Shown piece after piece: positions 1 through 64,000 of a stretch of 64,000 nucleotides of DNA. Made by a program: the position numbers and the translations under genes. The notes beneath the pieces are model-generated. The model ran no database searches and was not told where the DNA came from. It was given only the letters and a program-made list of their open reading frames with translations. How positions within the stretch are numbered: position 1 is the stretch's first letter; each line of letters begins with the position of its first letter. Source of the stretch: Mobula hypostoma (taxonomy: Eukaryota); contig NC_086123.1 of NCBI RefSeq assembly GCF_963921235.1, positions 3,844,001-3,908,000 on the forward strand, given 5' to 3'.

Positions 1-308
1 CGTTGTCCGCTGTTGCTCGGATGCTCTGTTTGTTTTTTTGTTTATACTCTGTGTAGCCCAGGTTGTCTCCGATGCCGTTGACACTGTAACAGTTCACTTC
101 TATATTAGATCTATCAATTGCTGTTGCTTGTGAATCAACAGAGGCATTTATAATAGGCACATATTGCTTGAAACTGACTTTTTAACGCCACCCATCTGGC
201 CTTGCGTATACATATTACTGTACCATACAGTGCATCCCTCAGCACCATCACCGAATCATTTTGCCCCTCCGTAGCACCAGCAAGAAAAAATCTCTGTTGC
301 CGCCACTG
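1..308 (+). mobile_element. 3' end of a hAT DNA transposon (same family as 28840-31279)
   Basis: Near-identical to about 30975-31279; ends in GCCGCCACTG (terminal inverted repeat). Confidence 0.8.
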
Positions 309-602
309 GTGGCATCACAGGTAGATAGGGTCATAAAAAAAGACTTCATAAATCAAAGTGCTGAGTACAGGAGATGGGATGTTATGTTGAAGTTGTGTAA
401 GACATTGGTGAGGCCTAATTTGGAGTATTGTGTGCAGTTTTGGTCGCCTATCTGCAAGAAAGACGTAAATATGGTTGAAAGAGTACAGAGAAAATTTACA
501 AGGATATAGCCGGGTCTGCAGGACCGGTGTTACAAAGAACGAATGAATAGGTTAGGACTTTATTCCTTGGGACATAGAAGATTAAGAAGAGATTTCATAG
601 AC

Positions 603-1991
603 CAGCGGTCCCCAACCACCGGGCCGCGGACCGTTGCCGGGCCGCAAAGCATGTGCTACCGGGCTGCGAGGAAACGATATACTTTGGCGATATGAGTCAG
701 CTGCACCTTTCCTCATTCCCTGTCACGCCCACTGTTGAGCTTGAACGCATGCGAGGTCATTACCTGCACGTCATCCATGTCAGCGCGGGAGGGAGATCAA
801 CTCCTCGAGCTTGCAAATGACAGCGGGCTGAAAAGTATGTTTGACATAACATCTCTGCCGGTATTCTGGATCAAAGTCAAGGCTGAATATCCTGAGATAG
901 CCACGAAAGCACTGAAAACGTTGCTTCCATTTCCAACATATCTCTGCGAAGCAGAGTTTTCTGCAATGAATGCAACGAAAACTAAATTGAGAAATAGACT
1001 GGACGTAAGGAACCCCCTTCGGGTATCTTCCTTCACTCCTGACGAAGGGTCTCGGCCTGAAACGTCGACTGCGCCTCTTCCTATAGATGCTGCTTGGCCT
1101 GCTGTGTTCACCAGCAACTTTGATGTATGTTGCTTGAATTTCCAGCATCTGCAGAATTCCTGTTGTTTGCCCTTCGAGTATTGCTGTCTCCCATCACCCC
1201 TCGATGGGACCGTCTTGTTGCAGGAAAACAAGCCCAGGGCTCCCACTGATTCAGCGATATTGGTGTGTTGCAATTATTTTATATGTTCATACGGGGAAAA
1301 TACGTGCTGTGTGTTTAATATCCAAACGTCACTTAAAATGTTATGATGCTATTGACTTATAAGTGACTTATATAACCATATAACAATTGCAGCACGGAAA
1401 CAGGCGATCTTGGCCCTTCCAGTCCGTGCCAAACGCAACTGTCACCTAGTCCCACTGACCTGCACTCAGCCCATAACCCTCCATTCCTTTCCTGTCCATA
1501 TACCTATCCAATTCTTCTTCAAATGATAATATCGAACCTGCTTCTGCCACTTATACTGGAAGTTCGTTCAACACTTACTTCAAGCTCCCCTGTCTTCCCC
1601 TGATAATTGACTTATCACTATATTCATGCGAGGAAAATATGAGCTGTGTGTTTAATATTAAATTTGTTAGATAAACCCTTTTAGAAATGAAATTGAGTGT
1701 ATTAGCCACTTATCACCTATATGCCGGTCATGATTAACATCAACTCCCCCCCCCCCAAACAGAATTGGCAAAAATGATTTGCAGGGATAAAAATCGGCAG
1801 GTATGGTGCCCGTGCAAAGCTCCATGGTCATTGTAATCTATTCTGTGTAAACACAACGTATTTGACTGCTACTCTTGTCCGTTGACAACCCTACTGCACC
1901 CCCGCACCCCCCCCCCCGCCCTGGGTCGGCCGGTCCAAGAATATTGTCAATATTAAACCAGTCCGCAGTGCAAAAAAGGTTGGGGACCCCT
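603..1991 (+). mobile_element. Non-autonomous hAT (Charlie/Buster-type) element
   Basis: TIRs CAGCGGTCCCCAACC and GGTTGGGGACCCCT; remnant of the hAT dimerisation domain FWIKVKAEYPEIATKALKTLLPFPTYLCEAEFS; nested insertions. Confidence 0.85.
1027..1169 (+). mobile_element. Penelope-like terminal-repeat fragment with hammerhead motif
   Basis: Same sequence as the 3' end of 21127-21902; flanked by a 12-bp duplication CCCTTCG(G/A)GTAT (1015-1026, 1170-1181). Confidence 0.8.
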
Positions 1992-2629
1992 ATAAATAGA
2001 TGTATACAAAATAATGAGGGGTAAATGCAAGAAGGCTTTTTCCACTGAGGTTGGGTGGGACTACAATGAAAAGGTCATGAGTTATGGGTGAAGGGTGAAC
2101 ATGAGGGAAACTTCTTCACTCAGAGGGCAGTGAGTGCGGAATGAGCTGCATGCAAGCTCTATTTCAATGTTTAAGAGAAGTTTGGATAGGTACATGGATG
2201 ATAGGGGTTTGGAGGGCTATGGTCCAGGTGCAGGTTGATGCGAGTAGACATTTTGAATGGTTTGGCATAGACTAGATGGGCTGAAAGGCCTGTTTCTGAG
2301 CTGTACATTTCTATGACTCTCACTTCAAATTGACATTAGTAGTACGTTTACCCCTCAAGAGCATGTCGGGAAAAGAGGGTTTTACCGGAAGCATCAGTCA
2401 CCAAAATGTCATGCAGACACTTCAACAAGCACAATAGGACACTTATAGAATAATCATAGAATAGTTACAGCTCAGAAGGACGTTCAGTCCATCATATCCA
2501 TACTGACTTTCAACAGGGAAGCATAAATAGCATTTCACCAGCCTCTTCCCTTCAGCCGTGAAATTTTTCCACATTATAATTCCCTTTTGGTGTCGGGAGA
2601 TCATAGTAAAGTTTACAAAGGTAGGTGGG

Positions 2630-3520
2630 GGATAGGTGGTGAGAGGGAAGCAGGGAGTTTGCAGAAGGACTGGATAAGTTGGGAGAATGAGTCAAGAAAT
2701 AGCAGATGGAATACAGTGCAAGGGAAGGGTGTGTTCATGCACTTTGTAAGATTAATCCTGGGAATGAAGGGGTCAATGTATGAGGAACGTTTGATGGATC
2801 TAGGCCTGTACTTGTGGAGCTTAGAAGGATGGTGATGGTGGATTGGGGAGAAATCTAATTGAAATATACCAGAATTGAAAGCCCTAGGTAGAGTGGAGGT
2901 GAAGAAGACATTTCCTATTGTGGGAGAGTTCAAGACCAGAGGACACAGACTCAGAATAGAGGGGTGTCCTTTTAGAACAGAGATGAGGGGGAATGTAGAG
3001 AGAAGGTTTAGCCTGAGAGTAGTGAATCTATGGAATTCATTGCCACAGATGTCTGTGGAGGCCAAGTTTTGGGGTATATTTTAAGAGGAGGTTAATCAGT
3101 TCTTGATTAGTAAAGGTTTCAAAGGTTGTCATTTTTAGAGTGTTTGATGGCTCTGGGCCTGCATTCCCTAGGATCCAGAAGAATGAGGGGTGACCTCATT
3201 GAAACCTATTGAATGGTGAAAGACCTTGATAGAGTGGATGTGAAGAGGACATTTCCTATCGTGGGAGAGTTTAAGACCAGAGGACACAGGCTCAGAATAG
3301 AGGGGTGTCCTTTTAGAACAGAGATGAGAAGGAATTTCTTTAGTCAGACAGTGGTAAATCTGTGGAATTCTTTGCCACAAGCAGTTGTGGAGGCCAGGTC
3401 TTTACATATATTCAAGGCAGAGGTTGATAGATTCTTGATCGGTCAGGGCATGGAGGGATACAGGGAGAAGGCAGCAGCCTGGGGCTGAGAGGAAAATTGG
3501 ATCAGCCGTGGTGAAATGGT
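2630..3520 (+). mobile_element. Two tandem degenerate CR1 3' fragments
   Basis: TRGHRLRIEGCPFRTEMR...VVNLWNSLPQ occurs twice (2875..3084, 3213..3488). Confidence 0.8.
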
Positions 3521-6500
3521 TATTACTCGTGTTTCTATTTATTTTGTTTCTTTTTATTTTGTACTATATGAAAGAATTGTAAAGAAAAATCTGCATTTTC
3601 TAGAAATCTAAAATAAAACCAGAAATGATCAAAATATGCAGCAGGTCAGACAGAGTTTGTAGAGAGATAGGCAGTGTGAATGCTAACAGAGTTGACACTT
3701 ATAAACCAGCTTCTAAAGTCTCTGAGACTATTATAACATCGAGACATATCTTTCAATGATCTGCGAAAGGTTATTGCTAGCACTTTTTTTTTGCAGTAAA
3801 TAACCAAACTGGGTTAGGTACCTGTGCAACTTGTTTTGTGCTGTCCATTATTTAGCAGGAGCTTCCACTAAGATGCCAATGTTCCCATTAATCCCAACCT
3901 CAATGGAATCATAAGTCTTGTGCTAGAGTACAGTCTTCATGGCCAGTGATTCAAACAGACGTACAGTATGTAAGTTGAGCTCAGCAAAAGCCTGTCTATT
4001 CACGTTAATCTTTTGCTTTCAATACTGAACTTTCACACAAAGAAACCTACCAACTTTCTTCCAGTGTGTCTTACAGTCTGACGCCAAACCAATATATCAA
4101 AAGTCACAACTCAGGTCACTAGGCTTCCTTACATTTGGTTATTCGCTATGCAACAACTTGCATTAATATATTGCCTTCGACTTAGTTAACACATCTAAAT
4201 ATTTCCAATGTGATATGCTGTTATTTCATTCCTGAAATTTCAGGCTTATTTTCAAAGTCATCAGCAAAAATGTAACATTGCACTGTTTCAAGTTATTTTC
4301 CTCAAAACGCAGATTCTTTTATTCGAGAGTCATTAAGGACGTGACATCATGAAGAGCCCAAACCAGAATTGACCAGCAAGTTAGTAGAAATCTGCCTTGA
4401 ATGGAAAAGTAAATCAGAAAGTAGCAAATATTTATATTCAGATACATTCGCGGCTGATTAAAATCCCTGGCTTCACAGAGCTGTGATCAGTGGCTGATTC
4501 ACATTGCGCCTATTTCCAATCGGGATTTTATTCAACTAAATACTAGATGCAACTTCAGCTGAAGGAAGGTACATTTCAGATCTTACCAACTTGCTCAGCA
4601 TTTGTGGTGTCCAAGTCTTCAGTCTGTAAGTTACTTTAGCGGTAGCTGGATTCTCCCAATTACTTCCAAAAATACTCAATAGAAAATGGACAAATGAGTC
4701 CAGATGTAACTATTCACGTGCAATTAATTTATGGTAACTTTGTACACCAGAGATGTCAACGGATTGATGAAGTTCACTATTGCTCTGGAGTTTTAAACTG
4801 TCTGTTGTCAGAAAGCCAACATCATTAATCACTGACAGACCACCTTTACAAACAAGCCAACAAAAACTGAACTCAAAGCAATACCTAACTCCAGGAATTC
4901 AAGGAAATGAAGGTGTATGAAATGTGCCACTGATAGTGACGACTGACCTGGAAAATCCAAATGACCTTTATGTCATGAAATCAGCCAAGCCACATCCTTA
5001 TAGTTGGCATTAATGCGATAAAGGGTAAATACTAGTAACTGGTGGAATGCTCTCATTGTCTGAAGAATGAGCAAGTGATTTAAACGGTATTCACGGAGCA
5101 TAAGAATGTTATTTCTCATTCCTTCCATACATATATTTTACTATTAGCGTTTATCATCATTCATTGATAGAAAGCACAACACTTCTCAAATCTCCACTGT
5201 CACTCATTGACAGAAAACCCATAGCAGCCTCCAACGTCCCACTCTTCCCACATGTTTCTGAAAATATGAAGATCCAAGGACATTTGTCGCAGTGTCTACA
5301 GAACAGAACAGTTAAACACTAGACATAAGTTGTACGAATAGAATTAGGCCATTTGGCCCATCGAATCTGCTCCACAATTCACCTTTTCTTTGAGTAAGGA
5401 TATTGATTTACCTGTCATTCTGACAACGGCAGATGAACCAAGCATCCTCATTCAAGCAAAGGGTGGTTTACCTGTTCCATAAGGACAAAGCAACAGATCA
5501 GTAGCAGCTTATTATTGGCACATATACCAAGATGCCGGTGGTGTCGTGGCATCTGCACCCAAGTGGTCCCGGGGTTCGAATCCAGCCGGCTCCTTTCACA
5601 GGCTGGGTTGACAGCATTCAGCTGGCAGCTCAGTCTCAGAAAACAGGCAGTCGCTAAAGAAATGGCAAGGTTGCCATGGAGGTGCAGGAAGATATTTATT
5701 ATTATTACATAGTGAAAAGCTTCAGTTTGCATGCTGTCCAATCAGATCCTACCATATAAACGAGTATCGAGGACTGGTGAGGGGCCTCAGCTCCAAACGT
5801 CGACTGATTATTCTTCTCCATAGACGCTGCCTGGCCTGCTGAGTTCCTCCAGTATTTTGTGTGTGTTGCTTTGCCTGTCATGTGTGTGGTATATGTGTGT
5901 GCAAAGTAGACAATTGGTACTACCAGTCTTTGTGGAGTACTGATTGATGCTTTCTCCAAACCAGCTAGTGTTTACTTGTTAATTACACATAGCAACCTGG
6001 CATTTGGCTGGAGGGAGGGATCTTCCACTTGCTTCATTGGCCATGAAACCTTAAACTTTAAAGTGTCCTTAAAGCCTGTATGATTGTACTCTATGTGTTT
6101 AACCCCTGAGATAAAGACGCATTGTGTGTTTTGAATTTATTTTAATTGGGTGAATCTTTCCTGAGTTTCAAGAATATGCTTTGGCAGCTTCTGAGACCCT
6201 ATGGTTCAGAGAGGAAGTGGGAGTGAGAGAGACAACAAAGAGAGAAAAAGGGGTTGTAAATCCAAAATAAAAATTCATTGTCTATGTTCTCACTCTCTAA
6301 CTACTCCCCTTCACCCATTAACAGGATAACTTTTTGTAACTTATTCTCAGGCTCATCCCATTAGGGACATAACCCTTCTCCACTGACCCTGCAGCTTAAC
6401 AAGCTTCTTTTCTCATGGGAGGGGCTTTGACCTGAAATATTATCTTTGTTACTCCTCCCCCAGATGTGGCCCAGCCTGCTAAGAATTTCCAACATTTTAG

Positions 6501-6790
6501 ATTTGAGTAAAGTGAGTGAGTGTTAATTAACTCTGAGAGAGGTGTTGAATTTAACTCCACCTACTGTGGAATCAGCTCTGACTGGAAAAATTACTTGCTA
6601 TTTTATCTGTAATTACATTGCAGGGATTTTGAAGAAGTTCCTGCGTAGAATCATCTTTTTAATAATGTTCTTCCTTTCTTTTGTGAGATATCTGAATTAA
6701 TGTTGGTGGAATTTAGAACTTCAATTCCACAATAACACATTTTGGCTTAATAAAGAGAAAGACAGAAGGATTTCCAATATGAGTCACCAG

Positions 6791-8360
6791 TACAGTACTT
6801 CTCCACAATCATTACTGCACTGTTCTCCGTAGCGAAAATCTCACGCAAGTGCCATCGGCAGAAAATCTCACGCAAGAGCCGTCGGCAAAAACACGGTGCA
6901 AGCGCTCTCCAGTAACCTTTAAACTATGAAGCTGCCAAATCATACCAAATAACACGTAAAAATACACAGCCTATATAAAGTAGAAATAATGTACGTACAG
7001 TGTAGTATCACTTACGGGAATCGGGAAGACAGCGCAGAGCACACTGATGATGGTGTGTTAGACTGAGTCGTAGCAGGCTGGGGTGGTGCAGTGGCCCCCA
7101 CCCTCCGGGCCACCACCGATACTGTTCCACAAAGCACGCAGGGGTGCAGCGGTAGACGAGAGGCACACAGCACATCTTTAAGAAAAAAGCCAAAACAAAC
7201 ATGCTAATTAATTAGGTGCCGCCCAGCACGTAATTGTCGGCCCAGATCAGTGACGATCGTGTCGTCTCTGATCTGGGTCGACAATTATGTGTCGGGCGGC
7301 ACCTAATTAATTAGCATGTTTATTTCGGCTTTTTTCTTAAAGGTGTGATGTGTACCCTTGCATTCTCCACGAACCGGTATCTGTCCGTGGCCTGGGTGTT
7401 GGGGTGCTGGGACACTGGGGTGTCATCTCGTCATCGTCTGTTTCCATTAGGGCAGGCAGCTCATCTTCTATCTCTGCCTACCTCGATGTCGAAGGTCGAG
7501 GTTCGTCGTCTGCTGTGGCTGATGTGAAAGGCTTGCTTGACTGCTGAGCCTTGTGCATTTTTCTATCACACAGTTCTTTGCAAGGACTCAAACCATCTTG
7601 CAAATATCCCCTAAACCTACGTACCCTTTCAAAATTAAAGTTGTACTTTATCAATGCAGCGAAAATCTCATGCAGTTGCTTCACGTTCACTTCGCTACTG
7701 CATTCGGTTTCGATTGGTATCCTTTTTTCTTCCAATTGCATCAGCTCTTCATCTATCAGATCTTGGTCATGGGATATCTCTTCAACATCATATTCATCAG
7801 CTTCCACAAGCCAAACTCACTTTGTCCTTACTTCGTTCACCATGATCGAAACGCTTAATTATGTCTAGTTTTACGCTGTGTAACACCCTTAGGAGCTCTT
7901 TTAGGCTTTTCCGATACCATAGAACTCATCTTGCAAATGACTGCTCACAGGCATGTGATTAAGCAAGGCCAGCGAGAATGCCGTTTCGAATCCGGGGGAG
8001 AGTGGCTGCTCGGAGCGCGCGCTGCCTTTTTCGTAACAGTGAAAACACCTTCTGTTAGTGAAAACAGGGTACTAATGTAGGTCTTTCGTAACAGTGAGGT
8101 TTCGTAAAGCGAACGTTCGAAAAGCGGGGGACACCTGTATTTCTACTTCATATAGGCTGTGTATTTATCATATCATTCCTGCTTTTACTATATGTTACTG
8201 TTATTTTAGGTTTTATGTGTTATTTGGCATGATTTGGTAGGTTATTTTTGGGTCTGCGAACACCCACAAAATTTTCCAATATAAATAAATGGTAATTGCT
8301 TCTTCGCTTTACGACATTTCATAGGAACGCTCTACCTTCGGATGGCGGGGGAATCCTGTA
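6791..8360. mobile_element. Tigger/pogo-type (Tc1/mariner superfamily) non-autonomous element with an internal inversion
   Basis: 6798-8137 is the reverse complement of about 18400-19710; 8140-8358 is the forward copy of about 19712-19947; DQDLIDEELMQLEE transposase remnant. Confidence 0.85.
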
Positions 8361-8389
8361 AATGAAATATGCATATATGTATCTAAAGC

Positions 8390-10130
8390 AATGATAGAGT
8401 TTCAAAACCTAATTCAAAACTCCCTTTTCATCCATCCATTTTAATGAGTACCCATTCCTTTCCTTAATATCCTCTCCTTCATCCTGTTATTTCACACAAA
8501 AATTGTAAAAGAATAACAAATTTTCCTTGGGATGATTTCTTTCAATAAACATTTGGCTAGTGCATCATTCCTTCAACAAGGAACTGTTTCAACCCATCGT
8601 GAAGAAAACATCAAGAATGACCAATACCTATTTATATCCTTCACACAAAGGAAATTCTATAAAATCCATCTGTAAAATCATGAAAGGTCTATCAGAGCAT
8701 GGTGTATGAGATCCTTCCAAATTCACTAGTTTCCCTGGAGTCTGTGAAATACATATCATACATTATTCATAAATTTGATTTGCAGCATTTGATAAACTAG
8801 GGGCATGCCATGTTTGATTTATATGATCTATCAATCCCCTCTTCAGCCTCTAGGGAAAGATTTCCCACCATAATAAGCTGTACAGTGAAGATAACGGTGT
8901 CACTTACTGAGTTATAGATCTAAACAGAATCTAGAGAACTCTCCAGAGGCTTTCAAGGCACTCTCGTAAAAATGTTCCAAACTCCTTGATAAGTGGTTAA
9001 TGAGTAACTGCACTTATACAAAATAGATTGACTACTACTGAAATAGTATAGCCACAATGGCTCCCTGGTAAGTCCCTCAGGAGTGTAGGTAATAGTAGCT
9101 CGCATTTTACACAATAAATCTCTTCCACATGGGTTCACAAGCACATCCGGAGAAAGTGAAAAGGTATGATATAATCCTGGTCTCCTATGCTAAATTCCAC
9201 CGGTCTGATTTCAAGACATTAGTAGTCTGTCCACTGTTTGGGAAGGACAGAATGCAATTCAGGCCAAAGGAGATTAGCAATAATACAAATTGTAGGTTTC
9301 ATAGCCTGCCCTTTCAGCAGTCCTGAATATTGTTCCATTTTCTATGCTATCCTCTGTATATATTCTTCTGCAGAATCACCTCAACCTTCTTGTGTCCCCA
9401 TAATCTTAGACAAAATTAGCCTTTTTTGGAAAGTCAGCCTGCAATGCATCATACGTATTTTTTAAATAAATCTTCATTTGATGTGATGGCAGCTCCTGGC
9501 CTGGCACTGTTATGGTGTTCTTGAAAGCCCTGAAATTTAACCTCAAAATATGAAATTAGGGCTAACCATTGCCTCGTTAAGGTATCCAAACCCATAATAC
9601 TAGGTCCTTGACACAAAACAATAGTTTTAAGTTTCTGAATAGCTATTTCCAAACCTGTCTCAAAGTCTCCTGCTGTCCATGGTCAATATATACCCCTTGG
9701 TTCCCTGTCCATAATTCTTCCACTGATCCCTTGCCTTAATTATTAAACATATACCATGATGGTGTCCCCTTATTTGGAGCAGGGAAGGACTCCTCTTGTC
9801 CTATTATTACCAATTTTAGCCTCTCATTCTCATCCTACTTACAGTATTTACTCTTTCACTTGTTCACTACAGTGTCCTGTCGGGATTAAATTTATGAGCC
9901 CAATGTCCACAAATCTCACTCTTACTTACTCTTTCTACCGGTACCACTGCGTCCCTAACTTCAGATCTCAGGTGTCCCTGACACACTTACCGTACAGACT
10001 CACTGAGTCCCTGACATTCTTACCGTTCAAATTTGATGTGTCCTGAATGCCATGGGTGTTCCTGACAATCTTACCAGTTAAAGCTGGTGCATCCCTGACT
10101 CCAGGGGTGTCCCTGACACTCTGAACTGTC
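8390..10130 (-). mobile_element. Degenerate class I (gamma/epsilon-like) endogenous retrovirus fragments: gag-like region, protease, integrase
   Basis: Minus-strand GRDLLCKMRATI (retroviral protease C-terminus, about 9070-9140) and CMIC...RPFMILQMDFIEFPLCEGYK*VLVILDVF (integrase, about 8590-8780). RT is not seen between them. Confidence 0.7.
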
Positions 10131-10149
10131 AAAACTAATCAATAATTAA

Positions 10150-10500
10150 TAGGCTCCAAATCCTTGGCCTCAATACCTCCTTGTGCAGTTGGATCCTGGA
10201 TTTCCTCACTTGCAGACACCAGTCAGTTTGGGGGCTACTACATCTCCTCCACGATCTCCATCAGCACAGGTAAACCACAAGGCTGTGTGCTTAGCCCCCT
10301 GCTTTACTCACTTTACGCTTATGAGGGTGTGGCTAAGCACAGCTCCAATGCCATATTCAGGTTTGCTGATGATAGACTGAATTACATGTGGTGATGAATC
10401 AGCATTTAGGAGGGAGATTGAAAATCTGGCTGAGTGGTGCCACAACAATAGCCTCTCACTCAACGTCAACGAGACCGAGGAGCTGATTATAGATTTCAGA
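10150..10500 (+). mobile_element. L2-clade LINE RT fragment
   Basis: [18 protein letters not shown]...FRFADD. Confidence 0.75.
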
Positions 10501-10639
10501 AGGAGTATTGGATTATTGTGAACGGGTTTGGGCCCCTTATCTTAGAAAGGATGTGCTGAAACTGGAAAGGGTTCAAAGGAGGTTCACGAAAACGTTTCCA
10601 GGATTGAATGGCTAGTCATATGAAGAGCATTTGAATGAT

Positions 10640-11008
10640 GCAATAAACAAAACACATCCATTGCGTGATGTACTGTATGTGTAAGAATATCATGGACGAA
10701 ACGAATATCTAATGAGGATGTCATGAGCAGAGCAAGCACAAAAAGAGAAATAATGTATGAGATCATGAAAGGGCAACGTAACTTCATTGGACATGTGATT
10801 AGGAAAGAGGAGTTAGAATGCACGGTAATTATGAGAAAGATTGAAGGGAAGAAAGCAAAAGGAAAGCAAAGACAAGTGATGATGGAGACAGCAGCCAGAG
10901 AACTGGAAATGAATACCAATAAATTGATCCACTTAACCCGAAACAGGAGTGTGTGGGCCATGGCAGTCAAAGCTCAAACTGGGCACGGCACCTGATGATG
11001 ATGATGAC
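10640..11008 (+). mobile_element. RTE-clade LINE 3' end
   Basis: FIGHVIRKEELECTVIMRKIEGKKAKGKQR followed by a (TGA)n tail at about 10993-11008. Confidence 0.75.
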
Positions 11009-11094
11009 TGTACGTGTCTGAAGAAGATGCATGTTGTAACACAAGGCTTCGATCTCAGATTGAAAAGTGCAGTGAAGAAGAATCCTTATTTTCT

Positions 11095-11805
11095 TAGTCA
11101 TAGTCATAGTCATAGTTATACTTTATTGATCCCGGGGGAAATTGGTTTTCATTACAGTTGCACCATACACAATAAATAGTAATAAATCATAAATAGTTAA
11201 ATAGTAATAAGTAAATTATGCCAGGAAGTAAGTCCAGGACCAGCCTATTGGCTCAGGGTGTCTGACCCTCCAAGGGAGGAGTTGTAAAGTTTGATGGCCA
11301 CAGGCAGGAATGACTTCCTATGACGCTCTGTGTTGCATCTCGGTGGAATGAGTCTCTGGCTGAATGTACTCCTGTGCCCACCCAGTACATTATGTAGTGG
11401 ATGGGAGACATTGTCCAAGATGGCATGCAACTTGGACAGTATACTCTTTTCAGACACCACCGTCAGAGAGTCCAGTTCCATCCCCACAACATCACTGGCC
11501 TTACGAATGATTTTGTTAATTCTGTTGGTGTCTGCTTCCCTCAGCCTGCTGCCCCAGCACACAACAGCAAATATGATAGCACTGGCCACCACAGACTCGT
11601 AGAACATCCTCAGCATCGTCCGGCAGATGTTAAAGGACCTCAGTCTCCTCAGGAAATAGAGAGGGCTCTGACCCTTCTTGTAGACAGCCTCAGTGTTCTT
11701 TGACCAGTCCAGTTTATTGTCAATTCGTATCCCTAGGTATTTGTAATCCTCCACCATGTCCACATTGACCCCCTGGATGGAAACAGGGGTCACCAGTACC
11801 TTAGC
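11095..11805 (-). mobile_element. L2/Rex-Babar-type LINE 3' end, well preserved
   Basis: YKYLGIRIDNKLDWSKNT...LYFLRRLRSFNICRTMLRMFYESVVAS; (ATGACT)n tail at 11095-11115. Confidence 0.8.
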
Positions 11806-12397
11806 TTCTATGTTTCGGAGAGAAAATAACCATGTGAGTATCAAGGGGAAGTGACTTGGAAGGACAGAGAGAGGGTGGTACTTCCATTGAACTGTGTAGT
11901 AGCCCCAATACAGGCAGACGTAAAATGAGAGAGCCCTTCCCAACACTTCTGGAGACAATGATCAGGAGGTATGGACCAAGATACTTGCTAACTCAAAGCC
12001 TCCTGCTGACAGTTTAAAAGAGCTGAGTGTTCGGAGCAGAACTGACCCCACAGAAAGCTGTGCCCGCCATGGTTCGGCGACCTTTTGGGGTGGTTACGGT
12101 CTGAACATTTCACCAACACAAGTTCGTGTGTATGATCCTCAACTTCACGCAGATCCATTTATTCAATTGATGCCCCTTGCCCATAAGACAACAGCCGAGT
12201 CACAATCAACATTCCCAGATGGTTGACCTGTGCCCAGGCAGGTGAGAATATGGGGAAGGACTTAAAAGCAGCAGTGTAAAAAGTAAATTAATCCTACTCA
12301 GGATAACTAACACAGGACAGGGAGGACTCTAGGAGGGATGGTTCAGGTTATTCTGGAAGGGGATAGTCCACAGTGTGAGGGTGAATCATGACAAGGG

Positions 12398-12690
12398 GTA
12401 GACTCCAGCCCCTTGGCATGAAACCTCATTTACTGTACTGTCTAGGTAGACTCCAGCCCCTTGGTATGAAACCTCATTTACCATCTGGGTAGTCTCCAGC
12501 CCCTTGGTATGAAACCTCATATACAGTACTATCTGGGTAGTTTCCGGCCCCTTGGCACGAAACCTCATTTACCATCTGGGTAGTCTCCAGCCCCTTGGCA
12601 CGAAACTTCATTTACCATCTGGGTAGTCTCCAGCCCCTTGGCACGAAACCTCATTTACCGTCTGGGTAGTCTCTAGCCCCTTGGCACGAA
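12398..12690 (+). repeat. Minisatellite, about 7 units of 43-48 bp
   Basis: Unit GTAGTCTCCAGCCCCTTGGCACGAAACCTCATTTACCATCTGG; period 43 measured between 12581 and 12624. Confidence 0.95.
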
Positions 12691-13078
12691 CATTGAATTC
12701 TCCAACTTCCAGTAATTCCCTCCCGCTCCCTTCCCCCATCCCAGTTTCACTCTGCCCCCTCTCCCAGCTGCCTATCACCTCCCTCATGGTTCTGCCTCCT
12801 TCTACTACCCATTGTGTTTTCCCCTATTCCTTCTTCACCTTTCCTGCCTATCTCCTCCCTGCTTCCCCTTCCCCACCCCTTTGTCTTTCCCCTTACTGGT
12901 TTTTCACCTGGAATCTACCAGCCTTCTCCTTCCCACCCTCCCCCCACCTTCTTTATAGGGCCTCTGCCCCTTCCCTCTTCAGTCCTGACGAAGGGTTCCA
13001 GCCTGAAACGTCGACTGATCGTTTCCACGGATGCTGCCCAACCTGCTGAGTTCCTCCAGCGTGTTGTGAGTGTTGCTC
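12650..13078 (+). mobile_element. Penelope-like 3' fragment (second subfamily)
   Basis: End of the GIY-YIG ORF, a pyrimidine-rich tract and CTGACGAAGGGTTCCAGCCTGAAACGTCGAC. Confidence 0.75.
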
Positions 13079-14479
13079 CTTCCCACATTTGATATCCCCG
13101 TGTCCTTCCTCTGCCTTTCACTGTATAATCCCCAGCCCTGTTAAAATCTGCTGTGTGGGTCTGATACAAAACTATGATGGTCCTGTGGTGGTATCCTGGC
13201 TGTCCTCTACAATCCATCCTTGAAATTGTCTGGTAGCTTCACTGACTTGTGGAAAGTATCTTGACTGCGCAGAAACATCAAACTGCAGAGAGCAGTGGCC
13301 GCAGCCCAACACATCATGGACTCGTCCCTCCTCACCACCAGTAGTGTCTATAGGAAGGACTGCCTTAAGAAAGCAACATCTATCATCAAAGATTCACACC
13401 ATCCAGAACATGCCATCTTCTCACAGCTACCTCAGGAATGGGGAACAGAAGTCCCAAACCACCAGATTTAGAAGCATTATCTCCCTTCAACCATTTTCTT
13501 CTTGACCCAAACAGTGCAACTCACCACTACCTCAGTATAGTTACACTACGTCCATGTTAATCACTTTACTCCACTATGGACTTTATGTATTTTTCTCTCT
13601 ATTTGTGTTCTTTCTTGTAATACTTGTGTATGATTTACGTTTCATTTATTTGTCTGGGGGACTCCTGTGATGGATTTCACTATCCAGGCTGCTTCTCTGA
13701 TGCTGTGAGCCCATGACACCTGTGCAAGTAAATATTTTATTACATCTGTACATGAAAGTACTTGTGCGTATAACAACAAATTTACTAAAGATATCGTTTG
13801 TGTTGAGATCCATTAGACATCTCCCACTCTGCCCTGTGTGTTTCTGTTCCCCCGAATCTGTCAGGCTGATTTGGTCATCAACAGTGCAGAGTTGGGAGGG
13901 GAAGGTGAACATTCCCCATAACGTGGCGGCTTGGAGCCTGAGCGTGAGCTGGCGAACTAGGAATCATGGGGCCGCACTGAGTCCAACGGCTACTGCTCAG
14001 ACTTCAGCCAGCCACTCCCACCCGCATCTTCTTTCTCTCCTGAGTTATCCTCTTGCTCCTGGTGATCCCCTTATGATCCTCTCGGCCATTCTCACTGCCC
14101 TTTGTTGGGACATCCGATCCAGTGCTCGGCTGCTGCCATATCAGTTGGAGCTGCAGCTTGTCAGGACACTCTCAATGGTGCTCCTGTAAAATTCAGTTAA
14201 AGTGGGGGGTAGGAGGCTCTCCTGCCTCAGTCTCCTCAGGAAGTGGAGGCACTGCTGTGCCTCCTTATTCAGAGAGTGACGTTGAGGGACTAGGTGAGGT
14301 CATCCGTGATGTCAACTCCCAGGAACTTGGCGCACTTGACTCTTTCTACAGAGGAGCCATATATGCACAGAAGGGGATGGTTCCTAAAGTCCACAATCAT
14401 TTCTTTGGTCTTCTCCACGTTCAAAGTTGGGTTCTTCTTCTCGCACTTATTATGGGTTATCCTATCGGTTATAATATAA

Positions 14480-15190
14480 TTTGTAGAACTCTGACTCTAA
14501 AACTGAATTAGGCTTGTATTTACAGTAAGATATGGTGTATTTATGAGTTAGTATTTTAAAGCAAAATTTTGGTGAACTATGGTGAATAGCGGAGCAAGCT
14601 CGACAGGCCAGATGGCCTACTCCTGCTCCTATTTCTTATGCTCTTATGCTCTTCTAGGGTGATAATTTCTTCACTTTCTGGGTTGTGCTTTCATCTGAGT
14701 TGTGTACTGTAATTCTTATTAAAGTTTCATATGCATGCTTGGAGTGCTGAATCCTGTTTTTGTTGATGAGAATATGTCCTTAGAAATTTTACCTGACTGT
14801 TGTGAACACTTTTTATGTCTGTTATTCCTCTTTCTCCTCCTGTCTTGGGTAGTGTTAACCTAAGTATGTTCGAGTGTACATAGTGCTTTATAAAATTTGT
14901 CATTTCAGTTCTACTTCTCTTTGTAAATTTTCCAGATTGGTTTCAGACCAAGACATTATGCAAAAAGAATACATTAATGTGGTTACAGTGGAAGTGTCTA
15001 TTGCCTTTGTTATATTTTTACTACTGAGCTCTGTTTGCAGATTTTCTTAAGCCTGGAAGTGATTTCTGTCAAAGATTATCCCTTTATCACACTACTTTCT
15101 ATGTTTGTTGATATCCCAAATACTGCTATGCTTCATATTCATCCACTGGTTGTATTGCAGGCTGCTGCTCTCTTTTAAATTCTGCTTGCT
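14480..15190 (-). mobile_element. Degenerate R4/Dong-like non-LTR retrotransposon fragment
   Basis: Minus-strand remnants YLGYQQ, RLKKICK.ELSSK, TKAI and LRLTLPKTGG resemble the post-RT region of R4-clade elements. Confidence 0.5.
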
Positions 15191-15609
15191 CTTTTCTTTA
15201 TGTTTAATGTTCTGCACTTATCTCATCCAAAGTTCATGTTTATAACTTTGAAAAATAATTCTACTATTTGAATTAATTGCTTTAGCTTTACTAATGAAGA
15301 GGCATATAATTTCAAATTGCCCATGTATAAGAGATGTGACAAGGTATAAGTCGTTTGGTTGTTTCTGATTTGATACTGTTGTGTATGTAATATTTAAGTA
15401 ATACTGTATATGTATTTGGTTAATTAAGCATTCTTGTTTGTTTGTAAAATTCATTATGGGTTATATGTATAAATACGTGAATTGCATGCGTCATTATGCC
15501 ACCAGATGATATGAGTACACCTCGCTTAAAGTAAAACATGAAGTTAAACCCACATTCCTGGACTTGCATGTCTTTCTTTGAATTAGTTTAATGTTTTGAA
15601 GTTACAAAA

Positions 15610-16160
15610 GACCATAAGACCATCAGATATAGGAACAGAATTAGGCCATTTAGCCCATCAGGTATGCTCTGCCATTTCATCATGGCTGATCCAATTTTCC
15701 TCTCTGCCCCAATCTCCTGCCTTCTCCCCAATCAAGAACCTAATTCCACAGATTCACCGCTCTCTGGCTAAAGAAATTCCTTCTCATCTCCGTTCTATTT
15801 TGAGGCTATCTTCTCTGGTCTTAGACATTCACACCATAGGAAACATCCTTTCTACATCCACTCTATCAAGGCCTTTCACCATTCAAAGAATTTCAATGAG
15901 GTCACCCCTCATTCTTCTAAGTTCCAGTGAATACAGGCCCAGAGCCATCAAACACTCTTCATATGACAAGCCATTCAATCCTGGAATCATTTTCGTGAAC
16001 TTCCTTTGAACCCTCTCCAGTGTCAGCACATCCTTTCCAAGATAAGGGGCCAAAACTGCTCACAATACTCCAAGTGAGGCCTCACCAGTGCTTTATAAAG
16101 TCTCAACATTACATCCTTGCATTCATATTTTAGTCCTCCTAAGTAAATGCTAACATCACA
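15610..16160 (-). mobile_element. CR1 3' fragment
   Basis: Reverse complement of the CR1 ORF2 end, with an ACCATAAG-type tail. Confidence 0.8.
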
Positions 16161-16164
16161 TTGC

Positions 16165-16440
16165 CTTCCTCACCATAGACTGTTTCTTTATTGATGCTCT
16201 GATGGACACTTGAGCGCTTGGCGGCGGGTACCGATGCTTTATTTGCTGGTGGGGGGGGGGTCGTTGCTTTGCTGCTGCTTACGCGTGGGAGGGGGGAGCT
16301 GGGGGGGCTTTGGGGTTCTAACATTTGACTGTCGTTCATTCTTTGGGGCACTCCTCTGTTTTCGTGGATGGTTGTGAAGAAAAAGCATTTCAGGATGTAT
16401 ATTGTATACATTTCTCTGACATTAAATGTATGTTTGAACC
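16165..16440 (+). mobile_element. Short interspersed repeat (LINE 3'-tail or SINE-like); second copy at 23797-24170 (-)
   Basis: Both copies share AAGCATTTCAGGATGTATATTGTATACATTTCTCTGACATTAAAT. Confidence 0.7.
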
Positions 16441-16569
16441 TTTACAGAAGCAATTCCCGTACCTTCTCTGCAATGAAGACAACTGAAAGCAAAGTAAGAA
16501 AGGTACTGGGTGATGACACAACTGTCACTATGCTGCACAACATGAACCCTTGTCAAACAGAGGGCAAAC

Positions 16570-17190
16570 AGGCCTTCGTGCCAACCTCTGTCCCTCTGGG
16601 TGGAAAACGTATTGGACCAAGGAAGCACCAGGTTGCTCAGAGGAATCGTGATAGTGGCAAAAGCAGTGATCCGATTGCAACAGTTTCTGTAGGCAACCTA
16701 TGTGAGAAAGCTTCTGCTATGTCCATCAGGCAGTTACTTGTGAAATGAGGCTTGGTTTTAGGCTGGAAAGGAGATCAGGGAAATTCAGGAAAAGGTGCAA
16801 GCATCGGCTTTTGTGAGTATAAAGAAGCAGAATCTACTCTGCATGCAGTAAGGTCATTGCATGAATCTCAAGTGGGAGACAAAAAGCTGCTTGTAAAAGT
16901 AAAGCCCAGCTGGATGAATGGAAGGCCAAAAAGAAAGGAGTCAATGGAGATACGAAAACAAGGTTTGTCAGATGATGCTGGGGATGCGGAAATCAAGCGG
17001 AGAGATCAGATCATAAAGGGGGCAATAGAAGAGAGTGGTGATCGAAATGGACCTTCCCAAGATCAAGCTGCACAAGCTAGAAGAAGGAAAGGGAAGTAGC
17101 AGAAAGGTGTCCAGAGCTGTCAGAAGCACTTCCTGCAGTTCCAGAATTAACTCCTACAACCACCATGGAGGAGGCCCCTAATGAGATTGT
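16570..17190 (+). pseudogene. RBM25: RBM25 processed pseudogene fragment (RRM region)
   Basis: ATVSVGNLCEKASAMSIRQLLVK*GLVLGWK...GFCEYKEAESTL...GDKKLLVKV and KRRDQIIKGAIE match the RBM25 RRM and the following helix; no introns; contains a stop and frameshifts. Confidence 0.85.
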
Positions 17191-18399
17191 TTTACAGCCG
17201 CAAGCCTTACCTGCCAAGCAGAGTGATTCCCTCTTCTCAGGAAAGACATTCTCCTACAAGTGTAAGAAATTCTTCACAGCGATTAAATCTTTAGGCCTGA
17301 ATGGGACTTTTTAAGATTTACTATGCTGTGGAGGTTCCTAAGGTTGTCATAGCCCAGGGTGGTAGTGGGGATAAACTCCTACTGCCTATAAAGTGCTAGT
17401 GGTGTGCGTCTCCAGCAGCCTCTGACAACTAAGTCCAGCTCTCGGCCTTCATGTGCGGCTGAGCTACTAGACCCGGCGGAACTGTTTCTACTGACAAGAG
17501 GAGGAGCAAAGGCGGACCACTGGCACTTCAAAACCAGTTGCTTCGGGCAGGTGGGGCTTGTCAGCCTAGGGAAAGGAAAACTCTGATCTTAAACCTCTGC
17601 TGCCTTGCAGCCATGCCCACCCATGGGAAAGGCTTCGGGAGTAAACCCCAAGGAAGAAATCCAGAGCCGGGGTCCCTAAGGCAGTTTGATGTTTACAACT
17701 TCACTCTGGCAGCCTCTGCGACGACACTGGTGCCAAGCTGTATCGGCGCTTGCCCTTCCCTTGGACTACATCGGAGACGTGGAGAGTGGAACCCGCTGCA
17801 TGGGCAACAGCCGGTTCCTCAGATCTTCCTGCCCAGGCTTGCGCCCTGGAGAGGACACAGTCCACCAGAGGCACAAACCCACGATCCCCTGGGACAACGG
17901 CTGCCTACTATGCTCTGGATGTCTGTATAGTAGTTGGATTATATAGTAAACTGCGCATATTTGAACCTTCTCTCTATTTATAGTAACTTCACACACTACA
18001 TGACCCCGACACCTGGAACTTCCACCAAACTGCTAGTGTCTTCCATAGTGAAGACTGATGCAAAATACTTACTCAGTTCATCGGCTATTTCATTATCCCC
18101 CATTACTACCTCTCCAGCATCATTTTCCAGCGGTCCAATATCCTCTCTCGCCTCTCTTTTACACTTTCTGTGTCTAAAGAAACTTTTCCAATCCTCTTTA
18201 ATATTATTGGCTAGCTTACTTTCATATTCTATTTTTACCTTCTTAATTACTTTTTAGTTGCCTTCTGTTTGTTTTTAAAAGCCTCCTAATCCTCTAACTT
18301 CCCACTATTTTTTGCTCTATTATTTACCCTCTCTTTGGGTTTTATGTTGGCTCTGACTTCTCCTGTTAGCCATGGTTGTATCATCTTTCCTTTAGTGTA

Positions 18400-19947
18400 C
18401 AGGTGTCCCCCGCTTTTCAAACGTTCGCTTTACCAAATCTCGCTGTTACGAAAGACCTACATTAGTTCCCTGTTTTCGCTTTCAGAAGGTGTTTTCACTG
18501 TTACAAAAAAAGCAGCGCGCACCCCGAGCAGCCATTCCTCCCCCGGATTCGGAACGGCCTTGCTTAAACACGTGCCTGTGAGCAGCCGTTTGCAAGATGA
18601 GTTCTAAGGTATTGGAAAAGCCTGAAAGAGCTCGTAAGGGTGTTACACTTAGCGTAAAACTAGACATAATTAAGCGTTTTGATCGTGGTGAATGAAGTAA
18701 AGACAACATGAGTTTGGCTTGTGGAAGCTGACGAAGATGATGTTGAAGAGGTTTTGGCATCCCATGACCAAGATCTGATAGATGAAGAGCTGATGCAATT
18801 GGAAGAGGAAAGGATAACATTTAAAACCGAATGCAGTAACGAAATGAACGTGAAGCAACTGCGTGAGATTTTCGCTGCAATGATAAAGTACGACTTTAAT
18901 TTTGAAAGGGTAAGTAGGTTTAGGGGATATTTGTAGGATGGTTTGAGTGCTTACAAAAAACTGTATGATCTAAAAATACGCGAGGCTCAGCAGTCAAGCA
19001 AGCCTTCCACATCAGCCACAGCAGATGATGGACCTCGACCTTTGACATCGAGGCGGGCAGTCATAGGAGAAGATGAGCTGCCTGCTCTAATGGAAACAGA
19101 CGACGAAATGACACCCCAGTGTCCCACCACCCCTCACCCAGGCTGTGGACAGATACCAATTTGCAGAGAATGCAGCGGTAGCTGGGAGACACACAGCACA
19201 TCTTTAAGAAAAAAGCCGAAATAAACATGCTAACTAATTAGGTGCCGCCCGACATGTAATTGTCAGCCCAGATCAGAGGCGATGCAATCGGCACTGATCT
19301 GGGCCGACAATTACGTGCCGGGCAGCACCTAATTAATTAGCATGTTTATTTTGGCTTTTTTCTTAAAGATGTGCTGTGTGCCTCCCGGCTACCGCTGCAT
19401 GTTTCGCGGATTGGTATCGGTTCGCTGCCCGGAGGGTGGGGTCCACTGCACCACCCAGACTCCGACAACTCAGCCTAACACACCATCATCAGTGTGCTCT
19501 GTGCTGTCCTGATTCCGGTAAGTGATACTACACTATACATACATTATTTCTACTTAATATAGGCTGTGTATTTTTACATGTTATTAGGTATGATTTGGCA
19601 GCTTCATAGCTTGAAGGTTACTGGAGAACGCTTGCGCCGTGTTTTTGCCGATGGCGCTTGCGTGAGGTTTTTGCTACAGAGAACAGTTCAGGCAATGATT
19701 GTGGAAAAGTATTTCTACTTTATATAAGCTGTGTATTTATCATATCATTCCTGCTTTTACTATATGTTACTGTTATTTTAGGTTTTATGTGTTATTTGAT
19801 ATGATTTGGTAGGTTATTTTTGGGTCTGCGAACGCTCACAAAATTTTCCCATATAAATAAATGGTAATTGCTTCTTTGCTTTACGATATTCCGGCTTATG
19901 AACCATTTTATAGGAATGCTGTACCTTCGGATGGCGGGGGAAACCTG
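18400..19947 (+). mobile_element. Tigger/pogo-type non-autonomous DNA transposon with both ends
   Basis: TA|CAGGTGTCCCCCGC ... GCGGGGGAAACCTG|TA, TA target duplication; KGVTLSVKLDIIKRFDRG HTH remnant. Confidence 0.9.
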
Positions 19948-21126
19948 TACTTCTTCCTCTTTGGGATGTATATATCCTGTGTCTTCCAAATTGCTTCCAG
20001 AAATTCCAGCCATTGCTGCTCTGCTGTCATCCCTGCCAGTGTTCTTTTCCAATCAATTCCAGCTAACTCATCTCTCATGCCTCTGTAATTCCTTTTAGAA
20101 ACATAGAAACATAGAAAACCTACAGCACAATACAGGCCCTTCGGCCCACAATGCTGTGCGGAACATGTACTTTAGAAACTACCTCAGGTTACCCATAGCC
20201 CTCTACTTTTCTAAGCTCCATGTACCTATCCAGGAGTCTCTTATTGTATCCGGCTCCACCACTATCGCCGGCAGCCCATTCCACACACTCGCCACTCTCT
20301 GCGTAAAAAACTTATCTCTGACATCTCCTCTGTACCTACTTCCAAGCACCTTAAAACTGCCCTCTCATGCTAGCTGCTCTAAAAAGCTATCTCGTAGGCA
20401 CTCTAGAAATCACCCCCTCCACCTCCTGTAATCCAGCACCAATCTGATTTTCCCAATCTACCTGTATATTAAAGTTCCCCATGACTATTGTAACATTTCC
20501 CTTTTGACATGCATTTTCTATATCCTGTTGTAATTTGTAGGTCACATCCTTACTGTTTTTTGGGTGTCTATATGCAACTCTCATCTGGGTCTTTTTACCC
20601 TTGCTGTTCCTTACTTCTATCCACAATGATTCAACACCTTCCAACCCTATGTCACCTCTTTCATTTTTTACCAGCAGAGCAACACCGCCCCCTCTGCCTT
20701 CCTGCCTGTCCTTTCATTGCAATGTGTATCATTGGACATTAAGCTTGCAATTACAATCCTTCGGCCATGATTTAGTGATACCCACAACATCATACCTGCC
20801 AATTTGCAACAGTGCTGCAAGCTCATCTATTTATCCCGTAAACTGCCGCGTTCAGTCCTGTATTCACCCTTGCAATTTTGCCGTAAGTTTGATTCCGAGC
20901 TTTGCCTCAGGTCTTATCAACATCTGGCTCCACAACCTTTCTACTAACTGTCCCGGCACCCAGGTTCCCATCCCCCTGCAACTCTAATTTAAACCCCACC
21001 ATGTAGCATTAACAAACATTCCCACTGGGATATTAGTTCTCCTCCAGTTCAGGTGCAAACCGTCCCTACTGTACAGACCCCACCTTCCCTAAAAGAGATC
21101 CCAGTGATCCAAACACCTTATGCCCT

Positions 21127-21902
21127 TACCACCATTCAGGGCCCCAAACAGTCCTTCCAGGTGAGGCAACACTTCACCTGTGAGTCGACTGGGGTGATAT
21201 ACTGCGTCCGGTGCTCCCGATGTGGCCTTTTATATATTGGCGAGACCCGACGCAGACTGGGAGACCGCTTTGCTGAACATCTACGCTCTGTCCGCCAAAG
21301 AAAGCAGGATCTCCCAGTGGCCACACATTTTAATTCCACATCCCATTCCCATTCTGACATGTCTATCCATGGCCTCCTCTACTGTAAAGATGAAGCCACA
21401 CTCAGGTTGGAGGAACAACACCTTATATTCTGTCTGGGTAGCCTCCAACCTGATGGCATGAACATCGACTTCTCTAACTTCCGCTAAGGCCCCACCTCCC
21501 CCTCGTACCCCATCTGTTACTCATTTTTATGCACACATTCTTTCTCTCACTCTCCTTTTTCTCCCTCTGTCCCTCTGAATATACCTCTGGGTCCCCCCCA
21601 CTTGTCTTTCTTCCTGGACCTCCTGTCCCATGATCCTCTCGTATCCCCTTTTGCCTATCACCTGTCCAGCTCTTGGCTCTATCCCTCCCCCTCCTGTCTT
21701 CTCCTATCATTTTGCATCTCCCCCTCCCCCTCCAACTTTCAAATCCCTTACTCACTCTTCCTTCAGTTATTCCTGACGAAGGGTCTCGGCCTGAAACGTC
21801 GACTGTACCTCTTCCTACAGATGCTGCCTGGCCTGCTGCGTTCACCAGCAACTTTGATGTGTGTTGCTTGAATTTCCAGCATCTGCAGAATTCCTGTTGT
21901 TT
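21127..21902 (+). mobile_element. Penelope-like element, 5'-truncated, with GIY-YIG endonuclease
   Basis: FTCESTGVIYCVRCSRCGLLYIGETRRRLGDRFAEH; 12-bp duplication ACCTTATGCCCT at 21115-21126 and 21903-21914. Confidence 0.9.
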
Positions 21903-22105
21903 ACCTTATGCCCTCCCTCCTACACCAACTCCTTAGCCACGTATTAAACTGTATAATCTGGCCTCACTAGCACGTGGCATGGTTAGCAATCCTGAGATCA
22001 CAATCCTAGAGGTCCTACCCTTTAGCACCTAACTCCCTGAATTCCCAATGCAGAACCTCATCACTCGTCCTACCCATGTCATTGGTACCTACATGGACCA
22101 TGACT

Positions 22106-23150
22106 TAAGACCATAAGAGCATAAGACAAAGGAGCAGAAGTCGGCCATTCGGCCCATCAAGTCTGCTCCGCCATTTTATCATGAGCTGATCCATTCTCCC
22201 ATTTAGTCCCACTCCCCCACCTTCTCACTATAACTTTTGATGCCCTGGCTACTCAGATACCTATCAATCTCTGCCTTAAATACACCTAATGACTTGGCCT
22301 GCACTGCTGCCCGTGGCAACAAATTCCATAGATTCACCACCCTCTGACTAAAAAAGTTTCTTCACATTTCTGTTCTGAAAGGGCGCCCTTAAGTCATGCC
22401 CTCTCGTACTAGACTCCCCCATCATGGGAAACAACTTTGCCACATCCGCTCTGTCTATGCCTTTCAACATTCGAAATGTTTCTATGAGGTCCCCCCTCAT
22501 TCTTCTAAACTCCAAGGAATACAGTCCAAGAGCGCACAAACGTTCCTCATATGTTAACCCTTTCATTCCCAGAATCATTCTAGTGAACCTTCTCTGTACC
22601 CTCTCCAACGTCAGCACATCCTTTCTTAAATAAGGAGACCAAAACTGCCCACAGTACTCCAAGTGAGGTCTCACCAGCGCCTTATAGAGCCCCAACATCA
22701 CATCCCTGCTCCTATACTCTATTCCTCTAGAAATGAATGCCAACATTGCATTCACCTTCTTCACTACTGACTCAACCTGGAGATTAACCTTAAGGGTATC
22801 CTGTACAAGGACTCTCAAGTCCCGTTGCATCTCAGAACTTTGAATTCTTTCCCCATTTAAATAATAGTCTGCCCATTTATTTCTTCTGCCAAAGTGCATA
22901 ACCATACACTTTCCAACATTGTATTTCATTTGCCACTTCTCTGCCCATTCTTCCAATCTATCCAAGTCTCTCTGCAGACTCTCCGTTTCCTCAGCACTAC
23001 CGGCCCCTCCACCTATCTTCGTATCGTCAGCAAACTTTAGCCACAAAGCCATCTATTCCATAATCCAAATCGTTGATGTACAATGTAAAAAGAAGCGGCC
23101 CCAACACGGACCCCTGTGGAACATCACTGGTAACCGGCAGCCAACCAGAA
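22106..23150 (-). mobile_element. CR1 3' part, relatively young
   Basis: ORF 22348..23052: [10 protein letters not shown]...[15 protein letters not shown]. Confidence 0.9.
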
Positions 23151-23329
23151 CAGGATCTGTCTGTTCTGGCTGTTCACCCTCCTACTTAAAGATGCAGAAG
23201 ACTCAGTCCGTGATGTCCCAGACCCTAGCACCCGGGAGGCAACATACCATTCGGGAATCTTGTTCTCTCCCACAGAACAAGATTCCACGAACTGAAGAAT
23301 TCCCTAACAGCGCAGCGTGACGGGTATGT

Positions 23330-24870
23330 CACTAACACTTTACCCCTTTTGCAGAACTGAATCGGCTCTTTATCAGCCGGTTTGGTTATGCCATCAGGAA
23401 GAAAAGGAATAGATTGTCCAAAAAGGGAGTACTTTCTTTCAAGAGGCGATTGTTCAATTTGACAACAAGAAGGACAGGTAACCATCCAGATAAGGCGTGG
23501 GCAGCAGTAAGTAAGCAGGTTTGTTGTTTTAATAGACCATTCGTTCGCTCAATTAGACCACTAGCCTGAGGATAATAGGGTCAGTGGAAGACTCACCTTA
23601 CACCATTAGAGACAGCACACTTTTGTACCTTGGCGAACCATTATTGGATTGAATTTCAAGGGGATTGTATGCAGAAGCAAGATGTTCTAGTTCCCGAAGG
23701 GTACTATCCTGATGAGCTTTAACAGATGGAATTGCCATCAAAACCCCAGAAAAAGTGGCTACCATAGTGAGAAGGTACGGGAATCGCTTCTGTAAAGGAT
23801 CAAAGGTGCAATTTAATGTCAGAGAAATGTATACAATATACATCCTGAAATGCTTTTTCTTCACAAACATCCCCAAAAACAGAGAAGTGCCTCAAAGAAT
23901 GAACGACAGTTAAATTTGAGAACCCCAAACCCCCCCCAGCTCCCCCCGCCCACACGTAAGCGACAGCAAGCAACAATCCCCCCCACCAGCAAAAAAAAGC
24001 AAGTATCATCTCTGCCACCAAGCACTCAAGTGCAAGCAAATTAATAGCAAAGACACAGACTTGAAGGTACCCCAAAGACTCTGCTTTTCATCTAGCATTC
24101 GACATTCCACAGGCTCTCTCTCTCCCTAAAAAGGGAGAGGGAGGCATCTCCCTTTTCCGGAAGGGAACCGACATAATTTATTTGCCAAATCTGAGCATGG
24201 CAAATGGCAGCCAAGAGTCACTTTAAAAGCCCGAAGATAATTTCTAAACATAGCCCGCAATTTCCGCTTGCTGTGCAAGGTTTATCAGTGGGAAGGGATA
24301 ATCCCCACTGCCTCGACCGCTCCACGGCACCCAGAACACCACCGAAATGAACAGAAGACTCATAGGCCCACCGGGCAAGTGCCAGTAACAGGACGAGAAG
24401 TTGAGGGCGAAGTGTCACCATGTCAACACAAGTGAGTTTGTCAGCAATGGCATTAAATCTTGTCATTGGGAAATCATCTTCCAAATGGGCGTCGACATGG
24501 TTAACTGCAATGGTAACATGCCATGACTGGTTCCATATGTCCGTCCATAACCCTGATCCCCATAAGGGACACCCAGTACCAGTATAAGACTGGTATTCGG
24601 GGCAACCAGGCATCAAACCATCACCAACTGCCCAAAAATCAGTATAAATCCGGCTTCTTCAGTTTCAAGCATGATGTCAGTACACACTGTATACTGACTT
24701 GACCCATCAGAGCCTTGCTCCTTCAGAACTTGCCAGGTGAGAGGGTTAAAGGCAACAGCCTTCCATCTACGACAACCATTCTTCCACACCACAGAGCCGT
24801 CGGGGAGCCAGGCGTGCGCTGCTGATCAGCAGACAGAAGATCAAAGGGAACACCCCAAGCAAAAAAAGTC
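23330..24870 (-). mobile_element. ERV-L-like (class III) retroviral pol remnant: RNase H and integrase
   Basis: AWGVPFDLL..HAWLPDGS..RWKAVAFNPL; LWTDIW..HVDAH..FNAIADKL; RWAYESSVHFGG..CGLC; LTMVATFSG..IQSNNGS; YYPQASGLIERTNGLLKQQ. Confidence 0.8.
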
Positions 24871-26335
24871 CCCTTTGTTTTATAAAATCTTTTCCAGAAT
24901 GTAATATAACACAGAGCTGCACTGATCAGGGCACTGGAGGGTATCCAAATCCCGACTTGTGCCTTGTAGATGGCGGCCCAAGTCTTTGGGCTGTAAGAAG
25001 TGAATCACTGACTGCAGTGCGTTTAAATTCTGACTTGTTCTCCTAACTGCTAGTTGGTGGCCTTTATTTAGTTTTGGGTCAGTGGTGATCCCACAATGTT
25101 GATCAAGGGGGAACAAAGTGATGGGAGTGGTGTAGTGGATTTTTTTTGGAAATACTTATTGCCTGATACCTGTGTCAGTGAATGATACTCAGTGACTAAG
25201 AATCTGTGCCTGGAAATTGCTTGGACGGTGTGCAGAGAACAGATCCTGAACTGTGGCCAACAGGTTCCATTACGTGAAATAGGAGAAGGAGTAACCATTT
25301 GGCTCCAAAAGCCTGCCTCACTGTTTCTCAAGATCTAGCTTCTTCTTTGGCCTCAACACTTTTCCCTGTCCCTTTCCCAAATCCCCGGATTCCTCCCTTT
25401 TCCCAAATTCAATGGGTTTCAGGTTGGAATGAATTCAGAGGGAGCATCCACGGCCCCGGGATGCAAACTTGCACAGTTTCAGACCTACAAGGCTATTCTT
25501 TTAACCTAATCCCATGACCCCTGGTTCCAGTCCCCACCAGTGCAGAAAACATCCCTCCATATCTGTCCTGTGATCCCTGCTGTGGCTTTGAATTTCAGTC
25601 TGCAGAAAATGCATTCAAACTAACAAACAAAGGAATAGTCTTCTTCTCTTCACCTCAGGGCATAACAAAGTCTCTACATGGTAGTGAGCAGTCTGTACAC
25701 AGCATGATTCTATTGGAATTATGACCAGATAAATTATCTAAGCTGGAAGTATCACAGTATCATAGGGATCTTCTCAGCTTTTTTGTAACACATAGTTTCC
25801 TCCATCTGAGAGCTCAGTTTAACACCTCAGGAGAGAGTGAACTCCTAGGGTGAGGTCAGCCTTCTCTCGGGACTGCAGTGGAACATCACCCTTGCAAATT
25901 GTGTTAATGTCACTGCAGTGGGTCTGAAACCTCAGAGTCACAGGCAAGAGCCAAGGCTGCTGCTTGGGGCCACATCAGTGGTGAAGGGCTGGGGATTACC
26001 AGGGACTCTTCAAGAACCTTGTCCACAATGCTTCATTGTGGTGTAGATCTTCATTGGATTTGTTATTTTAATGTCAATTTGTGTCTGACATCAGTTTAAA
26101 AGGATCCATTGACTCTAGAAATGATGAGGTCATCACAATAAAATAAAAAAGCCCTAATTACAACTACTGTAATATTTTAAACAATATACAGAGCATTGAC
26201 ATAAAGATTAGAATATTGCACATACTATATAGATAGAAGCTGAAATACTAAAGCATAAAACTATCTTTCATTCCTTCACATTCCAAGGCTAATATGTTTA
26301 AAATAATGCATGATTTCAAATATGTTTCTTTCCAG

Positions 26336-26454
26336 ATACAGATAACTGTTGAAAGAATTTTATCTGTGAATGTGATCGTAAGGCAGCCATCTGCTTCTCA
26401 AAAGCAGAATACAACTCTGAGCATTACTTCATAGATCAGTCCCGCTGTAAATAT
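26336..26454 (+). pseudogene. PLA2 copy C relic: orphan exon 4 with a premature stop
   Basis: TTTCTTTCCAG acceptor, then [41 protein letters not shown] at 26350-26352 replaces Cys91 and the normal TAG stop reads TAT. Flanks at about 25130-27250 are diverged homologues of copy A intron 3 and 3' flank. I found no exons 1-3 upstream. Confidence 0.85.
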
Positions 26455-27554
26455 GAGTTTTCTGGCCATGCGTTTATGAATTTCCTTGACATTGAATGAC
26501 AAATACTTTCCATCCAAATTGTATCATCCATTTTATTTCCAGGAAATCTAAACATCTTTGATCTCCATATCTGCTATGTTAATGTAATCAATAATCTCAT
26601 TTGCAATCAACACCCTTTATCTTGTTCTCATAGTCTAATGTTATCTGTGACATTAGGGAAGCTAAAGACCTTTATTATTTCAACCTTCCTCCCAGTGAAA
26701 GCACATTATTCTTGTGAATTTCTTCCCATCATTTTAGAAAATAAATTCTGGAATTATCCATATCCATTTTCTTCAGATCTTCTCCAGAGTATTAAAGTTG
26801 CAGCACTTGGGAATCTTATGGAACAGCCGGATGCATATCCTACTCGGACACTGTTCATTCCCTCGCCTAGGCTTTCTTTAAAACCTCATCTGTGGAAGCT
26901 GAGCAGGTACCTGCTCAGTTTCAGGTGATTTTTGTCATTGGATGATCCACCACATGTAATGAGGCTGTTTCTAATTGATGCCATTCTTCTAAAGCCAAAA
27001 ATGATTATAGGCACTGGTAACACTAAGGTGGTGGATGTCCATCTCCTATAATCTACTAACACTGATTTGAGAGCATTTGAGCATGTCTGGTGTTGCAGTT
27101 CCTGTGTAACGCAGTGAGTAAAAGTAGTTTAAGGATGGGATGCCTGGGCTGGAGTGTTTACAACCCACAGACAAAGCAGGCAGGATGTTCAACAAATCTT
27201 CATCTACCTTGCCCACCTCCCAGCCTCCTCCCTCCACTCAGTAAGCAGAGTGCCCATTGCATTTATGACAGGTTATGGTGAGGGACCAAGATAGAGCTCA
27301 GGGAATTTCTGAATTTCTGACATTGAACGAGACAGCAAAATGAAATTGACCGCCTTGAGCTTTGACCTCAGGATCAGCCTTTGAAGGGAAGATATTGCTT
27401 CCATTCACATACATTACGAGCAACAGAGGTCTCATCACGAGTCCCTGCAGAACACTACTGTACTATCTCACCACTACCCTCTGGCGTCTATATGCAAAGC
27501 AATTTTGAATTCAAACTATTAAGTCACCATGGATTCCACCTGCCTTAATCTTCC

Positions 27555-27860
27555 AGACCAGGTTGACATTACCATAAGGAACGATGTTAAATACTGTACT
27601 AAAGTCCATGGACCAAGTTGACATGACCATGAGAAACGATGTTAAATACTGTACTAAAGTCCATGGACCAGGTTGACATGACCATGAGGAACATTGTTAA
27701 ATACTGCACTAAAGTCCATGGACCATGAGGAACATTGTTAAATGCTGCACTAAAGTCCATGGACCATGAGGAACGATGTTAAATACTGTACTAAAGCCCA
27801 TGGGCCAGGTTGACATGACCATGAGGAACATTGTTAAATACTTCACTAAAGTCCATGCAG
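27555..27860 (+). repeat. Minisatellite, about 6 units of 41-55 bp, inside a degenerate CR1
   Basis: Unit GACCAGGTTGACATGACCATGAGGAACGATGTTAAATACTGTACTAAAGTCCATG. Confidence 0.9.
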
Positions 27861-28839
27861 ACAACGTCCCTTCCATCATCAATCACCTATGTCTCCTCCT
27901 TAAGATATCAACACAAAATCATGCTATCGCTAATCAAACTCTGTTTATCCAAATTCTTACATATGGAAGAGAATCCGAAGGGCTTCTGTAGATACATTAG
28001 GAGCAAAATGATAGCAAGGGACAATATTGGTTTTCTTGAAGTTCAACACTGGCTCATCCAATTACACCTCATCCCTCCTGTCGCTGTTGGCCAGTCTCTC
28101 TCCAGGCTGCCTCGGTAAACCTGTGGAAGTGTGCTCATCCTGTCCTGTACATTTATAGTTCACTGAATCACCACTGCTGTTTGAAAGTCACAACCAGAAA
28201 ATTTTAGGCAATAAAATTTAACAGAAGAATTGCTTATCCTGTGGTGTTTTATACTCATGTGGCATTAATATATCACAGTAAGAGCTGACTCCTAGAGTCC
28301 TCTCCCTTTCTCTCTCCCCCTTCCTGCACACTCATCACCATCTTGGGGGTCAATCCATTGACAATGTATGTGAACCATGAACTCCAGTCACTGACCAGCT
28401 CTCCTCTCCTGACTGCAGTAAAACTGTAGCTCACAGATTAAAACTGTAAGTACAATTTCACTGTCATAAACAATCAAACCTGCAGCTGTCCCTTTGTTCT
28501 AACACTGTTTATACACTCACACTCCTCAACTGTCCCGAGCAAATTGTGCCACCCACTTCCCCTTCCGTCTCTGCCAACCGTGCTTGAAGCAATCATTCAA
28601 GATTCAAGATTGATTAATGTCATTTCCAGTACACAAGTGTAAAGGGGAATGTGAATCTTACCACATCACAATTTCACAGTTACAACCCAGAACATTAAAT
28701 ACTCCTTCAGTATTTACAGAGGGTGACTTTGAAAATGTTTGGGTGTGATGAGAGTTTGATCAAATTACACATTCACAATGGAAATATGGGGGAATTATTA
28801 ATATGGAAAAGGACATTCTTCAATAAATTACATCTGCAG

Positions 28840-31279
28840 AGAACAACAAAACTGCTCATACGTTTGCTATGGAGGCATGAGCCGAATTCAGATTGAGAAA
28901 ACAAGACGGTTCAAGATCGGGAAATATGCTTGACAAAGGACATGCAAAGATTGTCCAAGAAAATGGTGAGTATATGAGAGCAGTAGTTGAGTCTCTACGC
29001 TATACTGCGTGCCAAGGCATTGCCCAGTGAGGACACTGGGAGAATGATGGATCTGGCAATAGGGGAAACTTTGTTGAGTTGCTCAGTGTAATTGGGAAGT
29101 TTGATAAGACTGTGGCTAAAAAAAAAATAGAGGACAATCCTGGAAATGCAAAAAACACCCATCACGATATCCAAAATGAAATTATGGGAATTATGGCAGA
29201 TATGGTCAGATGTCAAATAAGTGCAGAAATCAAGGAGGCTGGACATTTTGCCATCATGGTGGATGAAAGTAAAGACAAGTAAAAAGGAGCAAATATCAGT
29301 GATGGTGCGGTGTTTGAATATCGAAACAGCGCTTGAAGAATTCTTGCACTTCACTCCAGCAGAAGGGTTGGACGCAGAGTCGCTTCTTAAAAGCATTAAA
29401 CAGACACTCGCCCAGTGCGTTATTGATAAGAACGCGTGTACAGGTCAGTGTTATGACGGGGTGGCAGTGATGCCCGGGTGCAATAACGGGGTACAAGAGA
29501 GGTTCGGGAAAGAGGTCCCACAGGCATTATATATACACTGCCATGCTCACAGACTTAACCTTGTTTTAGTGGATGTTGTGAGCAATGTACAACAAGTAGG
29601 CGGGTGAGTTTTTTGAAACTGTGCAGCTACTTTACAACTCCTTTACAAATTCTGTTGCCCACGATCTTTTCATGAAGAAACAGAGAACACTGGAATCAAC
29701 TGCACAGCCCATGGAGTTGAAAAAATTGTCAGATACACGCTGGGCATGGCAGTATATAGATTTGTGGGCTATAAGGAAATCACTCCCTGTCATTTGGAGC
29801 TTTCATCCGCTGTGGACTTGGCTCAGTCTGTTATCGATGCACTCTCAGCAAAACGGAAAGAGGAATCATGGAGTGAAATTCAGACAAGAGCTAGGGACCT
29901 GTGCATCAAGGCCGGTATACAGAGGAGACAACATGAAAGGAGACAGGTCCAGCCACCCCGCCGCCTACATGATTTTGTTGTTGAGGCCTAAACTGAACAC
30001 ACACCTGTCACATCCTCTGATGACCTCTGCAAGCACTGTTTCTATCCGGTTATAGACAGACCTCGGACTGAAATGAAAAGACGGTTCTCAGTTGAGACTG
30101 GGGGTGTTCTGACAGGAGTCTCAGCATTGAGTCCCAAACACAAGTTCTTCCTAGACAAGAATTGTCTTTGGCCAATGGCCCAATGCTATGGAGTGACTGA
30201 AGTGAACCTGACTGCAGAGCTACATCAGGTTCGGCGTCTGCTGGAAACAAAACAAAAGCAAGGACAGACAGTGAATGACACAGTGGAATTTCTAGCTCTA
30301 ATGAGACCCTACCACGATGCATTTAGAGATTTATACAAACTAATCTGCATATCACTGACTCTGCCTCATGCAAACGGAGTTTCTCTTGCCTCAAACAGGT
30401 CAAAAACTACCTAAGAAAAAGCAGCGGTGATGCTTGGAACAGCAACTTGGCCCCGTTGGCTATAAACAGCCAGAGGACCAAAGCACTTGACATCCAGAAA
30501 ATCACTGATGCTTTCGCCACCAATCACAACAGATGGACCGTGCTTCTCTGAAAAGATTAATGGTGAGTGCAGTTGATTTTTTTTTAAATTTGGGCCAAGA
30601 TTAATGCTGATTATTATTATTATTTTGTGGTGGCTACCCCATAGTCCTTATGTTTCCTGGAAATCCTATAATATTACATTTACTGCTGTTAAGCCTCCTG
30701 GTTTTGCTTAGACTTCCAAGCGGTGATTCTGTTGATTTTTGTTTTAAATTCAATAGCCAAATTAATTGAGGTATTCTATGGTCAGATTATGATTTGTCCA
30801 ACTCCTGGTAAAGCCTTGCATCTGTTGTTTGCCTTATTTGACTTTAATAACGGTGTATCTTTTGGCATTATCTGTCTATGTAATGCGAATAGCAGTGGAC
30901 ATTGTGGGTTAGCGTTGTGTTTTTCAATTGAAAAGCATGCATTTGATGCTGATTGCGGGATTGGTGCGTGATTCACGTTGTGCGCTGTGGGTCGGATGCT
31001 CTGTTGGTTTGTTTGTTTATACTCTGTGTAGCCCGATTTATCTCTGATGCTGTTGACACTGCCACAGTTCACTCCTATATTATATTTATCAATTGCTGTT
31101 GCTTGTGAATCAACAGAGGCATTGATAGTAGGCACATAATGCTTGAAACTTACTTTTGAACGCCACGCATCTGGTCTTGTGAATACATATTACCATAGGG
31201 TACATCCCTCAGCACCATCACTGAATAATTCAGCCTCACTGTAGCACCAGCAAGAAAAAAATTTCTGGTGCCACCACTG
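28840..31279 (+). mobile_element. hAT transposon (ZMYM1/DUF4371-type transposase), degenerate, 5' end missing
   Basis: GNRGNFVELL, IQNEI, FAIMVDESKD, GQCYDG, YIHCHAHRLNLVL, LSDTRW; stops and frameshifts; 3' TIR ...GCCACCACTG. Confidence 0.9.
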
Positions 31280-31474
31280 TGTAACTCCAACAATTGCACA
31301 GCAGTCAGAAGCTATAACAGGAGTGAATCCTTGCACATGCTCTCGAAGTCACCTACTTCTGTTCTCTTCCATGAAAATACCAGGTGACAGGCATCAGATG
31401 CTTCAAAACCAGAATCAGGTTTAATATCACCGGCCTATGTCGTGAAATTTGTTAATTTTGCAATGCAATACCTG

Positions 31475-32125
31475 GTAATTCTATAGGGCTCTCAGTAATA
31501 CTAGATGGACTGTTAACTGTTAATCGCTTCTTACCAAAATGGCTTCTCTGAGGTGTTATATTAAAATGGCTTCTCGTAATGTTAACTGCTGAGCAAGGGG
31601 TTCTCTGTAACAGCAATATTTGGGTCATACAGTGTGATAATGGAAACTACATTCATTTGTTAGCCAATGGAAGTCATGTTCTGTTATCTTGTATGTGTGT
31701 GCTGAGTTGAGGAGTGCGGGTTTTTTCGGGAGGCGAGCAGAGAGGACGGACGCGTGAGGAATGGACAGTGGTCCCAGGGCGAAGGACACCGGACCTCGGG
31801 GGTTTGGAAGGTGGCCGGAGTCTCGGAAGGACGTTGTGGATGGAATCGGAGGTGTGAGCTCCAACGTATTAAAATATTATGTGCACAAGACTGATAAGTT
31901 ACTTATGTGGCACCTTTTCTTTTAGTTGTTGCTACTAACCCATCACCAAAAATTTGCTATAAAGTATAATTCTTACTCGCACTTTGTATATTATTTCATA
32001 TTTGTGTCGTGGCTGATCACTGGGCGACTCGCACCTTATCCGCACCAAAGCATTTGCCCTGTTTAGCGGGGTCGACGGCTAGTCACCCTAGGCAACGGGA
32101 GTCAGTGGGGGAAAAGGCCGTTTCA
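31475..32125. mobile_element. Insertion of about 650 bp specific to arm B (solo-LTR-like, family unknown)
   Basis: Absent at the paralogous site in arm A (about 54050-54065). Confidence 0.55.
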
Positions 32126-33614
32126 ATTGCTTAATGGGAATTTGGGAATGGTACACTGACTTCAGAACAGGGCACCCTGCCTGGAATTTGGAAAGATGTC
32201 GTTGATTGACCTACTCCAATGGGGCAGACACCAGACTCATTGTGTTAAACAGCCTGACCACTTCCAATTGACCCCATTTGCTGAGGGACGTCTAAGGTCC
32301 ACTTTAACGCTTTCCCCTCTTGTCTTAATTCTGTGCCCGCTAGTTTGAGAGAAGGCAGCATCCATCATTGAGGATGCCCACCACCCAGGACATGCCTTCT
32401 TCATGCTGTTACTGTCGGGGAGGAGATACAGAAGCCTGAAGTCACACACTCAGTGATTCAGGAACAGCTTCTTCCCCTCTGCCATCCGATTCCTAAATGG
32501 ACATTGAACCCATGAACACTACCTCACTACTTTGTTATTTCTGTTACAGTATTTTGTACTACTTGTTTTATCTTAACTATTTATCAGACATATAGATACC
32601 AAATGCCACTCAGGTTAATTCTCTATATTTATTTATCATGTATGGCATTGTACTGCTGATGTAAAGTTATGACCTATGCCGGTGATGTTAACCTGATTCT
32701 GATTCTGACCCTGTAGTACAACCTCATTAATGTGATCACTGCCGTCTTACTTCTGGTTCAGTGTTGGAAATTCATTTGGTGCTCTACTTGTTTATAAGCA
32801 CATGGGTGGTGGGGAGTGGGGAGGGGTGGTAATGGAATAGGTGAAGGTTTTGTCTGAGTTGTGCCTATGGGATGGAAACACTCCAGGAGAAGTCCCAGCC
32901 TGTGCTTCCCGTCCTTTGACTGGTTTTCCTCGTTGTGGTACATGTGGTGTGATACAAGAGTGAGACGCCAGGCATGTTTCAATGCTCTCAAATCAGGTTT
33001 AATTGATTATAGAAGATACATGCCCATCACCTTAATATTATGAGTGGCACCAGCAACGTCATTGCAAACAATCTCCGAGTATAATCACAACTGGATTTCC
33101 AAGTGCAGCTTCCAATCATTATTGTGTTTAGATGCCCTGTAAGGAACCAACTGAGCATCTGTTGTGGGCCATCCCAAAGTTTTCATCACCTTGATGTGAA
33201 CAGAATTTTCCTCAGGTTCCACAGCTGAGGCTTTAAGGAAAGCCTGGGCTGAGGGAATGATTATCATCCCAGTTCAATTTATTCCTGGTTGTTGAATGGG
33301 ATTTGTTTTAGTGAAAATATCAGCAAAATTGACATGATACTTTCAGATTTTGGTTTATAAAGTAACCAGTATGTGCTTTCATTGGGAGAAAGATTAAAGT
33401 GATGAAAATCTTTATCTTTCTGAGTGGCACAAATAATGTAAGACAGGATAAGGAGTGTTGGATTTAAATCAGATTATTGATTATAGTATCATTGTTAATA
33501 TGGAGTTCAAAGATGTTTGAGTTCCTGGAAATAAAACAGATGACACAATTTGGAAGGAAAGTATTTGTTAGATAAATTCAAGAAAAATCATAACCACATG
33601 GTCAGATCGACCTC

Positions 33615-33733
33615 CTATTTGCATCGAGATTGACTGATGCCTTTATTCTCAATGTTGTATTTTGCTTTCGAGAAGCAGATGGCCGCCTTTCGATCACATT
33701 CACAGATAAACTTCGCGCAGTGATAATTACCAC
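33615..33733 (-). CDS. PLA2G1B: PLA2 copy B exon 4
   Basis: 119 nt; [41 protein letters not shown]. Confidence 0.9.
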
Positions 33734-36700
33734 CTGAAAGGAAGCATATTCAAAATAATCCATTATATTAATGATATAGTATTTGCCTTGGATTATGAAA
33801 GAATGAAAGATAATTTTATATTTTAATATATTTTGATAATTCAGCTTACATCTATATAGTATGTGCAACATTCTAATCATTATATAAATGTTCTGTAAAC
33901 AGTTTAAAATACTAATTGTAATTTGGGTTTTTAATTTCATTGTGATGATCTCATCATTTCTAGAGTCAATAGATCCTTTTAAACTGATGTCAGACATGCA
34001 TTGACATCAGAATAACACTTTCAAATCCCTTACTCACTCTTCCTTCAGTTAGTCCTGACGAAGGGTCTCGGCCTGAAACGTCGACTGCACCTCTTCCTAG
34101 AGATGCTGCCTGGCCTGCTGCGTTCACCAGCAACTTTTACGTGTGTTGCTTGAATTTCCAGCATCTGCAGAATTCCTGTTGTTTAAATTTTTCATCTGTC
34201 TGGTGAGGAGATTGTACGTAACAAAAGAGCTTGGGAGAAACCTCTTTTAATGTGATCAGAATTGTCCTGCAAATATCAGCTTAGATATTTTATCTGGTAA
34301 CATACATCAAAGTTGCTGGTGAACGCAGCAGGCCAAGCAGCATCTATAGGAAGAGGCGCAGTCGACGTTTCAGGCCGAGACCCTTCGTCAGAACTAACTG
34401 AAGGAAGAGTAAGTAAGGGATATTTTATCTGGTCATGGCTCCATTGGGATCTTGCTGCAAACAAACTAGTCACAGCATTTTTAATGCATTCTGTAAAATG
34501 CTGAGGTAAAGTGAAGCAAAAATATTCCTCCTTTTATTCATCTGAATCCATTTTCTGTGGGTGAATTTTGAAACCACAGCAGGGATCACAGGACAGATAT
34601 GGAGAGGGTGTTTCCTGTACTGATGGGAAATAGAATCAGGGGTCACTGGCGCAGATTAAGGGCAAACCATTGCGGGTTCAAACTGGGGGAAGATCCTGTG
34701 CCAGAGGGCTGTGGATGCCATGAATTCACTCAAAACTGAAGCTGATTAAATTTGATAAATTGGAGGAATCTGGGAATATTGAAATAAGTCAGGAAAAATT
34801 GTTGAACAAGAAGATAAACCTATATCTTGACAAATAGTGCAGCAGGCTTTCAGAGCCAAATATTTACTCAATCTACTATTTCAAATGATTTTTGATGGTG
34901 TCAGTGCTACCAGACGGTACTTACTCATCAATAATGCTCAGTTCATAACTTGCTCTCTGCATATGATCCAGCAATATCTGGGCCCTGACCACTAGCTGGT
35001 GAGTAACATTGACAACACACACGTGTCAGACAATAACCATCTTCAAATAAGGAGTGTAATTCAGCCATCTTTCACGTTCATAGAGTCGTAAAGGTTTTGC
35101 AGCTCTGAGTCAGGCTCTTCGGCCCAACTCATCCATGCTGACCCACTGTCTTTCTATGCTATCCCATCTGCCTGCACGTGGCCCAGATCCCTCTGAAGCT
35201 TTCCAACTATCTTTGAAATATTGTAATTGCTCCCATCTCCTTTGCACCTTCTACATACCCAGCAGCCTCTGGGTGAACAAGTTGTTCCTTTTAAAACTTT
35301 TTCTACTCCCACATTAAACCTAGACCTCTAGTTTTAGACTTTCCTGCCTTGGAAAACGGCTGTGATTTTTTATTTTATCTATGCCTCTCATTATTCTATA
35401 AACCTCCGTAAGGACACTCCTCAGTCTGTGGGACTATGTCAAAGGCCTTGCTAAATTTCATGGACATTCCTTCCTTTCAATCATCAACATAATCACTCCA
35501 AAAATTCCATCACAACACAATTTCACAAGTAGAAAACTATGCAAACTATCCCTCATCAGTTTTCCAGATCAAAGGCTGGTATATGCTGCCTCTTGAAATT
35601 TCCTCTGGGACCTTTCCATCCACTGATCTTCAGTCATTACCATCTCTTTGGCCCCAACATCACCGTTCTGGAATCATAATGTCACAACCGGGGCTCGTTT
35701 AAATTTTTTTTCAGTTAGTATGTGGGTTGTTTTTTCTCAGGTATTCAGACTTCCTTGGATTGCTTACCCTTTATGTCCCATAAGCAAGGAGTTGTCCAGT
35801 ATTAAGGACCCTCACCACCCAGTACATGCCCTCTTCTCATTGTTACCGTCAGGAAGGAGGTACAGAAGCTTGAAGGCACACACGTCAAGACCAGCTTCTT
35901 TCTCTCTGCCACCTGATTTCTAAATGGACATTAAACTTATGAACACTACCCCATTACTTTTTTATTTCCTTTTTTTGTACTATGTATTTAATTTAACTAT
36001 TTAATAAACATATATGTAATTACTGCCATTCAGTTTATTTCTGTATCTATCAGGAGTGGAGAGAATGGGCAATTTCAAGTTCCTGGGTGTCAATATCTCT
36101 GAGGACTTAACCAGGTCACTACATATTGATGCAGCTACAGAGAACATAGAAACATAGAAACTCTACAACACAATACAGGCCCTCTGTCCATAAAGCTGTG
36201 CCAAACATGTCCTTAACTTAGAAATTACCAAGGGTTACCCGTAGCCCTCTATTTTTCTAAGCTCCATGTATCTATCCAGGAGTCTCTTAAAAGACCCTAT
36301 CGTATCCGCCTCCACCACCGTCGCCAGCAGCCCATTCCACGCACTCACCACTCTCTGCGTAAAAAACTTACCCCTGACATCTCCTCTGTACCTACTTCCA
36401 AGCACCTTAAAACTGTGCCTTCTCATGCTAACTATTTCAGCCCTGGCAAAAAGCCTCTGACTATAACACGATCAATGCCTCTCATCATCTTTTACACCTC
36501 TATCAGGTCACCTCTCATCCTCCGTCTCTCCAAGGAAAAAAGGCCGAGGTCACTCAACCTATTCTCATAAGGCATGCTCCCCAATCCAGGCAACATCCTT
36601 GTAAATCTCCTCTGCACCCTTTCTATGGTTTCCACATTCTTCCTATAGTGAGGTGACCAGAACTGAGCACAGTACTCCAAGTGGGGTCTGACCATGGTCC

Positions 36701-39700
36701 TATATAGCTGCAACATTACCTCTCAGCTCCTAAACTCAATCCCATGATTGATGAAGCCCAATGCACAGAACCACAGAAGGCAAGACAGCAGCTATATTTG
36801 ATCTGGAATTTGAGGAAATTTGGTTTGTCAACTAAAACACTCAAAAATTTCTCCAAGTGTACCGTGGAGAGCGTTCTGACTGGCTGCATCACTGTCTGGT
36901 GTGCGGGAGGGGGCTACTGCACAAGATTGAATTAAGTTGCAGAAACCTGTAAAATTAGTCAGCTCCGTCATGTGTACCAGCCTCTGTAGTATCCAAGACA
37001 TCTTCAAGAGTGATGCCTCAGGAAGGCGGCATCCATCATTAAGGACCCTCACCACCCAGTACATGCCCTCTTCTCATTGTTACCATCACGGAGGAGGTAC
37101 AGAAGCCTGAAGACACACACTCAGCAATTCAGGAACAGTTTCTTCCCCTCTGCCATCCGATTTCTAAATGGACATTAATCCCATGAACACCACCTCACTA
37201 CTTCTTTATTTCTGTTATTTTGCACTATTTGTTTAAACTCAATTAATTAATAGACATGTGTATAAAAAAAAAGCACCTCGTGCTTTCCCGGCATATATGA
37301 TGAATAAACTGTTCTTGGGCTTCCAGCTGGGTACCGGTATTGATTATCACTGATGCTTTGATGACGTCAGATATAATTAATACCTGTACTTGGGTAGAAG
37401 CCCAAGAAGAGTTTATTAGACATATATACTTAATGTTAATCAGTTTTTCTGTATATTTATTTATCGTGTATTTCATTGTACTGCTGCTGTAAAGTTAACA
37501 AATTCCACAACATGTGCTGGTGATATTAAACCTGATTCCGATTCGGATTCTAATTATTCTTCTTAGAACTCACTCACTTTGTGTTGCAGGTGTCTCGTTT
37601 GGGATCAGACACTCTCTTTGCATTTATCAATTTTATTCAATTTGGGTAACTGAATCAGCACAGGATTTTCTCTGTCTTTCAGTGTAGTCGTTGACTTGGG
37701 GGTTAATGTTTTGCCTGGGCTCCGGGGCTGTTCTGAATTCCTATGTGTTTCAGGGTGTAGGTCAGGGGAACTGGCCAACCCCTCTTTGCTCAGTCATTGT
37801 GGGCCCTTGTCTGGTGAAACTTTGTCCGAGTTCTTCTGTGTATCTGAGCGATTTCTGTTTGTCAGGATTCTGCATAGTTTGCCTGAGCTCTTGTTAGTTT
37901 TCTTGCTTACTTTCTGTCTTAAATCTGTTGTTGTGTTTGAATTGCCAGAGTCTCTGTGATTTTGCACTGGAGTTCACTGGTGACCCTCACATATAATTCA
38001 CCAAGATGCATTAACGAGTGTTTACAAGAGCAGGTCAGAACTTAAACATCCCATAAGAAGTGATTGATGTCTTACTGCTTGAAGCCTTTCCACCATCAGC
38101 CAGGCGTGGGATATCGCCCCAGTACCTGGGTGAGCGCAGCTCCCAAACACAGAAGGAGCTCGTCATTACTAGTGACAAAGGAACTGATTTCATTGCAACT
38201 CTGTCTGTATGGATGGCATGAAAAACAAAGCTTTTCACTGTGGCTTGTTACCTGCGACAATAATAAACCAAATGAAATGATCTCTACCAATATCCACTAT
38301 CAGCATTCTGTGCTATTGTACAATTCAGCAGCCAGTGTATCTCAGCCAAATCTCCCAGACCAATAACCTTTACCATCTAGAGGGACAGAGATCAGCATCA
38401 CATACAGGTCCCTGCAAGTCTCACACCATCCAGACATGGAACATAACCCGTTCCTCCATCATCACTGGGTCTGAATGCTGGAGCTTCAGCACAAGAGCAT
38501 TGTGGGAGAACCATCACCAGGGCAACTCCAGTGGTTCAAGATGGCAGCTCACCAGCACCGTCACAAAGACAATGAGGGATGGACAAAAGTTGCTGACCAT
38601 GGAAGCAGAGATAAAAATTAGACAATGAGGCACTCTCTGATCATACTCACCTGTACATTCGAGTTTCCCATTTGAGCAGCTGTACTTGTAATATACCATT
38701 TTGGGTGAATAGACTATTCTGCACTTCTCTTTCTTCTCAGCATCTTCATAACAGTTGTCATGGGTCTGGCAGCACCTGTAAAATCACAGATAATGTTTAG
38801 TAGAAAACTCATGGACTAGAGTTAACAGAACACTGTTACAGCAGCCTCCAGTGTCAGACACTTCCCATGTAGAGCTAAGAGTCAGGAGGTGATCTGAGCT
38901 GAGGGTAACTGAGCAGGCTCATATCGTACCAGGGAGTTGAGGAGGAGCTTCACAGTGGGACGTGGAATCAGGATCTGTGGGGACTCAGGCAGGAATGTGG
39001 AAAAGAATTCCTCCAAGTGACATGACCACAATAGACCTGAGAAGGTGACCAATGTTTAGTTCTTCCCTTTTTCTATGGATTGTGTGTGTTCAAGACCCAA
39101 CAACAAGCAACAGACTGATCGACCAGCTGGTTGCCCTCTCTCCTTTCCTTCCTCGCTCCCTTACTAAGGTAGCTACAGTGTCATGGTTCTCTCTTGTGCT
39201 GCCATGATCGAACCCCCTGTTCAATCCTCCAGAAGGACAGAATCCTCCCTGGGAGCAGCTGCTCTGTCCTCGGTGTGTTCCACTACACAGTCCTGAACTC
39301 CTGTACAGACCGGTGGCACTGCAAACCCAGCACTACCCTCTGTACCATCACTGGGGCTCTGAAGTCAACAGGCACTGAGTGTCTCCCAGCCCTAGCAAGT
39401 GTCATTGTCCTCCCCCACCCTCAGCAGGAAACCTTCAGCCCCAGCTGCACCAATCTGTGATCTGTCTCTCGTGATCACTGCAGGACAGACGGCATATCCT
39501 GATCACGGCTCACATCTCAGAAAACACCACTGGAGAGGTTCCAGCAAATCAACTCGCTAAAACCACGATGCAAAAAATTCTTCAACAGAGACCGCATTAC
39601 CAACTCAATGGAGCCAATTTCAGGACTGAAAGTGACACCAAGCAGAAAATTAATACACGGCCATATCTGCACCAACGGAAACTTAACTCAAGTCGGAGTT

Positions 39701-40296
39701 CTGACAACTACAGCAAAAAGCAGATTGTGAGATATACCATCAGCAATTGCCCTCTCTGATTATTTCCAGGACACACGGCCAGTATTTGTGTGGCCACAGT
39801 AGGCACCATAACCCGGCTGCGAACCCCATGACATCAATTGTCACTCACTACCACCATCAGAAACATATTTCACATTGGCAGATTTAATGGGGTATCTTAA
39901 AGCTTCAGTGAAGATGCAATCCTGCTGCCTCTGACAATGAATGAGAACATTTCCCTGTCCCTGGACTCCAATGGATGGTAACTGGCTCTGTAGAGATCGT
40001 CTGTCCACCTACCGTTCAAGGTCATCCACTGGTGTCCCAGATCCACCAGTTCCACAGTAACAGCCGTAGTTATTGAATTGCAGTGGTGAAGTGATGCTTG
40101 GGTTGGCACATTTAATCATTTTATTGAACTGATAAAGGTTCCTGGACTCAATGGAAGTGCTCCCAACACCAGCTACATCAGGAGAGAGAGGAACAGACAG
40201 ACACAAACAGGTTAGAACATGAAGCAACCAACATCAAAGTAAGGCTCACTCGAGGAGAGTCTCCTTACCTGAGAGCAGAAGCAGGACAAACAGGCC
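33615..40296 (-). CDS. PLA2G1B: Group I PLA2 copy B: exons 2-4 intact (40172-40013, 38775-38651, 33733-33615); exon 1 truncated (40296-40269) with native ATG lost; chimeric gene or very young pseudogene
   Basis: Mature product [123 protein letters not shown]. All splice sites, 14 Cys and H48/D49/D99 are retained. Homology to copy A stops at codon 3 (A: ATGTTGGGCCTG; B: GCTTTTGGCCTG). Confidence 0.85.
34018..34185 (+). mobile_element. Penelope terminal fragment replacing about 240 bp of intron 3 in copy B
   Basis: The equivalent of A 51911-52150 is missing in B and this repeat lies in its place. Confidence 0.8.
34051..34086 (+). ncRNA. Minimal type I hammerhead ribozyme motif of a Penelope repeat (representative copy)
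   Basis: AGTC-CTGACGA-AGGGTCTCGGCCT-GAAA-CG-TC-GACT: conserved CUGANGA and GAAA boxes, GUC cleavage triplet, AGTC/GACT stem I and palindromic ACGT stem III. Confidence 0.65.
34299..34418 (-). mobile_element. Penelope terminal fragment, copy-B-specific
   Basis: 15-bp duplication GATATTTTATCTGGT (34284-34298, 34419-34433); empty site in A near 51800-51815. Confidence 0.85.
36142..36765 (-). mobile_element. CR1 3' end nested in an L2 fragment (about 35790-37530)
   Basis: [19 protein letters not shown]; CATAGAAA tail repeats at about 36145-36160. Confidence 0.85.
38651..38775 (-). CDS. PLA2G1B: PLA2 copy B exon 3
   Basis: 125 nt; TTTTACAG acceptor, G|GTGAGT donor; [41 protein letters not shown]. 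Confidence 0.9.
40013..40172 (-). CDS. PLA2G1B: PLA2 copy B exon 2
   Basis: 160 nt with the same splice sites as copy A; covered by ORF 40009..40227. Confidence 0.9.
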
Positions 40297-40525
40297 AAAA
40301 GCAGGCAAGGACGGGATTTTGAGGCCTAGCCTGCAAAAGATTCCTGACCACACAGTAACGACAGCAGCGAACGGGCGTTTCAGAAATTTCTCCAGATGTT
40401 CCTCTGTGCTTTCCCGTCCATTCTCCATCAAATCAGAATTGTCCACGGCCCCTATTTAACAGATACGATATCATTTTGCACCGGAGAGCTGCGCACATGC
40501 AGGCGCGCCGCCATCTTCTCCTCCC
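40297..40525 (-). mobile_element. Retroelement 5'-UTR-like segment fused to PLA2 copy B exon 1
   Basis: CpG-rich; begins GGAGAAGATGGCGGCG, a YY1 consensus typical of internal LINE promoters. The family assignment is from resemblance only. Confidence 0.55.
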
Positions 40526-41207
40526 GCCAGACAAGATTATTGTCCTAAACTTAAGACGAGACCTTAAGCCTTAAAGTTATAGACAGCTATTAGCCTACTC
40601 ACTTGAGAGAGGTTATACTGTAGCAACCTATAAGTCAAAGACTAATTTACTTATCTATTTTGGTCTCTTTTCTGAATGAGTTTAGCTGTCAGTAATCACT
40701 ATTTCGAGTGGTGGGACCACCCCTCACAACCAAGGAGGGGATACTTCCAGCTAACAAAGCAGATTAAACATCATTATTTTATTCTTAAAGAGCACATTTA
40801 CTCTCTGCAGTAATTCGAACAGAGATTATAATTCTAAAGAAGATTTCCAGACACAAGTACCATTCTTACAAAAACTTTGCAATGAGTTGCAGACAGACAT
40901 GTCAGGGCCACAGAAAGGAGGCTTTCTGCAGTTGTAAGTCTCGGGTTGAGACCGAGGAGAAGATTCTATGTCTTCATCTCTGTCAGTCCTCACAACCCCA
41001 CTTCCTTCTAAAGTTTATATCCATTTTATTGCCATTCATCTAAAGTCACCTCATTGGCCCGTGATGTTTTCACAACTGGATTTATCAGGTTAGATGGCAG
41101 GACCCTTAGATTAAAGTAGACAATGTGTTTTCTCTGGATTGGGTTCAAGTCTCAGGTAGGTTCCTGTCCCTGAACCTGCACGTTATTTCTCGATGGGAAA
41201 CGGAAGT

Positions 41208-41915
41208 AGAATCATAGAGAAGTACAGAACAAAAATTGTCCATGCCGAAAACTATTAAATTGCCTACTCCCATCGACCTGCACCGGACCATAACCCTCCA
41301 TACCCCTACCATCCATGCACCGATCCAAACTTCTCTTAAGTGTTGAAATCGAGCTCTCATGCACCACTTACGCTGGCAGCTTGTTCCACGCTCTCACCAC
41401 CCTCTGAGTGAAGAAGTTTCCCTTCATGTTCTCCTTAAACTTTTCACCTTTCACCCTTAACCCATGACCTCTGGTTGTAGTCTCACTCAACCTCAGTGGA
41501 AAACGCCTGCTTGCATTTACAATACCTAAGGACTAATAATTTTGTACATCTCTATCAAATCTCCTCTCAATCTTCTACGTTCTAAGGAATACTGTCCTAA
41601 CCCATGTAATCTTTCCTTATAACTCAGGTCCTCAAGCCCCAGCAACACATCCTTGTAAATATTCTCTGTATTTGTTCAACCTTGTTTATAACTTTCCTGT
41701 TAGTAGGTGATCAAAACTGCACACAATACTCCAAATTAGGCCTCATTAACGTCTTATACAGCTTCAACATAATATCCCATCTCCTGTACTCAGTACATTG
41801 ATTTATGAAAACCAATGTGGCAAAAACTTTCTTTATGACCCTATGAACCTGAGAGGCCACTTTCAATGAATTATGGATCCCTTTGCTCCACCGCACTCTT
41901 CTGTGCCCTACCATT
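41208..41915 (-). mobile_element. CR1 3' fragment
   Basis: LKLYKTLMRPNLEYCVQF. Confidence 0.8.
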
Positions 41916-41919
41916 CGGT

Positions 41920-42270
41920 GAGCTGCCTCCTAACCCTGCACCGGAAGATCAAACGCTCTCTTGAACTCAACCACGAGTTGGTGGAAGGACTGAGCTGTAG
42001 GGGGAACCTTGTTCTCACAGAGCATTGAACAGGTGAATGGAGTCCGAGTGATTCACCACGTACGCACATCATCACTGAACCGACCTGGCTGGGCTTGGAA
42101 AGTCAGCTCACACTGGGTCATAAACTTCCTGCAGCCGTTAGGGTCACCGGAGTATCTGCCTGGTGGAGGGATGCTCGGCTGTGATCCAGAATCAGCTGAA
42201 GGAATGGCTGAGACTGTGATGGGGAAGATGTGGGACATCCCGGAGTGGGATCGTCGGTGCTGAAGGCTGT
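41920..42270 (-). mobile_element. Ty3/Gypsy (Sushi-like) gag fragment
   Basis: PPPGRYSGDPNGCRKFMTQCELTFQAQPGRFSDD. Confidence 0.75.
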
Positions 42271-42512
42271 AAATTGCAGGCTCTATCCCTCCAGAAACGT
42301 TTTTAAGGTGAAAACATACGTAAAAGAAGTGAAAAAGCTTTTTGCTTACCATCTGGAAGATGTCGACTATGGGAACGTCGTACGCTGGCGCCATCTTGAC
42401 CACTTTTTTCATGTTCTGAATTGATAGAAAGTGGGTGAGTGATCCATGAGTTTCAAAAGAGATTTGCCAAATTTTGAGATCCTGTGATTTGGTGAGAGTA
42501 AAGAGAGAATGA

Positions 42513-42520
42513 AAGAGAGA

Positions 42521-42576
<56 letters not shown>

Positions 42577-42592
42577 GGAGAGAAAGAGAGAG
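42513..42592. repeat. (GA)n microsatellite
   Basis: Seen directly. Confidence 0.95.
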
Positions 42593-45500
42593 TGAGTGTG
42601 GAGGGAAAAGAGAGCAGATGAGGCTGAGTTTCAAAAATGTTCCTTGAAGCTTGGGAGCTTTTGAGATCCTGTGATTCAGAGAGAGTGAGAATGAAGGTCG
42701 GATAGAGACCAGATAATATACAGAGATGAAGAGCAAGATAGGGATTTTGAATTCACTCCATGTTTGATGAAATAGACTGTAACCTAAGGAAAATTATGAT
42801 TTTTTAATCTTAGACAAAGTTGCTTTGCTCGTGATGAGCTAAAGTTGGGAGGTGTTTTACCTTTCCTTTAACTATGATATTCCAATCCATTTGTTAGTTA
42901 TCTGAACTATAGTTGGTGAAAACAAAACATGAACTGGGTCATGTACAATTCAGGAAGATATAATAAAACTCACAGGGATTTGGAATATTGGCTCAAAGCT
43001 TTAAAAATAGACAATACTGTTTTGGTAATTCTGCCAAATATTTTAGGACAATTAGGAGGAATCATAAATGTTGTTTTCCTCAATAAGAATGGGCTTATTT
43101 TCTCTTTCTGACAAGCTGAACCAAACATAAATGGTCAATACTCCTGTTCAAACTGCTCTTCTGGAGCAAGAGTTTGTTGGGAAAACTACTACTTATTTTA
43201 ACTTAGTTACAGTAAGGAGCAGTCTTTGTCTTGTACAATGCGAATGCACAGATGTAATGATCACTTCTTACACATCACATGCAAATAATCAATAAAACTG
43301 CTAAGAGTTGGAACACTGACTAAAAATGTAATTTGAATTGCTGAGTTTGTCAGGTAGCAATAATCTGCAGCCTGAGAACAAAGGATTGTAATGGAATAAA
43401 AAGGCAAATGAGGGGGCTGTGATGAGTTGCCCGACACCGTTGGTTGGCAGATTTCAAGTTCAGCTGTCTGTCCCTGCTCCCGAGTAGAAACTTTGAACCT
43501 CACCCAAACAGGGTCAAACATACAGTGGTAGGTTGGGGTAGGGAAAGGGAACATTCTGAGGTTTGGAAGCCCAGAGCTGCATCATAGAATGGAAACTGCA
43601 GGGAGTGAAGAGCCACATTTCTTTTTGTGTATTGCAGATGAAGTAATTCTGTGAGTATTGAGGGGAAGTGACAGGGAAGAATGGAGAGGGAGGTGACACA
43701 ACCACAGTCATTAATTTACCAGGTTCCATGGTGGAACATCTGGTCCATCAGGACTCAGAGTGTCAGTGTACGGTGATCCAGATCAGAAACATTGAATAGG
43801 TTCCAGAGCATCAGTCAGCTCTCCCATCCAGGATGGGCAAGTTCATTCCGATCACGTAGATGGACTGCTTCAAGTATCAGCAGAGTTGTGTCTCACATCA
43901 GAATATTTCTCCTGTTGTTCCTTGTGCCACCTTGGTCAACATAATGTCTTCACTTCCCTGGTCTTCTCCTGGCCTGGTCTGCCTGATCCTTCAGGCTGTA
44001 TCCCGCATTCGTCATCAGCAATGGAGAATCAGAGGGATGAAGTGAACATTCATCGTTAGTGGATGGTCTGGTGCCCCAACACTGCGTGTGGGACTGGGAA
44101 AAGGTTGAATCATGTGGCTACACTCTCTATGGTTCCTGATGGGACTGCACTAGGTTAGCACTGACACAGATGTTGTTATTTGGTTTCCACTCCGGCCATC
44201 TTGTCTACCTGGGAGTAAACCGTGCTCATTGAGGCAAATCCAGTTTCCTTACCACAGCCGTCTTCAGTGTCGACAGGAGAAACAATTCTTTCTCTGGGAT
44301 CTCACAGTCAGCAATGAATTGCTCTTCTTTGGTGCAACTCCATTACATTTTGTTTCCAGTGCTCCTTCGCAGTTCTTGAATCAGAATCAGGTTTATTATC
44401 ACGGACATACGTCATACAGTATATATGTCAGATGTCATGGTCAACCTCTCAAAACACTTCATCGCAGTGGATGTGAGCGAAGGACTTGATGAAGTCCCTC
44501 ATTCATTCTATTGTGGTTGTTGGATTTTCTGAGTATGCCCGCAAGAAAATGAATCTCAGGCTTGTATATAGTGCATATATATACTTTGAACTTTGAAATT
44601 TAATAGCTACGTACAAGACTTAAGATCTTGGCTTGTTTCGGACAATAAAATGGGTATACCCGATATCATCACGTTCACTCCTGACATGGTTTTGTTTCTG
44701 CCTCCCCGTGTCCTAGGGTGTGGAGTGTGTGTGGTCACACATTTGGATGCTTAATGCTCTGTTAAACTGATGTGTAGACTGGTGCCCCGTGGGTCTCTTT
44801 ATGCCCCAACAGGGCTGTAAAACTGCCCCTTTGTGATACCCTCCCTCAATTTGACAATAAAGTTGCAAGGGTCAAGTTTTGAACAGTCAGTTTCGTGCTA
44901 ATGCTGAGATGGGGGCAATTTAGGTTTCAGTGGGTGATATTTGTTGGACCTGTCCCCCAAACTCTCTCTGGAAAGTGGAGCTGGAGGAAGGAGGGTGGAA
45001 GGGGTTCTTTTATTGATGGGGTCACCACCATGGTCACCAATCCCCAGGAAGAGCACCACCTCCCTCTCCATCCCTCCATGACTCGTCCCTTTCACACCTG
45101 AAAGTTGCTTAACCTTTAGGGCACAGAAAATGAGGCTCCATCATCACTACAGCTGCCATTCTGTGACAATATTCCTCTTCTAAGTTTGACCCCATTTGGT
45201 CGAGGTTCACATTGTGCTCAGGAGTTGGGGTGAAGCAGGAAATATAGCTTATGATCTGTTCAACCCAATACCTCAAATACCAACCCAACACCCCGACAAT
45301 TCCCACCTTCACCCACATTTCATCCTATTGTAAATCAACATTTTCTCACAAGTCAGCCAGAAAACCCAGTGCTTCAACTTGGGTTGTTTCAGTACAAATT
45401 CCGATTGTTATTGGTCAGAACTATTCATTTATGTTTGGTGAGATAAAGATGAGCAGGTGTGTGCATTTGCATGGAATGAGATTCTAGATCTTCTTCAGCA

Positions 45501-46131
45501 GAATGAGGGATTTGCATTTTATTCATATCCAGTATGTATGGGGAACTGTTTATATGGAGCTGTACGTGACTGGAATGGAATTTTGATCAATTCCTCTGAA
45601 TTAATTAGTATAGATAACTTACTAATAAAAAAATTGTGTTCTTGTGATTGAGGGAGAAGGTCAAAAGTCATGCAGGTGCTTTACATGATGGAAGACTGTT
45701 AAAAGCTTAACTTTTCAGTGAATTGAAACAAGGTCGTCAAAGAAAAAGAAGAATGCAAAATGTCTGTGGCTCAGACACATATCTTAACGTCTGAAATCTG
45801 TAGGAATGCTGGAGGTTATTAATCATGCAGACACATCCGGACACCTCAAATCAAACAAAACTGAATGGTCTTCATGTTTTATCATTTTCCAATCTCTGGT
45901 TCTGAAACCTCTCATGCAACTCGCAGGGCAAGTCCCACAGTGACTCTTCTCATTTTCAGAGGTGACACCACATCCTCACCATATTGTGATACCAATTATC
46001 GAGAGTTCGTGTCGTAACAATTCCAACCCATCACCCCGTCTCACTCTGTATTCAGTGTCTATGTGTCAATCAGTGAAACCCATCATGAGCGCACTTGAGG
46101 TAGTTACACTCACTCATAATAGAACACAGTC

Positions 46132-46197
46132 TCACACACACGCACACACTCATACATGTAAATTGACACACACTCAAACACACACACACACACACAC
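46132..46197. repeat. (CA)n microsatellite upstream of the copy A promoter, mirrored as (TG)n at 57702-57770
   Basis: Seen directly. Confidence 0.9.
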
Positions 46198-46254
46198 TGA
46201 GAAGAGTCGGAAGCAGTCAGGATTGGCTCTGTCTCTCCAGCTCAGTCAAATAGA

Positions 46255-46320
46255 GATCAGCTGTATCAACAGGAGAGTTTGTCTTTATCTTATCCATGTT
46301 ATCAGCTCCCAATATATAAT
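46255..46320 (+). promoter_or_regulatory. Proximal promoter of PLA2 copy A: TATA box, GATA-type sites and an E-box
   Basis: TATATAA at 46313-46319; CAGCTG at 46258-46263; TTATCT and TTATCA (reverse WGATAA) between them. Function is inferred from position only. Confidence 0.65.
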
Positions 46321-46374
46321 CCAGGGACTGAACCTCACAAGTGTGATTTCCAGGACAGGGAAGAGCAAACGACA

Positions 46375-46408
46375 ATGTTGGGCCTGTTTGTCCTGCTTCT
46401 GCTCTCAG
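46375..46408 (+). CDS. PLA2G1B: PLA2 copy A exon 1 (signal peptide [11 protein letters not shown])
   Basis: ATG at 46375, about 55 nt after the TATATAA motif; donor CAG|GTAAGG at 46408/46409. Confidence 0.9.
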
Positions 46409-49400
46409 GTAAGGAGACTCTCCTCGAGTGAGCCTTACTTTGATGTTGGTTGCTTCATGTTCTAACCTGTTTGTGTCTGTCTGTTCCTCTCTCTCCTGAT
46501 GTAGCTGGTGCTGGGAGCACTTCCATTGAGTCCAGGAACCTTTATCAGTTCGGTGCAATGATTAAATGTGCCAACCCAAGCATCACTTCACCACTGCAAT
46601 TCAATAACTACGGCTGTTACTGTGGATCTGGTGGATCTGGGACACCAGTAGATGACCTTGACCGGTAGGTGGACAGACGATCTCTACAGAGCCAGTTACC
46701 ATCCTTTGGAGTCCAGGGACAGGGAAATGTTCTCATTCATTGTCAGAGGCAGCAGGATTGCATCTTCACTGAAGCATTAAAATACCCCATTAAATCTCCC
46801 AATGTGAAATATGTTTCTGATGGTGGTAGTGAGTGACGATTGATGTCATGGGGTTTGCAGGCAGGTTATGGTGCCTGCGGTGGCCACACAAATACTGGCC
46901 GTGAGTCCTGGAAATAATCAGAGAGGGCAATTGCTGATGGTATATCTCACAATCTGCTTTTTGCTGTAGTTGTCAGTACTCCGACTTGAGTTAAGTTTCC
47001 GTTGGTGCAGATATGGCCGTGTATTAATTTTCTGCTTGGTGTCACTTTCAGTCCTGAAACTGGCTCCATTGAGTTGGTAATGCGGTCTCTGTTGAAGAAT
47101 TTTTTGCACCGTGGTTTTAGCGAGTTGATTTGCTGGAGCCTCTCCAGTGGTGGTTTCTGAGATGTCAGCCGTGATCAGGATATGCCGTCTGTCCTGCAGT
47201 GATCACGAGAGACAGATCACAGATTGGTGCAGCTGGGGCTGCAGGTTTCCTGCTGAGGGTGGAGGAGGACAATGACACTTGCTAGGGCTGGGAGACACTC
47301 AGTGCCTGTTGACTTCAGAGCCCCAGTGATGGTACAGAGGGTAGTGCTGGGTTTGCAGTGCCACCGGTCTGTACAGGAGTTCAGGACTGTGTTGTGGAAC
47401 ACACCGAGGACAGAGCAGCTGCTCCCAGGGAGGATTCTGTCCTTCTGGAGGATTGAACAGGGGGTTCGATCATGGCAGCACAAGAGAGAACCATGACACA
47501 GTAGCTCCCTTAGTAAGGGAGCGAGGAAGGAAAGGAGAGAGGGCAACCAGCTGGTCGATCAGTCTGTTGCTTGTTGTTGGGTCTTGAACACACACAATCC
47601 ATAGAAAAAGGGAAAAAATAAGCATTGGTCACCTTCTCAGGTCTATTGTGGTCATGTCACTTGGAGGAATTCTTTTCCACATTCCTGCCTGAGTCCCCAC
47701 AGATCCTGATTCCACATCCCACTGTGAAGCTCCTCCCCAACTCCCTGGTACGATATGAGCCTGCTCAGTTACCCTCAGCTCAGATCACCTCCTGACTCTT
47801 AGCTCTACATGGGAAGTGTCTGACACTGGAGGCTGCTGTAACAGTGTTCTGTTAACTCTAGTCCATGAGTTTTCTACTAAACGTTATCTGTGATTTTACA
47901 GGTGCTGCCAGACCCATGACAACTGTTATGGTGATGCTTCGACAAAAGAGAAGTGTGGATTTCTCAAATCACCCAAAGTAATATATTACAAGTACAGCTG
48001 CTCAAGCGGGAAAATCGAATGTGATAGTGAGTATGATCGGAGAGTGTCTCATTGTCTTATTTTTATCTCTGCTTCCATGGTCAGCAACTTTGGTCCATCC
48101 CTCATCGTCTTTGTGAAGGTGCTGGTAAGGACATGTTCGGCACAGCTTTGTGGACAGAGGGCCTGTATTGTGCTGTAGAGTTTCTATGTTTCTATGGTCT
48201 CTGTAGCTGCATCAATATGTAGTGACCTGGTTAAGTCCTCAGAGATATTGACACCCAGGAACTTGAAATTGCCCATTCTCTCCACTCCTGATAGATACAG
48301 AAATAAACTGAATGGCAGTAATTACATATATGTTTATTAAATAGTTAAATTAAAGACATAGTACAAAAAAAGGAAATAAAAAAGTAATGGGGTAGTGTTC
48401 GTAAGTTTAATGTCCATTTAGAAATCAGATGGCAGAGAGAAAGAAGCTAGTCTTGACGTGTGTGCCTTCAAGCTTCTGTACCTCCTTCCTGACGGTAACA
48501 ATGAGAAGAGGGCATGTACTGGGTGGTGAGGGTCCTTAATACTGGACAACTCCTTCCTGAGGCAGCTTATGGGACATAAAGGCTAAGCAATCCAAGGAAG
48601 ACTATACACCTGAGAATTATGAGAGGCATAGATAAAATAAACAATCGCAGCCCTTTTCCAAGGCAGGAAAGTCTAAAACTAGAGGTCTAGGTTTAACGTG
48701 GGAGTAGAAAAAGTTTTAAAAGGAACAACTTGTTCACACAGAGGCTGCTGGGTATGTAGAAGGTGCAAAGGAGATGGGAACAATTACAATATTTCAAAGA
48801 TAGTTGGAAAGCTTCAGAGGGATCTGGGCCAAGTGCAGGCAGAAGGGTTAGCATAGAAAGACAGTGGGTCAGCATGGATGAGTTGGGCCGAAGAGCCTGG
48901 CTCAGAGCTGCAAAACCTTTACGACTCTATTAATGTGAAAGATGGCTGAATTACGCTCCTTATTTGAAGATGGTTATTGTCTGACACGTGTGTGTTGTTA
49001 ATGTTACTCACCAGCTAGTGGTCAGGGCCCAGATATTGCTGGATCATATGCAGAGAGCAAATTATGAACTGAGTATTATTGATGAGTAATTTATAATTAT
49101 CATGGAAAAAGATAGAATCAAAGAGGACAGGGAAATTTTTAATTGGGGAAAGGCAAATTATGAGGCTATAAGGCTAGAACTTGCGGATGTGAATTGGGAT
49201 GATGTTTTTGCAGGGAAATGTACTATGGACATGTGGTCGATGTTTAGAGATCTCTTGCGGGATGTAAGGGATAAATTTGTCCCGGTGAGGAAGATAAAGA
49301 ATGATAGGGTGAAGGAACCATGGGTGACAAGTGAGGTGGAAAATCTAGTCAGGAGGAAGAAGGCAGCATACATGAGGTTTAGGAAGCAAGGATCAGATGG

Positions 49401-52400
49401 CTGTATGGAGGAATGTAGGGAAGCAAGAAAGGAGCTTAAGACGGGGCTGAGAAGAGCAAGAAGGGGGCATGCGAAGGCCTTGGCGAGTAGGGTAAAGGAA
49501 AACCCCAAGGCATTCTTCAATTATGTGAAGAAAAAAAGGATGACAGGAGTGAAGGTAGGACCGATTAGAGATAAAGGTGGGAAGATGTGCCTGGAGGCTG
49601 TGGAAGTGAGCGAGGTCCTCAATGAATACTTCTCTTTGGTATTCACCAATGAGAGGGAACGTGATGATGGTGAGGACAATATGAGTGAGGTTGATGTTCT
49701 GGAGCATGCTGATATTAAGGGAGAGGAGGTGTTGGAGTTGTTAAAATACATTAGGACAGATAAGTCCCCGGGGCCTGACGGAATATTCCCCAGGCTGCTC
49801 CATGAGGCGAGAGAAGAGATTGCTGAGCCTCTGGCTAGGATCTTTATGTCCTCGTTGTCCACGGGAATGGTACCGGAGGATTGGAGGGAGGCGAATGTTG
49901 TTCCCTTGTTCATAAAAGGTAGTAGGGATAGTCCGGGTAATTAAAGACCAGTCAGCCTTACGTCTGTGGTGGGAAAGCTGTTCGAAAAGATTCTTAGAGA
50001 TAGGATCTATCGGCATTTAGAGAATCATGGTCTGATCAGGGACAGTCAACATGGCTTTGTGAAGGGCAGATCGTGTCTAACAAGCCTGATAGAGTTCTTT
50101 GAGGAGGTGACCAAGTATATAGATGAGGGTAGTGCAGTGGATGTGATCTATATGGATTTTAGTAAGGCATTTGACAAAGTTCCACATGGTAGGCTTATTC
50201 AGAAAGTTAGAAGGCATGGGATCCAGGGGAGTTTGGCCAGGTGGATTCAGAATTGGCTTGCCTGCAGGAGGCAGAGGGTGGTGGTGGAGGGAGTACATTC
50301 AGATTGGAGGATTGTGACTAGTGGTGCCCCACAAGGATCTGTTCTGGGACCTCTACTTTTCGTGATTTTTATTAACGACCTGGATGTGGGGGTAGAAGGG
50401 TGGGTTGGCAAGTTTGCAGACGACACAAAGATTGGTGGTGTTGTAGATAGTGTAGAGGATTGTCAAAGATTGCAGAGAGACATTGATAGGATGCAGAAGT
50501 GGGCTGAGAAGTGGCAGATGGAGTTCAACCCGGAGAAGTGTGAGGTGGTACACTTTGGAAGGACAAACTCCAAGGCAGAGCACAAAGTAAATGGCAGGAT
50601 ACTTGGTAGTGTGGAGGAGCAGAGGGATCTCAGGGTACATGTCCACACATCCCTGAAAGTTGCCTCACAGGTGGATAGGGTAGTTAAGAAAGCTTATAGG
50701 GTGTTAGCTTTCATAAGTCGAGGGATAGAGTTTAAGAGTTGCGATGTAATGATGCAGCTCTATAAAACTCTGGTTAGGCCACACTTGGAGTATTGTGTCC
50801 GGTTCTGGTCACCTCACTATAGGAAGGATGTGGAAGCATTGGAAAGGGTACAGAGGAGATTTACCAGGATGCTGCCTGGTTTAGAGAGTATGCATTATGA
50901 TCAGAGATTAAGGGAGCGAGGGCTTTACTCTTTGGACAGAAGGAGGATGAGAGGAGACATGATAGAGTTGTACAAGATAATAAGAGGAATAGATAGAGTG
51001 GAAAGCCAGCGCCTCTTCCCCAGGGCACCACTGCTCAATACAAGAGGACATGGCTTTAAGGTAAGGGGTGGGAAGATCAAGGGAGATATTAGAGGAAAGT
51101 TTTTTACTCAGAGAGTGGTTGGTGCGTGGAATGCACTGCCTGAGTCAGTGGTGGAGGCAGATACACTAGTGAAGTTTAAGAGACTACTAGACAGGTATAT
51201 GGAGGAATCTAAGGTGGGGGCTTATATGGGAGGCAGGGTTTGAGGGTCGGCACAACATTGCGGGCCAAAGGGCCTGTACTGTGCTGTACTATTCTATGTT
51301 CTATGTATAAGTACCGTCTGGTAGCACTGACACAATCAAAAAGCATTTGAAATAGTAGATTGAGTAAATATTTGGCTCTGAAAGCCTGCTGCACTATTTG
51401 TCAAGATATAGGTTTATCTTCTTGCTCAACACTTTTTCCTGACATATTTCAATATCCCCAGATTCCTACAATTTCCCAAATTTAATCAGCTTCAGTTTTG
51501 AGTGAATTCATGGCATCCACAGCCCTCTGGCACAGGATCTTCCCCCAGTTTGAACCCTCAATGGTTTGCCCTTAATCTGCGCCAGTGACCCCTGATTCTA
51601 TTTCCCATCAGTACAGGAAACACCCTCTCCATATCTGTCCTGTGATCCCTGCTGTGGTTTCAAAATTCAACCCACAGAAAATGGATTCAGATGAATAAAA
51701 GGAGGAATATTTTTGCTTCACTTCATCTCAGCATTTTACAGAATGCAATAGAAATGTTGTGACCAGTTTGTTTGCAGCAAGATCCCAATGGAGCCATGAC
51801 CAGATAAAATATCTAAGCTGATATTTGCAGGACAATTCTGATCACATTAAAAGAGGTTTCTCCCAAGCTCTTTTGTTACATACAATCTCCTCACCAGACA
51901 GATGAAAAATATGCTCAGTTTAACAGTCAGGAGAGAGGGAGATGGGTCACTTCTCCCTCAGGAGCACAGTGGAATATCACTCTTCCAGTTTGTGTTAATG
52001 TCACTGCAGTGGGACTGAAAACTCAGAGTCAGAAGCAAGATCCAAGGCTGCTGCCTGGGGCCACATCAGTGGTGAAGGGCTGGGGGTCACCAGGGACTTT
52101 TCTAGAATTCTAGATTCAGCTATGATTGTGGTGTAGATCTTCACAGGATTTGTTATTCTGATGTCAATGCAAGTCTGACATCAGCTTGAAAGCATCCATT
52201 GACTCTAGAAATGATGAGGTCATCACAATGAAATTAAAAACCCAAATTACAATTAGTATTTTAAATGATTTACAGAACATTTATATAAAGATTAGAATGT
52301 TGCACATAATATATAGATGGAAGCTGAAATATCAAAATATATTAAAATATAAAAATATCTTTCATTCCTTCATAATCCAAAGCAAATATCATTAATATAA

Positions 52401-64000: not shown

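What the first reader, a model, noticed from the sequence alone, without database searches (positions are those of the whole stretch)
38651..38775. Substitutions cluster in the 53-71 surface segment and N-terminal helix
Seen: [19 protein letters not shown] versus [19 protein letters not shown] (9 of 18 residues differ, many by two-nucleotide codon changes), plus G6N, A7K and S31T. Established: positions in the N-terminal helix, 31 and 63-72 contribute to the interfacial binding surface, and about 53-76 is the anticoagulant/pharmacological region of venom PLA2s. By hand count both mature proteins are basic (about +4 for A, +6 for B). Inference: the copies diverged in membrane or protein target rather than in catalysis.
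Basis: partly seen in the sequence, partly recalled or inferred. Interest (0 to 1): 0.72.

Follow-up and report, generated by a model that had tools for sequence, protein, structure and literature searches.

The report
Ray-only, fast-changing phospholipase A2 gene array
The stretch is one exon of a pancreatic-type phospholipase A2 gene in a ray, part of a gene array found here only in rays, skates and sawfish, whose surface loop changes much faster than its introns, likely under selection to vary the lipids it attacks rather than as a venom, and this particular copy has lost its own promoter and start codon.

Summary
The count is right: in residues 53-70 copies A and B differ at 9 of 18 positions, against 20 of 123 overall and 2.1% in introns (scan p 0.01-0.04). 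The N-terminal 'cluster' (2 of 12) and enrichment on the published membrane face (4-5 of 20) are at chance level. A and B are not a fresh duplicate pair: they are two of eight PLA2G1B-like copies in a devil-ray array, set head to head by an inversion. Five of the nine loop differences split the same way in a second Mobula species, and exon trees disagree, so old loop variants are likely being reshuffled. Site models favour diversifying selection (p 1e-5; 0.08 with both confounders allowed). Copy B, on which the finding sits, lacks about 1.4 kb with the promoter and start codon and is likely silent. Seven of the eight copies are of a batoid-only type with a one-residue-shorter loop and no Tyr69 (six placed in that clade by the tree or segment comparison); skates and sawfish have it too, which argues against venom and factor Xa. 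Best reading: secreted phospholipases tuned to different lipid targets, likely in the gut. New variant of a known kind; interest 0.45.

The parts
38651..38775 (-). Copy B exon 3 (codons 43-85 of the mature enzyme; His48, Asp49, Tyr52, the 53-70 segment)
   Evidence: AG/GT bounds and translation
38694..38747 (-). Copy B codons 53-70, the divergent segment
40013..40172 (-). Copy B exon 2 (propeptide, N-terminal helix, calcium loop; carries D42E at an otherwise invariant site)
40269..40299 (-). Remnant of copy B exon 1: signal-peptide codons from codon 3 on; the native ATG is absent
40300..40540 (-). Repeat-derived sequence joined directly to B's exon 1 at a 3-base microhomology; about 1.39 kb present in copies D and F (promoter, TATA, 5' UTR, ATG) is missing; an in-frame ATG lies at 40428, behind out-of-frame ATGs
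   Evidence: the repeat is hit by many contigs
33615..33733 (-). Copy B exon 4 (Asp99, C-terminus, stop)
46250..46374 (+). Copy A proximal promoter and 5' UTR: E-box near 46258, TATA-like box 46313-46319
   Evidence: sequence; function inferred
46375..46408 (+). Copy A exon 1 (ATG, signal peptide)
46505..46664 (+). Copy A exon 2
47902..48026 (+). Copy A exon 3; codons 53-70 at 47930-47983
52430..52548 (+). Copy A exon 4 with stop; AATAAA follows at about 52748
37544..46152 (.). 8.6 kb block (B exons 1-3 and all DNA up to A's proximal promoter) that is an inverted 96.3% copy of the block holding copy E; explains the head-to-head layout
26313..26477 (+). Orphan, diverged PLA2 exon 4 with an in-frame stop; no exon 2 or 3 found beside it

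Best explanation
This is exon 3 of one copy in a tandem array of pancreatic-type (group IB-derived) secreted phospholipase A2 genes found here only in batoids; the 53-70 loop differs between copies because old loop variants are likely reshuffled by gene conversion and likely kept diverse by selection to change which membrane lipids the enzymes attack, probably in the gut, while copy B itself has lost its promoter and ATG and is likely silent. Shown: array, gene structures, intact catalytic residues, clustering in 53-70, exons more divergent than introns, loop types shared between species, B's deletion, spliced transcripts of sister copies D and F. Inferred: conversion as the shuffling mechanism, positive selection, trypsin activation at the propeptide Arg, lipid-target tuning, gut expression and a defence role.
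For: Eight copies plus an orphan exon within 300 kb of contig C78. 21 batoid rows form one clade at 100/98 in a 43-row tree, apart from the canonical copies of rays, sharks and tetrapods; loop between Cys61 and Cys77 is 14 residues in 20 of 21 (15 in 91 of 93 others) and bovine position 69 is Tyr in 0 of 21 (Lys in 15) against 92 of 93. His48, Asp49, Tyr52, Tyr73, Asp99, Tyr28, Gly30, Gly32 kept in 21 of 21. A vs B: introns 28 of 1333 bases (2.1%), nonsynonymous 29 of 277 sites (10.5%). For residues 53-75 A is nearest to Mobula birostris, Hypanus and Hemitrygon proteins (5 differences; own paralogues 8 or more), D to M. birostris proteins (4), B equally to an M. birostris protein and to E (4), whereas for residues 1-24 A, B, D and F are nearest each other (2-4). 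Best trees differ between exon 2 and exon 3; 303 of 595 informative site pairs are incompatible. A and its M. birostris orthologue differ at 5 of 18 loop positions but 1 of 53 positions after it (p 0.003, window chosen after the fact). Site model on five copies: 17% of codons at omega about 13, LRT 22.5, p 1.3e-5; p 0.019 with site-rate variation and 0.003 with multi-base changes allowed. Spliced contigs in run X2 match copies F (8 of 8 listed differences) and D (9 of 9). Mouse PLA2g1B kills intestinal helminths (PMC5644720, abstract).
Against: Synonymous sites are also more divergent than introns (A vs B 7.6%; exon 3 of five copies 24-30% against 5.1%), and N over S is not significant by counting (p 0.28 for the pair; 0.07-0.18 for five copies). 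With both confounders allowed the selection test falls to p 0.083, background omega is 0.85-1.0, the code is my own, five sequences only, two of them (B, E) possibly pseudogenes. Runs of shared splits are significant only with coding sites; intron-only p 0.22, so conversion tracts are not mapped. Differences are not enriched on published membrane-face positions. No tissue is known for any copy, no activity was measured, and no structure was mapped; the gut and defence steps rest on family knowledge.
Confidence: 0.55

Rival explanations
1. Relaxed constraint plus gene conversion, no positive selection: redundant copies drift, and exon 3 looks divergent only because it carries older tracts than the homogenised introns, in a loop that tolerates change.
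For: Synonymous divergence in exon 3 is also high; A's first 103 bases of intron 3 differ from the others by 6-7%, against about 2% in intron 2; background omega near 1 and p 0.083 with both confounders; 3 of 8 copies are damaged (B, E, C) and B has D42E, seen in 0 of 93 canonical and 0 of 17 other batoid rows; 53-70 is the most variable segment of the family anyway.
Against: Clustering stays at p 0.04 after weighting by batoid variability; A gained or lost 5 loop residues against its orthologue with 1 change in the next 53; omega above 1 survives each confounder singly; all cysteines and catalytic residues are kept in A, B, D, E, F.
Confidence: 0.25
2. The loop varies to escape or engage a protein partner (a PLA2 receptor or inhibitor of host or parasite), not to change lipid preference.
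For: 15-16 of 20 differences lie off the published membrane face; putatively selected sites include 73, 78, 84, 88 and 112, beyond the loop; snake PLA2s use exposed patches for protein targets (PMC2248580, passages).
Against: No partner is known or tested; positions 6, 31 and 63-65 are listed membrane-face positions and the 59-74 loop is counted to the catalytic site.
Confidence: 0.13
3. The copies are venom toxins and the 53-70 segment is an anticoagulant (factor Xa-binding) site, as in snake PLA2s.
For: Same signature as snake venom PLA2 genes, introns more conserved than coding exons (PMC7285919, passages); basic proteins; an acidic-PLA2 hit appears in barb transcriptomes of two Potamotrygon species (PMC4768133, passages); two Hemitrygon copies carry +5 and +6 in 53-70.
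Against: The clade includes skates and sawfish, which have no sting (recalled; I also recall that this devil ray has no tail spine); 53-70 charge is +2 and +1; PLA2 was reported absent from Neotrygon kuhlii and Potamotrygon motoro barb data; the propeptide ends in Arg as in digestive zymogens; PMC2248580 says the anticoagulant site cannot be placed in 53-70 alone.
Confidence: 0.07

Closest known systems
Group IB pancreatic secreted PLA2 (PLA2G1B; bovine chain P0055, porcine P0027; stingray pancreatic enzyme of PMC3050761)
   Same: Four exons, signal peptide plus short propeptide ending in Arg, 14 cysteines with Cys11 and Cys77, full catalytic set; 56-59% identity to pig and cattle rows.
   Different: Cys61-Cys77 loop one residue shorter, Lys in place of Tyr69, Tyr/Ile in place of Trp3, Ser/Thr/Pro in place of Leu31, multi-copy and fast-changing. 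The published stingray pancreatic N-terminus is of the canonical type, not of this clade.
Snake venom PLA2 multigene families (elapid group IA/IB; crotaline 'accelerated evolution' and ASSET segment switching, as reviewed in PMC7285919)
   Same: Tandem copies, introns more alike than coding exons, changes in exposed segments, patchwork of exon segments.
   Different: Separate origin in the tree; no 10-residue elapid loop; present in animals without a sting; no venom-gland evidence.
Group IIA secreted PLA2 (antibacterial, cationic, Lys69; PMC7583969)
   Same: Lys at 69 and net positive charge, up to +11 in copy E and +12 in two Hemitrygon copies.
   Different: Group I cysteine pattern and propeptide, no C-terminal extension (group II definition recalled); charge far below the 23 basic residues of human IIA; antibacterial action untested.

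Membership tests
Secreted PLA2 (Pfam PF00068) | Match above the curated cut-off | tested here: met
   A 120.3 bits, B 116.4 bits, cut-off 32.1
Secreted PLA2 (Pfam PF00068) | His48, Asp49, Tyr52, Tyr73, Asp99 and calcium loop Tyr28-Gly30-Gly32 | tested here: met
   21 of 21 clade rows incl. A and B
Secreted PLA2 (Pfam PF00068) | Calcium-dependent sn-2 hydrolysis | not testable with these tools
   needs an assay
Group I PLA2 | 14 cysteines with Cys11 and Cys77 | tested here: met
   sequence level; the bond itself not shown
Group IB (pancreatic type) | Propeptide ending in Arg for trypsin activation | tested here: met
   A, B, D, E, F end in Arg; G and H do not; cleavage inferred
Group IB (pancreatic type) | Full pancreatic loop (15 residues between Cys61 and Cys77) and Tyr69 | tested here: not met
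   14 residues and Lys in A and B; 15 in 91 of 93 and Tyr in 92 of 93 canonical rows. Copy H of the same array meets it.
Group IB (pancreatic type) | Position beside SIRT4 (human synteny, recalled) | tested here: inconclusive
   best SIR2 hit is on the same contig but 2.3 Mb away; its identity as SIRT4 is my recalled reading
Group IB (pancreatic type) | Expression in pancreas or gut | not testable with these tools
   runs are coded, tissue not given
Elapid venom group IA | Short 10-residue loop | tested here: not met
   14 residues against 10 in the Demansia row
Anticoagulant venom PLA2 | Strongly basic 53-70 region | tested here: not met
   net +2 (A), +1 (B); criterion from PMC2248580, which gives no numeric cut-off in the passages read
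Anticoagulant venom PLA2 | Factor Xa binding and venom-tissue expression | not testable with these tools
   needs assay and tissue RNA
Functional gene (copy B) | Own promoter and start codon | tested here: not met
   TATA-like box and ATG present in A, D, F, G, H; absent in B and E; C has the box but ATA

The most novel reading that the evidence does not exclude
Batoids carry their own, ancient family of secreted phospholipases that evolves exactly like snake venom PLA2 genes but without a venom gland: a gut-defence arsenal in an arms race with parasites or microbes, which has moved towards group IIA features (Lys69, positive charge) from a group IB ancestor.
Probability: 0.3. Interest if true: 0.68.

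Novelty: new variant of a known kind. Interest (0 to 1): 0.45.

Why it matters
The intron-conserved, exon-accelerated pattern of PLA2 genes is usually read as a mark of venom. Here the same pattern appears in a lineage-wide array that includes animals without a sting, and part of it can be traced to old loop variants shared between species rather than to recent point mutation. That offers a non-venom test case for how much of 'accelerated evolution' is selection and how much is conversion, and natural Tyr69-less group I enzymes for studying lipid specificity. Two searches of the paper library for such an expansion gave 0 papers; most subscription journals are not covered, so this is weak evidence of novelty.

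Tried and rejected
N-terminal helix as a cluster: rejected. Enrichment on published membrane-face positions: not significant under three gap placements. A and B as sister copies of a recent inverted duplication: rejected. Whole-gene N over S by counting: not significant. Expression search: no RNA holder listed on record, kinds are guesses; in the two runs laid on B no contig carried B's exon-3 letters or bridged the repeat-exon 1 junction, and no contig covered A's exon 3 in the four runs laid on A; contigs show presence only, so this is no evidence of silence. One 191-base contig of depth 3.5 in run X1 is identical to A's 3' UTR, too thin to use. The database model of B (P0003) takes its first 15 residues from repeat-like DNA 2.1 kb upstream (window about 42394) with no AG at the join; I do not count it as evidence of a start. 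A search for MSI1-like motifs in the 404 kb fetched found none. No PDB sequence search or fold was obtained, so no three-dimensional patch test was made; numbering comes from the bovine chain among the homologues. Searches for Y69K and head-group papers gave nothing usable; two papers were not held, so the head-group role of residues 53, 56 and 69 is recalled only. Earlier scan notes: none.

Full report
What the region is. A six-frame scan and self-comparison show two secreted phospholipase A2 genes head to head in the window: copy B on the - strand (exons at 40299-40269, 40172-40013, 38775-38651, 33733-33615) and copy A on the + strand (46375-46408, 46505-46664, 47902-48026, 52430-52548). The finding's coordinates are exactly B's exon 3. 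Both proteins pass Pfam PF00068. A is identical to a database protein labelled Mobula hypostoma, on a contig of the same length as C78. The window is C78:3844001-3908000 of a 3.48 Gb genome.

Checking the observation. In the mature chain of 123 residues 20 differ between A and B; 9 lie in 53-70, 6 of them two-base codon changes; G6N, A7K, S31T and charges +4 and +6 are as stated. A best 18-residue window with 9 differences occurs in 1.0-1.3% of draws under three nulls and 4.0% when sites are weighted by variability in 14 other batoid copies (from the first 120 hits I set 21 clade rows apart and dropped 2 fused models, 3 elapid rows and 1 engineered mutant, leaving 93, mostly mammals). The N-terminal helix holds 2 of 12, as expected by chance. 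Published group IB membrane-face positions (PMC6635587 Table 5, PMC1934363 Table 1, a figure legend of PMC9862071; passages) hold 4-5 of the 20 differences, expected 2.8-2.9, p 0.14-0.29.

The array. In 404 kb of C78 there are eight copies (B, A, C, D, E, F within 125 kb; G and H about 135 kb further) and an orphan exon 4 with a stop. C has ATA for ATG and no exon 3. B and E share a deletion of about 1.39 kb, relative to D and F, that joins a repeat to codon 3 of exon 1 at a GGC microhomology and removes TATA box, 5' UTR and ATG. An in-frame ATG lies in the repeat about 43 codons before the join in both, behind out-of-frame ATGs; whether it is used is unknown. B also has D42E, absent from 93 canonical and 17 other batoid rows. 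The 8.6 kb from B's intron 3 to A's proximal promoter is an inverted 96.3% copy of E's block, so the head-to-head layout comes from an inversion and B's 5' part is sister to E, not to A.

The clade. A tree of 43 rows puts 21 batoid proteins (devil rays, stingrays, sawfish, skates) in one clade at 100/98, apart from copy H and its orthologues, shark, chimaera, fish, tetrapod and elapid rows. The clade has a Cys61-Cys77 loop of 14 residues (20 of 21; 15 in 91 of 93 others) and never Tyr69 (Lys in 15 of 21; Tyr in 92 of 93 others), while all catalytic and calcium-loop residues are kept. The shark and chimaera rows seen (five proteins, four species) have the canonical loop; a profile search added skate rows only to the clade. 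These searches are word-seeded, so absence in sharks is not proven. The N-terminus published for stingray pancreatic PLA2 (PMC3050761; first quarter of the text and passages) is canonical in type; two canonical-looking copies lie on contig C2.

Age of the loop variants. For residues 1-24, A, B, D and F are nearest each other (2-4 differences); for 53-75, A is nearest proteins of M. birostris, Hypanus and Hemitrygon (5), D nearest M. birostris proteins (4), B tied between an M. birostris protein and E (4). At positions 53, 62, 63, 64 and 69 the M. birostris A-type and B-type proteins differ from each other, B's residue matching the B-type at all five and A's matching the A-type at 53, 63 and 64; at 56, 57, 62, 65 and 69 A differs from its M. 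birostris orthologue, against 1 difference in the 53 residues that follow. So the 9 differences are a sum of old lineage differences and newer changes. Best trees differ between exons 2 and 3 and 303 of 595 informative site pairs among five copies are incompatible, but runs of shared splits are not significant on intron sites alone (p 0.22) and coding runs are inflated by multi-base codon changes. Conversion or unequal crossing-over is therefore inferred, not mapped.

Selection. A vs B: introns 1+2 differ at 2.1%, nonsynonymous sites at 10.5%, synonymous at 7.6%; N over S p 0.28. Five copies (A, B, D, E, F; C lacks exon 3, G and H left out as too distant): introns 5.1% variable, synonymous 15-17%, nonsynonymous 22-23%, N over S p 0.07-0.18. 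The test gives p 0.019 when a class may simply evolve faster, 0.003 when multi-base changes are allowed, and 0.083 with both. Selection is likely, not established.

Expression. No holder is on record as RNA. Run X2, guessed RNA, has a contig that skips intron 2 at GT..AG and two exon-3 contigs that match copy F (8 of 8 listed differences, running on into F's exon 4) and copy D (9 of 9). So at least two copies of the clade are spliced. Tissue is not given.

How it likely works. Intact copies would be secreted with a propeptide, cut after Arg (inferred from group IB, PMC3050761), bind a membrane and hydrolyse phospholipid with the His48/Asp99/calcium machinery (established for the family). The variable loop borders the substrate entrance: PMC2248580 counts residues 59-74 to the catalytic site (passages) and PMC7583969 places Lys69 and its loop at the entrance of group IIA (passages); that residues 53, 56 and 69 set head-group preference is recalled, not read. 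Varying these positions would change lipid preference more readily than turn the enzyme into a factor Xa binder: the 53-70 charge is +2 and +1. A driver that needs many variants could be gut defence: mouse PLA2g1B kills intestinal helminths (PMC5644720, abstract only) and cationic Lys69 group IIA is bactericidal. This step is inference.

Comparison and verdict. It works like a group IB PLA2 and evolves like snake venom PLA2 genes (PMC7285919, passages), but fails two group IB marks and is not shown to be venom; barb transcriptomes give mixed PLA2 results (PMC6315956, PMC4768133, PMC11053709; passages). Searches for 'PLA2G1B, expansion, cartilaginous' and 'phospholipase A2, batoid, gene duplication' found 0 papers. 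No supplements were read; those of the barb transcriptome papers could show whether their PLA2 hit belongs to this clade. Verdict: real hot spot, interpretation partly right, new variant of a known kind, interest 0.45.

Noticed in passing
G000:C78:3915400-3918700 (copy C): Copy with ATA in place of ATG and no exon 3; its exon 4 and 3' UTR are 99% identical to A's.
   Followed up: partly
G000:C78:4153406-4161700 (copy H): Canonical-loop copy (Tyr69) whose propeptide ends in Leu, not Arg; orthologues in M. birostris and Hypanus form a 100/100 clade.
   Followed up: partly
G000:C2:157533048 and 157674235 (L007, L008): Two near-identical canonical group IB-like copies on another contig, both with Asn at calcium-loop position 28; the first has Arg for one of the paired cysteines in exon 3.
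   Followed up: partly
G000:C78:3785467-3841498 vs 4072449-4004741: A large inverted segmental duplication at 98-99% identity brackets copies B-F; could be a recent rearrangement or an assembly effect.
   Followed up: no
window 46250-46320: Promoters of A, D, F share an E-box, several GATA-like words and a TATA-like box; A keeps only about 220-250 bases of the shared upstream DNA.
   Followed up: partly
window 61067-63916 (+) and 49090-51243 (+): Reverse-transcriptase frames of LINE-type repeats, 949 aa and 432 aa; the second sits in intron 3 of copy A.
   Followed up: partly
P0006, P0009 (Hemitrygon akajei rows): Two stingray copies are far more basic (+12 overall, +5 and +6 in 53-70) than any devil-ray copy.
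   Followed up: no
L001 (C45), L002 (C63): PLA2-like frames matched without introns over most of the domain, distant from this array.
   Followed up: no
L053 (G000:C78:1584451-1585065): Long single-exon SIR2 frame on the same contig, 2.3 Mb from the array.
   Followed up: partly

What the first reader, a model, noticed from the sequence alone, without database searches (positions are those of the whole stretch)
40269..40525. Promoter and start-codon swap: retroelement 5'-UTR fused in frame to PLA2 copy B
Seen: B loses homology to A exactly at codon 2/3. Upstream lies a CpG-rich segment with a YY1 motif (GCCGCCATCTT, about 40507-40517), oriented towards the gene. It supplies an in-frame ATG at 40428, giving [53 protein letters not shown], which runs into the native splice donor. 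A 20-codon uORF (40514-40452) precedes it. Inference: B may be a chimeric gene with a new TE-driven expression domain and a 44-aa extension that could turn the signal peptide into a membrane anchor. Otherwise it is a just-killed gene.
Basis: partly seen in the sequence, partly recalled or inferred. Interest (0 to 1): 0.8.

Follow-up and report, generated by a model that had tools for sequence, protein, structure and literature searches.

The report
PLA2 duplicate fused to retroposon head
A duplicated devil-ray phospholipase A2 gene has lost its promoter and start codon and now abuts the first 230 bases of a very abundant mobile element; that element offers an in-frame ATG, but nothing shows it is used, so this is most likely an ordinary beheaded gene copy.

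Summary
Copy B (minus strand) matches copy A at about 96% up to Gly-3 of exon 1, then homology stops. B lacks A's TATA promoter, 5'UTR, ATG and codon 2. The YY1-like box, the 20-codon uORF and the in-frame ATG at 40428 (187-aa product) are all present.

The upstream piece (40297-40526) is the head of an interspersed repeat with roughly 10^4 genomic copies. It has a sharp 5' end and is cut short at the PLA2 junction, with 3 bp of microhomology. This is therefore a DNA rearrangement breakpoint, not a transposon insertion. B's old upstream region lies 17.4 kb away (57702-61072), with intact copy A nested between in inverted orientation.

The in-frame ATG is weak evidence:
- 26% of shuffled sequences give one.
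- It is the fourth ATG of the head.
- Its Kozak context is weak.

The genome is Mobula hypostoma. RefSeq models B differently (XP_062890223.1, start at 42394), using a GT..CT intron that looks like a homology artefact. A second paralogue (XP_062890225.1) shares the join, so the fusion is not recent. No transcript evidence could be obtained.

Verdict: most likely a beheaded duplicate kept intact by gene conversion; about 20% chance that the element drives a real chimeric gene.

The parts
40297..40526 (-). 3'-truncated 5' head of a high-copy interspersed retroposon family (about 10^4 copies). CpG-rich. The sharp family terminus is at 40525/40526.
   Evidence: summed word depth in DNA run X1 is 341,175 in bin 40384-40540, against about 20-50 in single-copy flanks. 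Contigs end at 40524-40526. A loose end before 40313 shows that other copies continue with unrelated sequence; another copy is translated inside XP_062929627.1 and continues '...CFGRPRKRS'. CpG observed/expected 0.93.
40507..40517 (-). YY1-like box AAGATGGCGGC, 9-19 nt from the element's 5' end
40452..40514 (-). 20-codon uORF (MAARLHVRSSPVQNDIVSVK, then stop). Its ATG is in strong context. Two more upstream ATGs lie at 40498 and 40474.
40269..40428 (-). Candidate chimeric first coding exon: ATG 40428, 43 TE-derived codons, then Gly-3 (in the GGC microhomology) and eight PLA2 codons, plus 1 nt to the native donor
   Evidence: The nearest upstream in-frame stop is at 40458.
40294..40296 (-). Breakpoint microhomology GGC, shared by the retroposon family (…CTTTTGGC|GACC…) and PLA2 codon 3 (ATGTTGGGC|CTG)
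   Evidence: table 7
40013..40172 (-). B exon 2 (propeptide, N-terminal helix, Ca loop), intact
38651..38775 (-). B exon 3 (His48/Asp49 region), intact. It contains an 18% divergent tract relative to A.
33615..33733 (-). B exon 4 including the stop codon, intact
46200..46377 (+). Segment of copy A with no counterpart in B: TATA-type core promoter (tatataa at about 46314), 5'UTR, ATG 46375 and codon 2
46375..52548 (+). Intact copy A. It encodes exactly the 145-aa protein P0001, named 'phospholipase A2, minor isoenzyme-like' (Mobula hypostoma) in NCBI.
57702..61072 (-). B's displaced upstream region: the homologue of A 43142-46200, ending in the same (CA)n microsatellite
42350..42394 (-). First coding exon of the RefSeq model of B (MAPAYDVPIVDIFQM, donor GTAAGC). 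It carries the second AAGATGGCG box and lies inside a 113-codon ORF.
41290..41953 (-). Degenerate 3' end of a CR1-type LINE (…LEYCVQF…RGDLIEMYK…), very high copy number, same orientation as B
   Evidence: The CR1 motif was recognised from memory.

Best explanation
Copy B is a 5'-beheaded duplicate of a pancreatic-type (group IB-like) secreted phospholipase A2 gene of the devil ray Mobula hypostoma.

A DNA-level rearrangement removed 178 bp holding the core promoter, 5'UTR, ATG and codon 2. It used 3 bp of microhomology on the gene side and a (CA)n microsatellite on the upstream side. It placed 17.4 kb between B's old upstream region and its codon 3. That 17.4 kb consists of TE-rich filler plus the intact inverted sister copy A.

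The filler base next to the gene is the first 230 nt of an abundant YY1-headed retroposon, pointing at the gene and cut off at the junction. The in-frame ATG it carries is most likely incidental. B is most likely not translated into a secreted enzyme from it. It survives as an intact-looking relic because exchange (gene conversion) with neighbouring paralogues keeps refreshing its exons.

Shown: the anatomy, the repeat nature of the piece, the truncation, the nested layout, the intact exons 2-4 and the shared junction in a second paralogue.
Inferred: the mechanism of the break, the lack of productive expression and the role of gene conversion.
For: Homology break and missing 178 bp.

Repeat identity, sharp 5' end and truncation at the junction: (depth 341,175 against about 25; loose end before 40313).

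The in-phase ATG is expected in 26% of shuffles.

ATG 40428 is the fourth ATG of the head. It has T at -3 and sits a few nt behind the stop of a uORF. The first ATG is in strong context.

The window copy carries a CpG-to-CpA change at 40498 relative to the family majority. This is one hint of past methylation (table 3).

In the runs laid, the RefSeq first exon has no depth in any of the three presumed RNA runs. Exon 2 has none in X9 and X19 and only a trace in X13; exon 3 has traces only. No exon1-exon2 joint is among those listed.

The collections searched hold no 187-aa product and no short PLA2 fragment of this kind.

RefSeq used RNA-seq from nine organs and still did not build the TE-ATG model.

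Mosaic pattern between paralogues: intron 1 is 0/96 different, intron 2 is 2.3% different, and a 130-bp tract in exon 3 is 18% different with dS 0.28. B's exon 3 resembles M. birostris P0008, and B2's exons 3-4 resemble P0007 and P0004. This fits gene conversion.

Other ray PLA2 models also have foreign N-termini: P0003 and P0090.
Against: - Exons 2-4 of B, all splice sites, the 14 cysteines, His48/Asp49 and the Ca loop are intact.
- The same join is kept in a second paralogue that differs at about 23 residues and is also intact.
- The retroposon head must contain the family's internal promoter if the family spread by retroposition, and it points the right way with a CpG-rich, little-decayed sequence.
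- Pancreas, the expected site of expression, was not among the nine organs sequenced. The absence of transcripts is therefore uninformative; even copy A left no RNA-derived protein in the collections.
Confidence: 0.6

Rival explanations
1. This is a functional chimeric gene. The retroposon head acts as an internal Pol II promoter, with the YY1 box fixing the start near 40526. The transcript splices from the native donor (40269) to exon 2, and ATG 40428 yields a 187-aa PLA2. Its old signal peptide sits behind a 44-aa extension and acts as a long signal peptide or a signal anchor.
For: - Sense orientation, an intact element 5' end and a YY1-like box 9-19 nt from that end, as in human L1, where YY1 sets the initiation site (abstract of PMC11602158).
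- An open in-phase frame.
- Intact downstream exons and splice sites.
- The junction is retained in two diverged paralogues.
- An unverified first-stage note (s1-143369) reports the same in-frame ATG at the second locus.
- Hydropathy shows that the old h-region, extended by PAF, is the strongest hydrophobic segment at residues 41-55.
Against: - There is no transcript or protein evidence.
- An in-frame ATG is expected by chance about 1 time in 4.
- Three upstream ATGs and a weak Kozak context.
- RefSeq, with nine-organ RNA-seq, did not build this model.
- Promoter activity of the head is assumed, not shown.
Confidence: 0.22
2. The RefSeq model is right. B is transcribed from a promoter near 42400. 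It starts at ATG 42394 (MAPAYDVPIVDIFQM) and splices from 42350 to 40299, giving the 159-aa XP_062890223.1 with a 15-residue longer but workable signal peptide.
For: - The model exists, and the paralogue XP_062890225.1 uses the same upstream exon and the same join.
- The donor is a perfect GTAAGC.
- The annotation used RNA-seq and ProSplign.
- The region around 42394 is CpG-rich and carries the window's second AAGATGGCG box.
Against: - The bases before 40299 are CT, not AG, so the intron would be GT..CT.
- The 'acceptor' coincides with residue 2 of the homologous proteins (L aligned to F). That is what a protein-alignment boundary gives, not a splice signal.
- The only in-frame AG sites in the retroposon part lack pyrimidine tracts.
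- Direct splicing to exon 2 is out of frame.
- The exon lies inside a 113-codon ORF that recalls a retrotransposon gag start from memory only; Pfam found no match.
- The three presumed RNA runs have zero depth on 42268-42424.
Confidence: 0.07
3. The junction is an artefact of the ONT-based assembly, a false join or false duplication in a repeat-rich PLA2 array, and B is really intact.
For: - The assembly is Nanopore-based.
- The junction abuts a 10^4-copy repeat on one side and a microsatellite on the other.
- No short-read contig listed bridges 40296. The DNA contigs listed on B's intron 2 carry A-type letters at 15 of 17 checked places, probably because the contig builder merges near-identical paralogue variants.
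Against: - The gene-side breakpoint is in unique exon sequence with only 3 bp shared. That is not where assemblers misjoin.
- The same join appears in a second, diverged locus.
- B's exon 3 is a distinct natural sequence close to that of M. birostris P0008.
- Contigs of X1 and X9 match 40500-40760 exactly across the other end of the repeat.
Confidence: 0.04

Closest known systems
TE-derived alternative promoters and first exons (chimeric TE-gene transcripts, such as L1 5'UTR- or LTR-initiated gene transcripts)
   Same: A mobile-element 5' end lies in sense orientation immediately upstream of a gene body. It has a YY1-type box near the element's first base, a usable splice donor downstream and an open frame into the gene.
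   Different: No transcript has been shown. The element was not inserted but is cut at its 3' side by a rearrangement that also removed the gene's own promoter and ATG. The TE would therefore be the only promoter, not an alternative one.
5'-truncated (beheaded) duplicates in tandem or inverted gene arrays, including PLA2 clusters
   Same: The duplicate lacks its promoter and start codon, sits beside an intact sister copy, and shows mosaic similarity that suggests gene conversion.
   Different: No stop codon, frameshift or splice defect in the remaining 404 nt, and the same beheaded form is kept in two paralogues.
Human LINE-1 5' end (GGGGGAGGAGCCAAGATGGCCG..., YY1 site at about +13 to +21); sequence recalled from memory
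   Same: The element starts (C)GGGAGGAGAAGATGGCGGCG, with the YY1 core at a similar distance from the first base.
   Different: The family here appears short and non-coding, with a copy number typical of SINE-like elements. Homology to L1 was not tested and is not claimed.
Vertebrate group IB secreted phospholipase A2 (PLA2G1B, pancreatic type)
   Same: Four-exon structure, propeptide ending in Arg, Ca loop YGCYCGxGG, His48/Asp49, 14 cysteines and a Pfam PF00068 match.
   Different: B has no native initiator Met or signal-peptide start. The family is expanded to at least seven genes on one M. hypostoma chromosome.

Membership tests
TE-initiated chimeric gene | The upstream segment is a mobile element in sense orientation | tested here: met
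   roughly 10^4-fold depth excess and a sharp 5' terminus at 40525/6; another copy lies in an unrelated gene model.
TE-initiated chimeric gene | Transcripts start in the element and splice to the gene's exon 2 | tested here: inconclusive
   no such joint among those listed, and little or no depth on B's exons in the presumed RNA runs X9, X13 and X19. The runs hold contigs, tissues are unknown and pancreas was not sampled.
TE-initiated chimeric gene | An open reading frame runs from a TE start codon into the gene | tested here: met
   187 codons. However, 26% of shuffles do the same and three ATGs precede it.
Unprocessed (duplicated) pseudogene | Loss of promoter and initiation codon | tested here: met
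   A 46200-46377 has no counterpart next to B.
Unprocessed (duplicated) pseudogene | Disabling mutations in the remaining coding sequence or splice sites | tested here: not met
   exons 2-4 are open, GT/AG sites are kept, and all cysteines and catalytic residues are kept.
Unprocessed (duplicated) pseudogene | Neutral evolution after disablement | tested here: inconclusive
   dN/dS is 2.65 in exons 1-2 (9 changes only) and 0.68 in exon 3 with dS 0.28. The pattern is a mosaic, and no outgroup DNA was obtainable.
Group I secreted PLA2 (PF00068) | Ca loop, His48/Asp49 and a conserved cysteine pattern | tested here: met
   PF00068 is precomputed for P0005; these alignment columns are invariant.
Group I secreted PLA2 (PF00068) | N-terminal cleavable signal peptide starting at the initiator Met | tested here: not met
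   Met1 and Leu2 are absent. The h-region would lie at residues 45-53 of the TE-ATG product. No signal-peptide predictor was available.
LINE-like (L1-type head) non-autonomous retroposon | Uniform 5' end with a YY1 box within the first ~20 nt and a high copy number | tested here: met
LINE-like (L1-type head) non-autonomous retroposon | 3' tail recognised by a LINE, target-site duplications and absence of an ORF | not testable with these tools
   This copy lacks its 3' part. First-stage notes s1-144001, s1-144042, s1-144829 and s1-144450 describe about 600-720-bp ORF-less elements with such heads, but I could not link them by sequence. Coding capacity looks absent.

The most novel reading that the evidence does not exclude
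In devil rays, the head of an abundant, non-coding, YY1-headed retroposon has been captured by rearrangement as the sole promoter, start codon and 44-residue N-terminal extension of a duplicated secreted PLA2. This chimeric form has been kept in two paralogues, which would give the enzyme a new expression domain or membrane tethering.
Probability: 0.2. Interest if true: 0.6.

Novelty: new member of a known kind. Interest (0 to 1): 0.3.

Why it matters
If the retroposon head really drives B, this would be a clean vertebrate case of a gene whose whole 5' end (promoter, start codon and signal-peptide context) was replaced by a fragment of a mobile element and then retained through a further duplication. 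That case would be useful for studying how expanding secreted-enzyme or toxin-like families gain new expression domains.

If it does not, which is more likely, the value is practical. The RefSeq protein XP_062890223.1, and probably XP_062890225.1, have N-termini that rest on a non-canonical splice. B should also be treated with caution when counting or testing selection in the ray PLA2 expansion, because gene conversion blurs the signal.

Tried and rejected
- Rfam scan of 40000-43200: no match, so the multi-species 31-mer sharing is not a small RNA gene.
- Pfam on the TE-ORF, the 113-codon upstream ORF and CR1 pieces: no family. PDB sequence search and ESM Atlas on the upstream ORF: only noise or a weak DUF4939 lead.
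- Bacterial promoter/terminator scan: irrelevant to a vertebrate and empty.
- In-window copies of 40290-41300: none.
- Look-up of earlier findings by sequence: blank.
- Read laying gave no exon1-exon2 joint among those listed and little or no depth on B's exons in the presumed RNA runs. This is uninformative because the runs are contigs, tissues are unknown and A is not seen either.
- DNA of the second fusion locus and of the M. birostris loci could not be fetched because the file was too large or the protein was not on record. The fusion therefore could not be dated, nor B's lineage polarised.
- Search for short RNA-derived PLA2 fragments: no candidate.
- Simple inversion models for the layout were considered and rejected. 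No single inversion restores two intact genes; only a nested arrangement fits.
- RNA-mediated chimera (template switching) was rejected because B keeps its introns and 9 kb of flanking homology.
- 'Accelerated evolution' of exon 3 as evidence that B is under selection was rejected as decisive, because synonymous divergence is equally inflated (dS 0.28).

Full report
**What the window is.** The window has no N runs. Copy A (46375-52548, plus strand) encodes exactly the 145-aa protein P0001, named 'phospholipase A2, minor isoenzyme-like [Mobula hypostoma]', from assembly GCA_963921235.1 on a 39.5-Mb chromosome. The genome is therefore that of the Atlantic pygmy devil ray. According to a 2026 preprint (10.64898/2026.10.27.761883):
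- It is a 3.48-Gb Nanopore-based assembly with 61-66% repeats.
- L2/CR1/Rex LINEs predominate.
[quoted passage not shown] Pancreas was not sampled.

**The observation.**
- B (minus strand) matches A at 96.2% from 40299 down to 38548, and with indels on to 31280. It has no similarity to A upstream of that.
- A reads caATG TTG GGC CTG TTT…; B reads …cct gct ttt GGC CTG TTT…. True homology starts at GGC (40296-40294), which is codon 3.
- The donor (exon ends at 40269, GT at 40268-40267), intron 1 (0 differences in 96 nt) and exons 2-4 are in place.
- Exons 2-4 (40172-40013, 38775-38651, 33733-33615) are open. They keep the Ca loop, His48/Asp49 and all 14 cysteines.
- AAGATGGCGGC lies at 40517-40507. 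The 20-codon uORF runs 40514-40452.
- ATG 40428 opens a frame that runs into the PLA2 frame and gives 187 codons.
- The piece is CpG-rich: observed/expected 0.93, against 0.35 for the window.

**What the upstream piece is.** I laid the contigs of one DNA run and three presumed RNA runs on 38500-43200. The results:
- 40297-40526 is a very abundant interspersed repeat. Summed word depth in the DNA run is 341,175 in bin 40384-40540, against roughly 20-50 in the single-copy flanks. That is about 10^4 copies in a 3.5-Gb genome.
- The same piece is held by runs of at least three coded organisms.
- Contigs stop at 40524-40526, so the family has a sharp end there. The YY1-like box therefore sits 9-19 nt from the element's first base. 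From memory, this resembles the 5' end of human L1, where YY1 dictates the initiation site (abstract of PMC11602158).
- On the gene side the family goes on. The consensus of loose ends before 40313 reads, on the minus strand, …TTTGCCTGCTTTTGGC GACCGCGGTT…. The window instead has …TTGCCTGCTTTTGGC CTGTTTGTCC….
- A search of 1.84 billion representative proteins with the 66-codon frame found one real match, XP_062929627.1. This is an 'uncharacterized protein' of the same species that contains another copy and continues …CFGRPRKRSNRS.

Three conclusions follow. The window copy is truncated at its 3' side exactly at the PLA2 junction. The junction shares only GGC. The frame is not a conserved protein, so the element looks non-coding.

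Other first-stage notes on this genome describe 600-720-bp ORF-less retroposons with a YY1-like head. I could not link them by sequence.

The window copy differs from the family majority at five positions. Most copies also carry one extra base after 40312. One of the five positions is 40498, where the majority letter abolishes the second upstream ATG; that difference is a CpG-to-CpA change (tables 3-4).

**How the junction arose.** A retroposon inserts as a 5'-truncated copy with a tail and target-site duplications. Here the head is complete, the rest is missing, and the gene has lost sequence. This is therefore a DNA breakpoint. The wider layout confirms it:
- A's upstream region 43142-46200 is homologous, in reverse orientation, to 61072-57702. 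Both end in the same (CA)n microsatellite.
- B's original upstream region thus lies 17.4 kb from its codon 3.
- The 17.4 kb between them consists of three parts. The first is a 2.8-kb TE-rich segment X (40300-43141). The second is the complete inverted copy A (43142-54254). The third is a 3.4-kb segment (54255-57701).
- The 178 bp of A that hold the TATA box, 5'UTR, ATG and codon 2 (46200-46377) have no counterpart in B, even at word size 7.
- No single inversion restores two intact genes; the arrangement is nested. This agrees with first-stage note s1-143008.

Read on B's strand, segment X contains in order:
- a (CT)n microsatellite;
- a CpG-rich stretch with the window's only other AAGATGGCG (42397-42389);
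- a 113-codon ORF starting at 42394, which recalls a retrotransposon gag start from memory only (Pfam found no match);
- the degenerate 3' end of a CR1-type LINE (41953-41290, tens of thousands of copies by depth);
- about 760 bp of low-copy DNA;
- the retroposon head.

**Is the in-frame ATG meaningful?** Statistically it is not. In 20,000 shuffles of the 227-nt piece, 26% give an ATG-initiated frame open to the junction in the required phase. Mechanistically it is poorly placed:
- It is the fourth ATG after the presumed start.
- The first ATG (40514) has A at -3 and G at +4.
- The third (40474) has A at -3, and its frame ends a few nt before ATG 40428.
- ATG 40428 itself has T at -3.

If translated, the product would have an acidic 18-residue start and a moderately hydrophobic stretch (residues 19-31). 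The old h-region, lengthened by PAF, would lie at residues 41-55. No predictor was available to decide between a long cleaved signal peptide and a signal anchor.

**What the annotation says.** RefSeq models B as XP_062890223.1 (P0005, 159 aa), with a CDS range of 42394 to 33615. I reproduced it exactly by joining ATG 42394…42350 (MAPAYDVPIVDIFQM, donor GTAAGC) to 40299 (TTT GGC CTG…). I doubt this model for four reasons:
- The two bases before 40299 are CT, not AG.
- The 'acceptor' falls where residue 2 of homologous PLA2s (Leu) can be aligned to the retroposon's TTT (Phe). That is typical of a protein-alignment boundary, not of a splice site.
- The only in-frame AG sites in the retroposon part lie in purine-rich context.
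- Splicing straight to exon 2 is out of frame.

I therefore regard this N-terminus as probably artefactual.

The models do provide one useful fact. A second gene on the same chromosome, XP_062890225.1 (P0121, 169 aa), has the same upstream exon, read ten codons further because the first GT is absent. It has the same join to FGLIVLLLLS. It shares B's derived 'SAGVGS…[11 protein letters not shown]' but differs from B at about 23 residues. A first-stage note (s1-143369) places the same 257-nt fusion 62.7 kb beyond this window. The fusion therefore predates a further duplication and is not 'just' made.

**Is B alive?**

Evidence for:
- Exons 2-4 and all splice sites are intact in two beheaded paralogues.
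- The head has the right orientation and is little decayed.

Evidence against or neutral:
- The paralogues are mosaics. Intron 1 is identical between A and B and intron 2 differs by 2.3%. A 130-bp tract in exon 3 (38760-38630) differs by 18% with synonymous divergence 0.28. B's exon 3 is closest to that of M. birostris P0008. B2's exons 3-4 resemble P0007 and P0004. Such exchange can keep a dead copy looking intact.
- Transcript evidence is absent but uninformative. The RefSeq first exon has zero depth in all three presumed RNA runs. B's exon 2 has none in X9 and X19 and only a trace in X13, and exon 3 shows traces only. No exon1-exon2 joint is among the 15 of 255 joints shown.
- The DNA contigs listed on B's intron 2 carry A-type letters at 15 of the 17 places I checked (16 on the intron). 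This is probably because the contig builder merges near-identical paralogue variants.
- The protein collections hold no RNA-derived product of A, B or a 187-aa form. Pancreas was never sampled.

**Verdict.** B is a beheaded PLA2 duplicate inside a nested inverted duplication. It is joined by 3 bp of microhomology to the truncated head of a 10^4-copy YY1-headed retroposon. My estimates for the four readings:

| Reading | Probability |
|---|---|
| Incidental ATG; B not productively expressed | ~0.6 |
| Retroposon head drives a translated chimeric gene | ~0.2 |
| RefSeq 5' end is real | <0.1 |
| Assembly artefact | ~0.04 |

TE-gene chimeras and beheaded duplicates are both well-known kinds, so this is a new instance and not a new kind.

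PLA2s of this class resemble venom enzymes. I therefore only describe where B is broken and give no change that would restore it.

Noticed in passing
window 31280-61072: Nested inverted duplication. The 11.1-kb unit A (43142-54254, plus strand) lies inside its own sister unit B, which is split into 61072-57702 (upstream part) and 40299-31280 (gene body). The arms are 90-96% identical.
   Followed up: partly
window 38630-38760 versus 47917-48047: A sharply bounded 130-bp tract in exon 3 differs by 18% between A and B, while the adjoining intron is 0-2% different. Synonymous divergence is also inflated (dS 0.28, dN 0.19). This points to a short gene-conversion or old-allele mosaic and not purely to positive selection.
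   Followed up: partly
window 42350-42394 and 40299-40301: RefSeq XP_062890223.1 needs a GT..CT intron (42349-40300). The paralogue XP_062890225.1 uses the same join. This is a likely annotation artefact at a protein-homology boundary.
   Followed up: yes
window 42056-42397: A CpG-rich stretch holds the window's second AAGATGGCG box and a 113-codon ORF ending in …PPPGRYSGDPNGCRKFMTQCELTFQAQPGRFSDDVRTW. The ORF recalls the start of Ty3/gypsy-type gag proteins (from memory). Pfam found nothing, and depth suggests 2-8 copies.
   Followed up: partly
window 41290-41953: Degenerate 3' end of a CR1-type LINE (LEYCVQF…RGDLIEMYK…FTQRVVRAWNKLP) with very high copy number. Related pieces lie at 309-601, 2021-2272, 36481-36763 and 50654-51153.
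   Followed up: partly
window 58594-58805: A 212-bp self-complementary (foldback, MITE-like) element is inserted in B's upstream arm but absent from A at 45370-45380. Copies or halves lie at 1037-1167, 21763-21901 and 34045-34401.
   Followed up: no
window 36216-38547: A 2.3-kb repeat-rich insertion in intron 3 of B is absent from A, which is contiguous at 48126-48129.
   Followed up: no
window 42450-42700: A long (CT)n microsatellite is flanked by two copies of a ~45-bp motif (…aatcacaggatctcaaaa…ttgaaactca).
   Followed up: no
proteins P0003 (Hypanus sabinus) and P0090 (Mobula birostris): Other ray PLA2 gene models also carry foreign N-termini in place of the [11 protein letters not shown] signal peptide, and P0003 also has duplicated exons. 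Beheaded or rearranged copies therefore seem common in batoid PLA2 arrays.
   Followed up: no
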